IMG/VR virus record: IMGVR_UViG_2579779067_000003
Length of the DNA stretch: 46,439 nucleotides
From: a virus
Lineage: Duplodnaviria > Heunggongvirae > Uroviricota > Caudoviricetes
Strand: one strand, 5' to 3'
Shown here: piece after piece, positions 1-46,439 of the stretch
Layout of the letters: the number at the start of each line of letters is the position of its first letter
How positions within the stretch are numbered: position 1 is the stretch's first letter
The notes under the pieces: generated by a model
Seen by the model: the letters and a program-made list of their open reading frames with translations, nothing else
Databases searched by the model: none
Told to the model about the DNA's origin: nothing
Translations under genes and position numbers: made by a program

Positions 1-1284
1 TTACAGACTTCTTGAAGGTTGCGCTGCTGTTACAACACGCGGTTGATCTTCCGCGGCATCTTCCAGTGCACTTAAATCACGGTCTTTCACTTCTGGCATT
101 TTCAGCGCAGAGATTAAACCAATCACTGAATATGCCATGATCATAATGGCGATCGGATACCAGGATTCCGTCATGGTGCAGAAAATACCCGCCAGGATAG
201 GACCAAAACCGGAAGCGATAAGACCACCAATTTCTTTAGAAATAGCCATCCGGGTAAAGCGGTTTTTACAGCCGAACATTTCTGCCATGGTAATGTTTTC
301 CAGAGCAAATAATCCCAGCACCGCACAGTTATGAATCACAATCAGTGCAACCATAATGGTGCTCGGGGCATAGCTTTTATCTACGATGATAGAAAGCATT
401 GGCCACGCCAGCACAATCGCAGAGGTATTCATAATAATATACGGAATCCGGCGACCTATTTTATCGGATAACCAACCAAGGAACGGAATGGTCATAAAGC
501 CGAGAATCGAACTGATCATCAATGCATCTGTTGGAATTGCTTTGTTAAACAATAACGTCTGCACTAAATAGCCTGCAAGGAAAGTCTGAATTAAACCGGA
601 GTTACCAGCCTGACCAAAACGCAGCCCTGTTGCCAGCCAGAAGGATTTGCTCTGGAACATGCTACCAGCAGGTGCAGGTTTTGCTGTCGGTTGGTTGCTG
701 TCGTTAACCTTCTCAAAGACCGGGCTTTCTTTCAGATTCATACGCAACCAGATAGCAAAGACCATCACGACAACGCTCGCCAGGAACGGTATACGCCATC
801 CCCACGCCAACAGTTCCTCTTTACTGAGAATGAAGAACATAAAGGCCCAGATTGCCGTTGCGCTCAAGGTTCCGCAGTTAGTCCCCATAGCAACAAATGA
901 GGAGATAATTCCGCGCTTACCTTTTGGCGCATATTCCGCCAGCATCGTACCGGCACCGGAAATTTCCGCGCCAGCCCCCAGCCCCTGAATAATACGCAGC
1001 GTCACCAGCAAAATTGGCGCAAACACACCAATTTGTGCATAGGTCGGCAGCACACCAATTAAGGTGGTACAGATCCCCATCATGGTGATGGTAATAAAGA
1101 GCACTTTTTTACGCCCTATTCTGTCGCCCATTTTGCCGAAAATAAATGCTCCGACAATACGTGCCACATAACCTGCACCATAGGTTCCCATTGCCAGAAT
1201 TAACGCCATTGCCGTTGACGATTCAGGAAAAAATATTTCATGAAAAACTAACGCTGCGCCGAGCGAATATAACTGGAAATCCAT
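1..1284 (-). CDS. ydfJ: MFS-family inner membrane transporter (host gene flanking the prophage)
   Basis: 427-aa ORF with multiple hydrophobic segments and the MFS loop motif G-x-x-x-D-R-x-G-R-K (GKMGDRIGRKK); sequence recalled as E. coli YdfJ; ATG at 1282-1284, stop at window position 1-3. Confidence 0.85.
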   Translation of the reverse strand: MDFQLYSLGAALVFHEIFFPESSTAMALILAMGTYGAGYVARIVGAFIFGKMGDRIGRKKVLFITITMMGICTTLIGVLPTYAQIGVFAPILLVTLRIIQGLGAGAEISGAGTMLAEYAPKGKRGIISSFVAMGTNCGTLSATAIWAFMFFILSKEELLAWGWRIPFLASVVVMVFAIWLRMNLKESPVFEKVNDSNQPTAKPAPAGSMFQSKSFWLATGLRFGQAGNSGLIQTFLAGYLVQTLLFNKAIPTDALMISSILGFMTIPFLGWLSDKIGRRIPYIIMNTSAIVLAWPMLSIIVDKSYAPSTIMVALIVIHNCAVLGLFALENITMAEMFGCKNRFTRMAISKEIGGLIASGFGPILAGIFCTMTESWYPIAIMIMAYSVIGLISALKMPEVKDRDLSALEDAAEDQPRVVTAAQPSRSL

Positions 1285-2069
1285 AATTCACAGGTGTTTT
1301 TTCCCATCCTGTGGTTTCCTTGGCGTTTTCTAGGTTTTTTCAGATAGTTGCATTTTTTAAAAAGCATCCTAAGTTCGATCTCAGTGTCTATCTGGGGCCT
1401 ATTTCTGTCCCATATATGCCCCAAAAAAACTCCCCAACAGATAAGTAGTTTTTTCATGGATTTATGCGTAAAATCAAGAACGGCTGGAAATCATTCAATA
1501 CTCACACTATCGAAAAATTTACCAGCCAACCGCAGCACGTTCTTGCATAAGGCGTGTCTGCGTTTTTTCAACTATTCAGATACATCACTCCCATCACAGT
1601 CATTCCTCCGCATCAAAGGCATATAGGCTATATCACCTTGATATTTTTCTTTTTCAGATAAAAACTGTTATCTATGTATACTTTTAAACCCAATCCGTGT
1701 AGAGTCTCTGCATAAGATAGTTTGCAGTTGCCGCTTCAGCTTGCGCCATAAACCGCCTGATTTTTGCTGCCACCTGCTAGCATTCCTGTATACCTGAAAC
1801 GACAATGTTTATCTACGAACTTTAAAAACACCCAAGATAAAAATTGTCAACTATATCATATATAACACATTACTAATTCGAGGCTATATGAACAGCATAC
1901 TGATAATCACTTCTCTCCTTATCATATTCAGCATTTTTAGTCATGCCCTAATAAAATTAGGGATTGGCATATCCAATAACCCAGACAAAACCGATGTATA
2001 AGTCAACATATCCTGAATCAGACATACAATATCGCAATGAAAATCAATAATATTTTAAGGAATATCTTC

Positions 2070-2303
2070 ATGAAATCAAAAGACACCCTAAAGTGGTTCC
2101 CTGCGCAGCTTCCTGAAGTAAGAATTATCCTAGGGGATGCTGTAGTGGAAGTAGCAAAACAGGGAAGACCTATTAATACCAGAACATTGCTTGATTACAT
2201 TGAAGGAAACATAAAGAAAAAATCATGGCTGGATAACAAAGAATTATTACAAACAGCGATATCAGTTCTTAAAGACAACCAAAATTTAAATGGTAAAATG
2301 TAA
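2070..2303 (+). CDS. ydfK: YdfK/YnaE-family small prophage protein
   Basis: Translation MKSKDTLKWFPAQLPEVRIILGDAVVEVAK... recalled as YdfK; ATG at 2070 preceded by AAGGAA about 9 nt upstream; ORF-track start at 2037 is an upstream in-frame ATG. Confidence 0.8.
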   Translation: MKSKDTLKWFPAQLPEVRIILGDAVVEVAKQGRPINTRTLLDYIEGNIKKKSWLDNKELLQTAISVLKDNQNLNGKM

Positions 2304-2620
2304 TATAATAAACTTACTTTTTTATCATTTTTCCACTTTAACAACATTTTGCTCCACTTTTCCACGTCCAAACAACTTGAAATCTGGTTAAAATAACACG
2401 CAACACTATTCTTCTTCCTTGAGCCCGCCCGGAACTCGAAAAACAAACCAAGTTAAAGCCATTTTTCACAAAATCGATTTTGGGTCTCACCAAAAATTAC
2501 GGGGTTGCATACGCATTCGTTTATTTTCGAACGTGTACATACAAATATGCACAAAAATAATCATAATTATTTTCTGAGATGCATTATGATATGAACACCA
2601 ATTTCGAATAGAGTCTCACT

Positions 2621-3211
2621 ATGTCTCGAATTTTTGCTTACTGTCGGATATCAACGCTGGATCAGACCACCGAAAATCAACGCCGGGAAATCGAAAGTGC
2701 AGGTTTTAAAATCAAACCTCAGCAAATAATCGAAGAACACATTAGCGGCTCAGCAGCAACCAGTGAGCGTCCTGGTTTTAACCGGTTGCTTGCTCGCCTG
2801 AAATGTGGTGATCAATTGATTGTGACAAAACTGGATCGCCTTGGTTGTAATGCAATGGATATCAGGAAAACAGTGGAACAACTGACCGAAACAGGTATCA
2901 GAGTGCATTGCTTAGCATTGGGTGGCATTGACCTGACCAGTCCAACAGGAAAAATGATGATGCAAGTAATTTCAGCAGTCGCTGAATTTGAACGAGACCT
3001 TTTACTTGAACGCACTCATTCCGGGATAGTAAGAGCCCGCGGCGCAGGGAAACGTTTTGGTCGACCACCTGTGTTAAATGAAGAACAGAAACAGGTGGTA
3101 TTCGAACGAATTAAGTCAGGTGTAAGTATAAGTGCCATTGCCCGGGAATTCAAAACCTCGCGGCAAACCATTTTAAGAGCCAAAGCAAAACTTCAGACAC
3201 CTGACATATAA
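2621..3211 (+). CDS. pinQ: Serine recombinase / DNA invertase
   Basis: 196 aa, N-terminal YCRISTLDQ catalytic-serine motif and C-terminal HTH typical of resolvase/invertase family; recalled as PinQ/PinR; convergent with tfa. Confidence 0.85.
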
Positions 3212-3308
3212 AAAATAATCTCGGTGTGAGATGCTTTACGTGTTCCAAGCCCCCTTCCTTGCCGTAAATGGAAAGATACATCTAATTATAGAATTTATAT
3301 GTTTTACC

Positions 3309-3884
3309 CTACGGCAGTGCTGGCCATTCAATATCCTGTGCAGTTGACGTATCAACACGGTTCAGCAATACCCGATACTTTTTCCATGCTTCCAGCAACG
3401 AGATTTCTTCCTCCGTTGCAATTTCCAGATCTGCAGCATCCTGAAGCGGCGCAATATGCTCACTGGCTACCTGCATCAGGTTGTTTTTTGTTTCTTCCGC
3501 CTCCCGGATCCGGAACAGTTTTTCTGCTTCCGTATCCTTCACCCAGGCTGTGCCGTTCCACTTCTGAAACTCCCCTTCCGGCGATAACCAGGTAACATTT
3601 TCCGGTAACGGACCGAGTTCAGAAATAAATAACGCGTCGCCGGAAGCCACGTCATAGACGGTTTTTCCCCGATGATCTTCAACGAGATGCCACGATGCCT
3701 CATCACTGTTGAAAACAGCCACGAAGCCTGCCGGAATATCTGGCGGTGCAATATCGGTACTGTTTGCTGGCAGACCTGTATGAGGCGGAATATATGCGTC
3801 ACCTTCACCAATAAATTCATTAGTTCCGGCCAGCAGATTATAAATTTTTATGGTCTGTGGTTGTTCACTCATTCTGAATGCCAT
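3309..3884 (-). CDS. tfaQ: Tail fiber assembly protein (Tfa)
   Basis: 191 aa [37 protein letters not shown]...; start ATG overlaps stf stop (TAATG). Confidence 0.85.
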
Positions 3885-6800
3885 TATGCAAGCCTCACAA
3901 TATAGTTAAATGCGATGTTTTTGACGGTGTTTTCCGCGTTACCAGCAGCGTTAACGGTGATGGTGTGTCCATGTGAGCCAATCGCAACCGAGTGCGTATG
4001 AGCACCAATACCGACAGTATGTGCGTGTGCACCTGCGCTTGCAGCAGTGCCGGACAGTGAGTGGGTATGTGCGCCAGCAGATGATGTTGCATAGTTTTGA
4101 TTATGCACAACAGACAATCTTGTTGATGCACTACCAGCACCGGAGTTAGCACTAGCCGTGTTCACGTTGGCTAGTGAGTGTGTGTGTGCTCCAGCCGAGT
4201 TTGTAGAGCCGCTCACACTGTGTGTGTGTGCCCCGGTGTTATTCGTAGATTTAGTGCCGTAATCAAACGACGATGTGGTTTTCGTACCCAAATCCGTACT
4301 TGATGCGCTGGCGCTGTGGGTGTGCGATTTAATGCCGTCCTGTTCCTGAGACAATACGGCACGACCACTGGCGGGCTTGCCCTTAATCGTCCAGCCACGC
4401 ATATCAGGGATCACGCCTGACGGATAAGCAACTGCAAGTTTCGGGTATGCAGATTTGTCAAAAGTCTGCCCCTGCATCAGGGCATAACCAGACGGAACGG
4501 TATCTGATGGCCACGGAATTGGTGCGCCAACTGGGTAGCTTTCTGGTGGAAGATTTTTCGAGGTATAAACTTCTGCCCAGTCTTCCTCAAAACCATAACC
4601 GTCTCTTGAAGAACGGTAGAACAGACCACCATTTCTGTAATGCGCCTTCATCTGCAGGGTCCGGCAACTTCCGACTCCGGTATAGAAGTTAACCAGAATA
4701 TAGCTGTCGCCAGAGCGGGTGACATTGTAAGCGCCTGATTCGGCATTCCATGGAACGCCACCATCCGCATCGGCATATGTATCCGTTGCCCTTCTGGCAA
4801 AAGCAGCCACATGCGCGGCGGTTAAAGTAATATCTTTGGAACCATCAAACTCAACACCAGAAACCAGTCTTGGCGTTTGCAGCTTTGTTGCTGTTAATGC
4901 ATTACCGTTCAGACTTGCGGACAGTTTGGTTCCAATAACCAGTTCGCCGGTTGCGTTATCAATAGCAAACGGTCTTAATGTATTCCAGCCACCATAAACA
5001 TCACCTTGATTGGTAAGCAGCAGGTAAGTTTTAGCGCCATCATTACGCCATAATGCACCATACTCCCCACCTATCATTCGAATCTGATTACCACCACGCG
5101 CTACAATTTCGTCTGTGGCAAAAAGTTTTTTGCACGACAAGTTATCGTTAACGATTAACGAATGAGACTCATAAAAACCACGCCCACTCTTAAAATCAAG
5201 GATAACGTCCGCCGCGATACATTCAGTCGCCGGATTTGTTGCCCCAAACTTATAGGTCGTATCATTAACAACGAGATCAGCACCAGGTGCGGATATTGAC
5301 AGGCCATCTTCAATAAACGCAAAAACAGGGAAAGCAGCGCCATCAACATAGAACACAGAGCGCAAATCATCGCCCTTATTACTCATCATTATTGAGTGAA
5401 TGGCTCGTTCATTGTTTTGATATTGCCAGAACATGCCATAAGCATAACGCCCCCTGTCAGTCCAGCCACCAGGCATAACAAATCCGTTAAACTCGCAGTT
5501 ATTCATCGGATCGCCTGCGGTTCGCGTTGCCGTGGTGATAATGACTCTTGATGCCAGTTCGCTTACTGAGCCAGCAGAACGCATAACAACAACAGGGTAA
5601 TATTTTCCAGATGTTGCACCTGCAGGAGCGTTAACCCGCACATAACGCATACCACGCTTATCAGCAAAGTCTGTTTTACTGACCGCGTTAATGTTGTTCA
5701 GGAAGCATCCCTTATCGGGTATATCAGCGCCGTTCTGGTCTTTCTGCAGACGTTTCTCTGCATTGTCATAGGCTGATTTTACTGCCTTTGGCGTTGCCGC
5801 CAGCGTTTCAGACGTACTGTTGGTCGCACTGCTGAGCTGTACTATCCCCTTTTTCGTCGTACTTGCATCCTCAAGCGCCACGGCGGATGCAATATCCTCT
5901 GCCCGTTTTGCCGCTGTCTCGGCGCGCGTTGCCGCGGATTCCGCCGTACTTTTGCTCTGTGCTGCCGCCGTCGCACTGCCAGCTGCCTCTGTCGCCTTCG
6001 TGGATGCTGTCGTGGCGCTGCCCTTCGCTGCGGACGCTTGTCTGGTCGCCTCATCTTTTGAAGCAGACGCCGATGATGCCGATGACGCCGCCGAACTGGC
6101 GGACGATGCGGCAGCCGTTTTTGAGGATTCTGCGCTGGTTTCCGACGCTTTCGCGTTCGTCTCGGATGTCTTCGCTGCGGAAGCAGACCTCGCTGCTGCG
6201 CTGGCCTGTTCAGTGGCTTCGCCAGCCTTCGTTGTGGCTGTTGAAGCAGACGATGCGGCACTTTCTGCCGATTTTCCGGCGGCGGTGGCACTGGCTGAGG
6301 CCTGCCCGGCACTTGTTGACGCGGCACTGGCAGACGACGCAGCCGCTGTTTTTGAGCCTGCCGCAGCCGAGGCGCTCTGTCCCGCTGCCGTTTCAGAAGA
6401 CCTGGCGTTTGTCTCAGACGTCTTTGCCGCCTTCGCGGAATTGCCTGCCGCCGTTGCCGAGGAAGCGGCACTACTGGCGCTTGATGATGCGTTCGTTTCT
6501 GATGATTTCGCTGCCTCTTTTGAGGCCGCCGCATCCCGGGCTGAGGTGGCTGCTTCTGACGCCTTCGTGGTCGCGGCGGATGCAGAAGTGGCTGCTGATT
6601 GTTGTGACGCTGCCGCATTCGTTTCTGACGTTTTCGCCGCAGCGGCACTGGTAGCTGCCGCGCTTTTTGAGGACTCTGCAGCAGCAGCACTTTTCGATGC
6701 TTCACTGGCCTTTGTTGATGCCGTTCCTGCGCTGGAAGATGCTGACTGAGCCGACGACGCGGCCTGTCCGGCTGACGTGCTGGCTGCGCGTGCTGAGCCT

Positions 6801-7246
6801 GCAGCATCAGTCGCATGGGTTGCCGCCTCACGTGCTGATGTGCCGGCATCGCTGGCTGACTTCTTCGCGGCTGCCGTGTTCTGTGCCACCGCGGACGCGT
6901 TACGCGCCACCTCTTCCACCATCAGTTCAAAACGGCGCAGTGCCTCAGGACGGGCATCATCCTCCGTCATGGCACCGAGAAAATCATTCAGCGTACCGGG
7001 TCGGGAATCTTCATACACGGTGATGGTCCCGGCATGTGACGGCGGGAATCCCTCCACCAACAGAATAACGCTGTACTGCCCGTACTCAACGTCCATGCTG
7101 TAACGCCCGGCTTCATCCGGATTTTCTGAGGCCAGCGTGTTTACCACCACCGTGGTGCTGTTACGTTTTGCTTTCAGCTGGATTGTGCAGTTCTGTACCG
7201 GTTTTCCTGTGCCGTCTTTCAGTACACCTGAAATCTTTACTGCCAT
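3884..7246 (-). CDS. stf: Side tail fiber protein (lambda Stf-like), with Ala/Ser/Thr-rich repetitive shaft and His-rich C-terminal tip
   Basis: N-terminus [37 protein letters not shown]... matches lambda Stf; ORF-track start at 7252 is GTG two codons upstream of the ATG at 7244-7246; C-terminal repeated GAHTHS motifs. Confidence 0.85.
5840..6900. repeat. Imperfect tandem coding repeats inside stf (Ala/Ser/Thr-rich shaft, motif KTSETNA repeated at least three times)
   Basis: Protein low-complexity repeats seen in translation; generates three long spurious ORFs on other frames/strand (5820..6749, 5842..6849, 5863..6654). Confidence 0.7.
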
Positions 7247-7255
7247 ATTCACCCC

Positions 7256-7284
7256 ACAAAAAAGCCCGCCTGAACCGGCGGGCT
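7256..7284 (-). terminator. Intrinsic terminator downstream of lom, immediately upstream of stf
   Basis: Plus-strand AGCCCGCC-TGAACC-GGCGGGCT hairpin at 7263-7284 preceded by A-run 7257-7263 (U-run on the minus-strand transcript). Confidence 0.6.
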
Positions 7285-7310
7285 GTCATAACACTGTGTT
7301 ACCTGGCTAA

Positions 7311-7910
7311 TCAGAATTTATAACCGACACCCACGATGAAACCGTCAGTGCGCCAGTCACCACTGCCGGAGCCTTCATAAGCAATATCAATGGCCACGGA
7401 TTCGGTCGGGTTAAACTGCACGCCAGCCCCCCACGCCAGAGACGTGTTGCTGTGGCGACCGTCATCACTTCCGGTCAGCACATCGTGCTTTTTCCCCTTG
7501 TTGTCAGTTACGCGAAGATAATCCCCGGAGAAAGTCGACACACGGCTGTAAGCCACACCCGCCATCGCATACGCGCTGAACCATTCATTCACGCGCACAG
7601 ACGGCCCCGCCATTACGCTGAACCAGCGGTTACGAACGGAATCTTCATGCCAGCGGGTATCGCTGTAACGGGTCAGCTGGCGATTCTTGTCTCCTGCATA
7701 GCTGAATGACGTCACCAGCCCCAGTGTGTCCGTAAACTCATAACGGTATTTCACGTTAATCCCGTTCAGATCATCACTGCCGGGGACGTTCGTCGAGGCA
7801 TGAAGATACCCCGCGCTCAGCGTGGACTGATGTTCAGACGCCCATGCAGGCGCACCGGATACGGCCAGACAAATGGCTGCGGACAAAATTGCTGCACAAA
7901 CTTTACGCAT
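7311..7910 (-). CDS. lom: Outer membrane protein Lom (Ail/Lom/PagC family beta-barrel)
   Basis: 199 aa with signal peptide and C-terminal YEGSGSGDWRTDGFIVGVGYKF identical in pattern to lambda Lom; own RBS GAGG upstream of ATG. Confidence 0.9.
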   Translation of the reverse strand: MRKVCAAILSAAICLAVSGAPAWASEHQSTLSAGYLHASTNVPGSDDLNGINVKYRYEFTDTLGLVTSFSYAGDKNRQLTRYSDTRWHEDSVRNRWFSVMAGPSVRVNEWFSAYAMAGVAYSRVSTFSGDYLRVTDNKGKKHDVLTGSDDGRHSNTSLAWGAGVQFNPTESVAIDIAYEGSGSGDWRTDGFIVGVGYKF

Positions 7911-7932
7911 AATTACCTCTCGCTTTTCTGCA

Positions 7933-7958
7933 ATAAAAAAGGCGTCATTCCTGACGCC
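7933..7958 (-). terminator. Intrinsic terminator between J and lom
   Basis: Hairpin GGCGTCA-TTCC-TGACGCC at 7941-7958 with A6 run at 7935-7940 on plus strand (U6 on minus-strand transcript). Confidence 0.6.
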
Positions 7959-7980
7959 CTTTATTGGGGTTATAAATATT

Positions 7981-10900
7981 TCAACGAATACTGATGCCGG
8001 AAGCGGCTTTTTTGGTCACAATCACCGTACAGTCGGTGATATTGCCTGCCCCCTGATTGCCTTTCTGGAAAATCTTAAACTCCAGAGTGACGCTTCCCCT
8101 GCCACTCGGCATATCAATAACTGCACTGTAACTACCGGGAATGGCCCCTTTAGTTTCTCTGGATGCGATTAATACGCCGTTTTTGCGAACTTCAAAACCA
8201 TAACCCGTGTATCTTGTACCTCCCGGGTTATTACCACTTCCCGGATCGCTATACGCTATTCCGTTAAAGATAATGGGCGGAATAATGATTTGACGGTCAA
8301 AGTTATGATCATCGCTGATGGTGACTGTAACCGTCCCGTTTGGTGTTTCCGTATTACCCCACGTACCAGCCTGTTTCGGGAATGATTTGGATACAGCTTT
8401 AACGAAGTCACCTCTGACCTGAGTCGCCTCCAGCATGCCCTTAATCGTACAGTTTTCATTTACCGTGACATTGTTGAGCGTCCCGGCGTTCGCATTCACA
8501 CTGCCACTGATATCGGCATTTTTCGCCGTCAGCCGCCCGTCCGGTGTCAGGGAAAATACCGGAGGATTACCGCCGCTGGTAATGGTGGGAGCCGTCAGGC
8601 GTTTCAGGAACACTTCGTTCATGAATATCTGATCGCCCTGCCCAACAAACATCGGCTTTGTGTTGCCATTCGCAGGATTAATCATCGCAATCCTGTCTGC
8701 CGCCAGCAGCACCTGACTCTGCATGCCGTCAGGGGTGTTCTCAATACCGGCACCAATACCCGCGATATAAAGGCGTCCGTCCTGCATCTGCTGCAGCTTC
8801 ACAGCCCACATGCTGTTCAGGTTATTATTTGTATCAACCTGAACCTTCTGTATCTGCTGAATTGCCGCACTCTGGTCTTCCAGTTTCTTATTGACGGTCT
8901 GCGTGATTTCATTGCTGACATCCGTAATGGACGTCCTGATTTCAGCCAGGTCAGGCGCAAGCTGACCGTTATCAATCTGCGTCCACAGCTCCTGAGCCAG
9001 ATGGGTTTTCCCTATCTCGCCTTTGAAAAAATCCAGATAACCGGATGCATCATCACTCGGCTGACCAACAGCCTCCACGAATGCCGATTTGCCAACGGTG
9101 TTCACACTGCGGATATAAAAGTAATAATCATGGCCCGGTTTGATATTGATACTGGCGGCTATCCAGTACAGCGCCGTGCCAAGATAGCGTGCTGTGGTTT
9201 CAACCTGCCTGATATCCGCAATCCGCTTTTCCGAGAACCAGAACTCAAACTGTACCGTCGGGTCATAAACGGCAAGATGCGGCGTGGCGGTTATCTGAAA
9301 ATAGCCCGGCGTCAGCTCAATCCTCGACGGTGCTGCCGGTGCGGCAATCCGGAACGATACCGACGCCGGATCGCCCTGCTGTCCCCAGGCATTTGCCGCC
9401 CGGACTGTCAGCCTGTAGTTTCCCAGCGCCAGCTGCGTGAAGCGGTATGTGGTTTCCGTCGTCCGGGCCGTGCTGACCAGCCGCTCACTGCCGTCATCCG
9501 CTGCCACGGTCAGGCGAAGCATAAAGCTCACACCCTTCACCACCTTCGGCGTGTCCCAGCGCGCCAGCACCTGGTATTCACCGCTGTCTGCGGTGACTTC
9601 TGCGGTCAGGTGCTGCACTGCTGGCGGCGTGACACCGTTTACCGTTCCGCTCTGGTCGCCGTCAAAGTGCGCCCCGTTATCCACGATGGCTTCTTTCTCC
9701 GGTACATGCTGCACGGCAGTGATGGCATACGTGCCGTCATCGTTCTCACGGATACTCACACAGCGGAACAGGCGCTGGCGCAACGTCGGCAGCTTCAGCC
9801 CCCATATGCTGTATCCGGCAACGCCGTCAGGAACCCGGTTCACTTTCACCTTAAGTCCGTCGGTGACGGACTGAACCTCCACGCTGGCCGGATTGCCACT
9901 TCCGTCAACCAGGCTTATCAGCGTGGTGCCGGAGGATGGCAGCGTGATTTCACGGTCGAGCGTCAGCGTCCGGGTCCGGCTGTTCACCGCCAGCACGCGC
10001 CCACCGGTGCTGATACCGGCATAGTCATCATCGCAGATTTCAATAACATCACCCGGTACATGGCGAAGCCCTTCTGCGCCCACGCTGAAGTCCACGGTCT
10101 GCGTTTCCAGCAGTTCTGTTTTAATCAGCCACAGCCCGGCGCGGTGCGCCTGCCCCCGGCTGGTACAGCCAAAGGCATCCATTTTCGTGACGTTACGACC
10201 GTAACGGGCAATGGCCTGCGTGTCCTCCACAAGCTCTGTCGCCGTCTCCCAGCCGTTATTCGGGTCAATCCAGTTCACCTCAACGGCATTATGGCGGTCC
10301 TTCAGGGCGCTGAAGCTGTAGCGGAACGGCGCACCATCATCCGGCATCACCACATTACTGCGGTTATAGGTCCACACCTTATCCGACGGTCGGTCCTGCA
10401 CGAACGTCAGCGTCTGCCCGTTCCATACCGGCATACAGCGCATCGCAGAGCAGAAATCACTGAGCACATCCCACGCCTTGCGCTGTGTGGTCAGGTACGC
10501 ATTACAGGTGATGCGCGGCTCCGTGCCGCCAAAACCGTCCGGCACCGACTGGTCGCAACACTGGCCGATGACATACAGCGCCCATTTATCCACATCTTCC
10601 GCACCAAGACGTTTACCCATGCCGTAGCGCGGGTGGGTCAGCATATCCCACAGACACCAGGCCATGTTGTTGCTGTATGCTGGCTTAAACGTTCCGTCCC
10701 AGATACCGCTGTATTGCCGCGTCTGCGGGTTATAATTCGACGGCACCTGCAGAATACGCCCGCGCAGATGATAATTACGGCTCACCTGCTGGCTGCCGAA
10801 CTGCTCCGAGTCCACCTGCACGCCGACCAGTGCCGTGTTCGGGTAGCCCTGTTTCACATCGATAATTTCGGTGTATGACGACCAGAGCGTTTTGTTCTGC

Positions 10901-11478
10901 AGCTGGTCTGTGGTGCTGTCCGGCGTCATCCTGCGCATCCGGATATTAAACGGGCGCGGCGGCAGGTTATCCACCACCACAGAGGCCAGGTACTGCGAGG
11001 TGGTTTTGCCTTTAATGGTGATGTCTTTTTCCGTCACCCAGCCACCGTTACGTTGTATCTGAACCAGCAGGCGGACTTCCGATGGATTCCTGTCCCCCTT
11101 TGAGGTGGTTTCCACCAGTGCCTGCACGCCGAAGGTAAAACGCAGTCGGTCGATGTTTGCCGACGTGATGGTCCGGGTGATCGGCGTGTCGTATTTCACT
11201 TCCGTACCCAGCACCGTCTCGGAGCCGGAGGATTCAAATCCCTCCGGCGGTGTCTGCTCCTGCTCACCGGCCCGGAACACCACCGTGACGCCGGATATAT
11301 TGGTATTCCCCTCACTGTCCAGCACCGGCGTACTGTTCAGCAGCACGCTTTTTAATCCATCCACCGGACCTTCAATCGGCCCTTCGCTGATGGCATCAAT
11401 CACACTCAGCAGCTGCGTGGATTTCAGGTTGTCCTTCGCTTCGCGCGGGGTATGCCCCTTACTGCTGCCTTTACCCAT
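7981..11478 (-). CDS. J: Tail tip / host specificity protein J (central tail fiber)
   Basis: 1165 aa; N-terminal two-thirds recalled as near-identical to lambda J ([37 protein letters not shown]...); C-terminal roughly 150 aa differ from lambda. Confidence 0.9.
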
Positions 11479-11538
11479 TCCTCACGCTCCATAAACGACA
11501 AAACCGCCCGCAGGCGGTTTCACATAAAACATTTTGCA

Positions 11539-12186
11539 TCAGCGACCAATCACCACAACCTGACCACCGTCCCCTTCGTCTGCCGTGCTGATCTCCTGAG
11601 AAACCACGCGTGACCCCACGCGCATTTCCCCGTACAGAACAGGCAGAACATTGCCCTGGGCAACCATGTTATCCAGTGAGGAGAAATAGGTGTTCTGTTT
11701 GCCGTTATCTGTACTTGCTGCCGTGGGCGTCCTGGCTTTCGGTGCCAGCATCTGCGCCACTCCGCCCAGGATCATACTGGCCCCTGCCGCATACATGCCC
11801 GATACAGCCGCGGCACCCAGCCAGCCCACAGGGTTCCACCATGCCACCGCAATCAGCGCCGCCCCCAGCACCACCTGAAACACACCGCCACTTTTAGCTC
11901 CCGCCAGACGCGGCACGATGTGGATCACGGCACCATTTTCCAGCGGCTCATTCAGACGGGCTGATAATTCGTTTTCACCTGTATCACGCCCGGCAATCCG
12001 TATCTGATACCAGCCCTCATTCAGTTTCTGACGAAACGCCGGGAGCTGTGTGACCAGTGCCCGGATGGCTTCAGCCCCCGTTTTCACACGAAGGTCGATA
12101 CGGCGACCAAATCGTTGCAAATCCCCGTAAAGGCAGATGCGTGCCATGCCCGGTGACGCCAGAGGGAGTGTGTGCGTCGCTGCCAT
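11539..12186 (-). CDS. I: Tail assembly protein I (ubiquitin-like N-terminal domain)
   Basis: MAATHTLPLASPGMARICLYGDLQRFGRRIDLRV... lambda I-like; start could instead be internal (M14 at 12147 or GTG at 12087 overlapping K stop). Confidence 0.75.
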   Translation of the reverse strand: MAATHTLPLASPGMARICLYGDLQRFGRRIDLRVKTGAEAIRALVTQLPAFRQKLNEGWYQIRIAGRDTGENELSARLNEPLENGAVIHIVPRLAGAKSGGVFQVVLGAALIAVAWWNPVGWLGAAAVSGMYAAGASMILGGVAQMLAPKARTPTAASTDNGKQNTYFSSLDNMVAQGNVLPVLYGEMRVGSRVVSQEISTADEGDGGQVVVIGR

Positions 12187-12827
12187 TTGTCGGTGTACCT
12201 CTCTCGTTTACTCAGTTGTTCAGGAATATGGTGCAGCAGCTCGCCGTCGCCACAGTAAATGGCGGCATGATTCGGCACCGATGAACCAAAACAGCACAGC
12301 AGCACGTCGCCAGGCTGCGCCTCTGTCAGTGGGACACGGTAAAAACCCGTTGCCTCCATATTGTCAAGATAGAGATTCTGGCCGTGACGCCACCAGTCAT
12401 CCCCGCGATGAAAATCCGGCATCTCAATTCCCGCCAGATGGTAAGCGTCCCGGAACAGCGTGTAACAGTCCGTCACCCCGTGCTCAAAGCGCCGCCCGGT
12501 GAGATGCGGCACACAGCGGAATTTATGAATCGCCCCCCGGCAGACCAGCCACCACGGCAAATCACTCTGCACCTGCAGCCGCCGGTCAGCCTCACTCAGC
12601 CAGGGCAGACCACCGGGGTGGCTGTGGACCAGCGCCACAATCTCACCCTGCATTTCTGCCTGCAGCCAGTCTTCCGGCGACATACGGAAATACGCCTCCG
12701 GCTCACCGGAGATATTCACGCAGGGGAAATATCTTTCCCCCTCCGGCGTTCTTACCACGAAGCCGCACGACTCCGCTGGAGCACATCGCCGGGCGTGCGC
12801 CAGAATCGCTGATTCTGTCTCTGTCAT
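12084..12827 (-). CDS. K: Tail assembly protein K (JAB/MPN plus NlpC/P60 domains)
   Basis: MTETESAILAHARRCAPAESCGFVV... with HSHP metal motif and C-terminal Cys/His peptidase region; ATG at 12825-12827 (track start is GTG 3 codons upstream); 3-prime end overlaps the I ORF by about 100 nt. Confidence 0.8.
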   Translation of the reverse strand: MTETESAILAHARRCAPAESCGFVVRTPEGERYFPCVNISGEPEAYFRMSPEDWLQAEMQGEIVALVHSHPGGLPWLSEADRRLQVQSDLPWWLVCRGAIHKFRCVPHLTGRRFEHGVTDCYTLFRDAYHLAGIEMPDFHRGDDWWRHGQNLYLDNMEATGFYRVPLTEAQPGDVLLCCFGSSVPNHAAIYCGDGELLHHIPEQLSKRERYTDKWQRRTHSLWRHRAWHASAFTGICNDLVAVSTFV

Positions 12828-12832
12828 GGGAT

Positions 12833-13531
12833 TCACTGCGAAAGTTTGTTAATGGAAAGGAAGCCGCCAAAGTTGCCGACGTTATTGCGAAACTTACAGC
12901 CGCTCAGGCATTTGCTGCATTTATCCTTCGTGATATCGGACGTCGGCTGATCATATTCATCCGCGACCGCCGGACCGTGATAACCGCACTCATCACCGCG
13001 ATAGGTCCAGGTGCAGGTGTTGGCCAGCATGATACGTCCCGGAAAAACAGCACCATCCGTTTCCGTCGGTGTGGACAACACAAAGGAGGCACTGACCGCA
13101 CTCAGTTCGCTGCACTGCTCGATGCGCCAGCGGCTGATCACCTCCTGCTCCGGATCGGCGTCGCTGTTTCCGTTGACGAAGTTCACCGCATCCAGAAAAC
13201 GGGCGTAAACCTTACGCCTGACCACCGTTCCGCCGACCAGACTCTGCAGGTCTTCCGCCATCCCCGTGACCATGCCGTGCAGGTTAGAAACCGTCAGTGT
13301 CGGACGGGCAGCACTGCCCTTGCCGTTCAGTTCAAATCCCGTCCCCTGAATGGGATACGCCTGATACTGTCGCCCCTGCCAGGTGACCGGCTCACCTTTT
13401 TCGTTCTGCTCATTACAGAAAAAATAACGTTCTCCACCGACCACTGTCAGATCGATTTCCCAGAGCACCACCTGGGCTGACTGAGTGAGGCGTGTCGTCT
13501 CATGATGTGTTTCCTGTGGAATATCCTGCAT
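12833..13531 (-). CDS. L: Minor tail protein L
   Basis: 232 aa, lambda L-like with C-terminal Cys cluster (CSKCLSGCKF). Confidence 0.85.
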   Translation of the reverse strand: MQDIPQETHHETTRLTQSAQVVLWEIDLTVVGGERYFFCNEQNEKGEPVTWQGRQYQAYPIQGTGFELNGKGSAARPTLTVSNLHGMVTGMAEDLQSLVGGTVVRRKVYARFLDAVNFVNGNSDADPEQEVISRWRIEQCSELSAVSASFVLSTPTETDGAVFPGRIMLANTCTWTYRGDECGYHGPAVADEYDQPTSDITKDKCSKCLSGCKFRNNVGNFGGFLSINKLSQ

Positions 13532-13540
13532 CAGAGACTC

Positions 13541-13870
13541 CTATGCCACGACCTGTTCAAAATCTGCCGTTATGGTTACCCACAACGCCCCCACGCTTGC
13601 CGACCATTTACGACAAACCACCCTGATCGGCTTCCAGTCATAAGGTGGCGTCCACTGAAATGCGCGGACGCCACCGTGCCGTTCCAGAAAGGCTTTTAAA
13701 GATGGGTGTTCACATTTACGAACACGTATCGTCACGCTGTAAGTCGACAACTGGTTATTCAGTCCCGCCGCACGACGCTGTTCATAGCCATCGCCCAGCT
13801 TCACTGTCACCACTTTCGGCTCTGATACCACATTCATATCCGGGCGCACTTTCCAGTGAAACGTCTCCAT
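13541..13870 (-). CDS. M: Minor tail protein M
   Basis: 109 aa lambda M-like; ATG overlaps H stop (TAATG). Confidence 0.85.
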   Translation of the reverse strand: METFHWKVRPDMNVVSEPKVVTVKLGDGYEQRRAAGLNNQLSTYSVTIRVRKCEHPSLKAFLERHGGVRAFQWTPPYDWKPIRVVCRKWSASVGALWVTITADFEQVVA

Positions 13871-16800
13871 TACCGATATGCTCCACTTAACCGACCACCA
13901 TCACGGGCCTGCTGTTGCATAAAGTCCGCTGCCGCTTTTTTCCCAAGGTCATAAACCACCTTCAGGGCAGCCGGACCTATCTGCCCGTTCGTGCCATCGT
14001 TATTGATCTCGATGTTGTACTGCGGGGCAAACATCGCCATACCTGAACCACCAATATCCGCCACAACCCCCAGCTTACCGTCAGCACCACGACGCAGTGG
14101 CAGAATGGCTTCAGGTCCAGCTTCCCCCATCACACCCGCGCCTTTTGCAAAAGCAAAAAACGTCGGACGGTTAACCACCGTGCCACTGTAACGACTCAAA
14201 TCAGCAGACTGATAAATCCCCCCATTGGCATTCAGGGAAAGGCTGCTGAGATCAAATCCCAGTACACTGCCAATCCCTTTTATCGATTTCATCATGGTTG
14301 CCTGCGCCAGGATTTTCGCCATATCTGACAGCACAGAAGAGGTGAAGGATTTGAAATTGAGTTTGCCGGTAGTGACAAAAGTTGCCAGGCCATTTCCCAT
14401 GTTGCTGAAGGCTGACGAGAACACCTGTTCTGCTGTTTCTGCCGTATTATCTGCATCCACGGTAAAATCCTGAAATGCACGCAGGACTCCGTTTTTCCAG
14501 TTACCCTGCACAACTTCAAGCTGTTGCCAGTAACGGCGATTCTCATTCAGTTGTCGGTTCAGGCTCTCCGTCAGCGCCTGCTCGGCCTTTCTGTAGTCAT
14601 CCGTGTTATATGTCCCTTTCTGCTCACTATCCCGCCTCAACTGCTCCAGCTGTTGCTGGTATTTCTGGCGAAGACTCAGTTGTACCTGATATCGCTGTCG
14701 CTGCTGATCACCCATACCCACCGTGGCGATATCCAGGTCATGTTGCTGACGCTGAGCGCGCTCTTCTTCAGCCAGTTGACTGGTCAGCTGAATTGTTTTT
14801 TTCTTCAGCTCGTTGAGTGCCGTCTGTTTCTGAAGCTCCTGCTGTTTTACATCCAGCAGCGTCAGTGCCTGAATCAGTTCATCTTTACGGGCCAGCACAC
14901 TCTTTTCATCTGCCGTCAGTTTTTTCCCGTCCAGGTCGCTGATGCGCTGCTGCAGAGCCAGAAGCTGTTTATGCGCTTCTGTCATCCTTTCCGTGGCAAT
15001 GCCTGCTGACTGTCTGGCAGCAGCAATCTGTCCTTCCACCTGTGCCTGTTGCTGACTGTACTGCAGCAATAACCGGGTGGCCTCATCATTACGGGTTTCG
15101 CGTGTTTTTTTCTTACCGGATGCCACGGCTTTCTCGTAACGTTCATTTTCACGTTGTATCGCCGCATCCCTGACAGCCTGATCGGCGTACTGCATGGCAT
15201 TAATACGCGCAATTTCACGCTGATGTCGTGCTGCTTCCGTTTCATTCATCCGGTTCAGTGCAGCATTTTCAGCATTACGGCGTTTCTGTTGCTCCTGATA
15301 ATTCCGCTCTGCCTGCTCTTTTGCATCCTGCAAATCCTTCTGGCGTTTTTTCTCCTGAAGATCGTTAAGACGCTGCTGATCGTATTCAACCTGAGAAGAT
15401 GATGCCGTCCAGGGGAGTCTTTTCGCCCGCGACACTTTCTCCTGTAAAGCGGCAATCTGTTCATCCAGCGAGTCTTCACGACCAATATTCATGGCCGCAT
15501 CCCAGAAACGACTCCACAAATCAGACAGATACTTCAGCGTACTGCCAAGCGCATTGAGGTTATTATCAATATCCGCAGTACGCCGACCGGTTTCCTCTGC
15601 CAGTGCAGACATGGCTATCCGTGCAGCATCACTGGACCGCCCCTGCTCCCCAAGGACGCGTATCTGCTCAAGCTGAGTGGCAGTAAGAAAATGCAGCTCA
15701 TTGTCCAGAGCCTTCGCGGCATTTACAGGATCATCCTTCAGCCGCTTAAACTGATTTATGGTATCGCTGACCGACTGGCCAACCGATCGCTCCATCTGTG
15801 CGGCAGCTCTCGCCACCATACCGATATCGTTTCCACGAAATGCACCACTCCCCACCACCTGAGCCAGCGCACCGGCTGCAGCATGTTGCGTGATACCATT
15901 CCCGGAAATAGCACGACTGAGCGTCCACAGCTGCCCGGCAGTGACTCCGGCATAATGCCCCGTCAGCGACAACTGGCGGTTAAATTCTTCCCCCTCCTTC
16001 TGACCGTCATACCAGGCTTTACCCAGACCATAGACGGCCGCGGCAATACCGCCAATAACCCCGCCAAGCATCATGCCTTTCGGTGACATCAGTGTGTCTA
16101 TCCATCCGGCACGGTTAGCCAGCGTTATCCCGGATCCCCTCAGCGCCCCTAAATTGCCGCGGGCCAGTTCACCTATCAGAACGCCTATCTCCTGGCGGGC
16201 TGCTGCACTTTTCAGACCCAGCGAATGCGTGGCTTTTCCTGCCTGCTCCATTTTGCGGATATACACTTCTGCAGCACTGCTTACCCCCAGCTGGGCTGCC
16301 TTAGCACGAAGCAACTCAGAAGATGAAAGATTCAGGCGGGTTGCCTGCTCTTTAAGCTGACGGATAAACGCCACTTTCTGTCGGGTAGCCTCTTCCTCAG
16401 CCTGTGTAAGAACACGGGTTTTCGCAGTAACCTCAGAAATCAGCGCCAGATAATCCTGCTGACCAATCCCGCCACTGTTTCTGGCCTGTCGGATCTGCTG
16501 CTGAATACGCTGTAATTCCTGCAGCCCCGCACTGGCCTGTTTCACACTGTCAATCTGACGATAAAACGCAGCAGCCGCTTTATCCTGAGCCTCCGCCAGA
16601 GCCATGGCCTGCGCCTGTTCCTCGCGCATTTTCTGGCTCAGTGCCTCCATGCGCTGGCGGGTTTTCTCCACCTCGCGGGCCATGCGTTCATGAGCCTGTG
16701 CGTTCTTCTCCACCGTCTGCGCATGGACGGATGCGGCTGTTGCAGCCGAAGAAGCCGCCTGCGTTGTCTGCCGGGCGGCCTGAGTCTGACGCTCCATAAA

Positions 16801-16935
16801 ACGCTGCATACGGGCAGAAGACCGTTCTGCATCGCTGGCTGCACCATTCAGAAGGTTTTTGATACGGGGAATTTCATTTTTAAACTCTGCCGCATCAATC
16901 CCCAAATCAATGACCAGGTTGGCTATCTGGTCCAT
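13870..16935 (-). CDS. H: Tail tape measure protein H
   Basis: About 1020 aa, coiled-coil-rich, C-terminus INNDGTNGQIGPAALKVVYD...DGGRLSGAYR lambda H-like; ATG at 16933-16935 with GGAGG 8 nt upstream; track start 16965 is a TTG extension. Confidence 0.85.
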   Translation of the reverse strand: MDQIANLVIDLGIDAAEFKNEIPRIKNLLNGAASDAERSSARMQRFMERQTQAARQTTQAASSAATAASVHAQTVEKNAQAHERMAREVEKTRQRMEALSQKMREEQAQAMALAEAQDKAAAAFYRQIDSVKQASAGLQELQRIQQQIRQARNSGGIGQQDYLALISEVTAKTRVLTQAEEEATRQKVAFIRQLKEQATRLNLSSSELLRAKAAQLGVSSAAEVYIRKMEQAGKATHSLGLKSAAARQEIGVLIGELARGNLGALRGSGITLANRAGWIDTLMSPKGMMLGGVIGGIAAAVYGLGKAWYDGQKEGEEFNRQLSLTGHYAGVTAGQLWTLSRAISGNGITQHAAAGALAQVVGSGAFRGNDIGMVARAAAQMERSVGQSVSDTINQFKRLKDDPVNAAKALDNELHFLTATQLEQIRVLGEQGRSSDAARIAMSALAEETGRRTADIDNNLNALGSTLKYLSDLWSRFWDAAMNIGREDSLDEQIAALQEKVSRAKRLPWTASSSQVEYDQQRLNDLQEKKRQKDLQDAKEQAERNYQEQQKRRNAENAALNRMNETEAARHQREIARINAMQYADQAVRDAAIQRENERYEKAVASGKKKTRETRNDEATRLLLQYSQQQAQVEGQIAAARQSAGIATERMTEAHKQLLALQQRISDLDGKKLTADEKSVLARKDELIQALTLLDVKQQELQKQTALNELKKKTIQLTSQLAEEERAQRQQHDLDIATVGMGDQQRQRYQVQLSLRQKYQQQLEQLRRDSEQKGTYNTDDYRKAEQALTESLNRQLNENRRYWQQLEVVQGNWKNGVLRAFQDFTVDADNTAETAEQVFSSAFSNMGNGLATFVTTGKLNFKSFTSSVLSDMAKILAQATMMKSIKGIGSVLGFDLSSLSLNANGGIYQSADLSRYSGTVVNRPTFFAFAKGAGVMGEAGPEAILPLRRGADGKLGVVADIGGSGMAMFAPQYNIEINNDGTNGQIGPAALKVVYDLGKKAAADFMQQQARDGGRLSGAYR

Positions 16936-17256
16936 AACGCACACCTCCGGAAATACCTTCCCCAAGATGCATCAGTTCTTCGTCCGTTCGCTCCGGTATC
17001 CCGTTCTCTTCCGGTAAAAGGCTGAAATCAGCCACCGCAGCATCACTGCTGCCGGACACCATTCTCACGATCAATGCCTTCAGCGAGGCAAACTGCGCAT
17101 CCATCCACACATCACTGAAGCTCTGCATCCGGAAATAATCGCCCCACTCACCAAGCTCAGTGGCCGACATTTCCGACAGCATCCGCCGCCAGTCTGCCCG
17201 CCGGAACTCCCGGGCAAGCCGCATGACAAACTGCATTTCCCGCGTCAGGACTTTTC
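16907..17256 (-). CDS. T: T-frame portion of tail assembly chaperone G-T (expressed by -1 frameshift from G)
   Basis: ORF in the -1 frame relative to G is open from upstream of the G stop through 16907; lambda G/G-T paradigm; frameshift site inferred near 17250-17258. Confidence 0.6.
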
Positions 17257-17634
17257 CGGCGTCAGCACCTCATGCTCCAAATCCCCGGCATTCTCAATGG
17301 CCCCCATACCGCTCAGCGACAGAACCATCTCCGCCCCCGCACCCAGGGCATCATACGACCATGTTGTAATAACGGATGCGCAAAGCGTCTCTACATCCTT
17401 AGACTGATCCGCATTCCACAGTGAGCGGGAAACCAGCCAGGCATTGATATCCATCCCCATCCGCAGAAAAGCAATCTGTCGTTCAGCCTCCGGCAGTTCT
17501 CCCTCTTCGGCATCAAACTTTGCCGTTCGCTGCTGAACAAACGCCAGATATTCAATTCTCTGCAGCCCGGACAGCTCACTGAGCACCACGGACTGCTTTT
17601 CATAATTAAACGAGCCCTGTTTCAGAAACATCAT
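17245..17634 (-). CDS. G: Tail assembly chaperone G
   Basis: MMFLKQGSFNYEKQSVVLSELSGLQRIEYLAF... lambda G-like; tandem ATG at 17629-17634 with GGTGGAG upstream; track start is TTG extension. Confidence 0.8.
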   Translation of the reverse strand: MMFLKQGSFNYEKQSVVLSELSGLQRIEYLAFVQQRTAKFDAEEGELPEAERQIAFLRMGMDINAWLVSRSLWNADQSKDVETLCASVITTWSYDALGAGAEMVLSLSGMGAIENAGDLEHEVLTPEKS

Positions 17635-17647
17635 GTTCTCCACCTGC

Positions 17648-17671
17648 AAAAAAGCCCCGGATAACCGGGGC
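17648..17671 (-). terminator. Hairpin plus U-run between major tail gene V and G (possible attenuator)
   Basis: Plus-strand GCCCCGG-ATAA-CCGGGGC at 17654-17671 preceded by A6 (17648-17653). Confidence 0.45.
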
Positions 17672-17691
17672 AAATGATGAGTATCGTCCTG

Positions 17692-18435
17692 TTAACCTGC
17701 GGCGCTGACAGCCACCGCAGCCACGGCCACAAAATCGCCGTCAGAAGTCATGCCCACAATGCTGACACTGCCCTGCTTCACGCCTTTCACCGTGGCCACA
17801 AGCCCGTTCAGGGTCACCGTGGCAGTCTGTGGATCTGTCGAATGCACACTGATCGCTTTGTCACTGGCTCCGTCAGGTTTTACTGTAAAGGTCAGCGTGG
17901 TGGTTGCTCCCACTTTTACACTGGCAGATGCCGGTGCCACCGTCAGCCCGGTAACGCTCACTGTTTCAGTGCCTTCCTCTGCCAGATACGGACGCCCCAC
18001 ACCGCTGATTTTCACTGTGCGGGTCATCACGTCTTTTGAGGCAATGGTTTTACCCAGTGAGCTCAGCCAGCCACGGAAAACATCAACAGTGCCGTTGGGA
18101 TATTTGATACGAAACGCGCAGACTTCACCGGAGTCGAACAACTGAACCAGTTTTTTCTGCCCGCTGTCACCCGGACGCCAGGCCAGCGTCGCCGAAGTAT
18201 CACCGACGGATTTCTGCCCCTGGGTTGTCGTTTTCCAGTCTGCATCTTCATCATCGAGATAAGTGTCATCTTCTGCATCAGCGGTCATTTCGCCAGGTTG
18301 CAGATCCTTCACCATCGCAAGACGCAGCCAGTCAGTGTCCGATAAAGGGTTCGCAAACGCATCGCCCTTGCCGGTGTACATCCAGAACGTCGTTCCCGCA
18401 CCTTTCGTTTTTGCCAGTGGATTTGGTGTGGTCAT
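17692..18435 (-). CDS. V: Major tail protein V with C-terminal Ig-like domain
   Basis: MTTPNPLAKTKGAGTTFWMYTGKGDAFANPLSDTDW... lambda V-like; ATG at 18433-18435 with AAGGAGGT 5 nt upstream. Confidence 0.9.
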   Translation of the reverse strand: MTTPNPLAKTKGAGTTFWMYTGKGDAFANPLSDTDWLRLAMVKDLQPGEMTADAEDDTYLDDEDADWKTTTQGQKSVGDTSATLAWRPGDSGQKKLVQLFDSGEVCAFRIKYPNGTVDVFRGWLSSLGKTIASKDVMTRTVKISGVGRPYLAEEGTETVSVTGLTVAPASASVKVGATTTLTFTVKPDGASDKAISVHSTDPQTATVTLNGLVATVKGVKQGSVSIVGMTSDGDFVAVAAVAVSAAG

Positions 18436-18446
18436 TGCCACCTCCT

Positions 18447-18848
18447 TTAATTCGTGTACGTGATCTGGTACGTGATTTCCGCCATCGCCCAGGTGGCCAT
18501 CTCATTATCACGTTGATAGTTAAAACCGAGAGGGATCAGGGTGTCGATGAGTCCGGAAAGTGCCGGTATATCATTCAGAGCCGGGAAAATGGTGCTCTCC
18601 ATCCACATATCCAGCTCTGAATCCGGTGCCTGTGCCCGGATGAAGACAGCAATATGCAGAACAGCCTGCCAGTCATCTTCATCCGTCATTTTTCCGGTGT
18701 ACTGAGCATCACTCAGCCACACCGCCACGGCAGGCAGTTCCTGCGCATCAATAAATGCCGGAAGCCCGTCAAAAAACGTGGCGCTGTCTCCACACTGTTC
18801 CCGAAGGCGTGCCAGTACGGCCTGGCGGATTTGTGTATGTCGGTTCAT
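18447..18848 (-). CDS. U: Tail terminator protein U
   Basis: lambda U-like (ATFFDG...PAVAVWL...); ATG at 18846-18848 overlaps Z stop as ATGA. Confidence 0.8.
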   Translation of the reverse strand: MNRHTQIRQAVLARLREQCGDSATFFDGLPAFIDAQELPAVAVWLSDAQYTGKMTDEDDWQAVLHIAVFIRAQAPDSELDMWMESTIFPALNDIPALSGLIDTLIPLGFNYQRDNEMATWAMAEITYQITYTN

Positions 18849-19423
18849 CGGGTCAGCCATAACCTCAGTTGTTGTTTCAGTGCATACCCCAGCTGTTTCG
18901 GCATTTCCGCAGCAATAATACGGTCGCGGGCATCTTCAAATGCCTGTGTCAGCGGTCCGGACAGCGGGACTTTCACCACATCAATGGGGTAACGATTTTT
19001 GCCATCAATACGCCGCATCACATGCCAGCGACCATTCGCCAGTTGCTGAATAAACGCATCCCGGAAAAGATATTTACCCACCTTCAGCACACTGCCACGG
19101 TACTGCAGTTTTCCACCACGCCGGGCCAGTCTGACCCGGGCTGTCCCCAGCTTAATAGCGGGCAGATTGCCCCGGTTAACGCGGATCCTGGCCGTCATTT
19201 TTCCTGACGGACTGGCTTTAAACATCCGGACACGCTGACGTACCAGTTTCAGGGGGATCCCTTTCACCTGGTTATCTCCCGCAACGGTATTCCCGGCAAC
19301 CTGCCGGGTGGCGACCGAGACCGCTTTCTGTGCCACACGGTTTATCGCCCATGCGCTGGCCTGTGGCACCATACGGGTATCAAGGCTGTTCAGATTACGG
19401 ATGGCATTCTCAAGCCCCTTCAT
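18845..19423 (-). CDS. Z: Tail completion protein Z
   Basis: 192 aa lambda Z-like; AAGAGGTG upstream of ATG. Confidence 0.8.
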   Translation of the reverse strand: MKGLENAIRNLNSLDTRMVPQASAWAINRVAQKAVSVATRQVAGNTVAGDNQVKGIPLKLVRQRVRMFKASPSGKMTARIRVNRGNLPAIKLGTARVRLARRGGKLQYRGSVLKVGKYLFRDAFIQQLANGRWHVMRRIDGKNRYPIDVVKVPLSGPLTQAFEDARDRIIAAEMPKQLGYALKQQLRLWLTR

Positions 19424-19434
19424 CCCACACCTCT

Positions 19435-19710
19435 TTACTCAATAAAGATCATTGGCTTACCGTTAAAACGTTCATGCCGTGTGACCGTCCATTGTTGTCC
19501 GTCATAAACAACGCGATCCCCGCGCCGTGGGCGGTATCCCGAAGAAAACACCACCAGAGAGACCGCAGGTCCGGACAGAGCATTCAGCTCTGCCAGTGTT
19601 TCTCCCGGGATCACAGTCATATCGGCATCATTAATCGAGGCTGTCTTTCCCATCTTTCTGACCGTGATCGCATCCATACGCGCTGCCAGCCGGGAAAAGG
19701 GATCAGACAT
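19435..19710 (-). CDS. Putative head-tail joining / tail attachment protein (FII-position)
   Basis: 91-aa ORF at the FII position between head genes and Z; family assignment by position only. Confidence 0.45.
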   Translation of the reverse strand: MSDPFSRLAARMDAITVRKMGKTASINDADMTVIPGETLAELNALSGPAVSLVVFSSGYRPRRGDRVVYDGQQWTVTRHERFNGKPMIFIE

Positions 19711-20026
19711 TGAGTTTTACCGGCACTTCTTCTGCACTGGTTCCGGCATCTGCCCAGACAACCCCGACCAGCGGATCAGAGCCGCTGTTAGTCAGCTGAA
19801 CTTTTCCGGACTTCAGATAAACCTTCTTACCCGTTTTCATGTCATCCGTTTTCAGCTTAGACAGCATAAACACACCTTCGGTCATGCCGTCGCCTGTTTC
19901 ACCCTGTGGAATATCGGTCAGCGCCACCGCAAAAACATCACCCACCTGCACCAGATCTCCGCTGCTGATGGCTGCACTGGCAACAATCGCCACCGTTTTT
20001 CCTTCTTCTACAAAATTCTTTGCCAT
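19703..20026 (-). CDS. Small head-associated protein (possible decoration/head completion protein)
   Basis: 107-aa Gly/Val-rich ORF immediately downstream of capsid gene; ATG at 20024-20026 with GGAG 6 nt upstream; function not established from sequence. Confidence 0.35.
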   Translation of the reverse strand: MAKNFVEEGKTVAIVASAAISSGDLVQVGDVFAVALTDIPQGETGDGMTEGVFMLSKLKTDDMKTGKKVYLKSGKVQLTNSGSDPLVGVVWADAGTSAEEVPVKLNV

Positions 20027-20069
20027 AACTGTCTCCGCACAGCCCCGTTCAGGGGCTGATTTCAGGTAC

Positions 20070-20088
20070 AAAAAAAGCCCTTACGGGC
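20070..20088 (-). terminator. Intrinsic terminator after the capsid gene
   Basis: Plus-strand A7 (20070-20076) then GCCC-TTAC-GGGC (20077-20088); on minus transcript hairpin followed by U7. Confidence 0.5.
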
Positions 20089-20112
20089 CATCAGAGTTGT
20101 TGTCTGCGACGT

Positions 20113-22071
20113 TTACGCCGTACATTTCACCAGACCGCGGTGATCAACTGGCGCGACACCGGCGTCAATACGCACTTTCGTTGTCACGCCATCCACACTG
20201 AAGCCCTCCATCTGATCAATATATGGCGTATCCACACCGTTGAGATAAGCCACTTCAATCGTATCGGAGCCTTTTGACGCAGCCAGGTAGAAGGTGGTCT
20301 GGCTGTTATCATCAAGACGAGGCTCTGCAATAACGGTCGCAAAATCTTTCACCGGGTTAATAATACCGGCGTTAATGTCAGCCCCCTTGACACTTGAGGA
20401 GCGAATGACCTGGTTAGCAACAGACTCCATCGCCGTCGGTACCAGTACGAACGCAGGACGAATATTCAGATGACGCTCCCCCTCTTTCTGAACGCGCATC
20501 AACTGGCGGGCTTTATCCAGCGATGCCACGTCCATTGCAGCGCTCTCCAGTACGTTTGCATGTTTCGCTTTATCGAACAGACTTACATTATCTGTGGAGA
20601 TTTTCGGGTTAGACGTCAGAATGGCATAAACCAGATCGGCAATAGTGGATTTCGCCGCACGGCCCAGCTTCATCGGGACATCGGTCAGCATATTCAGATC
20701 ATCATTGATAATGGCCTGACGGGTGATACTGAACAGCTCGCCATAGGTCGCCAGTGCAATAGTGGCCTGTTTATCTCCGGTGGTGACGTATTTATATTCC
20801 GCCCCTTCACGCACCTGACGCAGAGCACTGAAGCCCCCCATACCCACACGATGGGCAATTTTAAAATCAGACAACTGACCTTTCCGCGTCCACTGTTCAT
20901 AGGTTTCAGGGGCATCTTCCCAGCCCTGCAGAATGGCTTTGTTCGCAACATCCAGCAGAATATTACCGAAGTCAGACGTACTGTGTGTGAACGCCGCACC
21001 GACCATCTGCATCGGGTTATAACCGGAAACCCCAATACCCCGTTCAGTCAGTGACATACGGGCATATTCACGCAGGGTCATCCCGTTGTAGACATTATCA
21101 CGTTCGGTTTTTTCAAATCCGGCACGCGCCATCAGCGCCTGGCGGATCCCGTCCCCCACAAAATTACCGTTACCGGCATAAATATGAGCCGGGGTATTTT
21201 TATTGGATGGCGTGGACTCGCGCCCCATCTCGTTCAACAACTTTTCGCGGGCCTGCTCCAGCGAACATTCAGGATCGGCAAGACACTGGGCCTGCAGCGT
21301 CTGATAACGCCCGCCAAACATGGCAAACAGATCATTAATACCGTTTACACGCGCTTTTTGCTCTGCCAGTACCTGCGCACGGATACTGTTTTCATCCACC
21401 ACGGGTGCTGCTGCCTGCACTGGCGTCCGGGAGGCTGCAGGTTCATCATCCTGTACGCGTGGAGCACTGTTGCGTGGCGGAGTAATCATGTTTCGAATGG
21501 ATTCCGGCATCTTTTTAAATTCCTCTGTACGTTTTGACTGAATACATGCCATTGCCTTAACGGCTGGCGTTACCTGATCAGCAAATCCATGTGCCAGACA
21601 TTCGGCACCGGACATCCAGGTCTCATCCGCCAGCATGGCAGCAATTTCATCGGTGGTTTTCCCGGTTTTCTGTGCATAAGCGGGTAACAGAACCGCCTCA
21701 ACTTTATCGAGCAGGTCGGCATAGGTGCGCATGTCCTCCGCATCACCGCCCGTAAAGCCAAATGGTTTATGAATCATCATGAAGGTGTTTTCCGGCATAA
21801 TGACCGGGGTTCCCACCATCGCAATGACCGACGCCATTGACGCCGCCACACCGTCGACATAAACGGTAATGGACGCACCATGTGTTTTCAGCGCATTAAA
21901 AATGGCGATGCCTTCAAAGACATCGCCACCCGGTGAATTAATATGGAGATTAATGTGGGTGATATCGCCCAGTGCATTCAGATCACTGATAAACTGCTTC
22001 GCTGTAACACCCCAGAAACCAATCTCGTCATAAATATAAATATCCGCGTCACTCTGGTGACCAGCCTGCAT
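20113..22071 (-). CDS. Prohead protease (ClpP/S14-like) fused to scaffold region and HK97-fold major capsid protein
   Basis: N-terminal ClpP-like region (DADIYIYDEIGFWG...INSPGGDVFEG...HKPFG) followed by long linker and capsid-like C-terminal half; start placed at ATG 22069-22071 downstream of portal stop; track start 22332 overlaps the portal gene. Confidence 0.7.
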   Translation of the reverse strand: MQAGHQSDADIYIYDEIGFWGVTAKQFISDLNALGDITHINLHINSPGGDVFEGIAIFNALKTHGASITVYVDGVAASMASVIAMVGTPVIMPENTFMMIHKPFGFTGGDAEDMRTYADLLDKVEAVLLPAYAQKTGKTTDEIAAMLADETWMSGAECLAHGFADQVTPAVKAMACIQSKRTEEFKKMPESIRNMITPPRNSAPRVQDDEPAASRTPVQAAAPVVDENSIRAQVLAEQKARVNGINDLFAMFGGRYQTLQAQCLADPECSLEQAREKLLNEMGRESTPSNKNTPAHIYAGNGNFVGDGIRQALMARAGFEKTERDNVYNGMTLREYARMSLTERGIGVSGYNPMQMVGAAFTHSTSDFGNILLDVANKAILQGWEDAPETYEQWTRKGQLSDFKIAHRVGMGGFSALRQVREGAEYKYVTTGDKQATIALATYGELFSITRQAIINDDLNMLTDVPMKLGRAAKSTIADLVYAILTSNPKISTDNVSLFDKAKHANVLESAAMDVASLDKARQLMRVQKEGERHLNIRPAFVLVPTAMESVANQVIRSSSVKGADINAGIINPVKDFATVIAEPRLDDNSQTTFYLAASKGSDTIEVAYLNGVDTPYIDQMEGFSVDGVTTKVRIDAGVAPVDHRGLVKCTA

Positions 22072-22123
22072 CCTGAACCAGGAATTATTCTTCGGACTGG
22101 TCGTCGGTGTGCTGCGGCTCCTG

Positions 22124-23593
22124 TCATTTCGTTGCGGCACTGCTGCCTCCTTTATCACTGGCCGGATCGGTATCAAATACCAGATCCAGATTGCGGTTTT
22201 CATCAATTTCGGCCTTGCGCCGACGTTTGACATCATCCGGATTACGACCACCAGCACGTACCCAGTCTGATTCTGTCGCCGCTCCACCACGAATCTGGAT
22301 TTTCCAGGCCTCAGCCTCCTTAACAGGGTCAATCCACGGCATCACTGGTCCGGAATACACCGCGGTATACAGTGAAGAACGGTCAAGATCGCGGGGTAGC
22401 CTGATAACACCGGATGCCACAGCCTGTTTCAGCCATGCACGATACATCGGGCGGGTGACGGCACCAATAAACCAGTCCTGCAGGATCAGGTAGCCATCAG
22501 TGGATTCAACCAGCTCCTGACGCTGGGCGCTGTAAGTGCCGTTATAGTTGCGCGCTGTACTGGAAAAACTCAGACGACTGCCCGCCGCCACGGCACGCAA
22601 CTGACCATTACGAAAAGTTTCAAGGTTAGGATTGGGGCGATCCGACTTCACCATTCCGATTTCTTCGCCGGGTTTCAGATCGTCGTAAATAATGCCCGGC
22701 TGAATGGTAAGCTCACGTTCATTCTCCTTTCTGCCATTACCATCCGGTTCATAGCTCTGCCCGTCGCCTTTCCGGATGTACATCCCCAGAGCAGCGGCGA
22801 TCCTTGCTGCAGTCAGCTCAGAATCTTCATATTCTTTCAGGGCACTGAGGCGGATCAGCACACCGGACAACAAAGACGTCCCGCGCATCTGGTGCAGACG
22901 GCGAACAAATTTAAGATGCAGCATTCGCTCTGCATCCACTTCTTTGGTTTCCATCTGCCGTCCGGATACGGGACGGCTTTTATACACCAGATATTTTTCG
23001 GGACGCCCCCAGTCATCAACAAACACGCCCTGATTCAGCCTGTTGCTCTCATCACTGGTCATGGGAATAAAGTCCGGCTCGAGCGCCTCCAGCCAGAAAT
23101 GAACACCGGCAGAAGGCGCCAGGCTGTTTATGCGCCCGGAAACCATCTGGGCAAACACCTCACCATCGCGCAGCCAGGTACGAAGCATCAGACGTTCCAG
23201 CATCGGACGGGTAAACTGCCCGGTGACTTCCGGGCTGACAGACCATTCACTCCATCGGGTGCGAATCTCCGCAGCCAGGTCACGGGCAATGGCCCCATTG
23301 CGTAATACCGGATGTGGCTCGACAATAATCCCGTTTTTCCCCACCACCCGTTCTTCCAGCTTGTCAAATACACCAATAACCAGATCGTGGTTGTTATCAA
23401 GGTAACGGGCCTGCTCACGTAACGACACGGCCCCGTACTGGCTTAACTGGTCGGCAGTTCGGTTCTCCCGTCGGGCTTTGTGTGTCCGCGTCGTTTTTAC
23501 GGCCTCATAAGCCTGGATCACCGCACGGGAACGCAGCCTTGCCGCTTTCCATCCTGGTGAAAAAACGCCAATCACATCATCAAGAATTGCCAT
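22124..23593 (-). CDS. Portal protein
   Basis: About 490 aa at the lambda B position; ATG at 23591-23593 overlaps upstream gene stop as ATGA; track start 23665 is an upstream extension. Confidence 0.8.
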   Translation of the reverse strand: MAILDDVIGVFSPGWKAARLRSRAVIQAYEAVKTTRTHKARRENRTADQLSQYGAVSLREQARYLDNNHDLVIGVFDKLEERVVGKNGIIVEPHPVLRNGAIARDLAAEIRTRWSEWSVSPEVTGQFTRPMLERLMLRTWLRDGEVFAQMVSGRINSLAPSAGVHFWLEALEPDFIPMTSDESNRLNQGVFVDDWGRPEKYLVYKSRPVSGRQMETKEVDAERMLHLKFVRRLHQMRGTSLLSGVLIRLSALKEYEDSELTAARIAAALGMYIRKGDGQSYEPDGNGRKENERELTIQPGIIYDDLKPGEEIGMVKSDRPNPNLETFRNGQLRAVAAGSRLSFSSTARNYNGTYSAQRQELVESTDGYLILQDWFIGAVTRPMYRAWLKQAVASGVIRLPRDLDRSSLYTAVYSGPVMPWIDPVKEAEAWKIQIRGGAATESDWVRAGGRNPDDVKRRRKAEIDENRNLDLVFDTDPASDKGGSSAATK

Positions 23594-23805
23594 CAGAACC
23601 TCGCCAGCCGGTACCCGGGATGCCCCCGTCGTCGTGTAATCAGAGCCGCAAGGCGGCGCTCCCACTCCTGCCGTCCCTGCCGGATCTCAGATAAGTTTTC
23701 CATGGTCATCTGCTGACCATTAAAGGTGACGGATTTTCCGTCCAGCACCGCCATTTCAGCTTCCGTATAACGCTGAATCATGGCTTCGATATCATTCTGG
23801 TTCAT
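23593..23805 (-). CDS. gpW-like head-tail joining protein
   Basis: 70 aa between TerL and portal, C-terminus RRRGHPGYRLARF resembles lambda W tail; ATG at 23803-23805 overlaps TerL stop as ATGA with GGAGG 6 nt upstream. Confidence 0.6.
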   Translation of the reverse strand: MNQNDIEAMIQRYTEAEMAVLDGKSVTFNGQQMTMENLSEIRQGRQEWERRLAALITRRRGHPGYRLARF

Positions 23806-25901
23806 AACCATCCTCCGGAAGTCAGCCAGGGGTTAACATCGTCAGTTACTGTTTTCTTCCGTTTTTGTTTTTTAACAGGCGTGGATACCGGTTCCGGTGA
23901 GGATGACGGTTCGGTACTGTCCTGGACACACTCCAGCCAGGTCTCCCGGCTCGCCCACTCCGGTGCATCCGGCCAGCGGATCTTTTCGTATCCATGCAGA
24001 ATGACCAGAGCCTCGGCATACACCATCAGGTCAAAAGCTTCGTTGGCACCGCGACCCGGCTTACTCCATTTCCCGTCACTGCTCCGCTCTTCATACGTCA
24101 GTTCGTCGTAAAACCAGCTCCCCAGCCAGTCAGGGAAATGCACATAGCCTGGACCTGGCGAGTCACGCCATAACGCGTTATTCACCCGGTCTTTCAGGGC
24201 ATCCGTCTGAAGAAGCCAGAGCGGCACATCACCTGCGGCCTGCGCCCGGCGGCCCGTTCGTCCGGTGTTATCAGGGAATGTACGGCTGATCAGTTTTGCG
24301 CGCCGGATGCTGTCACCCTTAAACAGGTAAATACGTTTACCAAGGCCATCACGACGGCAACGACGCCAGAATTTATAGGCATTATCAGTGACCCCGTCTT
24401 CACCGCCGGAGTCCACCGCCATTGCCATCAGTCGCATTTGTTGAGAAGGATCGGAGGCCAGCGGCCAGCTTTTATGAAAAACATCCGTCAGCAGGACATC
24501 CCAGTCTTCCGGATAGCTGGCCGGATCAATTCGCTGGCTCTCCCCGTCGCAGTCACTGCGCAATGACTGCGTGATGTTGTAACGATCAATAATCCAGCGT
24601 TCGCCACGACTGCCATAGCCCGTTACCTGAACCACAAAACGGCGATGACGTCCCGCCTGCACATCCACTGTCGCCACAAGGAAATTAACGCCATCCGGCA
24701 CACTGCGGGAAGGAACTGGCTCTGCCCGCTGCTCAAGCAGTTCACTTTTTCGTTGCTCCATGCTGGCACGAGGAAGATAAGGCAATCCCCAGTCGGTGTT
24801 GATAACCGCCCTGAGTGTTTCTTCGCTTCCTGTCGCTTCATACTCCTGTTCTGCAGTCAGTAATTTGTAAACCAGTTGCGCCCAGGTCTGATACGCAGCA
24901 GCTGGCCCTTCCATCCAGAAACTGGCGATACGGGAGCGGCGCGGTTCACCGGAAACGTTGCCGTTACGATCAATGACCTGACCTTCACGCAACCAGACTC
25001 CTGCACTATTGAGCTCACGCTTTTTCTCCGCAGTGATAATGCCGCTGCAGTGCGGGCAAAGTAGATACGCCGCCTCACTGGCTTTAAAGGGATCCGGTTC
25101 ATTACGGTAGCCGGTCATGGCATCCATGGCTGGCTGAAAATATTCACCGCAGTGCGGACATGACCAGTACCAGCGGCGGCGGTCACCACGATTGTAAAGG
25201 GAAAGAATACCAGTCGTCGGTGGCGCTTCATGAGGCGACTTACGTCGCCATTTGCTGTCGCAGATGTCACGTCCCGGCGAGCTCTCCACCAGAGTCATCC
25301 CGGCGGACATAAATGTGGTGGTACGTTTTGAGGCCAGGGAGAAACCATCACCCTCGCTGTCGATATTCTCCGGAAAACGGTCGTAATCGGTTAAGGCGAC
25401 AAACCGGTAATCCGACGACGACATAATGTTGACCGAGGGCCAACCAATTTTAAGGAACGAGCCATCCCTGAACGTCTTATCATGGACATTATTGTCGTTA
25501 CGACGTGGACTCATTCTTTTCTTTACCGCCGCACTGCTTCTGAACGTTCTGTCGAGGCGCTTTTTAGAATGCTCGCGGGCCTTATCTTCGGTCATCTGCA
25601 CAACGAGCATGTCCGAAGGATCGCAAACGATGGTATAGACAATCCATCCATCGATCAGACCAATGGTCTTCCCTGTTCGCGCAGGACCAACAAAAATCAC
25701 CGCATCGTATTCACGCGATGCCAGGCAGTTCATGGGCTCAATGATGTAGGGTGTCAGTTCAGGATCCCATGGCACCGAGTTACCAGCCCCCTTGGGAACA
25801 CGCATGAATTTTTTAACAGCCTCCGAAATCGGCATGCGACGTGGTGGGGAAAATCCTGCCGATATGTCCCTTCCCAAATTTCGGGCTGATGAAAAACCCA
25901 T
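23802..25901 (-). CDS. Terminase large subunit (GpA-like)
   Basis: 699 aa; P-loop GPARTGKT, Cys-His zinc motifs (CPHCGEYF ... CPHCSG), C-terminal nuclease-like region; AGGAGG 5 nt upstream of ATG. Confidence 0.9.
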   Translation of the reverse strand: MGFSSARNLGRDISAGFSPPRRMPISEAVKKFMRVPKGAGNSVPWDPELTPYIIEPMNCLASREYDAVIFVGPARTGKTIGLIDGWIVYTIVCDPSDMLVVQMTEDKAREHSKKRLDRTFRSSAAVKKRMSPRRNDNNVHDKTFRDGSFLKIGWPSVNIMSSSDYRFVALTDYDRFPENIDSEGDGFSLASKRTTTFMSAGMTLVESSPGRDICDSKWRRKSPHEAPPTTGILSLYNRGDRRRWYWSCPHCGEYFQPAMDAMTGYRNEPDPFKASEAAYLLCPHCSGIITAEKKRELNSAGVWLREGQVIDRNGNVSGEPRRSRIASFWMEGPAAAYQTWAQLVYKLLTAEQEYEATGSEETLRAVINTDWGLPYLPRASMEQRKSELLEQRAEPVPSRSVPDGVNFLVATVDVQAGRHRRFVVQVTGYGSRGERWIIDRYNITQSLRSDCDGESQRIDPASYPEDWDVLLTDVFHKSWPLASDPSQQMRLMAMAVDSGGEDGVTDNAYKFWRRCRRDGLGKRIYLFKGDSIRRAKLISRTFPDNTGRTGRRAQAAGDVPLWLLQTDALKDRVNNALWRDSPGPGYVHFPDWLGSWFYDELTYEERSSDGKWSKPGRGANEAFDLMVYAEALVILHGYEKIRWPDAPEWASRETWLECVQDSTEPSSSPEPVSTPVKKQKRKKTVTDDVNPWLTSGGWL

Positions 25902-25909
25902 TATTCCTC

Positions 25910-26437
25910 CTAGAGACTCTCTCCTTCCTCATCAGGAATTAATTCAGCAGCACAAGCCTCGTAGGATTTTTCCTGAAGAGTGTATCGCAGGTCATCAATG
26001 GCCTGCTGTACAACGCCGACGGCCTGAGGAGTCAGGGCGCAATCGCGTTCAAGAACATCCGGAATTGTCTCCAGAACCTGGACGACAGCCTTTCTCATGG
26101 ACGAATAGACGATGACTACTTCATCAACGGGGATGAGTTTTCGCTGCTCCTTTTCCAGCTTGATCCTTTCATTTTCAGATTGGTACCAGTCCTTTCTCTC
26201 TTTCGGCTCCATACGGGATGGATCATGAACAGAGTCTGCTGCCTCATGCTTCACACTAAACAGGGCTGGCCCGACATGCTGCAGGGCGTAAACGGGGTTC
26301 CCCCTGATAGTCGCAGCCACAGGAGTGTTGGCCGCGAGGAGCCGTTTTTTTACTGTGTCCCGGTGAAGCCCAAAGGCCTCAGCGATTTTAAAAACACTCC
26401 AGTAATAAGCATCACCGATCCCGCTCACATTTGACAT
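25910..26437 (-). CDS. Putative terminase small subunit (HTH DNA-binding)
   Basis: 175 aa immediately upstream of and translationally close to TerL; N-terminal helix-turn-helix-like segment; ATG at 26435-26437 with GGAG upstream. Confidence 0.55.
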   Translation of the reverse strand: MSNVSGIGDAYYWSVFKIAEAFGLHRDTVKKRLLAANTPVAATIRGNPVYALQHVGPALFSVKHEAADSVHDPSRMEPKERKDWYQSENERIKLEKEQRKLIPVDEVVIVYSSMRKAVVQVLETIPDVLERDCALTPQAVGVVQQAIDDLRYTLQEKSYEACAAELIPDEEGESL

Positions 26438-26999
26438 AAGCAACTCCATCTGGCAGGTGAAAATCATGTTTATTTATATATTTCAATTAATTGCAAACTG
26501 GTCTAATGACAGGGAGAAAAAAATATTGTACAGGTGAAAAGAGAAATAACTTTTAATTATCAATAAATTACCAAACATGCTGCCGCCGCCATGGAAATGC
26601 AAAAACTAGCCTTTTTCCGCGACGCTCCCGCCCCGTGGCAGGGACCCCCACTGGGAGGACCCGACAGCCTGACAACCGTGACGAGCATCTGAAACAGAGC
26701 TTTACATAATGGCATGGGGATAATTCAGAAGGACATCACAGCATGCCCACACAAATTAGTGTGAGTGTCCTGTTTCTTACTACGCGCAGGACTGACGAGC
26801 ATGAGGGGAAAATACGCGAACCGAAATGCCTTATCTTCAGAAATGCAGCCGGCATCCGAACTGGACGATATTGTAAATTCACCTAAATACGAGGCATTGC
26901 TGTAGTTGAATTGCAGTACTGTATTAGCCTTACAGTGACAGAATACGATATTGACTCTGTCACTTGTGAAATGGTCAGAATGGTTGGCAGTTATGGTGA

Positions 27000-27206
27000 T
27001 CAGTCAACCACCAGGGAATAATCCTTCGTATTCTTATCGTGCTTTACTAACGCGGCCTCAATTGCCCTGAATGCTTCCAGAGATACTTGATGTTCTATAC
27101 ATGCAATTACAACATCCGGGTAACCCATCGAAATGGTGCTATTAAGCATAGTTTTTACACGAACCTGCTCCTGGGAGGGGGCATCAGTGTATTGATCTTT
27201 ATGCAT
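27000..27206 (-). CDS. Hypothetical small protein (cargo gene between terminase and gnsB)
   Basis: 68-aa ORF with ATG start; no family recognised with confidence. Confidence 0.4.
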
Positions 27207-27501
27207 TTTGTCGCTCCATTCGTTTGCTCTTCACTTGCGGCTAAAAATATAACGTCAAATCACTCAGCATGAAAGAGTGAAAGTTTCAGCGCGTTTCCCT
27301 TACATAATCTGTCGTTTGTATTCTCTTCAGGCATACCGGAAAGACTAGGTATTGTCACATAACCAATACCATCGACAATCGAGATTTATATCTATTCGGT
27401 AATGTTTAAATATAACAAAACCCCGTAAAAACGAGGTTTATGGGTAATTTGTATTGTTGAATAGCATCTGATGAGAAATTGATGCTAATACTATAAACAT
27501 G

Positions 27502-27675
27502 CTAGATTAAATCAATCTTGATATCATAGCTTTCAAGACCAGTCATTTTTTCCCGTGCAGTAAACTGGATACTGGTAACTTCTTTCCCGGTCTTTTTCTT
27601 AAGCTCAATGATTTTTTTTGTTATATATTCAGAAATATCTGCTTCTGTTTTTGTTTTTAACTCTTCAATGTTCAT
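27502..27675 (-). CDS. gnsB: GnsA/GnsB-family protein
   Basis: MNIEELKTKTEADISEYITKKIIELKKKTGKEVTSIQFTAREKMTGLESYDIKIDLI (57 aa); track ORF has a 31-codon upstream extension. Confidence 0.8.
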   Translation of the reverse strand: MNIEELKTKTEADISEYITKKIIELKKKTGKEVTSIQFTAREKMTGLESYDIKIDLI

Positions 27676-27847
27676 CATTTCCTCTTTTAGTCTGTTATGA
27701 CTGTCCTGGTACACAGTAGTGTCAATTATATGGAGCAAACGTATAAAAGATAAGATGAAACATCGCAATAATCAACATACGACGGTCTAAATTTCACACA
27801 AACAGATAAAGATGATTATCATTTATTATCAATGCATTAGAATCAAA

Positions 27848-28078
27848 TCAATTCAAGAGTCTCATTGCTGCTTCCAGAATTTCTTCTGAAGTTACATGTC
27901 GATCCGCTGCTACATAAATGACTTTATGATCTCCGGTCAGAGATGGAAACCCTGCGGCCATTACAGTAAGGTGTGTTTTTTCGCCATTTGGATATTCACG
28001 CATGATGGTGTTAACTCCAGTCATCGCTGGCACTACCACTGCTGGTTCAGAGTTAAAAAAAACTATGATTTTTTTCAT
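27848..28078 (-). CDS. ynfN: YnfN-like small protein
   Basis: MKKIIVFFNSEPAVVVPAMTGVNTIMREYPNGEK...; ATG at 28076-28078. Confidence 0.55.
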   Translation of the reverse strand: MKKIIVFFNSEPAVVVPAMTGVNTIMREYPNGEKTHLTVMAAGFPSLTGDHKVIYVAADRHVTSEEILEAAMRLLN

Positions 28079-28349
28079 GATGTTACCGTAGTATGTGAGT
28101 ATCCATCGAATAGATACCAAGCAAAAAAGCTCCCGAAGGAGCCTTCATTTTCACTTTTTTAAATCCAACGACAGACGGCTGGCATTTAAGTATTGTGAAA
28201 TATTATCAAATGTAATCATCATTGATTTACAAAAGATACATTTTGCCCCGAAAGGATTCATGTCAGAAACATCAAAAGATGATGTTCTATACTGGGAACC
28301 ATGACAACACGGGCATCTAAAGTGAATATGGTTTGTAATATTGTCTACC

Positions 28350-28562
28350 TCAAAGCGCCACTACATGAACAGCGGCAGGACCTTTAGGTCCGTTCTCAAT
28401 ACCAAATTCAACTTCCTGATTCTCAGTTAATGTTTTGAAATCGTTGCTCTGAATTGCTGAGAAATGGACAAACACATCTTTGCTGCCATCTTTCGGCGTG
28501 ATGAAACCAAAACCTTTTTCAGGGTTAAACCATTTCACTAAACCAGTCATTTTGTTAGACAT
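28350..28562 (-). CDS. cspI: Cold shock protein CspI (CspA family)
   Basis: 70 aa [38 protein letters not shown]... with RNP1/RNP2 cold-shock motifs; long 5-prime untranslated region upstream. Confidence 0.9.
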
Positions 28563-28925
28563 AATTATTACCTTTTGAAGAAATTAGCCCTTGGGCAGAA
28601 TGGTCCGAAAAAAAATATCAGAGAGAAAAACCAACAAGGAAATCTCAAGAGGTACAAATAATAAAATTATAACAATGACTGCTTCAGATAAATTTGTAAC
28701 AAACCAGAACACCATTAACGCATGATTAACCACCCATAGCAAGGATTACTTTTGTAAAGAAAAACACAGCAATGAAAGAATAGCTTTATTTATTAATAAT
28801 AACGTGTCATTCTGATTAAGACCTTTTATCTTACCCTTAAGATTTCAGGAATTTTGGCTCATGGAAGAGTCCTTTTTATTTAAATTTTACATTCCGCGAT
28901 GTAAATGTTCCGATTTAATATTACC

Positions 28926-29949
<1,024 letters not shown>

Positions 29950-29953
<4 letters not shown>

Positions 29954-30261
29954 AGATATTTATGATGAGGACGCTCGTGCTTATTGGCAGGATTTTCAAT
30001 CTTAAAGGAGTACTGATGCTGCAGATAAGACTCAACTTTTTCTGACAATTTTTCTGCTACTTCCAGGAAGACTTGCCGGACGCTCATTCTGGCTGCTGCC
30101 TCATAAAACTCCAGCGCAGCTCCTTCAACACGGTCCATGGCGACATCCAGGCCAAAAATTTCACCGTCAAAGCGTTCTTTGTCCTGTAAGGCTACAGTTA
30201 CCGTAACTTTATTCTCAAAATTACGGACTCCTTTCACAACCAGTTCATAGTCTTGAGTCAT
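29950..30261 (-). CDS. ydfR: YdfR (DUF1327) protein within lysis cassette
   Basis: 103 aa between holin and lysozyme; stop overlaps lysozyme start (ATGA). Confidence 0.7.
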
Positions 30262-30265
30262 TGGA

Positions 30266-30481
30266 TTACTCTCCTCTCGCAGCCTTACGCCTGTCTTCTT
30301 TAATCTTGAAATAAAGATTTGTCAGATACGTCAGCATGCCAAATACCAGACTACCCAATACACCTATTGCCGCCCACTGTGAGGGCGTGACTTTATCGAG
30401 CAACTGTAAAAACCAGTAGCCAGCACTGCCTGCAGAGGTGCTGTAGGCGATGCCCGTTGTTAACTTATCCATGGATTTCAT
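30266..30481 (-). CDS. essQ: Holin (phage 21 S-like class II pinholin) with dual-start motif MKSM
   Basis: 71 aa [71 protein letters not shown]; two TM segments; GGAGGTG upstream; track ORF extends 28 codons upstream. Confidence 0.85.
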
Positions 30482-30571
30482 AGCCTCACCTCCGCAGATA
30501 ACGGATGGTGTACACGGTTTGGTTCGAAGAAGGAAAGAAGTTACATTAGCGTAAGGCCCGAACATCTATTC

Positions 30572-30602
30572 AAAAAGAAAAACGCCAGCAATTATTCTGG
30601 CG
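30572..30602 (-). terminator. Intrinsic terminator downstream of the AraC-family gene, upstream of holin
   Basis: Plus-strand A-rich run then CGCCAG-CAATTATT-CTGGCG; on minus transcript hairpin followed by UUUUUCUUUUU. Confidence 0.5.
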
Positions 30603-30671
30603 TAGCTAAAAATATCGTATAATCTTACACTTCAAAAAATAACTTTATAAAATGCCATCACATCATATCTT

Positions 30672-31394
30672 CTAAGAAAATCTTGATAAATATTGGTGCG
30701 GAGGCACACCAAAATATCCTCTAAAAACACTTACAAAATATGATGCATTGTCATACCCGCATATTCCCGCCACCTTGCCGACAGTATGGTTACTGTAGAT
30801 CAATAATCTTTGCGCCATCATCATTCGTTCTTCAAGAATTAATTTACTAAACGATAATCCTTCGTCTTTTAATTTTCTTTTTAACAAACTCTCGCTCATA
30901 TATAATCTTGAAGATATATCACAAAGTCTCCATGACGCTGAGATATCCGAGTGAATAATAGCCTTAACTTTACAACCTAAGCTATTAAGACTTCCGAACA
31001 AAAAACTTTGCACTATTTTCTCTGAAGATAAGACAGCAAGACATGCAAGTGATATTTGATTTCTAACTACATCCACGGTTTTGCTATCACAATTCAAGCA
31101 TGCAACCAAGTTCTTTAACAATGAAAAATCTTCACATTCTACTATCAAGTATGACGGATAAAACCTTCTTACAGAAAAAGGTGAGAGTGTGTAGTTTTTA
31201 AAGAAATCATTAACTGTTTTCTCCTCAACATCTACGATCATTAGATGATCTGTATTTGACGAAAAAAGATCTTTTAAATTGTATTCAATGAGGACAGCAT
31301 TTCCTTTTTTAAACAAAATATCTTCTTTACCAATTCGGACACCAAACGAGTTCAACACCAAAATGATAGAACATATGTATGGCATATTATCCAC
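30672..31394 (-). CDS. AraC/XylS-family transcriptional regulator (AT-rich cargo gene)
   Basis: 240 aa with C-terminal AraC-type HTH region (…MAQRLLIYSNHTVGKVAGICGYDNASYFVSVFRGYFGVPPHQY); AT-rich gene and upstream region. Confidence 0.8.
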   Translation of the reverse strand: MDNMPYICSIILVLNSFGVRIGKEDILFKKGNAVLIEYNLKDLFSSNTDHLMIVDVEEKTVNDFFKNYTLSPFSVRRFYPSYLIVECEDFSLLKNLVACLNCDSKTVDVVRNQISLACLAVLSSEKIVQSFLFGSLNSLGCKVKAIIHSDISASWRLCDISSRLYMSESLLKRKLKDEGLSFSKLILEERMMMAQRLLIYSNHTVGKVAGICGYDNASYFVSVFRGYFGVPPHQYLSRFS

Positions 31395-31791
31395 CTGATA
31401 TCATTGGGGTTACACCAGGTAAGTATAGGTGGAAAATCAATATTCGCCAGTTCAACAATAAGGAAAATCTCATTGCATCACAACTATAAAACCATGTGTT
31501 TAACTCACAAAAAACAAATCATTAAACTAATCTGTTATATTATAATAGCTGCGTGCAATAATAATATTATATGCTCTTAATATTCACTTGAAATATCTTC
31601 ATATAAAAACAGATTGAATAAAATCTTTTGGGGCTGGTATGTTTACCAACATTAAATTGCATCTCAATGTTTTCTTTAGCGTGAACAGGATTTTTATACA
31701 AACTGACACTATGGGCATCATAGCGTAGTTTTTACGATTGTAAATATCCTGCATACAGGAACTCATCACTTTCAGATGATATCGCATACAG

Positions 31792-32751
31792 TTAATTCAC
31801 CATCAGTCTTAGAGCCAGTTCTTCCGGATAGGGATCGAAGTAATTCTGTGTAAGCAAGTAATCATTAGGATACTCACCCAGATAATGCTTCAGCAGAGTC
31901 AACGGCGCAAGAAGAGGCAATGTGCCAAAGCGATAGTTAAGTATAACCTCGCTCAACTCTTTACGCTGGCGTGTACTTAAGTAATTACTAAAATACCCCT
32001 GTATATGCATCAGCACATTCGTGTGATTTTTACGTGATGCTGGTTTTCTGAGAATCGCCATCAGATTATCACGATACACCTCAAAGTATGATTCAAGGTC
32101 CGCCCACTCGTGTATTGCAGCCACAAATGGTCCCATATCTTTATAGCCTGCCTGGCTATGCGCCAACAACTGAAGCTTATAACGACTATGAAAAGCTAAT
32201 AACTCTCTTCTTGATAATTTCTCCTTGTAAAGATGATTGAGCTCATGCAAAGCAAAAACTCTTTCAATAAAATTCTCACGAAGCACTGGATCATGTAATC
32301 GCCCATCCTCTTCAACCGGTAGCCAGGAAAACTTTTCCATCAAAGTGCTCGTAAATAGTCCCACTCCATCTTTACGACCTCGATTACCATTTTCATCATA
32401 GACACGCACGCGCTCCATGCCACAGCTGGGAGATTTAGCACAAACCACAAACCCCGATACATCCTTTAATTTGTCCATATAAGAACGACTAAACTCTGTC
32501 ATTCTCTCTGTCACATCCTCATTCTGGTCGTGGCTGAAACACATCCGTATATTTCCTTGCTTCGAGCGCACAAGTCGTAGAGCAGGACGCGGAACTGGCA
32601 GCCCTATAGCCATTTCCGGACATACTGGTCTGAATGTTACCCATTCCACTAATTTGTCCATTAAAAAGTCATCTCTTTTGTGACCACCATCAAAACGAAC
32701 AGCAGAACCGCCCAAACAACCGCTGATCCCAATCACAGGTTTTTTTATCAT
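31792..32751 (-). CDS. DUF523/DUF1722 two-domain protein (TudS/YbgA-like)
   Basis: N-terminal GISGCLGGSAVRFDGGHK motif typical of DUF523, conserved Cys at about 12, 44, 105; C-terminal half YbgA-like. Confidence 0.65.
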   Translation of the reverse strand: MIKKPVIGISGCLGGSAVRFDGGHKRDDFLMDKLVEWVTFRPVCPEMAIGLPVPRPALRLVRSKQGNIRMCFSHDQNEDVTERMTEFSRSYMDKLKDVSGFVVCAKSPSCGMERVRVYDENGNRGRKDGVGLFTSTLMEKFSWLPVEEDGRLHDPVLRENFIERVFALHELNHLYKEKLSRRELLAFHSRYKLQLLAHSQAGYKDMGPFVAAIHEWADLESYFEVYRDNLMAILRKPASRKNHTNVLMHIQGYFSNYLSTRQRKELSEVILNYRFGTLPLLAPLTLLKHYLGEYPNDYLLTQNYFDPYPEELALRLMVN

Positions 32752-32943
32752 TTCCTCCCCCTTGACTAATTCATTAACACATAAACTTTGTAATGCACGG
32801 ACTAAATTGCCTTTCTGGCTTCATCACTGACAATTTTTCTGTTATGGACTATTCCTAATATAGTAGGAAAGTTCTTTAAGTGATCGGTCGTACTCATCTA
32901 TCTTTCATACTTACTCTCAACTATCAAAAGTACAGGATTTATT

Positions 32944-33468
32944 ATGAAGTTATGGCCTGTGTTGACTGGCATTGCACTCTCTTTCACTCTTATAGCATGT
33001 AAGGCCCCGACACCACCTAAAGGTGTGCAGCCGATTACAAATTTTGACGCCAACCGCTACCTCGGAAAATGGTATGAAATAGCTCGCCTCGAGAACTGGT
33101 TCGAACGTGGTCTGGAACAAGTCAGCGCTACTTATGAAAAACGGAACGACGGAGGGATTCGCGTACTTAACCGTGGATACGATCCAACGAAAAACAAATG
33201 GAGCGAGAGCGAAGGTAAAGCATACTTTACTGGAGATACTAAAACTGCAGCGTTGAAAGTTTCGTTTTTTGGCCCCTTCTATGGTGGCTATAATGTAATC
33301 AAGCTGGATGATGAGTATAAGTATGCTCTTGTCAGTGGTCCGAACAGAGAATACCTATGGATTCTGGCAAGGACCCAAACTATTCCAGATAATGTAAAAG
33401 CAGACTATGTGCGTACCGCTCAAAAGTTGGGATTCAATGTCAATGAACTATTATGGGTTAAACAATAA
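32944..33468 (+). CDS. blc: Bacterial lipocalin Blc-like outer membrane lipoprotein
   Basis: 174 aa; signal peptide with lipobox LIAC; NFDANRYLGKWYEIARLENWFERGLE and SFFGPFYGGYNVI motifs as in E. coli Blc. Confidence 0.85.
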   Translation: MKLWPVLTGIALSFTLIACKAPTPPKGVQPITNFDANRYLGKWYEIARLENWFERGLEQVSATYEKRNDGGIRVLNRGYDPTKNKWSESEGKAYFTGDTKTAALKVSFFGPFYGGYNVIKLDDEYKYALVSGPNREYLWILARTQTIPDNVKADYVRTAQKLGFNVNELLWVKQ

Positions 33469-33496
33469 AATCCCCACCCGAAATGATACTTATTAG

Positions 33497-33523
33497 AAAA
33501 AAACCAGCCTTTGGGGAGGCTGG
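33497..33523 (-). terminator. Candidate tR-prime terminator downstream of Q
   Basis: Plus-strand A7 (33497-33503) then CCAGCC-TTTGGGGA-GGCTGG; on minus transcript hairpin followed by U7. Confidence 0.55.
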
Positions 33524-33582
33524 CTAAATCAGGAAACAAGCTGTTATATGATAATAACTACGTTGCGATTCCAACATTTAAA

Positions 33583-33611
33583 ATGTTAGACTAATGAAAA
33601 TCAGACAGCAA
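33583..33611 (-). promoter_or_regulatory. Candidate late promoter pR-prime (-35 TTGCTG, 17-nt spacer, -10 TAACAT on minus strand)
   Basis: Hand-identified sigma70-like hexamers just downstream of Q stop and about 60-80 nt upstream of the hairpin terminator, matching the lambda pR-prime/tR-prime layout. Confidence 0.35.
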
Positions 33612-33623
33612 CTTTTCCTTTGA

Positions 33624-34001
33624 TTATTTCGAACAATCAGCATCCATCTCCAATCGGAGATCCAACACCATCAGCATGCCCTCCACTACGCCCTCAGCTT
33701 TCTGGAGCATCCTGCCAACCCAACAATCAGATCGCCCATGCTTACGTGCAAGCGCCATAAAAGTCATGCCGCCGACATAATAGTCCACCAATAAATCATG
33801 TAAATCGCTGTTGTTTTTTTTCAGGCGAGCCATACATTCACAAATGATCATCGCGTCATCGTCACAGCATTGCGGACGAGATCTTACTTTTGAAGGAATT
33901 AATCCCTTAAAACCGGCGGCAATGGACGACCAGGTCACATCTTCATGATTATTAGCCGCCCATGCCCCCCAACGCTCAAGAACCATCTGAATATCACGCA
34001 T
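33624..34001 (-). CDS. quuQ: Antitermination protein Q (small Phage_antitermQ type)
   Basis: [60 protein letters not shown]...; ATG at 33999-34001; track start is TTG extension. Confidence 0.75.
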
Positions 34002-34018
34002 CAACTTACTCCACAAAA

Positions 34019-35068
34019 TTAGGCCAGCACACCAATTGCCAGCGCGCGATCGATAAATCGAAAAATCAGCTCCAGTTGGGAGCCATACTTCTCTTCAAAT
34101 GCCACGGTACCCGTATGCAACTCGTCGTGATGCTTTCTGCACAAAGGCAACACAAAGAGATCATGTGCTTTGGTTCCCATTCCGCCCTGCCCGTGACCAA
34201 TCAGATGATGCGGATCGTCGGCTGGCATACCGCAGCAAGCACACGGCTGTGTCTTAACCCAGCGTGTGTATTTCTCCTTAACCCAACGGTGACGTTTAGG
34301 CAGCTTCATGAAAGATTCCGGAGACTCAGGATCAACGGTGATGCTTACCACCGTTTTTTCCTGTGATGGGTTTTGTCGCTGGTGGGCGTGAGGCAACGGT
34401 GCAAGATTTTTTGTGCGCTGTTTCAATATGCTGGTGGCGGTCTGCTCTCCCGGTACGATGTCGCTTTCGCGGTACACCGAGCAGTTTTTTTCCGCTGGTA
34501 ATCCCAGCGAGCGACGTAATACCGCTTCCGGTAGCGCGTCCGCCACCTGATTGCGGACCGCCCACCAGGATAATTCAGCCAGAGATAATTCACGCTCCTG
34601 CGTACCGCTTATTGCGTGACCGATGACGTCAATCATCCATGCTGACAGGTTTTGATGAGCAAGTTGCTCGAGTGATTCGGATGTCTGGTCACGCAGCTGG
34701 TTGTCGCAGTGCCAGCACAACACCATTGCGCCGGTACCATAACGGTGAATAACGGTTTCGCTGTGATGATAATCGCCGTGTGGCCACTGGCAGGATTTAA
34801 TATGGCGCAACAGCCAGTCAGACAATGCACCAGCACCACCAGCAGTACGAATTACCCGTGCATTACTGAAAAACGGCAGCAATGTTTTGTCTTCCACCAG
34901 CGGCTGGCGAACGGCAGGAACGACCCCGGACGGCAGATTACGCATGCTTTTCGGTTCCGGCTCCACCAGTACCCGGGTATTGTGGAATACCGGCATGGAT
35001 TCACGGCCCGGCTTAACGACCACCAGCCCGAGTTCCGGTACCAGAACAGGTCGAAGTAATACCCGCAC
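34019..35068 (-). CDS. ydfU: YdfU-like protein (DUF968)
   Basis: 349 aa with C-terminal Cys/His cluster ([43 protein letters not shown]); nin-region position. Confidence 0.7.
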
Positions 35069-35069
35069 G

Positions 35070-35348
35070 TTACCTCCAGATGCGTTGCTGGAATGTACGG
35101 GACGGACGCGGTGGGCGTTCGGAGTAAGGCAATCTGACTGAGATTATCCAGTGACGGTAGTCGAGACTAAGGGCTTTCTTAACCTCGTATCCGCGCCTGC
35201 GGTAACACTGAATTATCCATTCAGCCTGCTCTTCAGTGCATGGAGGGTGCTGGAACCATTCAGACTTGAATGCGTGAGAATACCGCTCGTGCGTGCAGGC
35301 AAGAACGGGCGAATTATCAGAATTGTAATATTTTACGTTGCGTGCCAT
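35070..35348 (-). CDS. Hypothetical nin-region protein
   Basis: 92-aa ORF with ATG start, Cys/His/Trp-rich; possibly Rem-like but not verified. Confidence 0.4.
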   Translation of the reverse strand: MARNVKYYNSDNSPVLACTHERYSHAFKSEWFQHPPCTEEQAEWIIQCYRRRGYEVKKALSLDYRHWIISVRLPYSERPPRPSRTFQQRIWR

Positions 35349-35414
35349 CGGTTTTCTCCGGTGGCACGGTGTTACTCAGCGGGAGTTCAGCCCCGCGCAA
35401 GATTGTAGATGAGT

Positions 35415-35678
35415 TTATTCTTCTGCAAAAGCTGAAAAGCCTGCTTTTATTCCGATCTCTTTCAGTGCCTGTAATGAAGTGACAAACTCACCTTCGCGCA
35501 AGATAAATCCGTCTGTCACTCGACCATCCACAAAATTAATTAACGCAGCCCCATTCTTTCGCAAACACATAATGCGGTAATGACTAACAAGATTTCCATT
35601 TTCAACGCACACAGCATAGAGGCCATCTTCACAAAAATTTTTACGCAGTTCTTCGATGTTCATCATCATGTTCATCAT
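35415..35678 (-). CDS. Hypothetical nin-region protein
   Basis: 87-aa ORF beginning MMNMMMNIEELRKNF; no family assigned. Confidence 0.4.
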   Translation of the reverse strand: MMNMMMNIEELRKNFCEDGLYAVCVENGNLVSHYRIMCLRKNGAALINFVDGRVTDGFILREGEFVTSLQALKEIGIKAGFSAFAEE

Positions 35679-35797
35679 CAGAATCCTTCCGGATAATTAG
35701 CTCTCCCCTTTAAGGGACCATCCCTCTTCTCCCTGCGCGCTACTTAAGTATTTTTGATTCTATTCCGGCACCGTCCAGAACTTCAAACGCGTTGAAA

Positions 35798-35826
35798 ATA
35801 AAAACAAAAACCCGCCGAAGCGGGTT
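35798..35826 (-). terminator. Intrinsic terminator of the hok transcript
   Basis: Plus-strand A-rich run then AACCCGC-CGAA-GCGGGTT; on minus transcript hairpin followed by UUUUUGUUUUU. Confidence 0.6.
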
Positions 35827-35894
35827 AAGTGCGGGTGCGTTGAGGATGCCTGCCACATCAGAGGTGGCGAGGGATTTCTCCCTCGCCGGGTCTC

Positions 35895-36050
35895 TTACTC
35901 CTCAGGTTCGTAAGCTGTGAAGACAGCGACCTCCGTCTGGCCGGTTCGAATTCGTACCTCGCAAAGGTCTTTCCTCGTTACCAGTGCCGTCACTATGACG
36001 GTTAAACAGATGACGATCAGGGCGATTAACATCGCCTTTTGCTGCTTCAT
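35895..36050 (-). CDS. hokD: Hok-family type I toxin
   Basis: MKQQKAMLIALIVICLTVIVTALVTRKDLCEVRIRTGQTEVAVFTAYEPEE (51 aa); track ORF with 19-codon upstream extension may correspond to the overlapping mok frame. Confidence 0.85.
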   Translation of the reverse strand: MKQQKAMLIALIVICLTVIVTALVTRKDLCEVRIRTGQTEVAVFTAYEPEE

Positions 36051-36280
36051 AGCCTGCTTCTCCTTGCCTTTCGGCACGTAAGAGGCTAACCTACATGTGT
36101 CTAGCATGAAATTGGCCTCAGATTAATGTTAAGCGTCTTGCAGGACGCGTAATGTTAACTGGGGCTTTTCTCTATCTGCCTTTGGTGTTCATGCCTGAGA
36201 CAGATAGCCTCAAGCACCCACGGAAACTTTACTAAAGGAGTTATAGCTTTTCCAGTAGTCTCAACATATTCACATTGCTA

Positions 36281-37837
36281 TTACCTATCAAACAACGGAT
36301 GTATTACAAAATCTCTCTTCATATCAGTAATATCCAAATTAGGTTTATCAAAAGATGAATATATAATTAAAGATGCTGTTTTCCTTATGCCAACCACGCC
36401 TACGACGAACCAGACTTTAAGTAACTCCTCAAAATTCATCAATATTTTTGTATGTTGATCATCCTCTTTAACTACAGTCAATCTATCAAGTAAATGCTGC
36501 GATATATCATCTTTTACTGCTTGTCCTATGTTTGAGACTGTAAAATCAGAAAATGAAATCAAGGAAAGCACATCCAAATATTCTTCGATAAACGGATATA
36601 TGCTTTTCCATTCTGTAACCAAAGCTCTCTTTCTGGACGAATAAAATTTCTCTTCGGCAATTAACACAATATTTTCATTCATGTTAACCATACCATCGCA
36701 CTCAGAAAGACATATATTTACGAAATTAATTGCATCTCTAGGCCTAAGCATTGTTCTGTCAAGGATATAATCATCTGCTCCAATACCTTCAACTGTAAAA
36801 TTAAAAATATCCTTCATTAATACAGACTTATTTGATTGATATCTATTTTTAACCAAATGGTTAATTCTAGCATCAATAATCTCTCTTATTTCCGTTTTAT
36901 TCCATGATATGGAATATATTAAAGATTGATCTTTCTCATCCTGCCTTAAACTACTTTTATAAATTCCCATTAAAATATCTGTTCTTATTGATATCAGAAC
37001 CTTAACCGACTTTATATCTAATAATTCTCGAAAGGCCTCAAGAAGAGCATTAATAAAGTCATATCTGATGGCGCTCGTGCTTAACCAAGATTTATCTAAA
37101 TCATCGATACTGATTACTATTCTAACCTGGTTTGAGTCAGCGAACTCCTCTTTAAGTATTTTAATAAGTTCTTTTTGTTTAAAAAGAAGTTCACGACTCA
37201 CATAACTTGAAGTTTCTGATTGTATTTTGGCTGTATCAGAATTAGATATTTTACCACCCACACCAACAGCGGAATTTCCGAGTTTGAATGACAAATCACT
37301 TTCAAGCTTGTTACTTATTTCAATGAGCGCTTTATCATTGAAGAAATTTTCTTTAAATTGTTCAATATAATCATTCGCAACTTCTGGTTTATACGGTTTC
37401 TTCTTACCACCAATAAGATCTTTAATTTCCTCAAAAAAGCTTTGATAGGAAGAACGATAAACGGCTGGTATAACTTTCATAAGTAATACATGCAGCCATA
37501 ACGATTTATAAAACCCACGTAAATCTATCCCTTTCGAGATCAAATCAGATATAAACACATTGTTATTAATATGTTCAAATATCGTATTTTCTGCCTCTAT
37601 TGTGTCATGCAGCTTAATATTTCCTTTGTCTAATATTTTTTTAAGCAACGCAGACTTACCGCTTCCTGTTCTTCCAACAATAATTCTTCTTGTAAAATCA
37701 GGATTCTTCTCAGTAGAGTCAAAATTCACAATACCTTTAAAAACATTGGACTCATAAAAACAAGCATCAAGATAAGAATCAGTTTCCGCCTCTAATTTTC
37801 CAATCTCATCATTATTTCTGAATTTATAGGCATTCAT
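36281..37837 (-). CDS. AT-rich P-loop NTPase, KAP/PifA-like by motif (candidate phage-exclusion protein); function unproven
   Basis: 518 aa; Walker A GRTGSGKS at about residue 55, Walker B-like IVISIDDLDK about 180 residues later, RPRDAINF arginine-finger/sensor-like motif; sampled 60-nt lines are roughly 25-30 percent G+C versus about 45-50 percent in tail genes (hand counts). Confidence 0.6.
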   Translation of the reverse strand: MNAYKFRNNDEIGKLEAETDSYLDACFYESNVFKGIVNFDSTEKNPDFTRRIIVGRTGSGKSALLKKILDKGNIKLHDTIEAENTIFEHINNNVFISDLISKGIDLRGFYKSLWLHVLLMKVIPAVYRSSYQSFFEEIKDLIGGKKKPYKPEVANDYIEQFKENFFNDKALIEISNKLESDLSFKLGNSAVGVGGKISNSDTAKIQSETSSYVSRELLFKQKELIKILKEEFADSNQVRIVISIDDLDKSWLSTSAIRYDFINALLEAFRELLDIKSVKVLISIRTDILMGIYKSSLRQDEKDQSLIYSISWNKTEIREIIDARINHLVKNRYQSNKSVLMKDIFNFTVEGIGADDYILDRTMLRPRDAINFVNICLSECDGMVNMNENIVLIAEEKFYSSRKRALVTEWKSIYPFIEEYLDVLSLISFSDFTVSNIGQAVKDDISQHLLDRLTVVKEDDQHTKILMNFEELLKVWFVVGVVGIRKTASLIIYSSFDKPNLDITDMKRDFVIHPLFDR

Positions 37838-38086
37838 TGAACAAAAGCTCCATGCTATCTGTAGTTTGGTTTTTAATTATAAAAACATTTTATTAACAAT
37901 TCCACTAAATTGAAACATAATGACAACATGAAACAAAACGTTAGAGGTCAGTTGGCATCAATTGCTCTACCTAAGCTCTGTTACCGACTCCCCGACTACT
38001 CCCCAAAATTTTTTGTCTCTGGTATCCGTTGCTGTTCCGGCGACATTCCTGCGCCGCAGCCTGTTTCGACGCTGTTGACCTTTCGG

Positions 38087-38299
38087 TTACCGCTTTTGCA
38101 ATGCAGATTTTTCCTGCCAGTTCGGTACCAGCCGATATTTTTTCCCCTCCCGCACAAGCTGCCCGTACCGCTGTATGTTCTGGAGCAGGTTTTGAATTTT
38201 CTTGTTGGTCACACCAAGAGCATCAGCCAGCTCCCGGAACGTGGCTTCCCCGTTCTCCAGCAAATGCTGGATTGCGGCCTGTTGATTACTGCTGTGCAT
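38087..38299 (-). CDS. Small winged-helix-like protein translationally adjacent to the O-like gene
   Basis: 70 aa, ATG 2 nt after O-like stop with AGGGGG upstream; HTH-like segment TFRELADALGVTNKKIQNLL. Confidence 0.45.
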   Translation of the reverse strand: MHSSNQQAAIQHLLENGEATFRELADALGVTNKKIQNLLQNIQRYGQLVREGKKYRLVPNWQEKSALQKR

Positions 38300-38301
38300 A
38301 C

Positions 38302-39267
38302 CTACCCCCTGAATCCCGGTGGAATTTCGCTGTCCGGCTCAGAAATATGATTCACACAACGCTGTACAGGTGAACGCCCCAGGCGAATGACCAGTTCATC
38401 CCATTTTTCGCGGAGCTTTGAAGGGCTCATGATGTTTTTTACCCAGAATGGATCTCGCTGAACCCGACCAAACATTTCGCAAATTTGTTTATGGCTTCTG
38501 CCATCCAGCATCCGCATTGTGCGCACGTCATTAGCCCAGGCAGTCCAGTTAGGCTCTTTTGGTCGCATGATCTCGCCATCATCACTGGCGGCCTGTTCGT
38601 AAAGGCTCACGATTCGTGCCCAGATCCATTGCGCACACGCCAAATCCTCCTGATTCCCCCACTGACGTTTTTTAGCACTGAAAACCACCGCGTCAGGATA
38701 TTGGGTTAAATAATTCTGTTCAGCTGTCTGCGGGTCCGATTGCGAAGCTTCCGGACGAAAAGTGTTTTTATTCTCTGTAGTAATCTCTGTTGTATTCTCT
38801 GTAAGATCATCAGGCCATTTTGACCCGATGACATTGGGTCGTTTTGAACCAATGGAGCGTTTCATTTTGACCTCTTCCATCGTGTCATTTTGACCTGATG
38901 GAGCGGCGCATTTTGAACCGATGGATTCGCTCAATTTGCCATCATCTAAAAGCTCGCTCCCATAGTTAATCGTGTAGAAATTGGTCATATCGCGCTTTGA
39001 TTTATTGAGCTTTTCACAACGCAAAAGCCCCAGCGTTTTCAGACTTGCAAACGCGCGCTTTAACGTTGACTCTGACCAGAATGGGAACTGTTCCAGCCAT
39101 TGTTCCGTTGTGTTGTAAATCCAGCGAACACCATCACATTCCATGCCGGAATTGGTATCTCTCAACCAGTAATGCAACTGCTGCAACACAATGGCTTCAT
39201 TTAAGCCAATCTTCATCGCAAGCTGTGTGTTTATAACCAGTGGGCGTTCAGCAAAAAGAAGGCTCAT
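38302..39267 (-). CDS. Replication initiator (lambda O-like / phage replisome organizer N-terminal domain)
   Basis: About 320 aa with N-terminal winged-helix region (LQQLHYWL...) and internal repeated SIGSK peptide motifs encoded by DNA iterons; ATG at 39265-39267; track start 39321 is a TTG extension. Confidence 0.7.
   Translation of the reverse strand: MSLLFAERPLVINTQLAMKIGLNEAIVLQQLHYWLRDTNSGMECDGVRWIYNTTEQWLEQFPFWSESTLKRAFASLKTLGLLRCEKLNKSKRDMTNFYTINYGSELLDDGKLSESIGSKCAAPSGQNDTMEEVKMKRSIGSKRPNVIGSKWPDDLTENTTEITTENKNTFRPEASQSDPQTAEQNYLTQYPDAVVFSAKKRQWGNQEDLACAQWIWARIVSLYEQAASDDGEIMRPKEPNWTAWANDVRTMRMLDGRSHKQICEMFGRVQRDPFWVKNIMSPSKLREKWDELVIRLGRSPVQRCVNHISEPDSEIPPGFRG
38817..38932. repeat. 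Candidate replication origin: five direct iterons (consensus about ATTTTGAcC-n-GATGGA) at roughly 23-bp spacing inside the O-like gene, flanked by an AT-rich tract
   Basis: Repeat starts hand-mapped at 38817, 38841, 38864, 38887, 38910; adjacent AT-rich segment 38760-38815. Confidence 0.6.
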
Positions 39268-39769
39268 AATTCCATCCAGCTTTTTGTTGGTATTGCTGTC
39301 GATACGCAAGTTTGAAAGCAATTGCTTTTTCTATAAGTTCGTCAGTTTCACGATCCACTACGGCAGGATCAGCAAAAAGCAGTCCGGACTCCACCACATC
39401 GCCATATTCTTTGTTTAACCCGGCGATCATGTACGTGATGCTTTTTCCGTCACTAATTTCACGATACAACCTGAAATCATTAATCCGGATAGCCTCCATA
39501 ATTGCAGGCACTAGCGCCGTGAACTTTTCACGCTTATCCCTGGTGTCGATAGCCTTCCAGCGTTCGAATATCTTCACTCGATTAACGCCAAGCGCTCGCT
39601 GATCAACCGCGCCACCTTCATCTGTGACACGCTGAACATCGATGTTCGGGCGCTCTTTCAAAGCCCAGAATGCTTCAGTGATTAATATCGTCGCCTGCTC
39701 CTGTGTCATTCCTGGTCGACATATCCAAGCATCCAGAGCCTCACGAGCCTGTTCAGGAGTGATTTTCAT
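39248..39769 (-). CDS. Hypothetical early-region protein (cII-position)
   Basis: 173-aa ORF between cro-like gene and O-like gene; no family assigned. Confidence 0.45.
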   Translation of the reverse strand: MKITPEQAREALDAWICRPGMTQEQATILITEAFWALKERPNIDVQRVTDEGGAVDQRALGVNRVKIFERWKAIDTRDKREKFTALVPAIMEAIRINDFRLYREISDGKSITYMIAGLNKEYGDVVESGLLFADPAVVDRETDELIEKAIAFKLAYRQQYQQKAGWNYEPSFC

Positions 39770-39980
39770 TGTTCAACCGCCCCGCCCGCTTCGTCTTACG
39801 ATATTCGTCATAAACCTTGGGATCATACAGAAGCTCGCCGCCAGATGCCTCCTGTAGACGCATCGCGCGACCTTCAGGAACCAGCTCTTGCCATTGAGAA
39901 ACAGCAGATGGGTCAACGCCAGCAGCTTTCGCTACTTTGGCTTTCGTACCGTAAAAATTAATTACGTCTGATTTAAACAT
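39753..39980 (-). CDS. dicC: Cro-like transcriptional regulator (DicC-like)
   Basis: 75 aa MFKSDVINFYGTKAKVAKAAGVDPSAVSQWQELVPEGRAMRLQEASGGEL...; GGAGGTG upstream of ATG at 39978-39980; divergent from dicA. Confidence 0.7.
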   Translation of the reverse strand: MFKSDVINFYGTKAKVAKAAGVDPSAVSQWQELVPEGRAMRLQEASGGELLYDPKVYDEYRKTKRAGRLNNENHS

Positions 39981-40057
39981 CGCACCTCCAATATTGAGTT
40001 TTCTCAATGCTAATCACTCAAGGAATCTCAAGTCAAGGGTTATTAAGATATCTAAAT
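39981..40057. promoter_or_regulatory. Divergent promoter/operator region between dicC-like and dicA-like genes
   Basis: Contains palindrome TTGAG-TTTT-CTCAA (39994-40007) and repeated CTCAAG half-sites. Confidence 0.45.
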
Positions 40058-40465
40058 ATGAACGAGAAAACTTTAGGTCAACGCATTAGAGAAAGACGTA
40101 AGCAGGTAGGCTTAAGTCAAAACGGTTTAAGCAAAGCTGCTGGCGTATCTGGCTCATCAATTTCATTATGGGAAAGTGACCATACAGCCCCGCGCGGGCA
40201 AAATTTGCATCGCCTCGCCGAGGTATTGCAATGTTCACCAACCTGGATACTGTTTGGCGACGAGGACAAAACACCAGCTCCCCCTGTTTCACTCGATAGT
40301 GCCTTAGACTTATCGGAAGATGAGTTAGAGATGCTGCGTTTGTATCGCGCACTTCCTAAATCAGAGCAACAAGCACAACTCAGCGAACTCCGCGCCCGCG
40401 TTGAGAATTTTAATCGCCTGTTCACCGAGCTATTAGAGGCTCGCAAACGCAACAAGCATCAATAA
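40058..40465 (+). CDS. dicA: DicA-like repressor (XRE-family HTH, cI-type)
   Basis: MNEKTLGQRIRERRKQVGLSQNGLSKAAGVSGSSISLWESDHTAPRGQNLHRLAEVLQCSPTWILFGDEDK... closely resembles K-12 DicA. Confidence 0.85.
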   Translation: MNEKTLGQRIRERRKQVGLSQNGLSKAAGVSGSSISLWESDHTAPRGQNLHRLAEVLQCSPTWILFGDEDKTPAPPVSLDSALDLSEDELEMLRLYRALPKSEQQAQLSELRARVENFNRLFTELLEARKRNKHQ

Positions 40466-40657
40466 TCATCCCTTCACAAAATTTTAAAGCCTTACATTTC
40501 AATGTATTGGCTTTATCTTGCGCCAATACTTGAGTTTTCTCATCAAAAAACCTTGACGAAAAATAATGAGAAAACTAAATTACCTCCATCAACACACCGC
40601 ACGGTGTTCTCAGCAAACAGTTCCGCTACCCCGGCGTTAAGGGGAAATGAGGTCAGC

Positions 40658-40810
40658 ATGGATACTATCGATCTTGGCAACAGCGAATCTCTGGTATGTG
40701 GCGTGTTCCCCAACCAGGACGGTACGTTCACCGCGATGACATATACCAAAAGCAAAACGTTTAAAACCGAATCTGGCGCGCGTTGCTGGTTAGCCAGAAA
40801 CACTGACTGA
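40658..40810 (+). CDS. ydfA: YdfA-like small protein (first gene of dicB operon)
   Basis: 50 aa MDTIDLGNSESLVCGVFPNQDGTFTAMTYTKSKTFKTESGARCWLARNTD; GAGG upstream. Confidence 0.6.
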   Translation: MDTIDLGNSESLVCGVFPNQDGTFTAMTYTKSKTFKTESGARCWLARNTD

Positions 40811-40821
40811 TGAGGCTGACG

Positions 40822-41187
40822 ATGGAATTTAAAGATTTACCGTCTGATGTACAGAAAACAGCAGCTCATACATTGCATTCTGTGCTGCGAGAAATCGGGA
40901 AAGATATTGCAAGCGAGCCAGCAAAAGATCTGGCCCGGAAAATCAAGACCGCTTTCGTTGAGCTTTATAATGTTGGCACTGACTCTGAAACTGTCGAGAC
41001 CAAGACCGTAAGTTCACCAATATTCTCACTTGAGCCAGGCGTATTAGCAGGTGAAATATGCACCGAGATTTCCAGCGAACTGCTTCCGGTAATACGAGAA
41101 GCAATTTGCCGTCGCGGTTTGGATGGAAGTTACGATCATGACGTCCTGCAAGTTCTCAGGACAATGGTGACTTCACTGGGGATTTGA
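40822..41187 (+). CDS. YdfB/YdfC-like protein (single ORF here)
   Basis: 121 aa from ATG at 40822 with GAGG 6 nt upstream; position matches ydfB/ydfC of the dicB operon. Confidence 0.45.
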   Translation: MEFKDLPSDVQKTAAHTLHSVLREIGKDIASEPAKDLARKIKTAFVELYNVGTDSETVETKTVSSPIFSLEPGVLAGEICTEISSELLPVIREAICRRGLDGSYDHDVLQVLRTMVTSLGI

Positions 41188-41356
41188 TCCCTGCGTCCTC
41201 TAACCTTTTGATATAGCGGTCCTCCAAGAAGCGGTAAATTTTGTCGAAATCATCTTTCCCCTCTGGTTTATTCAGAGGATTACAGGACCCGTAAGTAGCG
41301 GCATACATTTCAACCGTTTTATCAAAAATATAAGAGACAAATTCTTCTTTAGTCAT
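41156..41356 (-). CDS. Small hypothetical protein encoded antisense within the dicB operon
   Basis: 66 aa MTKEEFVSYIFDKTVEMYAATYGSCNPLNKPEGKDDFDKIYRFLEDRYIKRLEDAGIKSPVKSPLS with AAGGAA 7 nt upstream of ATG. Confidence 0.35.
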   Translation of the reverse strand: MTKEEFVSYIFDKTVEMYAATYGSCNPLNKPEGKDDFDKIYRFLEDRYIKRLEDAGIKSPVKSPLS

Positions 41357-41631
41357 ATAGATTTCCTTCTTGGTTATTCGGGATAAGAAGGATACCACCT
41401 CGCCTGACGTGGTTAAAAGCAGGCACACAACACGAAAGCGCACGGCGAAGTTCGTCTCACTGTACGGTGTCGTTAAATTTAATTCGACCGTGCGCTTCCG
41501 GTTGTGGCAACCCGCGAAATGGCGCGGCGGTAAGTATGGCGGGGTTATTCCTTCCCCGTTGAGGACACCGAGTTGTCAGGTTGACCATACGCTTAAGTGA
41601 CAACCCCGCTGCAACGCCCTCTGTTATCAAT

Positions 41632-41690
41632 TTTCTGGTGACGTTTGGCGGTATCAGTTTTACTCCGTGACTGCTCTGCCGCCGTTTTTA
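41632..41690 (+). ncRNA. dicF: DicF small regulatory RNA with 3-prime stem-loop and U-run
   Basis: TTTCTGGTGACGTTTGGCGGTATCAGTTTTACTCCGTGACTGCTCTGCCGCC followed by GTTTTT; matches the 53-nt DicF sequence as I recall it (GGCGG...CCGCC stem). Confidence 0.8.
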
Positions 41691-41858
41691 AAGTGAATTT
41701 TGTGATGCGGTGAATGCGGCTAAGCGCACGCGGAACAGTTAAAACCAAAAACAGTGTTATGGGTGGATTCTCTGTATCCGGCGTTAATTGTTAACTGGTT
41801 AACGTCACCTGGAGGCACCAGGCACTGCATCACAAAATTCATTGTTGAGGACGCGATA

Positions 41859-42047
41859 ATGAAAACGTTATTACCAAACGTTAATACGTCTGAAGGTTGT
41901 TTTGAAATTGGTGTCACTATCAGTAACCCTGTATTTACTGAAGATGCCATTAACAAGAGAAAACAAGAACGGGAGCTATTAAATAAAATATGCATTGTTT
42001 CAATGCTGGCTCGTTTACGTCTGATGCCAAAAGGATGTGCACAATGA
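41859..42047 (+). CDS. dicB: Cell division inhibitor DicB
   Basis: 62 aa MKTLLPNVNTSEGCFEIGVTISNPVFTEDAINKRKQERELLNKICIVSMLARLRLMPKGCAQ; GAGGA 8 nt upstream. Confidence 0.9.
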   Translation: MKTLLPNVNTSEGCFEIGVTISNPVFTEDAINKRKQERELLNKICIVSMLARLRLMPKGCAQ

Positions 42048-42235
42048 ATTCAGCATTTGCGCTTGTTCTGACAGTTTTTCTTGTTTCCGGAGAGCCAGTT
42101 GATATTGCAGTCAGTGTTCACAGGACAATGCAGGAGTGTATGACTGCAGCAACCGAACAGAAAATTCCCGGTAACTGTTACCCGGTCGATAAAGTTATTC
42201 ACCAGGATAATATCGAAATCCCGGCAGGTCTTTAA
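42044..42235 (+). CDS. ydfD: YdfD small membrane (lysis-inducing) protein
   Basis: 63 aa MNSAFALVLTVFLVSGEPVDIAVSVHRTMQECMTAATEQKIPGNCYPVDKVIHQDNIEIPAGL; ATG overlaps dicB stop (ATGA). Confidence 0.8.
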   Translation: MNSAFALVLTVFLVSGEPVDIAVSVHRTMQECMTAATEQKIPGNCYPVDKVIHQDNIEIPAGL

Positions 42236-42328
42236 AACAGTTCCGTAATAAATATCCGGTTTCATTCTTATATGCCAGCAATGGCAGGGATTTGTTCATC
42301 CTTAAATCTGTCATGAGGTTAAAACAAA

Positions 42329-44800
42329 ATGAGTAAAGTCTTTATTTGCGCCGCTATTCCTGACGAACTGGCAACAAGGGAAGAAGGCGCTGTGGCTGTA
42401 GCCACAGCCATTGAAGCTGGCGACGAACGCCGTGCTCGAGCAAAATTTCACTGGCAGTTCCTGGAACATTATACGGCTGCTCAGGACTGCGCTTATAAAT
42501 TTATTGTCTGCGAGGATAAACCTGGCATACCTCGCCCTGCCCTCGATTCATGGGATGCTGAATATATGCAGGAAAACCGCTGGGATGAGGAGTCTGCTTC
42601 TTTTGTCCCGGTTGAGACTAAATCCGATCCGATGAACGTCACTTTTGACAAGCTGGCCCCTGAAGTACAGAACGCTGTCATGGTTAAGTTCGACACATGT
42701 GAAAACATCACCGTTGATATGGTTATTAGCGCACAGGAATTGTTGCAGGAAGACATGGCAACATTCGACGGACATATCGTTGAAGCGTTGATGAAAATGC
42801 CAGAAGTTAACGCCATGTATCCGGAGCTTAAGTTGCACGCCATTGGGTGGGTTAAGCATAAATGTATTCCTGGTGCTAAATGGCCCGAAATTCAGGCAGA
42901 GATGCGCATCTGGAAAAAACGTCGCGAAGGTGAACGCAAGGAAACCGGAAAATACACGTCTGTTGTTGATCTCGCCCGCACCAGAGCCAATCAACAGTAC
43001 ACTGAAAATTCAACAGGAAAAATCAGCCCGGTCATTGCTGCCATTCATCGCGAATACAAGCAGACATGGAAAACACTGGATGACGAACTGGCCTACGCTC
43101 TCTGGCCTGGTGATGTGGATGCCGGAAACATTGACGGCAGCATCCATCGCTGGGCAAAAAAAGAAGTTATCGACAACGACCGCGAAGACTGGAAGCGTAT
43201 CTCGGCATCAATGCGCAAACAGCCTGATGCCCTTCGCTACGACCGCCAAACTATTTTTGGCCTTGTCCGTGAGCGTCCGATCGACATTCACAAAGAACCC
43301 GTAGCACTGAACAAATATATCTGCGAATACCTGACGACAAAGGGCGTGTTTGAGAATGAAGAAACAGACCTGGGCACTGTTGATGTTCTCCAGTCATCAG
43401 AAACACAAACTGATGCAGTGGAAACTGAGGTATCTGATATCCCAAAAAATGAAACCGCGCCGGAAGCTGAACCATCTGTAGAGCGTGAGGGGCCGTTCTA
43501 TTTCCTCTTCGCAGATAAGGACGGAGAAAAATACGGTCGCGCAAACAAACTTTCTGGTCTGGATAAGGCACTGGCTGCTGGCGCCACTGAAATCACTAAA
43601 GAAGAATATTTTGCCCGAAAAAATGGCACATACACGGGCTTACCGCAAAATGTAGATACCGCTGAAGATTCAGAACAACCAGAACCGATAAAAGTTACCG
43701 CTGACGAAGTAAACAAAATTATGCAGGCAGCCAATATCAGCCAGCCTGACGCCGATAAGTTGCTTGCTGCATCACGTGGTGAATTTGTTGAAGGGATTAG
43801 TGACCCGAATGATCCGAAATGGGTTAAGGGGATCCAGACCCGCGATTCTGTGAACCAGAACCAGCATGAATCGGAACGGAACTACCAAAAAGCGGAACAA
43901 AACAGCCCAAATGCGTTACAAAACGAGCCAGAAACGAAACAGCCTGAACCAGTGGCGCAACAGGAAGTGGAAAAAGTCTGCACCGCCTGCGGTCAGACCG
44001 GCGGCGGCAACTGCCCTGATTGTGGCGCGGTGATGGGCGACGCAACATACCAGGAAACATTCGATGAAGAGTATCAGGTTGAAGTTCAGGAAGATGATCC
44101 GAAGGAAATGGAAGGCGCTGAACATCCACACAAGGGGAACACTGGCGGCAATCAGCATCACGATAGCGATAATGAAACTGGCGAGACGGCAGATCACTCA
44201 ATTAAGGTGAACGGTCATCACGAAATCACATCCACCAGCAGGACGTGTGACCATCTAATGATCGACCTTGAAACCATGGGAAAAAATCCTGATGCCCCGA
44301 TCATCTCAATAGGTGCAATATTTTTCGATCCGCAAACCGGAGATATGGGACCGGAATTTAGTAAGACTATCGATCTGGAAACTGCTGGCGGAGTCATTGA
44401 TCGGGACACCATTAAATGGTGGCTTAAGCAATCACGCGAAGCGCAATCTGCCATTATGACCGATGAAATCCCGTTAGATGATGCACTGTTACAATTGCGG
44501 GAATTTATCGACGAAAACTCCGGTGAATTTTTTGTTCAGGTCTGGGGAAATGGAGCCAACTTCGACAACACGATTTTGCGCCGTTCATACGAACGGCAGG
44601 GGATCCCCTGCCCGTGGCGTTACTACAACGATCGCGATGTACGCACAATCGTTGAGCTGGGGAAAGCCATAGACTTCGATGCCAGAACGGCTATTCCATT
44701 CGAAGGTGAGCGCCATAATGCACTTGATGACGCCCGTTACCAGGCAAAATACGTTTCAGTTATCTGGCAAAAACTGATCCCGAGTCAGGCTGATTCTTAA
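42329..44800 (+). CDS. ydfE: Large YdfE-like protein with C-terminal DEDDh 3-prime-5-prime exonuclease domain and internal zinc ribbon
   Basis: 823 aa; C-terminal motifs MIDLETMG (exo I), GNGANFDNTIL (exo II), HNALDDARYQA (exo III); CTACGQ...CPDCG zinc-ribbon-like; uninterrupted here. Confidence 0.7.
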   Translation: MSKVFICAAIPDELATREEGAVAVATAIEAGDERRARAKFHWQFLEHYTAAQDCAYKFIVCEDKPGIPRPALDSWDAEYMQENRWDEESASFVPVETKSDPMNVTFDKLAPEVQNAVMVKFDTCENITVDMVISAQELLQEDMATFDGHIVEALMKMPEVNAMYPELKLHAIGWVKHKCIPGAKWPEIQAEMRIWKKRREGERKETGKYTSVVDLARTRANQQYTENSTGKISPVIAAIHREYKQTWKTLDDELAYALWPGDVDAGNIDGSIHRWAKKEVIDNDREDWKRISASMRKQPDALRYDRQTIFGLVRERPIDIHKEPVALNKYICEYLTTKGVFENEETDLGTVDVLQSSETQTDAVETEVSDIPKNETAPEAEPSVEREGPFYFLFADKDGEKYGRANKLSGLDKALAAGATEITKEEYFARKNGTYTGLPQNVDTAEDSEQPEPIKVTADEVNKIMQAANISQPDADKLLAASRGEFVEGISDPNDPKWVKGIQTRDSVNQNQHESERNYQKAEQNSPNALQNEPETKQPEPVAQQEVEKVCTACGQTGGGNCPDCGAVMGDATYQETFDEEYQVEVQEDDPKEMEGAEHPHKGNTGGNQHHDSDNETGETADHSIKVNGHHEITSTSRTCDHLMIDLETMGKNPDAPIISIGAIFFDPQTGDMGPEFSKTIDLETAGGVIDRDTIKWWLKQSREAQSAIMTDEIPLDDALLQLREFIDENSGEFFVQVWGNGANFDNTILRRSYERQGIPCPWRYYNDRDVRTIVELGKAIDFDARTAIPFEGERHNALDDARYQAKYVSVIWQKLIPSQADS

Positions 44801-44872
44801 TGTTCAACTGTCGCCGGTTGTGACTGGTATTCTGCAACCGGCGCTCGTCTGATGTAAGAGATAAAGAAATCG

Positions 44873-45124
44873 ATGAGCGAAGTAATCATGATTGTCTCTC
44901 CCGGCAAATGGGTATCCGAAGAGCAGTTAATTGCGCTGAAAGGAATAAAAAAAGGTACGTTAAAAAAGGCCCGGGAAAAATCGTTTATGGAAGGAAGGGA
45001 ATATAAGCATGTCGCTCATGACGGTATGCCATGGGATAACAGTCCATGCTTTTACAACCTGGAAGAAATTGATCGCTGGATTGAGCGCCAGGCATCAGCA
45101 AGACCAAGACGTCATCTTACTTGA
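44873..45124 (+). CDS. xis: Putative excisionase
   Basis: 83-aa basic protein immediately upstream of integrase; assignment by position and size. Confidence 0.5.
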   Translation: MSEVIMIVSPGKWVSEEQLIALKGIKKGTLKKAREKSFMEGREYKHVAHDGMPWDNSPCFYNLEEIDRWIERQASARPRRHLT

Positions 45125-45158
45125 CTAAAAGCCACACTAACTAATGAGAGAAGTTGAA

Positions 45159-46439
45159 ATGAAATATCCGACAGGCGTGGAAAACCATGGAGGGAAATTA
45201 CGTATCTGGTTTGTTTATAAAGGCGTAAGAGTCAGGGAAAATCTGGGGGTTCCTGACACAGCAAAAAACAGGCGCGTTGCAGGTGAACTACGCTCCTCTG
45301 TTTGTTACGCAATAAAAACTGGTGTTTTCGACTATGCAAAACAGTTTCCCTCCTCACGCAATCTGGAAAAATTTGGTGAGGCCCGACAAGATTTAACCAT
45401 AAAAGAACTGGCTGAAAAATTTCTGGCACTGAAAGAAACTGAAGTCGCCAAAACATCACTCAACACATACCGTGCCGTCATCAAAAATATCCTGAGCATA
45501 ATCGGTGAAAAAAATCTTGCCTCATCGATTAATAAAGAAAAATTACTGGAGGTTCGTAAAGAGCTACTGACTGGATACCAGATCCCCAAAAGTAACTATA
45601 TTGTTACACAACCAGGGAGATCGGCTGTAACTGTAAATAATTACATGACAAATCTTAACGCCGTGTTCCAGTTTGGTGTTGATAACGGTTACCTGGCAGA
45701 TAATCCGTTTAAGGGGATCTCGCCATTAAAGGAATCAAGAACCATTCCGGATCCTCTTTCGCGGGAGGAATTTATCCGTCTTATCGATGCGTGCAGAAAT
45801 CAGCAAGCAAAAAATTTATGGTGTGTTTCTGTTTATACTGGCGTTCGCCCTGGTGAGCTGTGTGCACTTGGATGGGAGGACATAGATCTGAAAAATGGAA
45901 CAATGATGATCAGGAGAAATTTAGCAAAAGACCGTTTCACGGTACCAAAAACACAGGCGGGAACCAATCGGGTCATTCATCTTATTAAGCCAGCAATCGA
46001 CGCTCTCCGGAGTCAGATGACATTAACGAGACTGAGTAAAGAGCATATCATTGATGTTCACCTCAGAGAGTATGGCAGAACAGAAAAACAAAAATGCACC
46101 TTTGTTTTTCAACCTGAAGTGTCAGCGAGAGTAAAAAATTATGGTGACCATTTTACCGTTGACTCAATAAGGCAGATGTGGGACGCAGCGATAAAACGTG
46201 CCGGACTCCGCCATCGAAAATCATATCAGTCGAGACATACTTATGCCTGCTGGTCGCTGACAGCTGGTGCCAACCCGGCATTTATAGCAAACCAGATGGG
46301 CCATGCAGATGCGCAAATGGTATTTCAGGTATACGGAAAATGGATGTCTGAAAACAATAATGCACAGCTAGCTTTGTTAAATACACAGTTAAGCGAGTTT
46401 GCCCCAACCATGCCCCATAATGAAGCAATAAAAAATTAA
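45159..46439 (+). CDS. intQ: Tyrosine recombinase / phage integrase (IntQ/IntR family)
   Basis: MKYPTGVENHGGKLRIWFVYKGVRVRENLG... N-terminal arm-binding-type region; C-terminal catalytic R...HxxR...Y region (SRHTYACW ... VYGKWM); stop codon is the last triplet of the window. Confidence 0.85.
   Translation: MKYPTGVENHGGKLRIWFVYKGVRVRENLGVPDTAKNRRVAGELRSSVCYAIKTGVFDYAKQFPSSRNLEKFGEARQDLTIKELAEKFLALKETEVAKTSLNTYRAVIKNILSIIGEKNLASSINKEKLLEVRKELLTGYQIPKSNYIVTQPGRSAVTVNNYMTNLNAVFQFGVDNGYLADNPFKGISPLKESRTIPDPLSREEFIRLIDACRNQQAKNLWCVSVYTGVRPGELCALGWEDIDLKNGTMMIRRNLAKDRFTVPKTQAGTNRVIHLIKPAIDALRSQMTLTRLSKEHIIDVHLREYGRTEKQKCTFVFQPEVSARVKNYGDHFTVDSIRQMWDAAIKRAGLRHRKSYQSRHTYACWSLTAGANPAFIANQMGHADAQMVFQVYGKWMSENNNAQLALLNTQLSEFAPTMPHNEAIKN

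Follow-up and report, generated by a model that had tools for sequence, protein, structure and literature searches.

In phage lambda, the central tail fibre consists of three J chains and is made up of FNIII domains, a helical shaft, a beta-sheet prism and three Ig-like tip domains (PMC11101478). Each Ig-like domain puts four bottom loops (L1-L4) into one LamB monomer; upon receptor binding, the domains spread, the prism twists, the shaft flips and the tail opens (PMC11101478). Phage 434, whose genome was sequenced in 2022 (PMC9119081), uses OmpC as its own receptor, and placing the 434 tail-fibre gene where lambda carries J leads to OmpC binding (PMC3509688; PMC11101478). The 434 central fibre has also been described as OmpC-targeting (PMC12502783). 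Working with an alignment of 1207 J homologues from nature and a genome set that took in cdtI, mEp460 and Ayreon, Maddamsetti et al. (2018) delimited J residues 960-1132 as a "specificity region" that is hypervariable and recombines independently of the remaining J (PMC6646904). Within it, indels at 1012, 1048-1049, 1077-1078 and 1107 define J lineages and are tied to receptor change (PMC6646904). The J receptor domain has thus been described as an independently exchanged hypervariable module since 2018.

The sequence analysed here, referred to as the window, comprises 46,439 nucleotides of a Caudoviricetes record (IMGVR_UViG_2579779067_000003). An identical sequence occurs in Escherichia coli Z22-6, where RefSeq places the prophage at the Qin site beside truncated ydfJ, ynfT, ydfK, pinQ and tfaQ. 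The window looks like a complete lambdoid prophage at a site that in K-12 holds no more than the Qin remnant. It holds an intact J of the lambda family, assembled from three known modules and ending in a 434-type domain, for which OmpC, not LamB, is quite probably the porin. The J gene, its internal blocks and its downstream neighbours are as follows.

7981..11478, minus strand: gene J, tail-tip / host-specificity protein, intact, 1165 aa (ORF list and translation)
9064..11478, minus strand: J residues 1-805, hub domains and two FNIII/Ig domains, lambda-like (97% amino acid identity to lambda; Pfam FNIII-A_GpJ, Phage-tail_3, Ig_J, Ig_J_second)
8689..9063, minus strand: J residues 806-930, alpha-helical shaft and upper fibre prism, phage-21 type (diverged from lambda, 28 residues longer)
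8419..8688, minus strand: J residues 931-1020, conserved lower fibre prism (79-89% DNA identity to lambda)
7984..8418, minus strand: J residues 1021-1165, Ig-like receptor-binding domain, phage-434 ("h434") type (434 match; Pfam Ig_GpJ_C)
7311..7910, minus strand: lom (Ail/Lom outer-membrane protein), directly downstream of J (Pfam Ail_Lom, 408 bits)
3884-7252, minus strand: side tail fibre, 1122 aa (Pfam phage_tail_N, Gp34_trimer, Collar; RefSeq annotation of the identical locus)
3309-3884, minus strand: tail-fibre assembly protein tfaQ (Pfam Caudo_TAP; RefSeq annotation of the identical locus)

All 1165 J residues align to positions 1-1163 of the 1163 in the NCBIfam model NF049904 lambda_TipJ ("phage attachment tail tip protein J") with 2322 bits, above the curated cut-off of 1950 bits. 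Six Pfam domains score above their cut-offs and follow one another in the order FNIII-A_GpJ, Phage-tail_3, Ig_J, Ig_J_second, Phage_Tail_Tip (residues 872-1000) and Ig_GpJ_C (residues 1029-1164; 90 bits against a cut-off of 26). The identical sequence in strain Z22-6 bears the RefSeq label "host specificity protein J". According to Pfam and RefSeq, the lambda tail genes L, K and I lie upstream, and lom, the side tail fibre and a fibre-assembly gene lie downstream; the order J to lom is that of lambda and 434. The side tail fibre and tfaQ (3309..7252) are a second host-range determinant, separate from J. In the gap between J and lom, a GC-rich hairpin (7934-7958; GGCGTCA…TGACGCC) preceded by a run of A looks, in sequence, like an intrinsic terminator after J when read on the minus strand, and a terminator is annotated at the same position in phage 434. 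Inside J, an antisense open reading frame of 625 aa runs along the plus strand (9001-10878) and most likely reflects codon composition, not a gene.

Lambda J (NC_001416; NP_040600) served as the reference for the block identities. At the DNA level, identity is about 95-97% up to codon 810, falls to 28-63%, with gaps, over codons 811-930, stands at 79-89% over codons 931-1020, and drops again at residue 1021 (window 8418) to about 45-51% from there to the end. The corresponding amino acid identities are 97% for residues 1-805, 33% for residues 806-900 with the 28-residue insertion included, 73% for residues 901-1020 and 36% for residues 1021-1165. An earlier note on this DNA had described the N-terminal part of J as close to lambda J and the last 150 or so residues as unlike it; both statements hold, the latter with 36% identity over residues 1021-1165, and the C-terminal peptide that it quoted is found in the translation of 7981-11478 on the minus strand. 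The range given there for the divergence, 7981-8500, needs trimming: the receptor part is indeed diverged at 7984-8418, but the upper 80 or so bases belong to the conserved island of residues 931-1020. The second diverged block, 8689-9063 (J residues 806-930), was absent from that note. The terms alpha-helical shaft and prism for these parts follow the lambda structure paper (PMC11101478).

Residues 931-1020 are conserved across an alignment of lambda, 21, 434 and phi330. Beyond them, the high identity to lambda J ~990-1132 that would mark a lambda-type, LamB-binding domain is absent. Even so, the diverged C-terminus is still clearly homologous to that of lambda, and phmmer matches J to the lambda gpJ chains in the PDB with an E-value of about 1e-96. 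Relative to lambda J, window J carries indels at lambda positions 1011-1012 (+2), about 1051 (+6), 1077 (+1) and 1103-1110 (-4), and these sites are the four published hot spots of Maddamsetti et al. (2018).

For the receptor domain, the telling comparison is that with phage 434. Aligned with 434 J, the last 145 residues of window J match at 136 positions (94%) with no gaps, as against an identity of 36-39% to the lambda domain. In an alignment with lambda, 21 and phi330, the indel pattern of the domain is common only to 434. The nine substitutions relative to 434 are S1032A, Q1036K, A1037V, N1047D, S1077D, R1127G, I1136V, Q1138H and G1143R, several of which lie in or beside predicted variable loops. 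The hybrid lambda h434 imm21 (OM418627) carries the 434 domain at 196 of 198 residues (99%). The two residues by which its receptor domain departs from wild-type 434 (5323-5916 of the compared loci) are D to N in the YDDPG loop and R to W in GNQRAG; either strain variation or adaptation in the laboratory may account for them. The A8/phi330/phage 21 lineage shares about 44% identity with the window domain over aligned residues, or 53% over the last 199 J residues, which include the conserved joint; the high identity expected of an OmpC-binding domain of that type is thus absent. Judged by sequence, window J carries the classical 434 "h434" host-range allele, which is already known. Any novelty that the earlier note implied for the J C-terminus finds no support, as the domain is this long-known and very common allele.

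The fold of the domain was modelled with AlphaFold2 from the last 165 J residues, as a monomer built from nine sequences, with moderate confidence (pLDDT 75). Its four best PDB matches (TM 0.71-0.72, E-values 8e-13 to 6e-12) are all gpJ receptor domains, as listed below; the next match, with an E-value of 1e-3, is nine orders of magnitude worse.

9wcb: A8 gpJ with OmpC of E. coli EDL933
9wca: A8 gpJ, closed
8xck: lambda gpJ, closed
8xcj: lambda gpJ bound to LamB

The gpJ fibres are also the closest solved chains to window J by sequence. According to the model, the window domain has the Ig-like fold common to the LamB-bound lambda domain and the OmpC-bound A8 domain. The indels relative to lambda map, in the model, to four inter-strand loops at residues 1038-1043, 1079-1086, 1109-1114 and 1140-1144. 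Motifs kept in all lineages (FDRQ, NG and DMPxGxG) are sited in alternate turns, and given an up-and-down sheet, the modelled turns that hold them lie at the end opposite the variable loops. From this topology, the four variable loops probably correspond to the receptor-facing L1-L4, for which the structure paper gives no residue numbers.

If window J behaves like the lambda and A8 fibres of known structure, its Ig-like domain would form the fibre tip in three copies. Each copy would reach with its four variable loops into one subunit of a porin trimer, which for a 434-type domain would most likely be OmpC, and porin binding would then trigger the fibre rearrangement that opens the tail. This loop-insertion mechanism is proposed for window J by homology.

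Because its domain is 94% identical to that of 434, which the literature assigns to OmpC, OmpC is the likely receptor of window J. The suggestion in the earlier note of a receptor other than LamB is in this way supported by homology to an OmpC user, and the reading best supported by sequence comparison is that this prophage uses a receptor different from LamB, likely OmpC. Hantke 1978 and Fuerst & Bingham 1978 are reportedly the primary sources for the use of OmpC by 434. For this exact sequence, the step from a 434-type domain to OmpC is one that we infer. The growth of related phages is in line with it: Ayreon, phi458, PhiR26_1, PhiR34_1, mEp332 and mEp460, all of which carry the allele with domains 95.8-99.4% identical to the window domain, were propagated on K-12. 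In addition, mEp332 and mEp460 are members of the Mexican mEp collection of lambdoid phages, in which FhuA alone is used as receptor more often than OmpC (PMC11893012). Both the growth on K-12 and this ranking are consistent with OmpC, if indirectly; the papers on mEp460, on Ayreon and on lambdoid mosaicism do not name the receptor. We also considered whether the window allele might be the "1A2" gpJ of Eligo, which binds the OmpC of EDL933, not that of K-12 (PMC11338833). This identity is unlikely, given that phages with the window allele grow on K-12.

The most serious competitor to an unmodified 434 specificity lies in the nine substitutions themselves. With several of them in or beside the predicted variable loops, they might shift a 434-like domain to another porin (OmpF, PhoE or OmpN) or to a subset of OmpC variants, and small changes are known to alter porin choice: four substitutions suffice for lambda J to gain OmpF (PMC6646904), and the gpJ proteins of A8 and 1A2 differ in the OmpC variants that they accept (PMC11338833). 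Such a shift is nevertheless unlikely for the window domain, which keeps 94% identity to 434 with zero indels; moreover, the natural copies in 2083 genomes form one continuous group of about 90-100% DNA identity, and phages with domains 95.8-99.4% identical grow on K-12, as 434 does. That the substitutions retune this particular copy to certain OmpC variants or to a different general porin is likewise rather doubtful. If it were true, natural 434-type domains would make up a graded porin-specificity series, not one "OmpC binder". Scarcely plausible is a domain that binds LamB as lambda's does despite its divergence. It belongs to the same fold and family as lambda's domain, and LamB is also the receptor of unrelated phages, the mEpimmI group among them (PMC11893012), yet the near-identical 434 domain is the textbook switch away from LamB, and with 36% identity to lambda the window domain has indels in all four receptor-facing loops.

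A further possibility concerns the source of the 434 phenotype, namely that 434 and lambda h434 owe their OmpC dependence to the side tail fibres, not to J. The h434 hybrid also has the lom, side-fibre and assembly genes of 434, taken along with the J end; because it inherited these extra genes, its sequence is not enough to assign OmpC dependence to J. The side fibres of Ur-lambda do bind OmpC (PMC12617516). We nonetheless regard this origin as very improbable, since reviews credit J, or the tail-fibre gene, with the switch, lambda plaques form without side fibres although J binding is required (PMC12617516), another J domain of the same fold has been solved with OmpC (9wcb), and the window side fibre (1122 aa) differs from that of 434 (437 aa). 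The preferred reading thus remains a 434-type J domain that probably depends on OmpC.

This allele is widespread. At a protein identity of at least 90%, the domain is present in 74 phage records, including cdtI, mEp460, mEp332, Ayreon, phi458, Evi, 2B8, several ECOR-derived PhiR phages and dozens of Stx1a-, Stx2c- and Stx2a-converting phages. A search with its 438 bases, at a coverage of at least 80%, located it at 2859 places in 2083 of 5426 complete E. coli genomes, with up to seven copies per genome. The full-length corresponding end of lambda J occurs in only 96 of the 5426, and the best five of these 96 are laboratory strains, three of them DE3 lysogens. Nearly all hits of a protein homologue search with the domain were fragments or fusion artefacts of this allele; among the named entries are "Tail component of prophage CP-933K" as well as copies in E. 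albertii and Shigella sonnei. The allele is therefore an ordinary one, carried by over a third of complete E. coli genomes, and the LamB-binding domain of lambda is the rare form. J genes of E. coli prophages are normally "unlike lambda" and, because lambda's domain is found in 96 genomes as against 2083, this should not be flagged as unusual. In practical terms, a suitable annotation for the prophage is a tail tip of the 434 type that probably depends on OmpC.

The prophage is an ordinary lambdoid one at the Qin site with a common mosaic J, and nothing about its J allele is new. The Qin locus itself occupies 1-3884, where truncated ydfJ (1-1284) is followed by ynfT, ydfK, a gene for a pinQ-like serine invertase (2621-3211) and tfaQ. 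This DNA invertase gene adjoins the tail-fibre assembly and side-fibre genes. A search for an invertible tail-fibre segment near it (1285-7300) found no convincing bracketing inverted repeats, the best pairs around the invertase being 16-22 nt long with 73-94% complementarity, so that the invertase may be an orphan. In the early region, an open reading frame of 518 aa (36281-37837, minus strand) has weak matches to KAP-family P-loop and STAND NTPases: KAP_NTPase scores 28 bits, above the cut-off of 20, nSTAND1 and AAA_22 stay below their cut-offs, and the PHROG is one of unknown function. A PADLOC scan of this KAP-like NTPase frame gave no match; it could be a putative prophage-borne defence or accessory gene. 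The late region includes a cluster of genes that are not phage-like (30672-33468), and the large early-left protein sits where lambdoid phages carry a recombination nuclease. The features concerned are as follows.

30672-31394: AraC-family regulator
31792-32751: 2-thiouracil desulfurase/DUF1722 protein
32944-33468, opposite strand: lipocalin-like protein
42329-44800, plus strand: large early-left protein, 823 aa, with a C-terminal Rv2179c-like 3'-5' exonuclease domain
45144-46439: integrase gene, following the 42329-44800 gene and extending to the window end

Viewed against its relatives, window J is a mosaic of a lambda-like body (residues 1-805), a phage-21 shaft (residues 806-930), a conserved joint and a 434 domain (residues 1021-1165). 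The shaft stretch is nearly identical to that of phage 21 J. Four pairings of shaft and receptor domain can be set side by side: short shaft with lambda domain in lambda, short shaft with 434 domain in 434, long shaft with A8/phi330-type domain in 21, and long shaft with 434 domain in the window. Because these four phages differ in their pairings, shaft and receptor domain assort independently. Residues 931-1020 are likely the recombination joint between modules, and the mosaic would have arisen through recombination at this conserved joint. For comparison, the engineered gpJ chimeras of Eligo were joined at lambda residue 964, inside the conserved joint region (PMC11338833). Window J is a small illustration of independent module exchange, extended here to a second module, the shaft.

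Among the known systems, lambda J (8xcj/8xck), which binds LamB, shares with window J its family, domain order, fold and conserved joint; its shaft is 28 residues shorter, and the four receptor loops differ by indels. Phage 434 J (OL657226) is nearly identical over the N-terminal 805 residues, and the J-lom-side fibre order is the same; however, 434 J has 1137 aa with lambda's short shaft, whereas window J has 1165 aa, and the 437-aa side fibre of 434 is replaced in the window by a different, much longer gene of 1122 aa. Phage 21 J (OL657228) has the same long shaft and is close to identical over residues 1-960 (89% overall), but its receptor domain is of the A8/phi330 type, not the 434 type of the window. 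The A8 gpJ chimera (9wca/9wcb) has the same Ig-like fold as the window domain, is its best structural match (TM 0.72) and has a porin receptor, as does J of the Stx2a phage phi330 (PV189401), for which OmpC was established as the receptor by knockout and complementation; the A8 and phi330 domains form a lineage apart from that of the window, with an indel pattern of their own. The closest counterparts are cdtI, mEp460, mEp332, Ayreon, phi458 and the O157 Stx1a/Stx2c phages, whose domains, 95.8-99.4% identical, are effectively the same allele. Over its structural half, the window shares about 97% identity with mEp460, Ayreon, Tritos and cdtI; cdtI, mEp460, Ayreon and their kin differ from the window in immunity, cargo and side-fibre regions, but in J they show no substantial difference.

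Follow-up and report, generated by a model that had tools for sequence, protein, structure and literature searches.

blc, rudS and an AraC-family regulator gene in the Q-to-holin slot of an intact Qin-like lambdoid prophage of Escherichia coli: a likely composite accessory module

Background

In Stx phages, stx occupies the slot that separates the antiterminator Q from the lysis genes (Q-S slot). This slot makes Stx phages dangerous, and in prophages of commensal type its content is a guide to what temperate phages trade. Some of the genes considered here have already been met in phages. A study of 19 lambda-like gut phages reported the lipocalin gene blc as a moron of over 50% of them (PMC6969025). 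RudS_vir of phage 1H12 was cloned and tested, and it lowered tRNA 4-thiouridine (s4U) in E. coli (Jamontas 2024, PMC11417400). In the same study all the RudS variants tested, the viral one included, decreased tRNA s4U in vivo; RudS_vir, although well soluble, desulfidated tRNA less than the others did and had the shortest lag on 4-thiouracil (PMC11417400). The DUF1722 domain of these proteins has been proposed to bind tRNA. On chromosomes, a blc/merR/rudS locus has been tied in the literature to a UVA-induced drop of s4U in Enterobacter cloacae, and the paper that defined RudS lists E. coli as being without it. Among AraC-type regulators, AppY, PatE and PsrB all activate gadE/AR2 acid-resistance genes (PMC10057817, PMC10877973).

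We describe here a locus that joins blc, rudS and an araC-type gene. A cluster of this kind is ordinary and largely documented, blc being known as a lambdoid moron and RudS_vir of 1H12 having been tested experimentally; its evolutionary history is the informative part. New are the probable co-capture of blc and rudS, the separate araC unit, the purifying selection on the genes, the counts in genomes and the independent acquisitions of RudS.

Gene content of the slot

The window (the whole stretch of DNA analysed, 46,439 nucleotides, IMG/VR record IMGVR_UViG_2579779067_000003) holds an intact Qin-like lambdoid prophage of E. coli with a full gene complement, from the integrase through the tail genes. 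Genes were called from open reading frames, Pfam matches and the annotation given in RefSeq for a 100%-identical genome. Three intact genes lie at 30566-33530, with Q on one side and a P21-type holin on the other (Table 1). The first-pass annotation, made from the letters alone, had proposed a three-gene island between Q and the holin, and every element of it was found where it had been placed, give or take a few bases, including blc on the strand opposite to the late operon and a "DUF523/DUF1722 protein", which matched both of the corresponding Pfam families and is RudS.

Table 1. Features of the Q-to-holin region, in positions of the window
Feature	Position	Strand	Basis
Class II (P21-type) holin, first lysis gene, downstream slot boundary	30266..30481	-	PF04971 E 6e-34
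Intrinsic terminator between araC and holin	30572..30603	-	Scan and folding
AraC/XylS-family regulator, PatE/AppY/YdeO group, 237 aa	30672..31385	-	HTH_18 E 3e-16, HTH_AraC E 6e-11
AT-rich rudS-araC spacer, 31.5% GC	31386..31791		Composition; lineage-specific indels
Conserved block just 3' of rudS, promoter-like TTTACA-N16-TATGAT	31706..31744	-	10/12 promoter match
rudS ('YbgA family'), TudS desulfidase domain and DUF1722, 319 aa	31792..32751	-	PF04463, PF08349
Divergent blc/rudS spacer, 192 bp	32752..32943		Four-lineage alignment, 96% mean identity
blc, outer-membrane lipocalin lipoprotein, 174 aa	32944..33468	+	Lipocalin_2 (PF08212) E 7.5e-43
tR'-like intrinsic terminator, 9-bp stem then U7	33495..33525	-	Scan and folding
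Presumed pR' region	33541..33623	-	Position inferred from lambdoid architecture
Antiterminator Q, quuD/DLP12 type, 125 aa	33624..34001	-	PF06530 E 8e-51

Q falls into phrog_79 ('anti-termination protein Q-like'), is an antiterminator Q family protein in RefSeq and matches distantly the solved Q21 structure (E 5e-9). The holin is named essD in RefSeq; a 99-aa holin ORF reaching 30565 was rejected as an upstream extension, the true start giving the gene listed in Table 1. A search for tRNA genes in the island returned none. A candidate defence ATPase is encoded close by (36281-37837).

The araC gene and the region upstream of it had been described as AT-rich, which composition bears out: araC has 33.5% GC and the rudS-araC spacer is poorer still, against 43% for rudS, 44% for blc and 48.6% for the whole window. 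The base composition of the cargo thus deviates from that of the surrounding phage genome, as in a moron.

Cargo exchange and spread

An alignment at the Q-S junction, which had been suggested as a check, located the breakpoints and found other cargo between them. In 4A7 and DLP12, which share the Q type and the holin of the window, a porin gene (nmpC/ompD) fills the slot, and homology with them ends at 33642 and comes back at 30501. K-12 Qin occupies the same chromosomal site, with another Q and with cspB/cspF; homology with it covers 28900-30510 and comes back at 34019. These cargoes and stx share one location with the island, from Q-pR'-tR' to the holin. The island mixes co-oriented genes, like stx, with one antisense gene, like nmpC, and unlike stx or nmpC/ompD its products are neither a toxin nor a porin. 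Every relative examined carries some cargo in the slot. The island is a case of module replacement, the module travelling with a quuD-type Q, and no simple insertion; the earlier description of cargo in the Q-S slot stands, and its notion of an insertion has to be given up. The same comparisons, together with the existence of IS-disrupted and truncated variants of the island, agree with the view that none of the three genes is needed for phage growth.

The closest relatives are 1H12, the Lambda_ev series and IdasGreatGrand, in which the genes follow one another as in the window: Q, blc (antisense), rudS, araC, holin. Compared with 1H12, Q is 95% identical, Blc 96%, RudS 91.8% and the AraC regulator 74.5%. 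In the window the regulator ends 6 residues earlier, and the AT-rich spacer exceeds that of 1H12 by about 85 bp. The backbone also differs, being Qin-like with ydfU/DUF968 upstream of Q in the window and rusA-ylcG in these phages, so that the module is found behind two nin regions. Of 5426 complete E. coli genomes, 889 hold at least 80% of the cargo, and in most of these 889 all three genes are intact. The cargo also occurs in 12 deposited phage genomes, and its three genes are intact in plaque-forming phages. About one sixth (16%) of the complete E. coli genomes hold a functional-looking RudS by way of this prophage module, which bears on how near-UV and tRNA-modification phenotypes are read across E. 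coli strains. In BL21, rudS is reduced to a stump, and one genome has an IS2 inserted in the rudS-araC spacer.

The encoded proteins

RudS combines PF04463 (residues 7-149, E 5.8e-40) with PF08349 (residues 192-309, E 9.4e-40). Cys12, Cys44 and Cys110, numbered according to Table 1 of PMC11417400, where they are the [4Fe-4S] ligands in RudS_ST and RudS_vir, are present, align to Cys10, Cys43 and Cys104 of TudS and are invariant in 12 homologues. The catalytic CPE motif (C44-P-E46) and SPSCG motif (S107-P-S109-C110) are also present and invariant, as are, matched by motif position, the equivalents of Glu51, Ser111 and Ser113 of RudS_KT. Considering this conservation and the known activity of the 91.8%-identical 1H12 gp66 (RudS_vir), the window protein should turn 4-thiouridine of host tRNA back into uridine. 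tRNA may not be the main substrate of RudS_vir, given its lower tRNA desulfidation and its shortest lag on 4-thiouracil.

Blc passes the NCBIfam Blc model NF007786 (312.6 bits, cut-off 267) and matches E. coli Blc (PDB 3mbt) with E 8e-67. Its lipoprotein signal, read directly from the sequence, is MKLWPVLTGIALSFTLIAC-K, with the lipobox LIAC, Cys19 and a lysine at +2. Identity to K-12 Blc is only 58.6%, against 75-79% to the Blc that is linked to rudS in Enterobacter, Buttiauxella and Serratia; an orthologue of the chromosomal E. coli blc beside ampC was therefore rejected in favour of this rudS-linked paralogue.

The AraC regulator aligns without gaps over its full 237 residues to Sakai ECs_0287 (47.7% identity), with 88% identity in the first HTH region and only 35% in the N-terminal domain. 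We take ECs_0287 to be PatE from its location in Sp1, itself taken as OI-8, rather than from a sequence record. Identity is 29.8% to AppY (residues 1-235) and 28.8% to YdeO (residues 1-229). The regulator has the same two-domain architecture and size as PatE, PsrA/PsrB, AppY and chromosomal YdeO (those aligned were ECs_0287, AppY and YdeO), and it is AT-rich and prophage-borne like other prophage-encoded AraC/XylS regulators. Its best NCBIfam match is YdeO, with 112.3 bits under a cut-off of 348, and GadX gives 90 against 500; both equivalog cut-offs being missed, orthology to YdeO or GadX was rejected and the protein is a relative only. The AF2 model (pLDDT 90.9) finds Rns, CsvR and ToxT over the full length with Foldseek, and its DNA-binding domain matches that of GadX (3mkl) with TM 0.86-0.88. 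The gene adds a putative member to the prophage regulators that rewire acid resistance and virulence in E. coli. Its targets in the lysogen would be host promoters; as a tentative best guess, by analogy with its relatives, these may be the promoters of acid-resistance genes such as gadE and hdeA.

Transcription signals

Hairpins with U-runs had been proposed at both ends of the island on the late (minus) strand, and the scan found both, each conserved in related phages. The hairpin at 33525..33502, with U7, folds with -14.9 kcal/mol (z -3.6) and is kept in 1H12 and IdasGreatGrand; on the blc-sense strand it has no U-run after it. The hairpin at 30603..30582, followed by U5CU5 (-11.3 kcal/mol, z -2.6), is kept in three of three island-bearing phage lineages. 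Terminator-like sites in the region number 7, compared with 3.1 +/- 1.6 in shuffled sequences. Upstream of the first terminator, a candidate pR' (TTGCTG-N17-TAACAT) lies at 33611..33583, its exact hexamers not being placed by the five-sequence alignment; the block CATATAACAG at 33550..33541 contains a core, ATATAACAG, unchanged in five of five aligned Q-downstream sequences. A Providencia-type prophage shows the order of the window, that is Q, promoter-like site, terminator and RudS.

The blc-proximal part of the blc/rudS spacer (about 140 bp) is highly conserved, with about 5 differences in 140 columns where coding dS is 0.2-0.28. The spacer includes the inverted repeat TTCCTA-N6-TAGGAA at 32852-32869. 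A promoter scan of this spacer gave weak best candidates (8/12) on both strands, overlapping the inverted repeat, and no convincing sigma-70 promoter for blc or rudS was found in it. Blc, being antisense to the late transcript, would have to use its own promoter and is probably expressed as an envelope lipoprotein in the lysogen.

The block just 3' of rudS shows two substitutions across four lineages while its flanks diverge (mean identity 73%), and it overlaps a hairpin at 31726..31706 (-13.1 kcal/mol, z -4.3); it may serve either as a promoter or as a 3'-end hairpin. A second conserved element, CTATACTTA at 31428..31420, precedes the ATG of araC by about 35 nt. The block 3' of rudS lies upstream of araC, and a clear terminator follows the gene, which probably has its own promoter.

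Selection and origin of the two units

All three genes are under purifying selection and are real, maintained genes: in three pairwise comparisons dN/dS is 0.07-0.17 for blc, 0.11-0.22 for rudS and 0.20-0.25 for araC, values similar to those of Q and the holin. Synonymous divergence separates them, with dS of 0.20-0.28 for Q, blc and rudS, 0.59 for araC and 0.69 for the holin. The dS of araC near that of the holin, its 33.5% GC and the presence of PatE-like homologues in another slot, which in mEp332, ev099 and Sakai Sp1 separates tail fibre from integrase, mark it as a separate unit. The island is composite: one part is a blc-rudS pair, probably captured together, the other an AraC unit with an evolution of its own.

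A Blc of 174-175 aa is divergent from merR-rudS at each of some 10 chromosomal loci sampled from Enterobacter, Phytobacter and Buttiauxella, as well as Serratia rubidaea. The loci of the E. cloacae complex, Buttiauxella, Phytobacter and S. rubidaea thus resemble the phage in joining a Blc of the same length divergently to a type-2 RudS, and Salmonella SPI-2 has a relative, ORF242 (MerR)-ORF319 (RudS_ST). The phage copy differs from the chromosomal locus by lacking the MerR/MlrA-like regulator, by an unrelated 192-bp spacer and by its position inside a late operon. Phage RudS is 68-75% identical to the RudS of these loci. Its 72-75% identity to its chromosomal relatives matches the 75-79% of Blc, which with the synteny suggests that blc and rudS were probably co-captured from an enterobacterial blc <- -> merR-rudS locus, with presumed loss of merR. 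The source would probably have been a near-UV-stress locus. No DNA homology of the blc/rudS spacer to the chromosomal blc-merR spacers was found, and in a neighbour-joining tree phage RudS sits on a long branch outside all the sampled type-2 chromosomal sequences; the argument for co-capture is therefore one of matching protein divergence and synteny.

RudS was captured independently by lambdoid phages at least three times, in E. coli, Providencia/Proteus-type and Enterobacter-type lineages. In three of the four phage groups with RudS, namely the E. coli group and both Providencia/Proteus-type groups, the gene lies just downstream of Q and points the same way as the late operon (groups B and C have it as the first ORF after Q, tR' having been checked in L145 only); in the independently derived Providencia-type prophages it follows directly on Q-pR'-tR'.

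Proposed explanation and alternatives

We consider it likely that a composite accessory ('moron') module of two units fills the variable stretch between Q and the holin in this intact, Qin-like lambdoid prophage. The first unit would comprise the divergently transcribed blc and rudS, derived from a blc <- -> merR-rudS locus that lost its MerR-type regulator. Its RudS, in which DUF1722 is joined to a TudS domain of the [4Fe-4S] type, would desulfurise 4-thiouridine of host tRNA, and Blc would be made from its own promoter in the lysogen as an envelope lipoprotein. The second unit would be the AT-rich PatE/AppY/YdeO-like araC, with its own terminator and probably its own promoter, its product most likely acting on host promoters in the lysogen.

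rudS lies downstream of pR'-tR' in the orientation of the late operon, and Q-modified RNA polymerase would read through it en route to the lysis genes. Late transcription should cross the island, since the island-bearing 1H12, Lambda_ev phages and IdasGreatGrand are viable and the lysis and structural genes lie downstream; from this geometry we infer Q-dependent co-expression of rudS and araC. As the read-through is needed for the lysis genes, RudS is probably abundant after induction. A further step, that RudS is a recurrent late-operon auxiliary gene rather than lysogenic conversion, through which Q would drive erasure of tRNA s4U upon UV-type induction, strikes us as somewhat unlikely. If true, late-protein synthesis would be shielded from near-UV cross-linking of tRNA and the resulting ppGpp-mediated growth arrest, and the prophage would give back to E. 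coli an activity lost by ybgA, which keeps only DUF1722. The repeated placement of RudS in late operons offers a concrete and testable phage-borne eraser of a tRNA modification.

It is possible, if not the reading we would choose, that the module is purely lysogenic-conversion cargo, the three genes being expressed from their own promoters and the position in the late transcript being functionally meaningless. The terminator after araC and the conserved blocks in both spacers, as potential promoters, would fit, as would the antisense orientation of blc, which recalls lambda bor and DLP12 nmpC; blc is on the published moron list (PMC6969025), and prophage AraC regulators are known to act in lysogens. 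However, rudS has no recognisable promoter, and its repeated capture in a post-Q, co-oriented position would be hard to explain were orientation irrelevant.

Nucleotide salvage is a rather improbable role for RudS. The enzyme would desulfurise 4-thio-UMP or thiouracil from degraded host tRNA and so recycle uridine nucleotides during replication, for which one may quote the behaviour of RudS_vir, with its short 4-thiouracil lag and comparatively low tRNA activity (PMC11417400), and the recycling of 4-thio-UMP by stand-alone TudS enzymes (PMC10611767); but DUF1722, the proposed tRNA binder, is fully retained and highly conserved, and the tested RudS enzymes all cut tRNA s4U in vivo (PMC11417400).

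An anti-phage defence or counter-defence system is very improbable: variable prophage slots often carry defence genes and the ATPase at 36281-37837 is near, but PADLOC matched none of the three proteins, and each is a member of a housekeeping or regulatory family with known activities other than defence. Equally hard to credit, and largely refuted, is decaying hitch-hiker DNA of no current function in a domesticated cryptic prophage, since the IS3, IS2, IS1 and IS21 insertions and truncations common here (BL21 included) are outweighed by the dN/dS of 0.07-0.25 in all three genes between lineages dS 0.2-0.6 apart, by the intact genes of plaque-forming phages and of most of the 889 genomes, and by the completeness of the window prophage from integrase to tail genes.

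Prophage context and gene content

Over its 46.4 kb the window matches part of the E. coli YZ3E2001 chromosome at 100% identity, and the RefSeq annotation there describes a complete lambdoid prophage (integrase, excisionase, dicB/dicA-type immunity, replication genes, hokD, rem, ydfU, Q, lysis cassette, terminase, head and tail) adjoining rspB/ynfE, the location of the cryptic prophage Qin in K-12. The minus strand carries the late operon. The first-pass annotation had placed a lipocalin gene, a DUF523/DUF1722 gene and an AT-rich AraC-type gene between the antiterminator Q and the holin, with terminators at both ends of this island. All five genes are present, GC content is 31-34% in araC and the spacer upstream of it vs 48.6% in the window, and both terminators are real hairpin/U-run structures that are kept in related phages. 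No tRNA genes were found in the island, and its sole Rfam match, at the hairpin of tR' (the terminator of the late promoter pR'), was sub-threshold and was set aside as a chance match. The C-terminus of YdfU has a weak, below-threshold match resembling an HNH nuclease.

Features of the Q-holin region
Feature	Position	Strand	Remarks
ydfU (DUF968)	34019-35068	-	directly upstream of Q; upstream homology boundary with K-12 Qin
Q	33624-34001	-	PF06530
Terminator (tR'-like)	33525..33502 + U7	-	-14.9 kcal/mol, z -3.6
blc, Blc-type lipocalin lipoprotein	32944-33468	+	
rudS, DUF523+DUF1722 protein	31792-32751	-	
araC, AraC-type regulator	30672-31385	-	
Terminator after araC	30603..30582 + U5CU5	-	-11.3 kcal/mol, z -2.6
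P21-type holin	true start 30481	-	

The island as exchangeable cargo

Alignment of the junction between Q and the lysis genes indicated that other genes take the place of the island cargo in related phages. Phage 4A7 and the K-12 prophage DLP12 share the holin of the window and its type of Q (84-87% DNA identity), with an antisense porin gene between the two; their homology to the window ends at 33642 and restarts at 30501. In K-12 Qin, at the identical chromosomal site, the lysis cassette is common up to 30510 and ydfU is common from 34019, and the slot contains a different Q together with cspB/cspF. Because of these homology breakpoints, we consider the exchanged unit to be Q plus its downstream cargo, which argues for mosaic module replacement and not simple insertion. 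The Q-blc-rudS-araC module is also found behind a rusA-ylcG nin region (phage 1H12 and NCTC8623), and no empty slot was seen among the relatives examined, all of which have cargo. Thus, the earlier description of a cargo island stands as regards dispensable cargo and is refined as regards "inserted", Q and cargo being swapped as a module. That none of the three genes is needed for phage growth agrees with the existence of same-Q, same-holin relatives without them and of degraded versions; on this comparative evidence the island is predicted to be dispensable.

The slot and its logic are classical, as for stx, nmpC and bor-type cargo. The blc gene has already been named a lambdoid moron (PMC6969025), phage RudS has been assayed (PMC11417400) and AraC regulators from this family have been studied in other prophages (PMC10057817, PMC10877973). 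The PHROG families of all three island proteins have no function assigned. Since a full-text literature search returned no paper connecting ybgA, prophage and lipocalin, neither the composite architecture and its origin nor the recurrent placement of RudS in late operons appears to have been described before. Two other links were rejected: none of the three proteins matches PADLOC, which led us to drop a defence function of the island, and orf10 of prophage phiv142-3 was considered unrelated because no 15-mer of its knockout-primer arms occurs in the window.

Identity, distribution and maintenance of the cargo

The middle gene is assigned to RudS by homology. Its product is orthologous to gp66 of Escherichia phage 1H12 (91.8% amino-acid identity), which is the RudS_vir included among the enzymes assayed by Jamontas et al. 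2024 (PMC11417400), and the window protein retains the cluster ligands Cys12/44/110 together with the CPE and SPSCG motifs, all of them invariant. Such TudS-DUF1722 fusions strip 4-thiouridine from tRNA and lessen UVA-induced growth delay (PMC11417400). The comparatively weak tRNA activity of RudS_vir and the good growth on 4-thiouracil (PMC11417400) would suit a role in nucleotide salvage rather than tRNA editing, which we regard as improbable, tRNA editing being the reading that we prefer. E. coli has been said to be without RudS and to have only the DUF1722 stump YbgA (PMC11417400); through the prophage module, RudS is present in ~16% of complete E. coli genomes (889 of 5426 with ≥80% of the cargo), and some cargo is found in 1153. 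The module also occurs in 12 deposited phage genomes, the carriers including phages cultivated from infant-gut E. coli (PMC6969025) and one environmental phage isolate.

In the lineages of the window, 1H12 and the island-bearing phage IdasGreatGrand, dN/dS was 0.07-0.17 (blc), 0.11-0.22 (rudS) and 0.20-0.25 (araC), comparable to the 0.04-0.11 of Q and the 0.01-0.09 of the holin, which points to maintenance of the three cargo genes by selection.

Degraded cargo was encountered with IS3 in araC, IS2 in the AT-rich spacer, IS1 replacing araC and IS21 in Q (repeated landings at the E. coli loci L097, L100, L101 and L102). Every such element sits either inside Q or in the stretch that separates the late promoter from the lysis genes, and these landings could be a route to prophage domestication. 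Laboratory B strains (BL21, NZ_CP010816 1557354-1558750, locus L099) keep Q, blc and the first 147 nt of rudS before an IS3 cut; BL21 is therefore without RudS, which many wild E. coli have.

Origin of blc and rudS

We scanned the neighbours of 80 RudS loci from Enterobacterales (one genome per species) and built a neighbour-joining (NJ) tree, which divides RudS between two lineages that are paralogous. The first, type 1 (54-63% identity with phage RudS), is found in a rudS-phr (photolyase) operon, of which E. coli ybgA-phr is a remnant without the TudS domain. Type 2 (65-75% identical) occurs in three contexts: (i) divergent blc and merR-rudS (Enterobacter spp., Phytobacter, Buttiauxella, Serratia rubidaea), (ii) merR-rudS without blc (Salmonella arizonae, Cedecea), which is like the published SPI-2 ORF242/ORF319 pair (PMC11417400), and (iii) rudS as the final gene in an SDR / amine oxidase / DUF1365 / CFA synthase / DUF2878 / DUF3833 cluster (Citrobacter and others). 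This cyclopropane-fatty-acid-synthase cluster was seen at loci L011, L035 and other Citrobacter/Klebsiella/Kluyvera loci, the chromosomal neighbour of rudS varying by genus between the Blc lipocalin and this cluster.

In the tree, phage RudS groups with type 2, where its long branch falls outside the chromosomal sequences sampled for that type. The identity of phage Blc is only 58.6% with the native Blc of E. coli vs 75-79% (ungapped, equal length) with the Blc neighbouring merR-rudS. From the equal divergence of the two proteins and the conserved divergent synteny, we infer that blc and rudS were captured jointly, with loss of the MerR/MlrA-like regulator. The phage blc/rudS spacer has no DNA homology to chromosomal blc-merR or merR-rudS spacers, even at word size 7, so that the end-points of the merR deletion are unmappable. 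Within the phages, conservation of this 192-bp spacer is unusually high near blc, with ~5 differences in 140 bp (counted in the alignment) vs a coding dS of 0.2-0.28. An inverted repeat with perfect 6-bp arms (TTCCTA-N6-TAGGAA, 32852-32869) lies in its best-conserved part; the repeat overlaps the top-scoring, though weak, -10 candidates for the two divergent genes and has the look of a candidate operator for some regulator.

The AraC-type regulator

The dS of araC (0.59) is close to that of the holin (0.69) and unlike those of Q, blc and rudS (0.20-0.28), which places a recombination boundary within the AT-rich spacer and marks araC as a unit separate from blc-rudS. The protein family is nearly restricted to E. 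coli mobile DNA. Over all 237 residues, and ungapped, the protein is 47.7% identical to Sakai ECs_0287 (65% in the DNA-binding domain, 88% in the first HTH region, 35% in the N-terminal domain), an AraC-type gene that ends prophage Sp1 and is induced on stationary-phase entry. From its location in Sp1, which we take to be O-island 8, we infer that ECs_0287 is PatE. PatE-like homologues in phages mEp332 and ev099 and in Sp1 occupy a different cargo slot, between the tail fibre genes and the integrase. Full-length alignments gave 29.8% identity with AppY and 28.8% with YdeO, and the YdeO and GadX equivalog thresholds were not reached. The AlphaFold model, a confident one (pLDDT 90.9), aligns with Rns, CsvR and ToxT across both domains and with GadX across the DNA-binding domain; as full-length superposition on Rns/ToxT is poor (TM ~0.45, rmsd ~15 Å) and the N-terminal domain smaller, we make no claim for a fatty-acid pocket. 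Because AppY, PatE and PsrB activate gadE/AR2 (PMC10057817, PMC10877973), our best guess, by analogy, is a role in acid-resistance control.

Two conserved elements lie upstream of araC, namely a nearly invariant TTTACA-N16-TATGAT (31744..31717), which overlaps a hairpin, and CTATACTTA, at ~35 nt from the ATG; a clear terminator follows the gene. Small ORFs (44-62 aa) in the AT-rich spacer were treated as non-coding, since indels break them in 1H12.

Proposed expression of the island

Lambdoid lysis and structural genes rely on one Q-controlled late promoter directly after Q. Alignments downstream of Q, across cargo variants and Q subtypes, gave no consistent -35/-10 pair and a sole invariant block, ATATAACAG, within 33550..33541. 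Exact pR' hexamers and a Q-binding element were consequently dropped and pR' is given as a region. Because island-bearing phages are viable, Q-modified polymerase must be able to cross the island: it would pass tR', traverse blc in antisense, then rudS, the spacer, araC and its terminator in sense, and enter the holin. Having a strong Shine-Dalgarno (GGGGGAGG) and no evident promoter, rudS is, of the three, the gene likeliest to be Q-dependent. The blc gene would need its own promoter, and late transcription would run against it.

Independent RudS captures

Other phage RudS groups were delineated by an IMG/VR scan, neighbour mapping, Pfam, identity comparisons and an NJ tree (IMG/VR contigs L144-L161 and L137-L142; Providencia rettgeri locus L063). 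Group B has the order NinH, Q, promoter-like site, hairpin/U-run (as read in contig L145), RudS, csp and holin-lysozyme-Rz, and its RudS is 97% identical to that of the Providencia rettgeri prophage. In group C a different Q, of 177 aa, is followed by RudS, lysozyme and terminase. Groups B and C (Providencia/Proteus-type) share a single RudS lineage. In group D, one Enterobacter-type group, RudS lies upstream of Q in the nin region; it is 80-82% identical to Enterobacter/Kluyvera chromosomal genes and nested among them in the tree. In the E. coli group, as in groups B and C, RudS closely follows Q and has the orientation of the late genes; neither blc nor the AraC gene was found in groups B, C or D. 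By identities and tree, the phage groups carry independently derived RudS, which has thus entered lambdoid phages at least three times. Prophages of groups B, C and D are known from predicted viral contigs only, with a full-length RudS of these groups in 0 of 50,697 deposited phage records.

Other cargo in the window

Just downstream of the lysis cassette, a cspA-type thermoregulator 5' UTR (28323-28708, minus strand; RF01766, 112.8 bits vs gathering score 78) precedes the cold-shock gene cspI (28350..28562), as further cargo. A hok/sok type I toxin-antitoxin (35895-36219, minus strand) comprises a hokD-like ORF (35895..36050) and the sok antitoxin RNA (36045..36219; Rfam 118 bits vs gathering score 59). 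Between hokD and the replication genes sits a P-loop ATPase of 518 aa (36281-37837, minus strand, 30-34% GC) that belongs to the Sll1717 family (NCBIfam 180 bits vs a cut-off of 75). Possibly a prophage defence gene, it gave no PADLOC match and a weak, sub-threshold match to a model named 'anti-phage protein'.

Follow-up and report, generated by a model that had tools for sequence, protein, structure and literature searches.

The window, by which we mean the whole stretch of 46,439 nucleotides analysed here (IMG/VR record IMGVR_UViG_2579779067_000003), is a lambdoid prophage of Qin type, complete from a truncated ydfJ (MFS transporter) on the left to an integrase on the right. In the left part the ydfJ remnant is followed by pinQ and the tail fibre, Lom, J and tail genes. 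The genes for capsid, portal and terminase are present as well, and so are a cluster of cold-shock genes, the lysis genes and the antiterminator gene Q. The right part carries genes for replication and immunity together with dicB and DicF, an exonuclease, an excisionase and the integrase. Read along the minus strand, the genes and signals around the regulator follow in the order Q, a hairpin, a blc-like gene on the opposite strand, a TudS-YbgA fusion gene, an AraC-type regulator gene (below, the AraC gene), a terminator, holin, YdfR, lysozyme and Rz. The features in this part of the prophage are as follows:

33624-34001, minus strand: late-gene antiterminator Q, the upstream edge of the cargo slot (PF06530; PHROG 79; annotation)
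33502-33525, minus strand: strong terminator-like hairpin with a T-run, about 100 nt past Q (scan); a candidate tR', which on the opposite strand may also serve blc as its terminator
32944-33468, plus strand: Blc-like outer-membrane lipocalin lipoprotein (Pfam; NCBIfam Blc subfamily, 312.6 bits, cut-off 267)
31792-32751, minus strand: fusion of a TudS-like protein (2-thiouracil desulfurase, DUF523) with DUF1722/YbgA, 319 aa (Pfam; PHROG 3275); always adjoins the AraC gene
31386-31791, minus strand: AT-rich intergenic region separating the YbgA-like gene from the AraC gene (GC 31.5%), with about 54 nt inserted in comparison with other alleles
31717-31744, minus strand: putative distal promoter-like element, TTTACA-16-TATGAT, 10/12 consensus (scan; invariant in alleles of 82-100% nucleotide identity; at 73 of 80 viral loci)
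31422-31450, minus strand: putative proximal promoter-like element, -35 CTGGCG, 17-nt spacer, -10 TATACT, context CTATACTTA (invariant in the allele alignment; at 68 of 80 viral loci)
31391-31396, minus strand: Shine-Dalgarno sequence AGGTGG, 5 nt before the ATG (sequence; (A/G)GGTGG is kept upstream of P0027 and PatE)
30672-31385, minus strand: coding sequence of the AraC/XylS-family regulator, 237 aa (open reading frame, Pfam, RefSeq WP_001146314.1, AlphaFold, dN/dS)
30572-30603, minus strand: intrinsic terminator, ACGCCAG-loop-CTGGCG and then TTTTTCTTTTT (scan; at 66 of 80 viral loci), between the stop codon of the AraC gene and the holin gene
30266-30481, minus strand: class II holin (EssD/S21-like); it is the first of the lysis genes and bounds the slot on its downstream side (Pfam; annotation)

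The regulator had been given 240 aa in a preliminary description of this DNA, and the open reading frame finder did return a frame at 30672-31394 (minus strand) that has this length when counted from a GTG. However, this GTG (31394-31392) falls within the Shine-Dalgarno sequence AGGTGG (31396-31391), and because it sits inside the ribosome-binding site we preferred the ATG at 31385, which lies 5 nt 3' of AGGTGG and is the RefSeq start of WP_001146314.1 (237 aa, labelled "helix-turn-helix domain-containing protein"). The probable product is thus a protein of 237 aa. [quoted passage not shown] A beta-rich N-terminal domain and a helical linker make up residues 1 to about 135, and a double HTH the remaining residues from about 136 to 237. 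The gene and its leader are both AT-rich, also as described before, with a GC content of 33.5% in the coding sequence (GC3 30.7%) and 31.5% in the 406 bp upstream (31386-31791) versus 48.6% in the whole window; only 3.9% of 714-bp segments are as AT-rich as the coding sequence. Small open reading frames in the leader (31567-31787) are interrupted by indels across alleles.

The AraC gene is a moron, that is, accessory cargo, in the slot between Q and holin, which together with the full lambdoid gene set bears out the earlier claim that it is prophage cargo. It has the position and the late-operon orientation, shared with Q and the lysis genes, of lambdoid late-region morons, as well as a conserved terminator and conserved, putative promoter-like elements. 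Promoter-like hexamers and a terminator were seen about 100 nt downstream of Q (candidate pR' region). The content of the slot varies between prophages: it holds nmpC in DLP12 of K-12, nanS-p in Sakai Sp6, and a CAAX protease gene, psrA and tRNA genes in Sakai Sp4. In Shiga-toxin phages the slot is occupied by stx. Every context in which we saw the AraC gene was a lambdoid prophage or phage.

Relatives and predicted structure of the regulator

Comparator proteins were taken from annotated genomes, and identities were measured to the AraC protein of the window. PatE gave the highest identity among the characterised regulators (48% over 237 aa), and PsrA showed 38% over its full length. Lower values were obtained for P0040, a plasmid fimbrial-operon regulator (35%), GadW (33%), AppY (30%), AdiY (29%) and YdeO (29%); the 41% of GadX applied to the DNA-binding domain only, and the 23% of YbcM to a partial alignment. 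The PatE comparator, of EHEC O157:H7, was a regulator of 247 aa (ECs_0287) encoded at the right end of Sakai Sp1/CP-933H, with the same sequence in FRIK2069; in reviews PatE is z0321 on OI-8, a "putative regulator (prophage CP-933H)". For PsrA we used ecs1087 in Sp4, following PMC13502914. The annotated 195-aa coding sequence of ECs_1087 extends in frame upstream to 237 aa, starting MVVVCSVI. The locus tags for PsrA in the reviews and its Sakai designation do not obviously agree. A location of PsrA in Sakai Sp6 (CP-933N/OI-50 in the reviews) was rejected, as no AraC gene is found there, and P0040 (265 aa) was rejected as PsrA or PsrB, being located in a plasmid K88-like fimbrial operon.

In a neighbour-joining tree the window clade, with its alleles of 85%, 76% and 60% identity, was sister to the PatE clade, followed by PsrA, then GadW/AppY and then YdeO. 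Alignments with the GadW/AppY/YdeO/PatE/Psr subgroup spanned residues 1-235 (E 1e-32 to 1e-76), giving full-length homology that includes the N-terminal domain, in the same length class of about 240-255 aa. An N-terminal motif MxxxCS(I/V)I and a recognition helix SES(L/I)(L/I)K were common to the window protein and the aligned relatives. The best NCBIfam model was YdeO, which aligned over the full length and reached 112.3 bits, versus a cut-off of 348; the other equivalogs were likewise far below their cut-offs (GadX 89.9/500, HilD 92.5/354, HilC 74.1/423). Judged by these comparisons, the protein is none of PatE, PsrA, YdeO, GadX or the Rns-type regulators, and appears as a distinct clade within the prophage PatE/Psr clade, itself part of a wider GadW/AppY/YdeO group. 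The preliminary description had not assigned the regulator to any named one, which agrees with these scores and with the identities to PatE and PsrA, and the comparison it had suggested with the PatE, PsrA/PsrB and Rns/AggR/PerA families led to the prophage PatE/Psr clade.

The likeness to PatE is extensive. PatE is a full-length homologue in the sister clade, it has the CS(I/V)I motif and an identical SESLLKRKL helix, its gene is AT-rich and prophage-borne, and a TTGGCA-like/TATACT element and a GGTGG Shine-Dalgarno sequence lie upstream, as in the window gene. However, patE is found at the right end of a remnant prophage integrated at thrW, after tail-fibre and pin genes, whereas the window gene is in the Q-to-holin slot. 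With 48% identity and a different prophage, integration site and position, the window gene is not an orthologue of patE. The C terminus of PatE is 10 aa longer and its contact residues in helix 6 differ. Activation of acid resistance by PatE was shown by experiment (PMC10877973), whereas for the window protein such a role is a prediction.

PsrA, with its full-length identity in the extended form of ECs_1087, belongs to the same AraC subclade and is likewise encoded downstream of Q in a lambdoid prophage, but psrA is followed by tRNA genes in Sp4 and no tRNA was found at the window locus. Both PsrA and PsrB are secretion regulators encoded by prophages of EHEC O157:H7, and PsrB is reported to be 90% identical to PsrA. 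According to the review through which Tree et al. [quoted passage not shown] The window protein is AraC-like and prophage-located, but neither the window nor a near-identical prophage has an annotated effector or pch gene. The same review has Tree et al. 2011 listing six further unnamed Psr homologues, and the window clade may already be among these. Our literature search, which covered Tree et al. 2011 by way of that review, returned no paper that names the accessions of the window protein or the cassette.

Length class, two-domain layout, full-length identities of 29-33% and AT-rich genes are shared with AppY, GadW and YdeO. AppY is encoded by prophage cargo, like the window protein, from a gene with a GC content of 31.7%, and directly activates gadE (PMC10057817). 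However, appY lies at the end of DLP12 beside ompT, and gadW and ydeO are chromosomal, in contrast to the Q-to-holin position of the window gene. The Rns/AggR/PerA type was represented by Rns and CsvR. HMMER matches to these two covered only residues 99-236 (E about 1e-17), with identity near 20%, which did not place the protein in this type. Rns and CsvR of ETEC and ToxT of Vibrio cholerae are encoded on plasmids or islands and control pili and toxins, whereas the window gene lies in a phage late region.

In the AlphaFold model (pLDDT 85, pTM 0.75) the N-terminal domain is rich in beta structure, the linker is helical and the DNA-binding domain has seven helices. In Foldseek the best full-length structural matches were Rns, CsvR and ToxT (E 2e-11 to 1e-7), but at about 20% identity, with a TM-score of about 0.45 and a different domain orientation; the profile search match of these proteins extends into the N-terminal domain of the window protein. 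Rns and ToxT bind fatty acids. For the ligand residues H20 and R75 of Rns no alignable counterpart was placed in the window protein.

The DNA-binding domain of GadX (3mkl) superposed on the model at 1.3 Å rmsd and 40% identity. Base contacts were mapped onto the alignment from the MarA sequence and its base-contact residues. The helix 3 contacts (S, K, R) were the same as in PatE, whereas two of the seven MarA-mapped positions, both in helix 6, differed (Ala versus Val and Ser versus Tyr), and the targets may therefore differ from those of PatE. Lys169 of the window protein aligned with K170 of AppY, and the substitution K170E in AppY abolishes DNA binding (PMC10057817). For the N-terminal 135 residues only 14 relatives were found at E <= 1e-3 among 1.84 billion representative proteins; by this search the domain is very divergent, narrow in distribution and fast-evolving.

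Regulatory elements, selection and distribution

With its -35 at 31450-31445 and its -10 at 31427-31422, the proximal promoter-like element would give a leader of about 30 nt. The block reads TGGC...TTTCCACCTATACTTAC, followed by the Shine-Dalgarno sequence and the ATG, and the arrangement of (T)TGGCA/CTGGCG, 17-18 nt and TATACT was kept upstream of the 60% allele and of PatE. The -35 is weak in the window allele (CTGGCG, 3/6 consensus), and promoter-like sites in the AT-rich region were not in excess (13 versus 11.3 expected from shuffled sequence). A C at -13 and a C at -8 typify sigma-S-dependent promoters (Hengge and co-workers). Both are present in the -10 context, so that the putative proximal promoter resembles the sigma-S type. 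PatE (z0321) is 6-fold RpoS-dependent in EDL933 (PMC2907692). At the distal promoter-like element an overlapping inverted repeat was found (31706-31726), and the terminator of the AraC gene was invariant among alleles with varying flanks. An anti-Shine-Dalgarno hairpin or RNA thermometer, in which CCACCT pairs with AGGTGG in minimum free energy folds, was rejected because its z-scores (-0.6 to -2.2) were not significant and the pairing was lost in the 60% allele; the block is better explained as a TATACT -10 with a TGGC -35, kept through PatE.

Pairwise comparison of the AraC alleles gave dN/dS values of 0.20-0.26 at dS 0.33-0.60, so that the protein has been under purifying selection over considerable divergence. 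The neighbouring ybgA and blc genes were less diverged (dS 0.05-0.29), and this difference in depth suggests that the cassette is mosaic, held together by linkage rather than by co-evolution. In some genomes the gene was disrupted, by IS3 in the coding sequence, by IS3 in the leader or by truncation with IS1, and loss of the gene is therefore tolerated. However, most copies appear unbroken, as about 996 genomes had at least 80% of the coding sequence in one piece, versus about 1033 with a match at >=80% identity.

Wherever flanks existed, the order Q, blc (minus), ybgA, araC, holin was found in all of the 80 IMG/VR contigs. The same order accompanied an allele of 89% nucleotide identity in a prophage at ybhC and an 82% allele in another prophage, and it was also carried by the isolated phages 1H12 (Jouyvirus) and IdasGreatGrand. 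The genes blc, ybgA and araC were never separated among the alleles of 76-100% examined, but the 60% allele follows immediately on a Q of 250 aa, with no blc or ybgA upstream. All three cassette proteins fell in PHROGs of unknown function (phrog_1450 for the AraC protein, E 8e-97). As a side observation, IS1 was found in blc of the two prophages with the 89% (ybhC) and 82% alleles.

At least 80% of the AraC coding sequence was present in 996 of 5426 complete E. coli genomes (about 18%, roughly one in six), and at least 80% of the segment 30400-32000 of the window in 866 of them. By identity, 330 of the coding sequence records were at >=99% and about 700 at 80-95%; the proteins formed clusters at about 99%, 85%, 76% and 60%. 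The carriers were mostly commensal, animal and environmental E. coli, so that the emphasis on pathogenic E. coli in the preliminary description was not upheld. In a scan of one genome per species the only close hit outside E. coli was on a contig of 3 kb. This contig is assigned to Candidatus Nanosynbacter, presumably by mis-binning of an E. coli phage fragment.

Possible functions of the regulator

The explanation that we tentatively favour is that the AraC protein acts in trans as an activator of host acid-fitness genes (gadE/hdeAB) and is carried as a prophage moron. PatE, PsrA/PsrB and AppY all activate gadE/hdeAB or AR2 acid resistance (PMC10877973, PMC10057817), and homology and context suggest a role in lysogenic conversion; we infer promoter use, control by sigma-S and H-NS, read-through from pR', the DNA targets and the phenotype. 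In a lysogen the AraC gene would most likely be transcribed from its own conserved promoter with the sigma-S-like -10, which would make it a stationary-phase gene, set in AT-rich DNA such as H-NS silences. On induction, RNA polymerase modified by Q would probably read from the late promoter (pR') through the terminators across the cassette, as expected from the Q-like orientation and from the promoter-like region and terminator after Q. Such polymerase reads through the stx genes in Stx phages. The protein would then bind AT-rich host promoters via its two HTH motifs and activate them, the likeliest targets being those of the acid fitness island (gadE, hdeAB), and the outcome would be a lysogenic-conversion regulator that raises acid tolerance.

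AppY, PatE, PsrA and PsrB are the best examples of phages wired into the acid-stress and virulence networks of E. coli and, to our knowledge, have all been studied in K-12 or O157:H7. The window protein, from an unstudied sister clade, is encoded in roughly one in six complete E. coli genomes and also in temperate phages that are viable. Should it activate gadE/hdeAB, the acid tolerance of many non-pathogenic lineages would vary in part with their prophages. Its fixed association with a lipocalin and a TudS-like protein in the leader of the late operon would offer a tractable model of a multi-gene moron. The gene is useful for functional work and its prevalence is notable, though it will not surprise specialists.

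Action in trans on a different host regulon, of envelope, motility, biofilm, fimbrial or anaerobic genes, is unlikely. The contacts in helix 6 unlike those of PatE and the very divergent N-terminal domain would fit such a regulon, as would the fimbrial operon in which the related P0040 is located, and AppY also controls hya, nhaR and motility (PMC10057817). However, PatE, PsrA, PsrB and AppY, the nearest four characterised relatives by tree or by context, converge on gadE and/or hdeAB, and PatE has the same recognition helix 3.

We regard it as somewhat less probable again that the protein is a local regulator of its own cassette, possibly responsive to lipids. The inseparable linkage of blc, ybgA and araC among the 76-100% alleles and an overall fold like that of the fatty-acid-binding Rns and ToxT speak for this, and the divergent 192-bp region between blc and ybgA (32752-32943) could carry operator sites. 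Yet neither blc nor ybgA accompanies the 60% allele, PatE or PsrA, the deeper dS of the AraC alleles than of their neighbours suggests mosaic linkage, no shared motif was identified, and the ligand residues of Rns could not be mapped.

The gene may also be silent and effectively neutral cargo, kept off by H-NS, but this is improbable. Its very low GC content and the recurrent IS3 and IS1 insertions in coding sequence and leader point in this direction, and the related psrA is under silencing linked to Hha/H-NS (PMC13502914). In contrast, dN/dS is about 0.2 across deep alleles, conservation extends to the promoter-like, Shine-Dalgarno and terminator elements, most carriers appear to have an unbroken copy, and the gene is kept in viable isolated phages. 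If it were to have no measurable effect, it would be another H-NS-silenced passenger.

It is more doubtful still that the Blc-like, TudS/YbgA-like and AraC proteins form one lysogenic-conversion module in the slot used by stx, in which the AraC protein, with its predicted fold like those of Rns and ToxT, would sense a lipid or envelope signal and link this signal to a stationary-phase programme that takes in the cassette as well as acid and envelope stress genes of the host.

A regulator of the phage life cycle, acting on lysis timing, late genes or superinfection, is very improbable, as the gene lies directly upstream of the lysis cassette in late-operon orientation but occupies a slot of variable content, is separated from the holin gene by an intrinsic terminator, gave no match to PADLOC defence models for itself or its neighbours, and has characterised homologues that act on host genes.

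The AraC cassette and its insertions

Based on the flank comparison, which also included IMG/VR contigs, we found that two further cargo genes (window 31792-33468) are constant companions of the AraC gene, with the following assignments:

Within 31792-33468: TudS-like (2-thiouracil desulfurase, DUF523) and DUF1722/YbgA fusion protein of 319 aa, by domain match
Within 31792-33468, on the strand opposite to the AraC gene: Blc-like lipocalin lipoprotein, by family match

The PHROG matches of both proteins are of unknown function. In other genomes the AT-rich cassette is a target of insertion sequences, as was observed in five comparison loci (L011, L012, L013, L023 and L024) in the region equivalent to window ~30700-33400. 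An IS3 element was located inside the AraC coding sequence in one of the compared loci and within the leader, immediately 3' of ybgA, in one, while in one locus the AraC gene was truncated by IS1; blc was also found broken by IS1. The leader of the window allele itself carries an additional AT-rich segment of ~54 nt (window ~31566-31640), which according to alignment A1 is missing in the 89% allele, the 82% allele and both isolated phages (1H12 and IdasGreatGrand).

Start codon and naming of psrA

In prophage Sp4 of E. coli O157:H7 Sakai (L010, 17650-18390), ECs_1087, corresponding to psrA, is annotated in RefSeq as a coding sequence of 195 aa. Its reading frame continues open 5' of the annotated start as far as an ATG, giving a protein of 237 aa with the N-terminus MVVVCSVI, and this start agrees with the N-termini of all relatives in the alignment. 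Judged from the sequence, the RefSeq start is probably placed too far downstream. Reviews describe psrA as z1789 on OI-50/CP-933N, and a 2026 paper (PMC13502914) gave the name psrA to ecs1087 in Sp4. No AraC gene is present in Sp6 (at potB/potC), the Sakai counterpart of CP-933N. Matching EDL933 loci to their Sakai equivalents is not a simple matter. Additionally, the 85% allele is present on L014 (JARKOR010000151.1), a contig of 3.2 kb that was binned as a Candidatus Nanosynbacter MAG; mis-binning of an E. coli phage fragment is almost certainly the explanation.

Other accessory genes and RNA elements

Elsewhere in the window, the following features were identified, the RNA elements by Rfam matches:

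3343-3541 (-): IS009 RNA
27000-28710: cold-shock-related AT-rich cluster of cspI, ymcF, ynfR, ynfN and gnsB, downstream of the lysis genes
28323-28708: cspA thermoregulator
36045-36219 (-): sok antitoxin RNA, adjoining hokD
36281-37837 (-): P-loop NTPase of 518 aa, matching Pfam KAP_NTPase and, weakly, nSTAND1; "Sll1717 family" in RefSeq
41633-41684 (+): DicF sRNA, adjoining dicB

The NTPase gene is located beside hokD/sok in a very AT-rich island of 30-33% GC, and resembles a gene for defence or abortive infection; a PADLOC search gave no match for it. The pinQ invertase adjoins the tail-fibre and tail-fibre-assembly genes (window 2621-3211 and 3309-7252), an invertase beside tail-fibre genes being the usual layout for host-range switching.

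Follow-up and report, generated by a model that had tools for sequence, protein, structure and literature searches.

RudS and its described relatives

Proteins that fuse a TudS domain to a DUF1722 domain are known as RudS; they remove 4-thiouridine (s4U) from tRNA in vivo as well as in vitro (Jamontas et al. 2024, Nucleic Acids Res., PMC11417400). Overexpression of six RudS orthologues in E. coli, RudS_vir included, lowered tRNA s4U 4.7- to 26-fold; stand-alone TudS and YbgA did not lower it (PMC11417400). RudS_KT (PP_0741) of Pseudomonas putida KT2440, which is encoded in a light-regulated LitR-photolyase operon, has been characterised both biochemically and by mutation. Mutating its cysteine ligands, Glu51, Ser111, Ser113 or Arg60 abolished activity, and a Y25F variant is active (PMC11417400). 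The DUF1722 domain of RudS binds tRNA at the anticodon arm; Ser243 and Arg244 of RudS_KT contribute to this binding (PMC11417400). MerR control has been noted for the Salmonella RudS, and the rudS of Enterobacter cloacae has also been discussed (PMC11417400).

RudS_vir is gp66 (H3V29_gp66) of Escherichia phage 1H12 (NC_049947). It is well expressed, yet desulfidates tRNA less than RudS_ST at comparable protein levels (PMC11417400). The gene described here encodes a protein of the same length (319 aa), identical to RudS_vir at 293 of 319 positions (92%) without gaps; the 26 substitutions and a DNA identity of about 91% place the two in separate allele groups. The enzyme is not unexplored: it has been described, it is known from phages, and a 92% identical orthologue has been shown to be active (PMC11417400). 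With the family, the reaction it catalyses and its coliphage members all published, the locus does not represent a new kind of system.

The prophage and its moron cassette

The window (the whole 46,439-nucleotide stretch of DNA that was analysed) is filled from ydfJ to the integrase by a complete-looking lambdoid prophage, and is up to 100% identical to E. coli chromosomes. In E. coli YZ3E2001, the identical region is a prophage inserted between ydfJ and rspB, which is the Qin site. Its annotation there begins with integrase, excisionase, exonuclease, dicB, immunity and replication genes, hokD, DUF968 and Q; the cassette, holin, lysozyme, Rz, cold-shock, terminase, portal, capsid, tail and tail-fibre genes follow. 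The prophage-borne position proposed for rudS is borne out, as the gene lies between the Q antiterminator and the holin (Table 1). The Q-to-holin interval is the classic moron slot of lambdoid phages.

Table 1. Features of the rudS region and of the rest of the window
Feature	Position	Strand	Basis or remark
rudS coding sequence, 319 aa	31792..32751	-	ORF and translation, Pfam, DNA matches, RudS_vir identity
TudS/DUF523 catalytic domain, residues 7-149	32305..32733	-	PF04463
DUF1722 domain, residues 192-309	31825..32178	-	PF08349
Purine-rich Shine-Dalgarno-like stretch, CAAGGGGGAGGAA	32752..32764	-	Sequence reading; abuts the ATG upstream
Late-gene antiterminator Q	33624..34001	-	PF06530, E 8e-51; RefSeq annotation; upstream of cassette, same strand
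Hairpin with T-run, GC-rich; candidate tR'	33502..33525	-	Terminator scan and sequence; about 100 nt 3' of the Q stop codon
blc, outer-membrane lipocalin lipoprotein	32944..33468	+	PF08212, E 7.5e-43; same moron cassette, divergent from rudS
AraC-family regulator gene	30672..31394	-	PF12833/PF00165; third gene of cassette, downstream of rudS
Terminator-like hairpin with T-run	30582..30603	-	Terminator scan and sequence; between AraC-like gene and holin
Lysis cassette	28926..30481	-	ORFs and annotation of the identical E. coli region; downstream of rudS
Holin	30266-30481	-	Lysis cassette
DUF1327 ydfR	29950-30261	-	Lysis cassette
Lysozyme	29420-29953	-	Lysis cassette
Rz-like	28926-29423	-	Lysis cassette
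cspA-type thermoregulator leader	28323-28708	-	Rfam; upstream of prophage cold-shock gene cspI
sok antitoxin RNA	36045-36219	-	Rfam; next to hokD
P-loop ATPase, 518 aa	36281-37837	-	RefSeq 'Sll1717 family'; between hokD and replication/immunity region

The arrangement is well conserved. Among 80 IMG/VR loci with rudS, blc is present in 79 and the AraC-like gene in 76, and the order Q - blc - rudS - HTH gene - holin is kept in 76-79 of the 80. The same order is found in phage 1H12, which surfaced independently in a DNA search of phage records, and in phage IdasGreatGrand, whose RudS is 97.5% identical. The window and 1H12 differ upstream of Q: the integrated prophage carries a DUF968 gene at this point whereas 1H12 carries rusA/ylcG. 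Two short contigs binned as 'Candidatus Nanosynbacter sp.' (JARKOR010000151/135) also contain Q, blc, rudS (92-97% identity), the AraC-like gene and holin; these are almost certainly E. coli prophage sequences placed in the wrong bin.

The blc product scores 312.6 bits with the NCBIfam Blc model (cut-off 267). The AraC-like gene is AT-rich (33.5% GC, compared with 43% in rudS); 886 E. coli genomes contain 80% or more of it. Its product has weak similarity to YdeO/GadX/HilD in the DNA-binding domain, far below the cut-offs. It might regulate acid resistance in the manner of the EHEC prophage regulators PsrA, PsrB and PatE, or be one of them; its megablast matches are generically annotated genes only.

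Rfam models detect nothing in or beside rudS; their only matches elsewhere in the window are sok and the cspA leader. The gene for the 518-aa P-loop ATPase, which has no PADLOC match, may have an as yet uncharacterised accessory or defence role. The PADLOC library likewise returned no defence-system match for RudS, the AraC-like protein, Blc or the exonuclease, and a defence or counter-defence reading of the cassette thus has no support from it.

The rudS gene and its protein

The initial annotation gave no strand for the gene. The plus-strand frame over 31792-32751 contains many stops; the ORF runs from ATG to stop on the minus strand. The N-terminal motif quoted in that annotation, GISGCLGGSAVRFDGGHK, corresponds to residues 8-25 of the 319-aa product. 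Annotated E. coli genomes contain 100% DNA matches to the coding sequence, and RefSeq holds an identical protein (WP_000592549.1) under the label 'YbgA family protein'.

Both domains predicted from the sequence were recovered over their full Pfam profiles. PF04463 ('2-thiouracil desulfurase', the former DUF523) matches over profile positions 1-141 of 141 (E 5.8e-40; 137 bits against a cut-off of 34.7), and PF08349 (DUF1722) over positions 1-117 of 117 (E 9.4e-40; 136 bits against a cut-off of 22.5). As sequence matches, both are far beyond chance.

The fused architecture separates the protein from two related classes. TudS (DUF523Vcz, PDB 6Z92) has a common fold and active site with it (CxxG..., CPE and SPSCG motifs, three cysteine ligands, Glu and Ser) but has one domain only; it is about 150-166 aa long, 28-29% identical, and acts on free bases and nucleotides (thiouracil, 4-thio-UMP). 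At 319 aa with a fused DUF1722, the window protein falls outside the stand-alone TudS class; it scores 17.7 bits with the NCBIfam TudS-related model, whose cut-off is 130. YbgA (b0707) of E. coli K-12, encoded beside photolyase, is a stand-alone DUF1722 protein without a catalytic domain, and it is the C-terminal half of the window protein that resembles it. The NCBIfam YbgA model (PRK10167) matches residues 161-315 only (155 residues, E 4.7e-56), and at 189 bits stays below the equivalog cut-off of 237. The RefSeq name is explained by this match of the C-terminal half to the YbgA model.

RudS_KT, on the other hand, has the same two-domain architecture, as do the chromosomal enterobacterial RudS proteins (318-319 aa, 66-76% identity), among them RudS_ST/ORF319 (STM1389) of Salmonella LT2. 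A Salmonella protein in the comparison set (P0033) is 73% identical to the window protein, and the homologues among the matches listed are all enterobacterial and at least 69% identical. In one E. coli entry of 403 aa (P0002), a RudS of 98% identity is fused to a GGDEF domain (PF00990); this is probably an assembly or gene-calling artefact, since it is a single sequence from a single contig.

Cluster ligands and catalytic residues

In a phmmer alignment with 6z92, the predicted [4Fe-4S] ligands C12, C44 and C110 align with C10, C43 and C104 of TudS. The surrounding motifs are also in register: C44-P-E46 pairs with C43-P-E45 and S107-P-S109-C110 with S101-P-S103-C104. TudS 6z92 is the sole solved relative detected by sequence (E 8e-4). 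The three-cysteine TudS pattern claimed earlier for residues 12, 44 and a position near 105 is therefore right for the first two. The third ligand is C110 of the SPSCG motif, because it is this residue that aligns with C104 of TudS; C104 of the window protein is invariant among enterobacterial homologues but pairs with a non-ligand position of TudS. With this change, the three cysteines and the TudS cluster ligands correspond.

The predicted catalytic residues are E46 (in CPE), R55 (in PxPRP) and S107 and S109 (in SPSCG), in register with TudS. Neither the three ligands nor these four residues vary among 29 enterobacterial homologues, and 79 of 80 IMG/VR loci keep them all. RudS_vir shares the cysteine positions 12/44/110; Table 1 of PMC11417400 lists these numbers for RudS_vir and the same ones for RudS_ST/ORF319 of Salmonella LT2. 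By numbering offset and shared motifs, Cys17/49/114, Glu51, Arg60 and Ser111/113 of RudS_KT correspond to C12/44/110, E46, R55 and S107/109. RudS_KT Arg24-Tyr25-Asn26-Gly27 corresponds to R19-F20-D21-G22, and the tRNA-binding pair Ser243-Arg244 would have its counterpart in S239-R240.

A comparison of an AlphaFold model with TudS structures, suggested in the initial annotation, agrees with these alignments. The AF2 model, built from 29 close homologues, is of moderate quality (mean pLDDT 68, pTM 0.69; low confidence at residues 13-29 and 281-319) and was used for the TudS-domain fold match only. In a Foldseek search of the PDB, its N-terminal domain matched only four entries, all of them TudS (including 6z96/6z92; probability 1.00, target TM 0.57-0.59, 28-29% identity). 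The DUF1722 half of the model has no significant PDB neighbour in the same search.

Because of its 92% identity to RudS_vir and its invariant ligand and catalytic residues, the window gene is rudS by every sequence criterion tested; its activity is taken from the literature.

Origin of the cassette

The closest bacterial relatives, sought in one-genome-per-species contigs, are chromosomal and 66-76% identical; they come from Citrobacter, Kluyvera, Klebsiella, Enterobacter, Leclercia, Pectobacterium and others. A Blc homologue is encoded divergently upstream of chromosomal rudS in 42 of 64 loci; it is mostly 75-80% identical (68-70% in two). Chromosomal rudS has a MerR-family (MlrA-like) regulator as a neighbour and also a transthyretin-like gene, whereas the phage cassette lacks both and lies in a late operon. 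In Enterobacter cloacae, blc and rudS are separated by an MlrA-like MerR regulator (MerR HTH with MlrA helical and C-terminal domains) and by a transthyretin/HIUase-family gene. Citrobacter sedlakii is the single chromosomal case in which blc and rudS are directly adjacent as in the phage. The prophage contains no MerR/LitR or photolyase gene, which are a typical though not a defining context of RudS.

Since chromosomal rudS, too, has blc as its divergent neighbour, gene order and sequence suggest that the two were probably captured together from an enterobacterial chromosome and that the MerR-type regulator was lost. Synonymous divergence (dS) between phage and chromosomal rudS is saturated, and the blc-rudS spacers of the phage and C. 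sedlakii give no meaningful alignment that would indicate a shared promoter region; the capture is therefore old. No AraC-like gene was found beside rudS in the 64 chromosomal loci, and this gene was presumably added to the cassette separately.

Probable late-operon transcription

In lambdoid phages, tR' is a terminator that is read through by Q-modified polymerase. The GC-rich hairpin 3' of Q occupies the same place and may be the tR' of this prophage. No further Q target was found between this hairpin and the lysis genes. A scan for consensus promoters is at background (13 found, 11.8 expected), so that neither pR' nor a rudS promoter could be placed with it; the sole consensus match near Q agrees at 9 of 12 positions.

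As rudS lies between Q and holin on the late strand, it would be crossed by the Q-antiterminated late transcript. This transcript would pass blc in antisense and then cover rudS and the AraC-like gene before reaching the holin; on this layout, RudS would be made on induction at least. The window contains no tRNA genes, and RudS is therefore not paired with phage tRNAs.

Distribution and retention

Far from being unusual phage cargo, as had been supposed, related copies are found in about one fifth of complete E. coli genomes and in 127 IMG/VR contigs. A rudS match is present in 1136 of 5426 complete E. coli genomes, with at least 80% of the gene in 1064 (19.6%). By identity of the allele, the 1136 genomes split into three bands, with 407 at 99% or more, 619 between 95 and 99% and 110 between 90 and 95%. 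Carriers include the commensal reference strain E. coli HS, and the full-length protein is encoded in 12 deposited coliphage genomes. It has been stated that E. coli lacks RudS (PMC11417400); this is true of K-12 and of laboratory strains, but does not extend to the species as a whole.

An alternative is that the gene is a passive hitchhiker, a decaying chromosomal fragment without function for phage or lysogen, and there are signs of decay. About 70 of the 1136 genomes hold less than 80% of rudS, and IS elements lie inside or beside the cassette in several E. coli genomes. In BL21(DE3)-type strains, the common expression host, Q and blc remain but rudS is reduced to its first 147 nt, cut next to IS3 (for example E. 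coli Nico21(DE3), NZ_CP053600.1 1589699-1589845); these strains thus carry a natural rudS-null remnant of the same prophage cassette. However, the ORF is intact in 79 of the 80 viral loci with all catalytic residues kept, and the gene occupies the same slot in the virion-forming phages 1H12, the Lambda_ev series and IdasGreatGrand. Relative to the 1H12 allele, dN is 0.04 at a dS of 0.29 (dN/dS 0.14); the TudS half has a ratio of 0.23 and the DUF1722 half (residues 151-319) one of 0.10. The gene is under purifying selection. Genome counts and selection data together indicate that rudS is a common and maintained cargo, and a functionless passenger is very improbable.

Proposed function

The explanation that best fits the comparisons above, and one that is very likely correct, is that the prophage RudS is a tRNA s4U desulfidase carried as a moron in the Q-to-holin late operon. 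For the cluster chemistry, this account follows what has been published for RudS proteins (PMC11417400). C12, C44 and C110 would hold a [4Fe-4S] cluster, whose free iron would bind the sulfur of s4U at tRNA position 8. E46, placed by R55, S107 and S109, would then activate a water molecule, converting s4U to U and sulfide; meanwhile the C-terminal DUF1722 would grip the tRNA by its anticodon arm. The expected outcome would be a fall in host tRNA s4U, so that near-UV would cause fewer s4U8-C13 cross-links, arrest translation less and delay growth less. Overexpression of the Pseudomonas orthologue RudS_KT gives less near-UV cross-linking and growth delay (PMC11417400); by extrapolation from this, RudS may have a role in the UVA tolerance of the phage or lysogen.

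The initial annotation had offered two substrates, thiolated tRNA nucleosides and nucleobase analogues. Action on the former is established for the RudS family, including RudS_vir of phage 1H12 (PMC11417400), and by analogy would extend to its 92% identical relative in the window. Action on the latter is weakly supported: with RudS_vir, a uracil auxotroph grew late on 4-thiouracil, did not grow on 2-thiouracil and did not grow as it does with TudS (PMC11417400). The protein might nevertheless be mainly a TudS-like desulfidase of free 4-thiouracil or 4-thio-UMP, serving salvage or detoxification of thiolated pyrimidines in preference to acting on intact tRNA. Its catalytic domain is after all a TudS domain, and RudS_vir gave the shortest 4-thiouracil lag of the RudS proteins tested (PMC11417400). 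However, no RudS matched the growth seen with TudS, none supported growth on 2-thiouracil, and all RudS lowered tRNA s4U when stand-alone TudS did not (PMC11417400); the strong purifying selection on the fused DUF1722 also argues against it. A main role on free bases or nucleotides is accordingly quite unlikely. Given the short 4-thiouracil lag of RudS_vir and its lower tRNA activity relative to RudS_ST, such substrates could still make some contribution alongside tRNA s4U desulfidation.

A more specific proposal is that rudS in the late operon is adapted to prophage induction, where erasure of s4U would shield phage late protein synthesis, or to near-UV tolerance in lysogeny. This is tentative and, at present, rather doubtful. 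Sunlight or UV triggers SOS and induction, while its near-UV component cross-links s4U8 to C13 in host tRNA and stalls translation. Alternatively to a role in induction, lysogenic conversion would give near-UV tolerance to about 20% of E. coli strains; on either view, losing the MerR-type regulator and coming under control by Q would be the adaptive change.

Implications

The RefSeq label 'YbgA family protein' conceals the RudS identity of these genes. As about one fifth of complete E. coli genomes carry a prophage rudS, strains may differ in tRNA s4U and in their response to near-UV. The position of rudS in the Q-to-lysis slot, without its usual regulator, provides a direct handle on what a phage may gain from erasing a host tRNA modification.

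Follow-up and report, generated by a model that had tools for sequence, protein, structure and literature searches.

Why does a lambdoid prophage carry a gene for a Blc-type lipocalin on the strand opposite to its late genes, and where did this gene come from? Both questions are raised by the window, that is, the whole stretch of viral DNA analyzed here (46,439 nucleotides). The existence of such genes is already known: blc is listed as a common lambda moron (Mathieu et al. 2020), and RefSeq and phage records annotate lipocalin genes of this kind. The phage-type blc was found in 1045 of 5426 complete E. coli genomes (about 19%), including those of the commensal E. coli HS and the laboratory strain BL21. 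In other words, roughly a fifth of complete E. coli genomes hold an extra lipocalin gene. What this analysis adds is that the gene is not a host duplicate, that it is paired with an experimentally validated RudS, and that the pair comes from a MerR-like-regulated stress locus of other enterobacteria whose regulator was lost.

A Blc-family lipocalin beside the late antiterminator gene

The gene and its signals were placed as follows.

32944..33468, plus strand: blc-like gene, an ATG-to-stop ORF of 174 amino acids encoding a Blc-family lipocalin lipoprotein precursor
32944..33000, plus strand: predicted type II signal peptide, read from the translation (N-terminus MKLWPVLTGIALSFTLIAC, followed by K)
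32989..33000, plus strand: lipobox L16-I17-A18-C19, read directly in the sequence

The ORF is a member of the Blc family. Its product is identical to RefSeq WP_000780584.1, and in a 100%-identical locus (L001) the gene is annotated as 'lipocalin family protein'. The protein matches the Pfam family PF08212 (Lipocalin_2) over residues 35-174 (E 7.5e-43; 146.4 bits against a cut-off of 24), and the NCBIfam family PRK10477 ('outer membrane lipoprotein Blc') over residues 1-174, which align to positions 1-174 of the 176-position profile (312.6 bits against a cut-off of 267). The lipocalin motif G41-K-W43-Y44-E-I-A-R48 is invariant across alignment A3, as is the segment L138-W-I-L-A-R143 with its conserved Arg near the C-terminal end of the barrel. 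Residues 20-174 align without gaps to solved E. coli Blc (3MBT, 1QWD, and 2ACO; E 8.3e-67 to 3MBT), and this gapless alignment points to a lipocalin fold. An AlphaFold2 model built on a shallow 24-sequence alignment was poor (mean pLDDT 58; seven strands and a C-terminal helix), and the family assignment at the structure level relied on the gapless sequence match, not on this model. After Cys19, position +2 is taken by Lys and not by Asp, so the +2 rule predicts sorting to the outer membrane; under the established lipoprotein rules, the precursor would be both processed and sorted as a lipoprotein.

The host element is a lambdoid prophage at the Qin site, in which blc lies between Q and the lysis genes. 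Three neighboring genes are central to the argument.

33624..34001, minus strand: late antiterminator gene Q, Phage_antitermQ family (Pfam E 8e-51), annotated as such in L001, at the start of the late region
31792..32751, minus strand: rudS ('YbgA family'), Pfam 2-thiour_desulf and DUF1722, a TudS domain fused to DUF1722
30672..31385, minus strand: gene for an AraC-family (YdeO/GadX-like) regulator, Pfam HTH_18/HTH_AraC, between rudS and the holin gene

The minus strand carries Q, DUF968/ydfU, rudS, the AraC-like gene, and the holin, lysozyme, terminase, head, and tail genes, and blc is on the plus strand. A preliminary description had proposed a Blc-type lipocalin lipoprotein, encoded on the prophage and antisense to the late operon. 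Both parts of this proposal are borne out, the first by family matches above both cut-offs together with the lipobox and the lipocalin motifs, and the second by a late operon that lies wholly on the minus strand.

The neighbor rudS is oriented in the sense direction relative to late transcription. RudS is a tRNA 4-thiouridine (s4U) desulfidase, and its cluster cysteines C12, C44, and C110 are all present in the phage protein. Escherichia phage 1H12 (hit H36) shows 91.4% nucleotide identity over the region, and the RudS ortholog from this phage experimentally reduced s4U in E. coli tRNA (PMC11417400). The AraC-like gene, whose best NCBIfam match (YdeO) falls below the cut-off, is the third cargo gene of the module. 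The GC content is 43.8% in blc, 43.1% in rudS, and 33.5% in the AraC-like gene, lower than in ydfU (53.9%) and in the structural genes (52.6%). The cassette is present in only 12 of the 72 phage records that match the region; in other phages, the slot after a related Q holds an ompD/nmpC porin gene in the same orientation as blc, or nothing. By its absence from related phages at this slot and its deviating base composition, blc has the marks of a moron.

Relation to chromosomal Blc and origin of the gene

Is the phage gene a copy of the host gene? The phage protein is 59% identical to E. coli chromosomal Blc (102 of 174 residues, no gaps), and the two genes are about 67% identical at the DNA level. 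Chromosomal blc lies next to ampC/sugE and was found in 5425 of the 5426 complete genomes. Because of the 59% identity and the near-universal presence of the chromosomal gene, phage blc is a true extra copy, and an assembly duplicate of chromosomal blc is ruled out. The pairwise alignment thus agrees with the preliminary description in that the protein is clearly divergent from chromosomal Blc, and the gene is not the chromosomal blc of the same strain, which lies elsewhere. The term 'second-copy' used there stands in the sense of an extra copy but not in the sense of a paralog of the host gene, as the gene is a xenolog by the sequence comparisons below.

The two proteins are alike in length, lipobox position, Pfam and NCBIfam family, and the GxWYEIAR and other motifs. 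They differ in clade, as E. coli Blc belongs to the ampC/sugE-linked clade and phage Blc to the MerR-linked one. The +2 residue is Lys in phage and MerR-linked Blc but Ser in sugE-linked Blc, residues 49-51 read 'LEN' in phage Blc and 'FDH' in chromosomal Blc, and residue 131 is Ser in the former and Cys in the latter. Furthermore, the phage gene resides on a prophage and has a GC3 of 0.41, whereas that of chromosomal blc is 0.58.

Evidence for the clade assignment comes from a neighbor-joining tree, in which the phage proteins fall inside a merR-linked enterobacterial clade (Enterobacter, Klebsiella, and Cedecea; 96% bootstrap). Likewise, at each of the 12 clade-diagnostic positions the phage protein has the residue of the merR clade and never that of the sugE clade. 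Relatives at 72-80% identity adjoin merR and often also rudS (RudS 69-72% identical), and those at 57-60% identity adjoin sugE/ampC. In the MerR-linked clade, blc is divergent from a gene for a MerR/MlrA-like regulator, and rudS is often found beside it. For example, the unit rudS-(HIUase-like)-merR<->blc occurs in Enterobacter, Leclercia, Raoultella, and Buttiauxella, and in Klebsiella and Cedecea the merR-linked blc adjoins a lipid-modification cluster (SDR / amine oxidase / DUF1365 / CFA-synthase-like). One locus with the order rudS-TTR-merR<->blc (L007) encodes a RudS that is 72% identical to the phage protein. By our account, native E. coli has neither RudS nor the MerR-linked Blc clade. 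Phage blc is not an ortholog of the ampC/sugE-linked E. coli gene, its clade and its residues both being of the MerR type. It is a xenolog from the MerR-linked clade that was captured together with rudS.

The phage locus resembles the MerR-linked units in that these hold the closest sequences (72-80%), the same 12 diagnostic residues, a neighboring rudS, and a promoter region with matching spacing and partial boxes. It differs from them in that merR and the HIUase-like gene are missing, rudS and blc abut divergently, and the boxes are degenerate. Synonymous sites between the phage gene and its MerR-linked relatives are saturated, and GC3 is 0.41 in the former and about 0.8 in the latter, which points to either an old capture or an unsampled donor.

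The relation to chromosomal Blc bears on one explanation of the gene, namely that it is a back-up or dosage copy of host Blc that performs the identical job (stationary-phase, RpoS-dependent handling of lysophospholipids) and provides more of it. The common family, equal length, and 59% gapless identity are what such a copy would show, and mobile second blc genes next to ampC on plasmids, found at 364 plasmid places, offer a parallel. The -10-like element upstream of the phage gene ends in ACT and resembles sigma-S-type promoters, which prefer a -10 element of this kind. However, the phage gene comes from the other clade, and both Blc clades coexist in the genome of Buttiauxella izardii (L015 and L021), which argues for non-redundant roles. 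The 12 positions that separate the clades include residues 50-51, beside the pocket-entrance residue 52. The plasmid copies, for their part, belong to the Citrobacter/sugE-linked clade (66.9% nucleotide identity to the phage gene). A simple back-up role is consequently considered improbable.

Upstream region, transcription signals, and selection

How might the gene be expressed? The following elements flank it.

32752..32943, no strand: rudS-blc divergent intergenic region, 192 bp, 34% GC
32857..32869, no strand: box AATATAGTAGGAA, identical at 11 of 13 positions to the conserved chromosomal box AATATACTACGAA (alignment A2)
32906..32911, plus strand: candidate -10 element CATACT, 32 nt before the ATG (alignment A2; putative function)
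33495..33525, minus strand: terminator-like hairpin with U-tract, between the Q stop codon and the 3' end of blc (terminator scan)

The 192-bp region presumably holds the blc promoter, and possibly also a remnant of the merR promoter that now faces rudS. It aligns without internal gaps to chromosomal merR-blc intergenic regions in alignment A2, and its blc-proximal half is nearly invariant among phage alleles. The candidate CATACT is in register with TACACT (in TGCACTACACTT), which is conserved among the merR-linked blc genes of chromosomes, and the 2E9 allele has AATACT at this position. The candidate is without a recognizable -35 and without the -13 C of its chromosomal counterparts. The box AATATAGTAGGAA and the 8-nt box with the -10 (TCATACTT / CTACACTT) are 35 nt apart, as in the chromosomal regions, and AATATAGTAGGAA is possibly a relic of the promoter or operator of merR. 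These shared boxes are visible only by multiple alignment, as BLAST of the phage against the chromosomal intergenic regions gave no match. A 12-bp inverted repeat (AACTTACACAAA..TTTGTCCAAGTT) found upstream of chromosomal rudS is not clearly kept in the rudS-proximal half of the phage region. A scan of the 192-bp region for consensus sigma-70 promoters found none; promoter candidates near TTGACT (32762..32767) were rejected, having spacers of 15 or 21 nt.

On the other side of the gene, the hairpin folds on the minus strand with a dG of -14.9 kcal/mol (z -3.6; z -0.2 for the plus-strand context), and its U-tract is present on the minus strand only. The hairpin is conserved in Lambda_2E9. Its orientation is such that transcription of the late strand would stop shortly before reaching blc, and it may be tR' or the end of the Q transcript. 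A search for pR' in the stretch from the Q stop codon to the hairpin found only the weak matches TTGCTG-17-TAACAT and TTGGAA-15-TATCAT, which left pR' unplaced. The annotated 434B record has no pR' feature, and the regions downstream of Q in PhiR29_1 and DLP12 are not homologous to that of the window. Because pR' was not located, late read-through into blc is deduced from gene order only. The orientation of blc, the shielding hairpin, and the conserved promoter spacing with its partial boxes together suggest expression in the lysogen.

The module is stable across viral genomes. AraC(-) RudS(-) Blc(+) Q(-) is the sole arrangement in 80 IMG/VR loci wherever the contig sequence reaches, with all four genes complete in 56 of them, and the module occurs with different nin regions. 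In 74 of 75 viral loci, rudS and blc are separated by 192 bp. Among alleles, blc has a dN/dS of 0.07-0.14, with dS of up to 0.19, and rudS one of 0.11-0.19; blc is under purifying selection. Since all 80 viral-contig copies are intact and dN/dS is this low, the intact lipocalin ORF is far more than chance.

Could the gene still be a functionless passenger, captured with rudS or serving as filler beside Q, silent or neutral, and persisting by block recombination of the module? Some observations fit such a fate. No consensus promoter was found, IS1 sits inside the lipocalin gene in some strains (H10 and H11), and the Qin-site prophage is often degraded, as by IS3 in BL21. The window-type allele, which is common to E. 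coli HS and BL21, has three radical changes (R52W, G65E, and P145Q), each at a position that the compared relatives conserve; residue 52 of Blc has been described at the pocket entrance, and there the window allele has W in place of R. Over blc and rudS, the lineage of this allele has 8 non-synonymous to 8 synonymous changes and its sister lineage has 1:9, a difference that is no more than suggestive of relaxed selection (Fisher p = 0.087). Because of the three substitutions and these change counts, the window's own copy may be altered or decaying. Against neutrality of the gene as a whole stand the intact state of all 80 viral-contig copies, the low dN/dS at an appreciable dS, the conserved upstream region with its fixed 192-bp spacing, and the presence of the gene in actively plaque-forming phages (Lambda_2E9, 1H12, and IdasGreatGrand). 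A mere passenger is thus quite unlikely. In BL21, rudS is destroyed by IS3 and blc persists. This strain is a natural rudS knockout with an intact blc, so the two genes need not act together.

Proposed role and comparison with known systems

The reading that we favor, with slightly better than even confidence, is that blc is a functional Blc-family lipocalin moron of the lambdoid prophage that was captured with rudS, lost its regulator, and is expressed in the lysogen as a lipid-binding protein. The precursor would be lipidated at Cys19 and anchored in the outer membrane on its periplasmic side. E. coli Blc binds lysophospholipids (PMC7026729), and the cavity of the phage beta-barrel would by analogy bind amphipathic lipids such as lysophospholipids or fatty acids. 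Oxidized lipids or tetrapyrroles are further possible ligands, E. coli Blc possibly binding heme or tetrapyrroles (PMC8177097). With the regulator lost and rudS and blc placed back to back, blc is most likely made in the lysogen from its own, now unregulated, promoter, and the hairpin terminator would shield it there from the late strand. Read-through by Q-modified polymerase from the opposite side would shut off blc by antisense transcription, and the same read-through would co-express rudS, in sense, with the late genes.

What would the lysogen gain? The idea in the preliminary description that a phage copy could modify the outer membrane is speculative. The benefit may be, for example, protection of the envelope under near-UV, photo-oxidative, or stationary-phase stress. 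Genes for RudS are found within MerR/LitR light-responsive operons (PMC11417400), and MerR-like regulators govern blue-light responses, including that of a CFA-synthase gene, in V. cholerae (PMC5241685). The word 'lipocalin' has 0 occurrences in each of these two papers, and a literature search found nothing relevant on lipocalin in LitR/MerR light regulons or on DUF1365 / lipocalin / photolyase clusters. Because no literature found ties a lipocalin to a MerR/LitR light regulon, the stress link rests on gene neighborhood.

One specific, and rather unlikely, version of the stress link is that rudS and blc form a regulator-less near-UV/photo-oxidative cassette, lifted from a MerR-like-controlled unit and fitted with an antisense switch at induction. 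Blc, free of its regulator, would protect the lysogen envelope, for instance by sequestering photo-oxidized lipids or porphyrin photosensitizers. UV-triggered induction would then bring Q-dependent read-through that turns blc off by antisense and rudS on. By removing photo-crosslinkable s4U from tRNA, RudS would keep the translation of late phage proteins going in irradiated cells.

Another potential role is receptor masking or superinfection exclusion, in which the lipocalin made by the lysogen would block or change a phage receptor, or the envelope, and thereby keep related phages from adsorbing or injecting. Lipoproteins are known to act in this manner, as Cor and Llp do on FhuA. The lipoprotein gene has the orientation expected for lysogen expression, and the same slot elsewhere holds porin genes (ompD/nmpC) whose products are themselves phage receptors. 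Moreover, membrane proteins dominate lambda morons, among them a sie gene (Mathieu et al.). However, PADLOC models matched nothing among Blc, RudS, the AraC-like protein, and two neighboring proteins, which gives no support for a known defense system, and a literature search found no lipocalin tied to superinfection exclusion. The phage protein also retains the whole Blc-family sequence together with the diagnostic residues of its non-phage homologs, a pattern more in line with a preserved cellular role than with a newly gained protein-protein interaction. Exclusion is judged distinctly improbable.

The contribution of this analysis to a very common cargo gene is modest but concrete, in the form of a testable hypothesis (UVA, blue-light, and oxidative phenotypes; constitutive expression). 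Lysophospholipid levels and inflammation in the gut have been associated with variation in chromosomal Blc (PMC7026729), and effects of this kind could thus be confounded or modulated by a second, divergent Blc of phage origin.

Among known systems, lambda Bor offers a likeness in organization, being an outer-membrane protein whose gene lies antisense inside the late region. Bor is an antisense, lysogen-expressed lipoprotein that confers serum resistance. Its expression in the lysogen is established, whereas that of phage blc is deduced from its setting. NmpC of DLP12 and OmpD of PhiR29_1 are encoded in the identical slot, directly after a related Q and antisense to the late genes. These porins form channels, whereas phage Blc is a predicted beta-barrel that would bind small ligands, and it has no sequence or fold relationship to Bor, NmpC, or OmpD. 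The plasmid ampC-blc-sugE units, such as those of blaCMY-2 regions, are similar in that they bring a mobile extra Blc-family gene into E. coli. They differ in clade, as noted above, and in company: the plasmid blc rides with a beta-lactamase gene, and the phage blc rides with rudS.

An additional lipocalin gene on a Qin-site prophage

The window is a lambdoid prophage that occupies the Qin attachment site. Strain YZ3E2001 has a 100%-identical stretch, whose annotation spans the tail genes to an integrase adjoining rspB. All phage genes flanking blc lie on the - strand and blc is the sole + gene there, a gene order that agrees with the preliminary description of blc as antisense to the late operon. 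The features are as follows.

30672..31385, -, AraC-family gene
31744..31717, sigma-70-like promoter (10/12) upstream of the AraC-family gene
31792..32751, -, 'YbgA family' gene (rudS)
32857..32869, phage box AATATAGTAGGAA (alignment)
32906..32911, CATACT, included in the phage box TCATACTT, which lies 35 nt beyond AATATAGTAGGAA (alignment)
32944..33468, +, blc-type ORF, 174 codons from ATG to stop (ORF reading)
32989..33000, +, lipobox L16-I17-A18-C19 at the end of the N-terminus MKLWPVLTGIALSFTLIAC, followed by Lys at +2 (translation)
33097..33099, 33136..33138 and 33376..33378, +, blc codons 52, 65 and 145
33502..33525, hairpin between the Q stop codon and the blc 3' end, with a U-tract on the - strand only (last U 33495)
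33624..34001, -, antiterminator Q (Pfam E 8e-51)
34019..35068, -, DUF968/ydfU
Further genes, all -: those for holin, lysozyme and Rz, followed by terminase, head and tail

The protein was first described as a Blc-type lipocalin lipoprotein that diverges from chromosomal Blc. This was correct. In profile searches its sequence hits Pfam Lipocalin_2 (E 7.5e-43) and, along its full length, NCBIfam PRK10477 'outer membrane lipoprotein Blc' (312.6 bits against a curated cut-off of 267 bits). Residues 20-174 align without gaps with three experimental structures of E. coli Blc, 3MBT, 1QWD, and 2ACO (E ~1e-66), a lipobox is present, and 102 of 174 residues (59%) are shared with chromosomal Blc. The chromosomal sequence used was verified against a real ampC-blc-sugE locus. 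The residue after the lipobox Cys is a predictor of lipoprotein sorting, and the Lys at this position predicts outer-membrane sorting of phage Blc. The protein would thus be lipidated, sent to the outer membrane, and probably bind amphipathic lipids like E. coli Blc, whose ligands are lysophospholipids (PMC7026729) and possibly tetrapyrroles (PMC8177097). The comparison sequence from E. coli EC21Z-151 (L002) has Glu84 where the phage protein has Asn84; G84E reportedly lowers LPE binding and is enriched in IBD samples (PMC7026729).

Of 5426 complete E. coli genomes, 5425 carry chromosomal blc. Phage-type blc (at least 90% nucleotide identity over at least 80% of gene length) was found in 1045 complete E. 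coli genomes, HS and BL21 among them, and in 12 sequenced free phages, e.g. Lambda_2E9, 1H12, and IdasGreatGrand. Because the chromosomal gene is near-universal and separate, these counts rule out an assembly artefact, and phage blc is a true additional copy in ~19% of strains. In strains 027_SK3 and ABW_S38 (matches H10 and H11), an IS1 lies inside the lipocalin gene itself. On a 2113-bp contig binned as 'Candidatus Nanosynbacter sp.' (JARKOR010000135.1, locus L008), the lipocalin gene shares 97% identity with that of the phage; this is almost certainly a mis-binned E. coli prophage fragment and not a Saccharibacteria gene.

Phage blc is thus a real, correctly described, and already annotated cargo gene. 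In the locus rows examined, from >1000 matching genomes, RefSeq labels its product 'lipocalin family protein' or 'Blc', and phage records label the protein 'Lipocalin Blc'. Mathieu et al. 2020 counted blc ('a bacterial lipocalin') among the morons and reported it from over half of the lambda phages in their infant-gut set (PMC6969025). A literature search found no paper testing the function of phage-type blc. New here are the source clade, the derivation from a rudS-merR-blc unit that lost its regulator, and the peculiarity of the window allele. The reading of rudS and blc as a stress cassette is a specific hypothesis.

Source clade and loss of the regulator

The nearest non-phage proteins (72-80% identical) come from Enterobacter, Leclercia, Cedecea, Klebsiella, Raoultella, Buttiauxella, and Pantoea. 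The blc genes of Cedecea and Klebsiella are divergent from a MerR/MlrA-like regulator, behind which lies a SnoaL / SDR / amine oxidase / DUF1365 / CFA-synthase-like / DUF2878 cluster. A rudS-(HIUase/transthyretin-like)-merR<->blc unit occurs in Enterobacter, Leclercia, Raoultella, Buttiauxella izardii, and one metagenomic contig. The rudS of these chromosomal units is 69-72% identical to the phage 'YbgA family' gene, and in Enterobacter bugandensis unrelated genes lie on both sides of the unit. Blc proteins of 57-60% identity, including those of E. coli, Salmonella, and Citrobacter, all adjoin sugE and often ampC. In a neighbour-joining tree, three phage alleles fall within the MerR-linked clade (96% bootstrap). 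Furthermore, 12 alignment columns split this clade completely from the sugE-linked one, and the phage protein has the MerR-clade residue in 12/12. A plain dosage copy of host Blc is therefore an unlikely reading, since phage Blc comes from a separate clade and both clades coexist in one genome, as the two blc kinds of Buttiauxella izardii do (L015, L021).

Clade placement together with rudS linkage argues that the phage cassette is the rudS and blc ends of a rudS-merR<->blc unit from which the regulator was removed. A chromosomal variant in Huaxiibacter (L017) likewise lacks merR. Synonymous sites between phage and chromosomal blc are saturated and GC3 is 0.41 in phage blc vs ~0.8 in Enterobacter and Klebsiella genes, which points to an old capture or to an unsampled donor. 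Upstream of chromosomal rudS, 3' of merR, a conserved 12-bp inverted repeat, AACTTACACAAA-N8-TTTGTCCAAGTT (L012, L015, L017, L018; alignment A1), is a candidate operator of the MerR/MlrA-like regulator; it is not clearly kept in the phage.

A consensus scan found no sigma-70 promoter in the 192-bp rudS-blc intergenic region. When this region was aligned with ten chromosomal merR-blc intergenic regions, the chromosomal ones displayed three conserved boxes (TCTCAATATACTACGAAT, ATGAAG, and TGCACTACACTT), and the phage region aligned with no internal gaps. Its box spacing equals that of the chromosomal loci, with 31 nt from TCATACTT to the ATG, and an AGGA Shine-Dalgarno lies 6 nt ahead of the blc ATG. 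The blc-proximal half is almost invariant among phage alleles. We take the phage region as a putative blc promoter that has diverged from its chromosomal homologue and that would be unregulated because the regulator is gone.

Conservation of the module and its rudS partner

AraC-like(-) RudS(-) Blc(+) Q(-) was the sole arrangement among 80 IMG/VR contigs, 56 of which had all four genes complete; the rest were mostly cut by contig ends or had partial copies. In 74/75 loci, rudS and blc are 192 bp apart, and the module is found in combination with either of two nin regions (ydfU/DUF968 or ylcG-rusA-ninX). The fixed module, the blc ORF intact in 80/80 contigs, and low pairwise dN/dS among phage alleles (0.07-0.14 for blc, 0.11-0.19 for rudS) indicate that phage blc is under purifying selection. 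The intact copies and low dN/dS also make it improbable that blc is in general a silent passenger, though the window allele itself may be one. The window protein, identical to that of HS and BL21 (WP_000780584.1), carries derived R52W, G65E, and P145Q at sites conserved in other phage alleles and the chromosomal relatives compared; this allele accounts for 34 of the 80 viral-contig copies. R52 is reported to lie at the ligand-pocket entrance (PMC7026729). Changes in blc and rudS combined were 8 non-synonymous to 8 synonymous on the window branch vs 1/9 on the sister branch (Fisher p = 0.087). At most this hints at an altered specificity or at relaxed constraint, the Qin-site prophage being inherited vertically and often degraded.

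The phage 'YbgA family' gene encodes a full TudS+DUF1722 fusion, i.e. RudS, with cluster cysteines C12, C44, and C110 intact. RudS is a [4Fe-4S] desulfidase that converts tRNA 4-thiouridine to uridine; E. coli itself lacks RudS, and that of phage 1H12 reduced s4U in E. coli tRNA experimentally (PMC11417400). The 1H12 match (H36) is 91.4% identical to the window region in nucleotides. Light-responsive operons under MerR/LitR regulators are a common setting of rudS genes (PMC11417400). In V. cholerae, MerR-like regulators mediate the blue-light photo-oxidative response, and a CFA-synthase gene is among those that blue light strongly induces (PMC5241685). Neither paper mentions a lipocalin. Gene neighbourhood suggests that the phage Blc clade is tied to such MerR/LitR light regulons. 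In BL21 (L092, NZ_CP060121.1 1554693-1561217), an IS3 cuts rudS to a 147-nt remnant and leaves blc and Q whole; BL21 is therefore a natural rudS knockout. The AraC-family gene (33.5% GC), between rudS and the holin gene, is part of the conserved viral-contig module, and its product has weak YdeO/GadX/HilD-like matches below NCBIfam cut-offs.

Transcriptional setting and proposed role

A putative late-strand terminator lies ahead of blc. On the - strand, the hairpin has a dG of -14.9 kcal/mol and a z of -3.6 (terminator scan, fold), and it is a candidate for tR' or for the Q transcript end. It would halt unmodified late-strand transcription 27 nt (U at 33495) to 34 nt (stem base 33502) short of blc. 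Because the late promoter pR' could not be placed, traversal of blc by Q-modified polymerase would follow from the usual lambdoid layout. In the proposed model, blc would be expressed in the lysogen, and upon induction converging late transcription would silence it. The sense-oriented rudS, directly downstream of Q, would then be co-expressed with the late genes. Stx phages carry stx genes in the same kind of position, so rudS may be a late-expressed phage function.

Alternatively, lipocalin made by the lysogen could mask receptors or exclude superinfecting phages. This is quite doubtful: there was no PADLOC match, no literature support was found for a lipocalin in exclusion, and phage Blc retains the diagnostic residues of its chromosomal, non-phage relatives.

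Other cargo accompanies the module. Next to hokD, a 518-aa ORF (36281..37837, -, ~30-33% GC) has the appearance of additional early-region cargo or of a defence-like gene. Its annotation in the 100%-identical RefSeq stretch (L001) reads 'P-loop ATPase, Sll1717 family', and PADLOC gave no match for it. Between the lysis and terminase genes (~27502..28562, -, 32-39% GC) lies a small stress-related cargo cluster, annotated in L001 as gnsB, ynfN, ynfR, ymcF, and cspI.

The site just behind Q seems to be a general docking place for converging outer-membrane-protein cargo genes. In DLP12/434B (L088) and PhiR29_1 (L174, 1190..2287), whose Q genes are related to that of the window (84-86% nucleotide identity), a porin gene (nmpC and ompD, respectively) occupies the slot of blc. 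Phage blc resembles these porin genes in both slot and antisense orientation, and it has the same organisation as lambda bor.

Follow-up and report, generated by a model that had tools for sequence, protein, structure and literature searches.

Described systems closest to the window ATPase

DS-41 (AAA2, WP_033812887.1) is a single 502-aa gene whose anti-phage activity was validated in DefensePredictor by DeWeirdt, Mahoney and Laub (Science 2026, PMC13092281), where cloning the gene alone lowered the plaquing of the BASEL phages Bas63, Bas3, Bas19 and Bas25 by ~1.4 to 3.6 logs (PMC13092281 Tables S6-S8). The supplement of that study also lists the cluster WP_001741757.1, the exact protein encoded in the window analysed here (the whole stretch of 46,439 nucleotides), as a "Predicted novel defense gene" with a mean log-odds of 14.7, placing it seventh in the table, and with Shango SngB as its nearest known defence protein, at 27% coverage (PMC13092281 Table S10). 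Another Sll1717-family member is listed there with a log-odds of 15.4 (PMC13092281 Table S4).

Judged by their sequences, the window protein and DS-41 are clades of one family and not orthologues. P0270, which is 99% identical to DS-41, scored 414 bits on the DS41_1 anti-phage protein equivalog model (NCBIfam NF053860) and 97.6 bits on the model of the Sll1717 family (NCBIfam NF047389), so DS-41 itself belongs to the Sll1717 family, and many DS-41 homologues carry that family name at NCBI. When the profiles of the window and DS-41 clades were aligned with each other, the probability was 94.6% (E 6.6e-8) over 167 columns, running from Walker B through the lid. Both proteins pass NF047389, are ~500 aa long, are encoded by lone genes and are without an effector domain, and their motifs GxxGxGKS, hhhhDxLD(E/K), ISWN and (S/R)PR(E/D) are collinear. 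They nevertheless fall into different clades: the window protein scored 39.1 bits on NF053860 (E 4.5e-10), below its cutoff of 370 bits, and pairwise identity is 24% over 74 residues, so the function of the window clade could have diverged. The match of P0270 to NF047389 ends at residue 406 of 502, and the C-terminal regions of DS-41 and the window ATPase may therefore differ.

A second point of comparison is the KAP group of NTPases, on whose Pfam model PifA of plasmid F scores 148.5 bits. In KAP proteins, the Walker B motif is reportedly of the hhhhDDLD(R) type and follows a long insert after Walker A, and transmembrane helices in or beside the NTPase domain are frequent, if not universal. 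The window ATPase shares with PifA and the KAP proteins a P-loop NTPase domain, a long insert between Walker A and Walker B, a DDLD-type Walker B and carriage as single-gene cargo of mobile elements, but it has no transmembrane segment, and its KAP score is 28 rather than 148 bits. The particular likeness to PifA drawn in an earlier, preliminary description of this DNA did not hold up, as alignment of the Sll1717 clade with PifA by hhalign gave a probability of 9.4% over 27 columns around Walker A. Specific homology to PifA was thus rejected, with only the P-loop aligning and with no PADLOC match to a PifA model.

The ORC/Cdc6- and STAND-type AAA+ ATPases with a role in immunity, such as RdrA of RADAR, BrxC of BREX and Avs/NLR proteins, have 10-14% identity with the window ATPase. 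STAND NTPases of the NLR-like kind (Avs, nSTAND) join an NBD, a helical domain and a winged-helix core to C-terminal sensor repeats and an effector domain, and ORC/Cdc6 initiators have a AAA+ base, a lid and a winged helix together with an initiator-specific motif and a function at origins or in helicase loading. Unlike the immune ATPases, the window ATPase is without sensor repeats, an effector domain, or a partner such as RdrB or a BREX gene.

The ATPase gene and its conserved motifs

The coding sequence of the Sll1717-family P-loop ATPase (36281..37837, minus strand) encodes 518 aa from an ATG start, on the combined basis of the ORF call, the NF047389 match and the RefSeq annotation of an identical locus, in which the protein (WP_001741757.1) is named "P-loop ATPase, Sll1717 family". 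An uninterrupted frame of 1557 nt at 31% GC excludes a chance ORF. The three motifs that the preliminary description had reported in this ORF were all located: Walker A, GRTGSGKS, at residues 55-62 (37652..37675, minus strand); Walker B, IVISIDDLDK, at residues 240-249 (37091..37120, minus strand), of the KAP-style hhhhDDLD(K) form and 185 residues beyond Walker A; and RPRDAINF at residues 365-372 (36722..36745, minus strand), which starts the lid helix, aligns with SPRELIKL of DS-41 and probably provides a sensor-2 arginine. These are followed by a C-terminal domain (residues 405-518; 36284..36625, minus strand) with a predicted winged-helix fold.

Conservation was assessed in an alignment of 106 diverse Sll1717-family members, reaching down to ~25% identity. 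The residues invariant throughout include G58, G60 and K61 of Walker A, D245 and D248 of Walker B, and P366 and R367 of RPRDAINF, together with R285, K302, N374, E409 and W410, a set that by sequence comparison has the pattern of an active ATPase. Purifying selection is strong in the three homologue pairs compared, with a pN/pS of 0.10-0.18 against homologues of 75-89% identity; pN/pS was used here instead of dS because synonymous sites are saturated.

The gene is much more AT-rich than its neighbours, as first estimated by hand count, with a GC content of 0.315 (GC3 0.264) against flanks of 0.48-0.51 (left 0.506, right 0.479) and 0.486 for the window, of which it is the lowest-GC stretch of 1557 bp.

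Family assignment and predicted architecture

The window protein belongs to the Sll1717 family, matching NF047389 with 180.5 bits (cutoff 75) over residues 12-516, which cover model positions 1-450 of 454. The family comprises 1152 clusters at 50% identity (E < 1e-3), and the best 150 matches listed are mostly proteins of 500-590 aa that align end to end. Pfam KAP_NTPase (PF07693) was passed marginally, at 28 bits against a GA of 20 (E 1.6e-6, residues 58-300), and other Sll1717 members gave 18 bits or no match on this model, the distant ones failing its threshold. Pfam nSTAND1 remained below threshold (22 against 27.1). PADLOC v2 holds no defence model that matches the window ATPase, the hits to mad8 and mad3 being weak and confined to the P-loop, and none of its models matches DS-41 either. 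The best PHROG match is a family of unknown function, and a sequence search of solved structures returned P-loop matches only.

The window ATPase is predicted to have a AAA+ core resembling those of ORC/Cdc6 and STAND proteins, joined to a lid and, at the C-terminus, to a winged helix. Its structural relatives are TnsC (score 9.5), the archaeal AAA+ protein SSO1545 (9.4) and ORC1 (9.3), then RdrA of RADAR (8.8), BrxC of BREX (8.2), and plant NLRs and Avs5 (about 7.8). With Cdc6/ORC it shares no more than the general AAA+ fold, at 12-14% identity. No transmembrane helix was found in the window ATPase, in which the 19-residue Kyte-Doolittle mean peaks at 1.58 over residues 475-493, where R and K also occur, and the insert is without a hydrophobic segment. 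Neither profile searches nor the predicted fold revealed a recognisable effector domain.

The KAP label given in the preliminary description therefore needs qualification: the hhhhDDLD Walker B, the long insert and the 28 bits on PF07693 agree with it, but the score is marginal and the insert is not of the transmembrane kind. The better label for the window ATPase is a Sll1717-family protein, ORC/Cdc6- and STAND-like AAA+ with a C-terminal winged helix.

The locus in a Qin-like prophage

The window is a Qin-like lambdoid prophage adjoining rspB/ynfA of E. coli, in which the ATPase gene lies, as had been described, between hokD/sok on one side and an O-like replication gene (38302-39321) on the other. 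The hokD coding sequence was placed at 35895-36050 by offset to an annotated locus, and the hok/sok regulatory RNA region (Rfam sok) extends over 36045..36219 on the minus strand, its upstream end forming the left edge of a variable segment. Homology to other Qin-like prophages ends at 36219-36233 and resumes at 38300, at the end of the O-like gene, giving a segment of 36234-38299 that differs from those prophages.

The intergenic region upstream of the ATPase gene (37838..38086, minus strand) is AT-rich, in agreement with the earlier reading, and contains a perfect TATAAT (37876-37881) and a GGAG (37848-37851). A promoter scan of this region found no full sigma-70 site on the strand of the gene. 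The stretch from the upstream gene to the ATPase gene showed no terminator, so read-through from the early operon into the latter is also possible.

The variable segment had been taken for a single-gene island, which is correct in that the ATPase is the lone cargo but not in that the segment also holds a gene for a 70-aa winged-HTH protein (38087..38299, minus strand), which forms its right edge. This protein corresponds to a C-terminally clipped version of a 109-aa protein from the replication module, to which it is 75% identical over residues 1-69. In Citrobacter and Salmonella the 109-aa protein comes after a DnaC-like loader and is not accompanied by the ATPase, indicating that the winged-HTH gene is part of the replication region, truncated by insertion of the cargo, and not a partner of the ATPase. 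At the DNA level, the winged-HTH variant and the ATPase gene co-occur in the same 10 E. coli genomes. A two-gene system of ATPase and winged-HTH protein was rejected, given the occurrence of the 109-aa version without the ATPase and the absence of the winged-HTH gene from all homologue loci examined.

The slot, which lies downstream of the replication genes and borders on hok/sok, was sampled at about ten loci and carries different genes in different prophages. In K-12 Qin it is occupied by relB-relE, directly upstream of hokD, so that comparison with K-12 bears out the preliminary description. Its other occupants are QueH, a 195-aa hypothetical protein, a 798-aa AAA_13 protein (1067 bits on PADLOC PDC-S06), a SMEK-domain protein, PD-T7-1 (521 bits) and, in Salmonella, IetA-IetS (435 and 895 bits). 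SMEK is a domain of the validated system DS-27 (PMC13092281). The slot thus looks like a cargo hotspot, and a literature search returned no paper that describes this slot of Qin-like lambdoid prophages as one. It resembles in this the P2 tin/old locus between gpA and gpQ, a defence hotspot of temperate phages (Rousset et al. 2022, PMC9122126), in that its cargo is interchangeable and includes validated systems. As evidence for a defence role of the ATPase the slot is suggestive only, since it also carries QueH and hypothetical genes.

Distribution and mobility of homologues

At this site, the ATPase gene was present in 10 of 5426 complete E. coli genomes. The O type of the window is found in ~1850 of such genomes, and more than 99% of the prophages with the same initiator are without the ATPase. 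A tblastn search of INPHARED and deposited phage genomes returned no record with the gene.

The genomic context of ten homologues was sampled at 12 loci, which lie in prophages, on plasmids, in ICE-like islands and, in one case, at a plain chromosomal site. The homologues in these loci (55-89% identity) are always lone genes, and no neighbouring gene is shared across the loci, in line with the earlier remark that no partner gene is evident. The gene is accordingly autonomous, and it is also mobile. A Serratia homologue (~70% identity) is placed precisely at the tin/old hotspot of a P2-like prophage, with gpA on one side and the portal gene on the other, and homologues in Yersinia, Vibrio and E. 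coli lie directly beside prophage integrases. A Dickeya homologue is found in an island near a Fic gene, an IncFII plasmid homologue adjoins TacAT and YafO, a Yersinia plasmid homologue adjoins parAB, and one homologue is carried by a Citrobacter/Klebsiella ICE. The Photobacterium homologue occupies a plain chromosomal site without mobile-element markers.

The GC content of the gene is 0.30-0.34 in all hosts examined, with flanks at 0.40-0.54. Homology between contexts begins at the start codon, and a conserved promoter or mobile unit accompanying the gene was rejected as the upstream DNA cannot be aligned between contexts.

Alternative functions

Close homologues also occupy accessory regions of conjugative plasmids and ICEs, beside partition, toxin-antitoxin and anti-restriction genes, and family members at ~30% identity were found on 91 plasmids, 58 of them conjugative. 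This distribution could be explained if the ATPase served mobile elements in competition or maintenance, excluding rival plasmids, ICEs or prophages or stabilising its carrier, any phage defence being no more than a side effect. For PifA, phage defence as a side effect has indeed been argued, and the K-12 slot with its relBE and hok/sok modules is occupied by addiction systems. We consider such a role unlikely, if far from negligible, because DS-41, the sole tested member of the family, blocks lytic phages when cloned alone, the cargo of the slot and of the P2 hotspot consists mostly of anti-phage systems, and a single ATPase without an antitoxin-like partner would be an atypical addiction module.

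Roles in the metabolism of DNA fare much worse. The preliminary description had allowed that the gene could be the replicative-helicase loader that this phage otherwise lacks, and another replication ATPase working with the O-like initiator would be a similar reading, but a search of Pfam and NCBIfam found no homology to loader families, with no match to IstB_IS21, DnaC, Bac_DnaA or lambda P at E values up to 10. The true loaders of related modules are DnaC/IstB-like proteins of 242-250 aa encoded between O and the winged-HTH gene, one of which, in related prophages, reaches 59 bits with IstB_IS21 and 303 bits with DnaC. Homologues of the window ATPase, in contrast, are encoded next to integrases, by plasmids and by P2-like phages, which use gpA for replication, and the gene itself is AT-rich and occupies a slot of interchangeable cargo. 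The profile searches, the size and position of true loaders and the occurrence of the O type in ~1850 genomes against the ATPase in 10 led to the rejection of the loader, which we regard as very improbable. A function in DNA repair, suggested by the name 'DNA repair protein' of several family entries in NCBI/nr, is just as improbable, as no repair family was matched in Pfam or NCBIfam, RefSeq now names the protein 'P-loop ATPase, Sll1717 family', and the sporadic, mobile and AT-rich distribution is unlike that of a repair gene; a full-text literature search on Sll1717 found no paper. A TnsC/MuB-like ATPase selecting targets for a small transposable unit is the most improbable of the roles considered here: in the 12 homologue loci there is no consistently adjacent transposase or recombinase, no conserved transposase partner and no terminal repeats, the DNA on either side lacks conservation, and the boundaries give no sign of a unit bounded by repeats.

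Proposed function in anti-phage defence

The window gene probably protects the lysogen against phages as a determinant complete in one gene, an interpretation based on homology to DS-41, on the hotspot locations of the gene and its relatives and on the published prediction, and the central idea of the preliminary description, defence by one cargo gene in the relBE slot, is thus probably right. The anti-phage role could take the form of superinfection exclusion or of abortive infection.

The gene is carried as self-contained, AT-rich cargo in the variable slot of a Qin-like prophage and encodes a soluble protein with a conserved N-terminal segment, a AAA+/STAND-type nucleotide-binding core, in which a helical insert of ~140 residues separates Walker A from the KAP-style Walker B, a helical lid with the invariant Pro-Arg and a predicted C-terminal winged helix. 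The ATPase may act as a nucleotide-dependent switch. A phage cue, either a protein or a DNA or replication intermediate, would be recognised through the helical insert or the winged helix, possibly followed by oligomerisation, as in ORC/Cdc6, TnsC, RdrA and STAND proteins. Infection might then be blocked because the ATPase occupies or remodels the DNA of the phage or a factor of the host, perhaps with the winged helix engaging DNA, and not by an enzymatic effector, because none is present in the protein. The sensing and arrest steps are speculative, and the mechanism of arrest in particular is a guess, no effector domain being recognisable.

In a more specific form of this mechanism, the Sll1717 proteins, that of the window among them, would be effector-less immune ATPases resembling a rogue ORC/Cdc6, which upon binding ATP would settle on the DNA of an invading phage or plasmid, or on its replication or packaging intermediates, by means of the winged helix and the insert, and would physically block replication without a nuclease, NADase or membrane effector. 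This form is quite unlikely as it stands; if true, it would represent a mode of defence unlike the sensor-plus-effector logic of Avs, RADAR and BREX.

The RefSeq family assignment and the defence prediction in the published supplement are already known; what merits further work is the effector-less mechanism and the Qin-type hotspot. The slot could be mined in the way that the hotspots of P2 and P4 were. If the clade were confirmed, anti-phage function would no longer be confined to the DS-41 clade but would reach the core of a family that is large (~1150 clusters, 50% identity) and distributed across prophages, plasmids and ICEs, and the window gene would provide a single-gene model, native to E. 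coli, of how an AAA+ plus winged-helix protein without an effector stops a phage.

A cargo slot between the replication module and hok/sok

Qin-like prophages from E. coli, Citrobacter and Salmonella have what behaves as a cargo hotspot in the stretch that separates the replication module from hok/sok (36234-38299 in the window; comparison loci L023, L024, L025, L026 and L029 from other genomes). On the replication-module side, the compared prophages carry the O gene, sometimes a DnaC-like gene, and then wHTH/DUF977/DUF1627, and the slot itself is occupied by relBE, QueH, PD-T7-1, PDC-S06, a SMEK protein, IetAS or hypothetical genes. A literature search found no description of this slot as a hotspot.

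The winged-HTH gene of the window (38087-38299, minus strand) encodes only 70 aa and lacks approximately 40 C-terminal residues relative to its Citrobacter homologues, which are 109 aa long, and the Salmonella counterpart, which adjoins IetAS, is cut to 89 aa. The wHTH gene seems to have been truncated repeatedly by cargo insertion. The ATPase gene (36281-37837, minus strand) also exists in a truncated form of 298 aa (protein P0085), which is 100% identical across 58% of its length and represents 110 member sequences from E. coli, so that in assemblies the gene is frequently disrupted or split.

The region's best promoter-like match (37893-37921, plus strand; TTAACA-17-CATAAT, 10/12) is directed away from the ATPase start and antisense to the wHTH gene, and an ORF of 146 codons starts on the same strand at 37910; this is probably due to chance.

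Adjacent to the slot lies the O-like initiator (38302-39321, minus strand, with 39248-39769), which has no Pfam match and is not followed by a DnaC-like loader in the window. Such a loader is present in the related prophages L026, L027 and L029, and the loader-less arrangement is common to approximately 1850 E. coli genomes.

Other cargo and RNA elements

A second AT-rich cargo patch separates the Q antiterminator from the lysis genes and occupies the place of stx in Stx phages. Its genes (30672-31394 and 31792-32751, minus strand; 32944-33468, plus strand) encode an AraC-type regulator (GC approximately 0.31), a YbgA-like protein that combines a 2-thiouracil desulfurase domain with a DUF1722 domain, and the lipocalin Blc. 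No PADLOC model matches any of them.

Three RNA elements scored above the Rfam gathering score, all of them typical for Qin-like prophages: IS009 RNA (3343-3541), the cspA thermoregulator (28323-28708), located upstream of the prophage's cold-shock gene, and the DicF sRNA (41633-41684).

In some strains the slot between the replication module and hok/sok carries a gene for the epoxyqueuosine reductase QueH (L011:2988-3653 and L022:2091-2756), adjoined in one case by a methyltransferase fragment, a hint that the prophage carries a function related to queuosine or deazaguanine.

Follow-up and report, generated by a model that had tools for sequence, protein, structure and literature searches.

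The origin of bacteriophage lambda lies within its initiator gene O, where four iterons of about 19 bp and then an AT-rich tract sit in the stretch encoding a flexible linker. The O protein has an N-terminal DNA-binding domain (PF04492) and a C-terminal recruitment domain, ends in ...LDLTNTDWIYGVDL, and is partnered by the product of gene P. Iteron plasmids offer another precedent: RepA of pSC101, π of R6K and TrfA of RK2 are iteron-binding winged-helix initiators that rely on host DnaB–DnaC, with DnaA boxes at their origins and direct Rep–DnaB/DnaA contacts, and none of them is known to carry a DnaT-like tail. Among lambdoid phages, 34 of 314 were classed as O-only in a survey (Genome Res 2025, PMC12315714), the available text of which terms the replication of such modules 'not yet understood', puts forward no mechanism and makes no reference to a DnaT-like tail. 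The O-only phage LLS described there has a single O-homologue gene and no helicase or loader; its O protein has the architecture HTH_36 + Phg_2220_C and a DnaT-like tail, ending in GPVDTKIPEGFRG.

On the host side, E. coli DnaT (primosomal protein i) works at forks with PriA and PriB, has no sequence-specific origin-binding domain, ends in a tail that is flexible by NMR, and is encoded beside DnaC. The Rac prophage has a comparable gene pair, in which YdaU, a DUF1376 protein in the initiator position, ends in VNTVSLPDSAIPPGFRG and is followed by YdaV, 50% identical to DnaC. A domesticated lambda O/P pair, DopC–DopE, was placed beside dnaT–dnaC by its authors (Brezellec et al. 2017, PMC5509034); DopC combines an O-like N-terminal HTH with a 'DnaT C-ter motif' (PDB 2ru8), a domain call made by those authors with HHpred, the extent of which we take as reported. 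A literature search for the 'primosomal protein' of SfIV and for YdaU/YdaV returned nothing relevant.

The window analysed here is the whole stretch of 46,439 nucleotides from an E. coli prophage; the RefSeq annotation of identical DNA (64 features) was used for checks across the entire prophage. Its replication module (Table 1) follows the lambda gene order, with the initiator gene after cro and a gene in the cII position and a ren-position gene next. RefSeq starts the initiator at the ATG given in Table 1, and the ORF listing contains an alternative in-frame TTG at 39321 that would add 18 codons (339 aa). As a mosaic protein it joins a winged-helix N-domain to a disordered linker, a C-terminal domain of the lambda O type and a tail resembling that of DnaT. 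Its PHROG match is family 391 ('replication initiation O-like', E = 1e-91), and by BLASTP it is 33% identical to lambda O over 148 aa (E = 9e-27), a match confined to the C-terminal domain, which in lambda O (residues about 156–299) is the part that engages P–DnaB. This domain has 2,710 representative proteins with E ≤ 1e-3, and an HMM of the relatives' C-terminal domain finds the same ORFs as lambda O. An earlier, sequence-only reading of this DNA had called the gene O-like; the label suits the C-terminal half, and the architecture as a whole, but not the N-domain, in which Pfam detected no PF04492 (Phage_rep_O) at E ≤ 0.1, against E = 6e-36 for lambda O itself. Profile searches matched the N-domain to wHTH regulators. 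Foldseek of the AF2 model, which is of low confidence overall (mean pLDDT 58), returned nothing from the PDB for the C-terminal domain and only weak wHTH/RepA_N matches for the N-domain (E ≥ 0.017), among them the N-domains of the plasmid RepA_N initiators 4PQL, 4PT7 and 5KBJ (E about 0.02–0.04). Judged from these matches, the N-domain is a winged helix other than that of lambda O, and it is presumed to bind the iterons.

Table 1. Coordinates of the features of the replication module in the window.
Feature	Position	Strand	Details
Replication initiator gene	38302..39267	-	321 aa; ATG 39267; stop codon 38302-38304; PHROG 391, BLASTP
N-terminal winged-helix domain (~residues 10-105)	38953..39240	-	AF2 pLDDT 65-86; wHTH profile matches
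Disordered inter-domain linker, coding region (residues 109-181)	38725..38943	-	AF2 pLDDT about 27
Iteron array (direct repeats)	38808..38946	.	five strong 23-bp units (core GGTCAAAAT / coding-strand GTTCAAAAT) and one weaker
AT-rich tract	38745..38807	.	35% GC; 12-bp tandem repeat TCTCTGTAGTAA x2.7; adjoins iterons
Region homologous to lambda O residues 135-270	38383..38721	-	BLASTP; AF2 helices, pLDDT 55-81
DnaT-like C-terminal tail QRCVNHISEPDSEIPPGFRG (residues 302-321)	38305..38364	-	predicted disordered, pLDDT 32-46
70-aa winged-helix gene, 'ren' position	38087..38299	-	begins 2 nt past initiator stop codon

Coordinate mapping places the iterons, and with them the AT-rich tract, in the linker-coding region. 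Five copies of the coding-strand 9-mer GTTCAAAAT (≤1 mismatch) occur at gene positions 403, 426, 449, 472 and 496, with spacings of 23, 23, 23 and 24, and a sixth, weaker unit lies at 38924–38946; TRF likewise reports a period-23 array. The pattern CATTTTGAMCNRATG (≤2 mismatches) has four matches inside 38816–38923 and seven in the whole window, where chance would give a mean of 2.16; none of 100 shuffles reached seven. Partial palindromes (CATYGG...CCRATG) occur among several of the units. The direct repeats at about 23-bp spacing in the sequence-only reading were thus recovered with one weak unit in addition; the repeated SIGSK peptides that it derived from them stood only in part, as IGSK is repeated three times rather than five (SIGSK twice, VIGSK once) and only three units share one reading frame. 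The AT-rich tract that it placed next to the repeats was borne out as well. The lowest-GC 40-mer of the gene (38757–38796; 27.5% GC, compared with 47% for the whole gene) is the immediate neighbour of the array, downstream of it as the gene reads, which is the lambda order of iterons and then AT-rich tract. By analogy with ori-lambda, we presume that this tract is the DNA-unwinding element. No DnaA box was found within 38000–39400, unlike at iteron plasmid origins. There are five or six 23-bp iterons where lambda has four shorter ones. With a C-terminal domain homologous to that of O, the sequence supports the proposed lambda arrangement of a putative origin inside the initiator gene, and we infer an origin function for the iteron and AT-rich region. 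Such in-gene iteron clusters are a feature of the whole family: of 47 unique relatives that share the tail type, 46 had at least four clustered in-gene repeats, compared with 0 of 179 codon-shuffled controls.

The last 20 residues set this initiator apart from lambda O. They are identical at 15 of 20 positions to residues 160–179 of E. coli DnaT, the last 20 of that protein, and include its conserved tail ...SEPDxxIPPGFRG. The NCBIfam DnaT model (PRK02854) matches the tail only, at positions 160–179, as do the PDB chains 2ru8, 6aep and 9zbt. The likeness extends to DNA, where the end of the initiator gene aligns with the 3′ end of dnaT and five of the six differences in the last 13 codons are synonymous. 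Like the tail of DnaT, that of the initiator is probably flexible, to judge from its low pLDDT. Pfam detected no DnaT three-helix bundle (PF17948) in the initiator. We also considered whether the C-terminal domain as a whole is homologous to that of DnaT, which looked plausible by eye, and rejected the idea, as hhalign of the family alignments gave a probability of 3% and a family-profile search of PDB sequences returned only wHTH regulators. On these comparisons, homology of the initiator to DnaT is limited to the tail. Genuine tails in species genomes are almost all from Enterobacterales, the clade of the sampled dnaT–dnaC pairs; the genome scan for IPEGFRG-stop gave many chance matches outside Enterobacterales, and hits were filtered for an in-frame ORF end and a DnaT-like preceding context.

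Tail type predicts loader type across 270 related loci, many of which are close relatives. Loader genes were detected on the same strand within 1.5–3 kb from naive ORF calls, with DnaC, YdaV and lambda P as references. A lambda-P-type gene came next at 97 of the 103 loci with an NTDW tail and at all 38 with a WNxxxW tail (135 of 141 for these lambda-O-like tails pooled). At the 119 loci with a DnaT-like tail, P was never next; 28 had a DnaC-type gene and 91 no loader. When initiators were collapsed at 70% identity, the DnaT-like tail was represented by ten clusters with a DnaC-type gene, nine with no loader and none with P, and the other two tails by 34 with P, two with no loader and none with a DnaC-type gene. 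The co-variation is strict. It follows that modules without a loader are common with one tail only, that for which the host itself encodes the matching type of loader. A simpler rule, that a DnaT-like tail means no loader gene, failed on the 28 loci with a DnaC-type gene and was replaced by the rule that tail type matches loader type. Set as a prediction, this rule held for a 75%-identical relative (P0034) on the same prophage backbone, which has a WNxxxW-type tail and a PF06992 (Phage_lambda_P) gene next. Part of the association is linkage, since the tail and downstream DNA travel as a recombination module: they shift together between unrelated initiators, of which the last 20 aa alone align, with 95% identity. 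A second loader-less group (L030–L037) has no such tail, which means that there is another route besides the tail.

The tail is portable, being carried by unrelated proteins that have a DnaC-type gene as neighbour. As in the dnaT–dnaC operon, the gene for the tail-bearing protein in relatives stands directly upstream of the DnaC-type gene. Lambda-O-type initiators with the tail and then a DnaC-like gene occur at L043 and other loci, and a 127-aa initiator fragment at a contig edge (L266), 94% identical to residues 195–321 of the initiator described here, is followed by a YdaV-like gene. The Rac pair shares with this locus the ending of its initiator-position protein, a YdaS/YdaT-type early operon and a DUF977 gene after the pair, whereas YdaU is unrelated to the initiator and Rac has kept its DnaC homologue. 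DopC is likewise similar in its O-like HTH and DnaT motif and differs in being chromosomal, without iterons and with a P-type partner (PMC5509034). From the strict pairing of tail and loader comes a simple way to interpret phage replication modules, in which the last dozen residues of the initiator indicate the loader used. The DnaT-like tail on such an initiator, and its link to loader type, are new here.

When the ORFs from 34019 to 40465 were scanned with Pfam, PHROGs and NCBIfam, none proved to encode a protein like P, DnaC/IstB (PF01695) or DnaB, and PF06992 had no match near the initiator, the next gene being that of the 70-aa wHTH protein. The absence of a loader gene noted in the sequence-only reading is thus confirmed, and it extends to the whole prophage, as no loader or helicase gene is among the 64 RefSeq features. 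We favour, with a probability of roughly 0.6, the reading that this is a working one-gene lambda-type module, the DnaT-like tail of which plugs the initiator into host DnaC-dependent DnaB loading. The N-terminal winged-helix domain would bind the five or six iterons within its own coding sequence, and the initiator would presumably open the adjacent AT-rich tract. There would be no hand-over to a phage loader; the disordered tail would instead be a short linear motif linking the origin complex with the host pathway of DnaC-dependent DnaB loading, with DnaC or the DnaB6–DnaC6 complex as its likeliest direct partner. We infer from sequence both the binding of iterons by the N-domain and the direct host partner of the tail, be it DnaC, PriA or DnaT. 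There is an analogy in lambda, where the O C-terminal domain (residues 156–299) co-purifies with DnaB–λP (PMC12661323). Counting against DnaC as the partner, a 2017 review describes a DnaT–DnaC interaction as undocumented (PMC5778457), the available part of a 2026 preprimosome paper suggests that DnaT's N-terminal domain, not the tail, may recruit DnaB/DnaC (PMC13377028), and earlier biochemistry gives the DnaT tail a role in trimerisation. In the available literature passages, the tail is described only as a 'flexible tail' and as 'needed for trimerisation', with no binding partner named. That the initiator uses host machinery had been one option in the sequence-only reading; it is now supported, and the tail makes it specific. 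For initiator-only phages, the tail suggests a testable way of borrowing the host DnaC/DnaB loading machinery.

Other options in that reading fared less well. The loader function might come from one of the two genes that stand immediately downstream, each on the strand of the initiator and one of them encoding a P-loop protein. Their earlier descriptions were accurate: the 70-aa ORF is winged-helix-like (Pfam TrmB PF01978, E = 8.5e-6, with other wHTH matches; PHROG 142 'Ren-like', E = 2e-8; weak similarity to the DUF977 N terminus), and the AT-rich 518-aa ORF is a P-loop ATPase of the Sll1717 family (NCBIfam, E = 6e-53). However, phages with the same initiator have DUF977 in the ren position and no such ATPase, and ren-position genes (Ren, DUF977, PerC-like) come after replication genes with or without a loader, their winged-helix members also after P and YdaV; the 70-aa gene is probably not a replication component. 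The ATPase gene is marked as foreign cargo by its GC content of about 0.31 and occupies a variable cargo slot, which holds SIR2 or other genes in relatives, including plaque-forming phages with the same initiator. Pfam, PHROGs and NCBIfam found no similarity of the ATPase to DnaC, IstB, DnaB or P, and PADLOC had no match for it or for the initiator. The genes that come after loader-less initiators encode winged-helix proteins (PerC-like or DUF977), Dam, a protein with a LexA DBD, RusA or an antirepressor, none of them loader-like. We consider a loader function for either gene the least credible of the explanations. Nearly as hard to credit is the view of the module as a defective remnant without the loader gene that it once had, although this copy of the prophage has IS1 and IS2 insertions in a lysis gene and a tail-fibre gene and related initiators with a YdaV-like gene exist. 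The initiator ORF is intact and 95.3–95.6% identical to those of the isolated phages HannyBb, PhiR42_1 and mEp460_ev081, which have the identical loader-less layout (one O-homologue gene and no loader gene in HannyBb and mEp460_ev081). The tail itself is present in the plaque-forming O-only phages HannyBb, PhiR42_1, mEp460, SfII/SfIV and LLS, the architecture is common to thousands of database members, and O-only phages account for 34 of the 314 lambdoids in the available text of the survey (PMC12315714). We conclude that the replication module is not defective.

An unlikely alternative keeps a role for the tail and changes its partner. The tail would recruit the restart primosome rather than DnaC, by docking on PriA or co-oligomerising with host DnaT, and PriA–PriB–DnaT–DnaC would load DnaB at the opened origin, as at the phiX174 primosome assembly site or the ColE1 R-loop. 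This is consistent with the docking of the DnaT C-terminal domain on PriA HD2/CTD via a conserved hydrophobic interface, as described in the available part of PMC13377028, and with the need for the tail in DnaT trimer formation. The restriction to Enterobacterales fits equally well, and the route still ends in DnaC-dependent loading, in keeping with the link to DnaC-type loaders. A tail–PriA contact is not stated in the available text of the preprimosome paper, however, and the phage proteins do not have the DnaT three-helix bundle (hhalign 3%; no PF17948), the domain seen on PriA/ssDNA. Direct initiator–loader contact, as between lambda O and P, is a simpler explanation of why phage DnaC-type genes lie so close by. 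Loader-less iteron replicons are normal among plasmids, and the module might work in their manner, with the globular domains contacting DnaB (possibly DnaA) directly, host DnaC delivering the helicase and the tail hitch-hiking with no loading role. The weak resemblance of the N-domain to RepA_N initiators and the movement of tail and downstream DNA between unrelated initiators point that way. We nonetheless find a passive tail improbable, as IPxGFRG is kept after unrelated linkers and in four unrelated architectures, the differences from dnaT are mostly synonymous, the tail never occurs with P-type loaders and the region contains no DnaA box.

A broader form of the favoured reading, in which the tail plugs the initiator into host DnaC-dependent loading, is that the 12–20-residue tail ...[DE]xxIPxGFRG is a portable recruiter of DnaC-type loaders, common to DnaT and at least three unrelated phage initiator architectures. 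We put this forward tentatively, at somewhat less than even odds. The phage architectures that bear the tail are wHTH + lambda-O C-terminal domain, DUF1376/YdaU and HTH_36 + Phg_2220_C. If true, it would account for the loading of DnaB in O-only lambdoid phages, which were about a tenth of those surveyed, would identify the long-missing contact of DnaT with DnaB–DnaC in replication restart, and would suggest that the dnaT–dnaC operon descends from a phage initiator–loader gene pair. Two questions become directly testable: how lambdoid phages with no replication gene but an O-type initiator replicate, and how DnaT hands the DnaB–DnaC complex to a restarted fork. Concrete reagents follow as well: a peptide of 20 residues, chimeras with exchanged tails, and the phages LLS and HannyBb. 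Should the tail bind DnaC, it would also be a natural peptide competitor of a replication step that is essential in enterobacteria. In DnaT itself, I173-P174-x-G176-F177-R178-G179 does not vary among 20 Enterobacteriaceae, and this motif is retained even in highly diverged symbiont DnaT.

Pfam, PHROGs and NCBIfam scans of the ORFs neighbouring the O-like initiator gene detected no lambda-P, DnaC/IstB or DnaB-like gene, and none appears in the RefSeq annotation of all 64 prophage features, which bears out the absence of a helicase loader noted in the sequence-only reading. That reading had also allowed for a defective module. The isolated phages HannyBb, PhiR42_1 and mEp460_ev081 contradict this, as they carry an initiator 95.3-95.6% identical in an unchanged gene order, likewise with no loader; SfII and SfIV have 45% relatives. 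We conclude that the replication module is not broken and that it belongs to a recognised but unexplained class, the O-only modules (O-type initiator without a loader gene), already described (PMC12315714). The idea that DnaC-type loaders and O/P pairs are phage genes that became domesticated has also been put forward before. The window spans a whole E. coli prophage, lambdoid and of the Qin family, from the sit operon to an integrase; strain LH85-a has identical DNA in its chromosome, as do nine further complete genomes. IS1 splits an Rz-like lysis gene (DUF2514) and IS2 a tail-fibre gene (16290-16987 and 41895-43123 in L004, the same DNA in reverse orientation), and this copy, despite an intact replication module, probably does not form plaques.

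Early-right operon and other features of the prophage
Feature	Coordinates	Strand	Remark
RecE-like exonuclease gene	42329-44800	+	823 aa
P22-Cro-like gene	39753-40007	-	First in operon
YdaT/CII-like gene	39248-39769	-	Second in operon
Overlap of YdaT/CII-like and initiator genes	39248-39267		20 nt
Initiator gene	38302-39267	-	Third in operon
Iteron array	38808-38946		Inside initiator gene
12-bp tandem repeat	38772-38803		Within AT-rich tract
70-aa winged-helix gene	38087-38299	-	Fourth in operon
Region upstream of ATPase gene	37838-38086		
Sll1717-family P-loop ATPase gene	36281-37837	-	Fifth in operon; AT-rich, GC ~0.31
hokD-type toxin gene	35895-36107	-	After ATPase gene
rem, ydfU (DUF968), Q		-	In that order after hokD

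Two products of the operon had been suggested to supply the missing function, and neither suggestion was borne out. The 70-aa winged-helix gene occupies the ren position, which elsewhere is taken by lambda Ren, DUF977 or PerC-like winged-helix genes, after P, after YdaV or straight after O. Since such genes occur with and without a loader, the 70-aa gene is no special mark of modules that lack one. Between the ren-position gene and hokD is a variable, AT-rich slot that holds the ATPase gene; relatives have SIR2, an unknown protein of 449 aa, or small or other genes in its place. Its product showed no similarity to any loader in the Pfam, PHROGs and NCBIfam scans, no match in PADLOC and a weak, sub-threshold NCBIfam match to the anti-phage protein DS41_1; the slot looks like a defence or cargo hotspot.

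The last 20 residues of the initiator, QRCVNHISEPDSEIPPGFRG, are identical to those of E. coli DnaT at 15 of 20 positions. The NCBIfam DnaT model and three DnaT PDB entries (2ru8, 6aep and 9zbt) matched the initiator in this tail only, and profile-profile comparison found no homology to DnaT outside it (hhalign probability 3%). The name 'Primosomal protein I' given to the protein in some phage records presumably stems from the tail match. In DnaT, the 20-residue tail extends flexibly from a three-helix bundle (PMC5778457), and I173, P174, G176, F177, R178 and G179 were invariant across 20 Enterobacteriaceae. In the reduced-genome symbiont Ca. Pantoea edessiphila (loci L406, L407, L413 and L420), DnaT has diverged almost everywhere yet retains ...IPEGFRG, and the motif therefore appears to be under strong constraint; downstream of dnaT, a dnaC-like gene was detected at three of the four loci (L406, L407 and L420). 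Among species genomes, ORFs ending in IPEGFRG-stop with a DnaT-like context before the motif were almost all from Enterobacterales.

The same ending was found on unrelated proteins. The host dnaT lies directly upstream of dnaC. In the Rac prophage of K-12 (L252, 2120-3730), the DUF1376 protein YdaU ends in ...VNTVSLPDSAIPPGFRG, almost the DnaT tail, and is followed by YdaV (50% identical to DnaC over 243 residues) and then the DUF977 protein YdaW. DUF1376-type initiators of 358-362 aa align with the window initiator over the last 20 residues only, at 95% identity. At L266, where the contig breaks off, a 127-aa piece of an initiator is 94% identical to residues 195-321 of the window initiator and precedes a YdaV-like gene. 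The O protein of phage LLS, an experimentally handled O-only phage (L374, 8214-9068; PQ299149), differs in architecture (HTH_36 plus Phg_2220_C) but shares the DnaT-like end, ...GPVDTKIPEGFRG; the next gene encodes a Dam methylase and not a loader. The tail is portable between unrelated proteins that adjoin DnaC-type genes.

Members of the lambda-O C-terminal-domain family share a globular domain and end in distinct short tails, including several classes rarer than those tabulated. We sampled 242 IMG/VR loci by domain alignment and 77 ORFs picked solely for ending in IPPGFRG-stop, and classified the next genes, with added Pfam checks, in the 270 loci with enough flanking DNA. The resulting counts come from phylogenetically non-independent loci and naive gene calling.

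Next loader gene by class of initiator tail
Tail class	C-terminal motif	P-type	DnaC-type	None
DnaT-like	..IP[PEKA]GFRG	0	28	91
NTDW (includes lambda O)	..NTDW[AI]xG[VL]..	97	0	6
WNxxxW	..WNxxEAWExx[FL]	38	0	0

After collapsing initiators at 70% identity, DnaT-like tails formed 10 clusters with a DnaC-type loader, 9 with none and 0 with P, and the NTDW and WNxxxW tails together formed 34 with P, 2 with none and 0 with a DnaC-type loader. A prospective check held: in P0034, a relative 75% identical and in the same Qin-like backbone, the tail is DWNSADGWEDVL, and the next two genes are a lambda-P gene (PF06992) and DUF977. A caveat to the pairing is that tail and downstream DNA travel together as a recombination module.

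The initiator gene itself has an origin-like layout. With up to one mismatch allowed, the coding strand has five copies of the core GTTCAAAAT at spacings of 23, 23, 23 and 24 bp, followed by a sixth, weaker unit, and TRF also reported a period-23 array. A 15-nt consensus has four matches within 108 bp and seven in the whole 46-kb window, against 2.2 by chance. Five strong repeats were thus as previously described. The protein has IGSK three times rather than five, since 23 is not divisible by three and only three units share a frame. The reported AT-rich tract was upheld: the 40-mer with the least GC (27.5%, against 47% for the whole gene) comes directly after the array when read along the gene, as in ori-lambda. 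Clusters of at least four 9-mer repeats inside the gene are a family trait: among unique relatives that share the tail type they were present in 46 of 47, and among codon-shuffled controls in 0 of 179. Two close relatives (P0012 and P0018) lack 31 linker residues (93 nt, about four iterons), so iteron number varies by unit deletion. The tandem repeat in the AT-rich tract (TCTCTGTAGTAA, 2.7 copies) encodes TENTTEITTEN and is reminiscent of the short repeats in DNA-unwinding elements.

In an AlphaFold2 model of the initiator (mean pLDDT only 58), residues 10-105 form a winged-helix N-domain and residues 183-295 a helical C-terminal domain. The linker between them (109-181, pLDDT ~27) is disordered, and its coding sequence coincides with the iterons and the AT-rich tract; the tail is disordered too. 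Lambda O has a homologous C-terminal domain (33% identity over 148 aa, E=9e-27), and the family is large, with 2710 representative clusters at 50% identity. The N-domain had no PF04492 match in the Pfam scan and is a winged helix different from that of lambda O, with weak fold similarity to plasmid RepA_N initiators and nothing stronger.

Lambda O engages P-DnaB through its C-terminal region (PMC12661323). By analogy, the choice of loader would most simply lie with the last dozen residues of these initiators. The window initiator would bind its own iterons and open the AT-rich tract, and its DnaT-mimic tail would bring in host DnaB-DnaC. The DnaT-like tail is paired with DnaC-type loaders, and a phage DnaC copy would be optional because the host supplies DnaC; that the host has DnaC and no P would explain why loader-less modules are common with the DnaT-like tail (91/119) and rare with P-matched tails (6/141). 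We prefer direct contact between tail and DnaC. Docking on PriA and co-assembly with DnaT are live alternatives in view of a 2026 preprimosome structure (PMC13377028) and of the trimerisation of DnaT, in which the tail reportedly has a part. All three routes end in DnaC-dependent loading. An O-like HTH joined to a 'DnaT C-ter motif' has already been noted in DopC (PMC5509034). In the literature searched, we found no statement that O-only phage initiators end in a DnaT tail, that several initiator families with no relation to one another have this tail in common or that the type of tail predicts the type of loader.

A small group of IMG/VR loci (L030-L037) represents a second, unexplained loader-less type: their lambda-O-domain initiators (363-381 aa) have no DnaT-like tail and no downstream loader gene, and carry an extra C-terminal extension of ~70 aa ending ..SIWKQAIEMLQETQ. 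Three database proteins of 448 aa (P0002-P0004) fuse the YdaT-like gene to the initiator, probably through frameshift or read-through gene calls across the overlap of the two genes. The hokD-type toxin gene and the RecE-like exonuclease gene, annotated just as 'exonuclease', are ordinary for Qin/Rac-type prophages.
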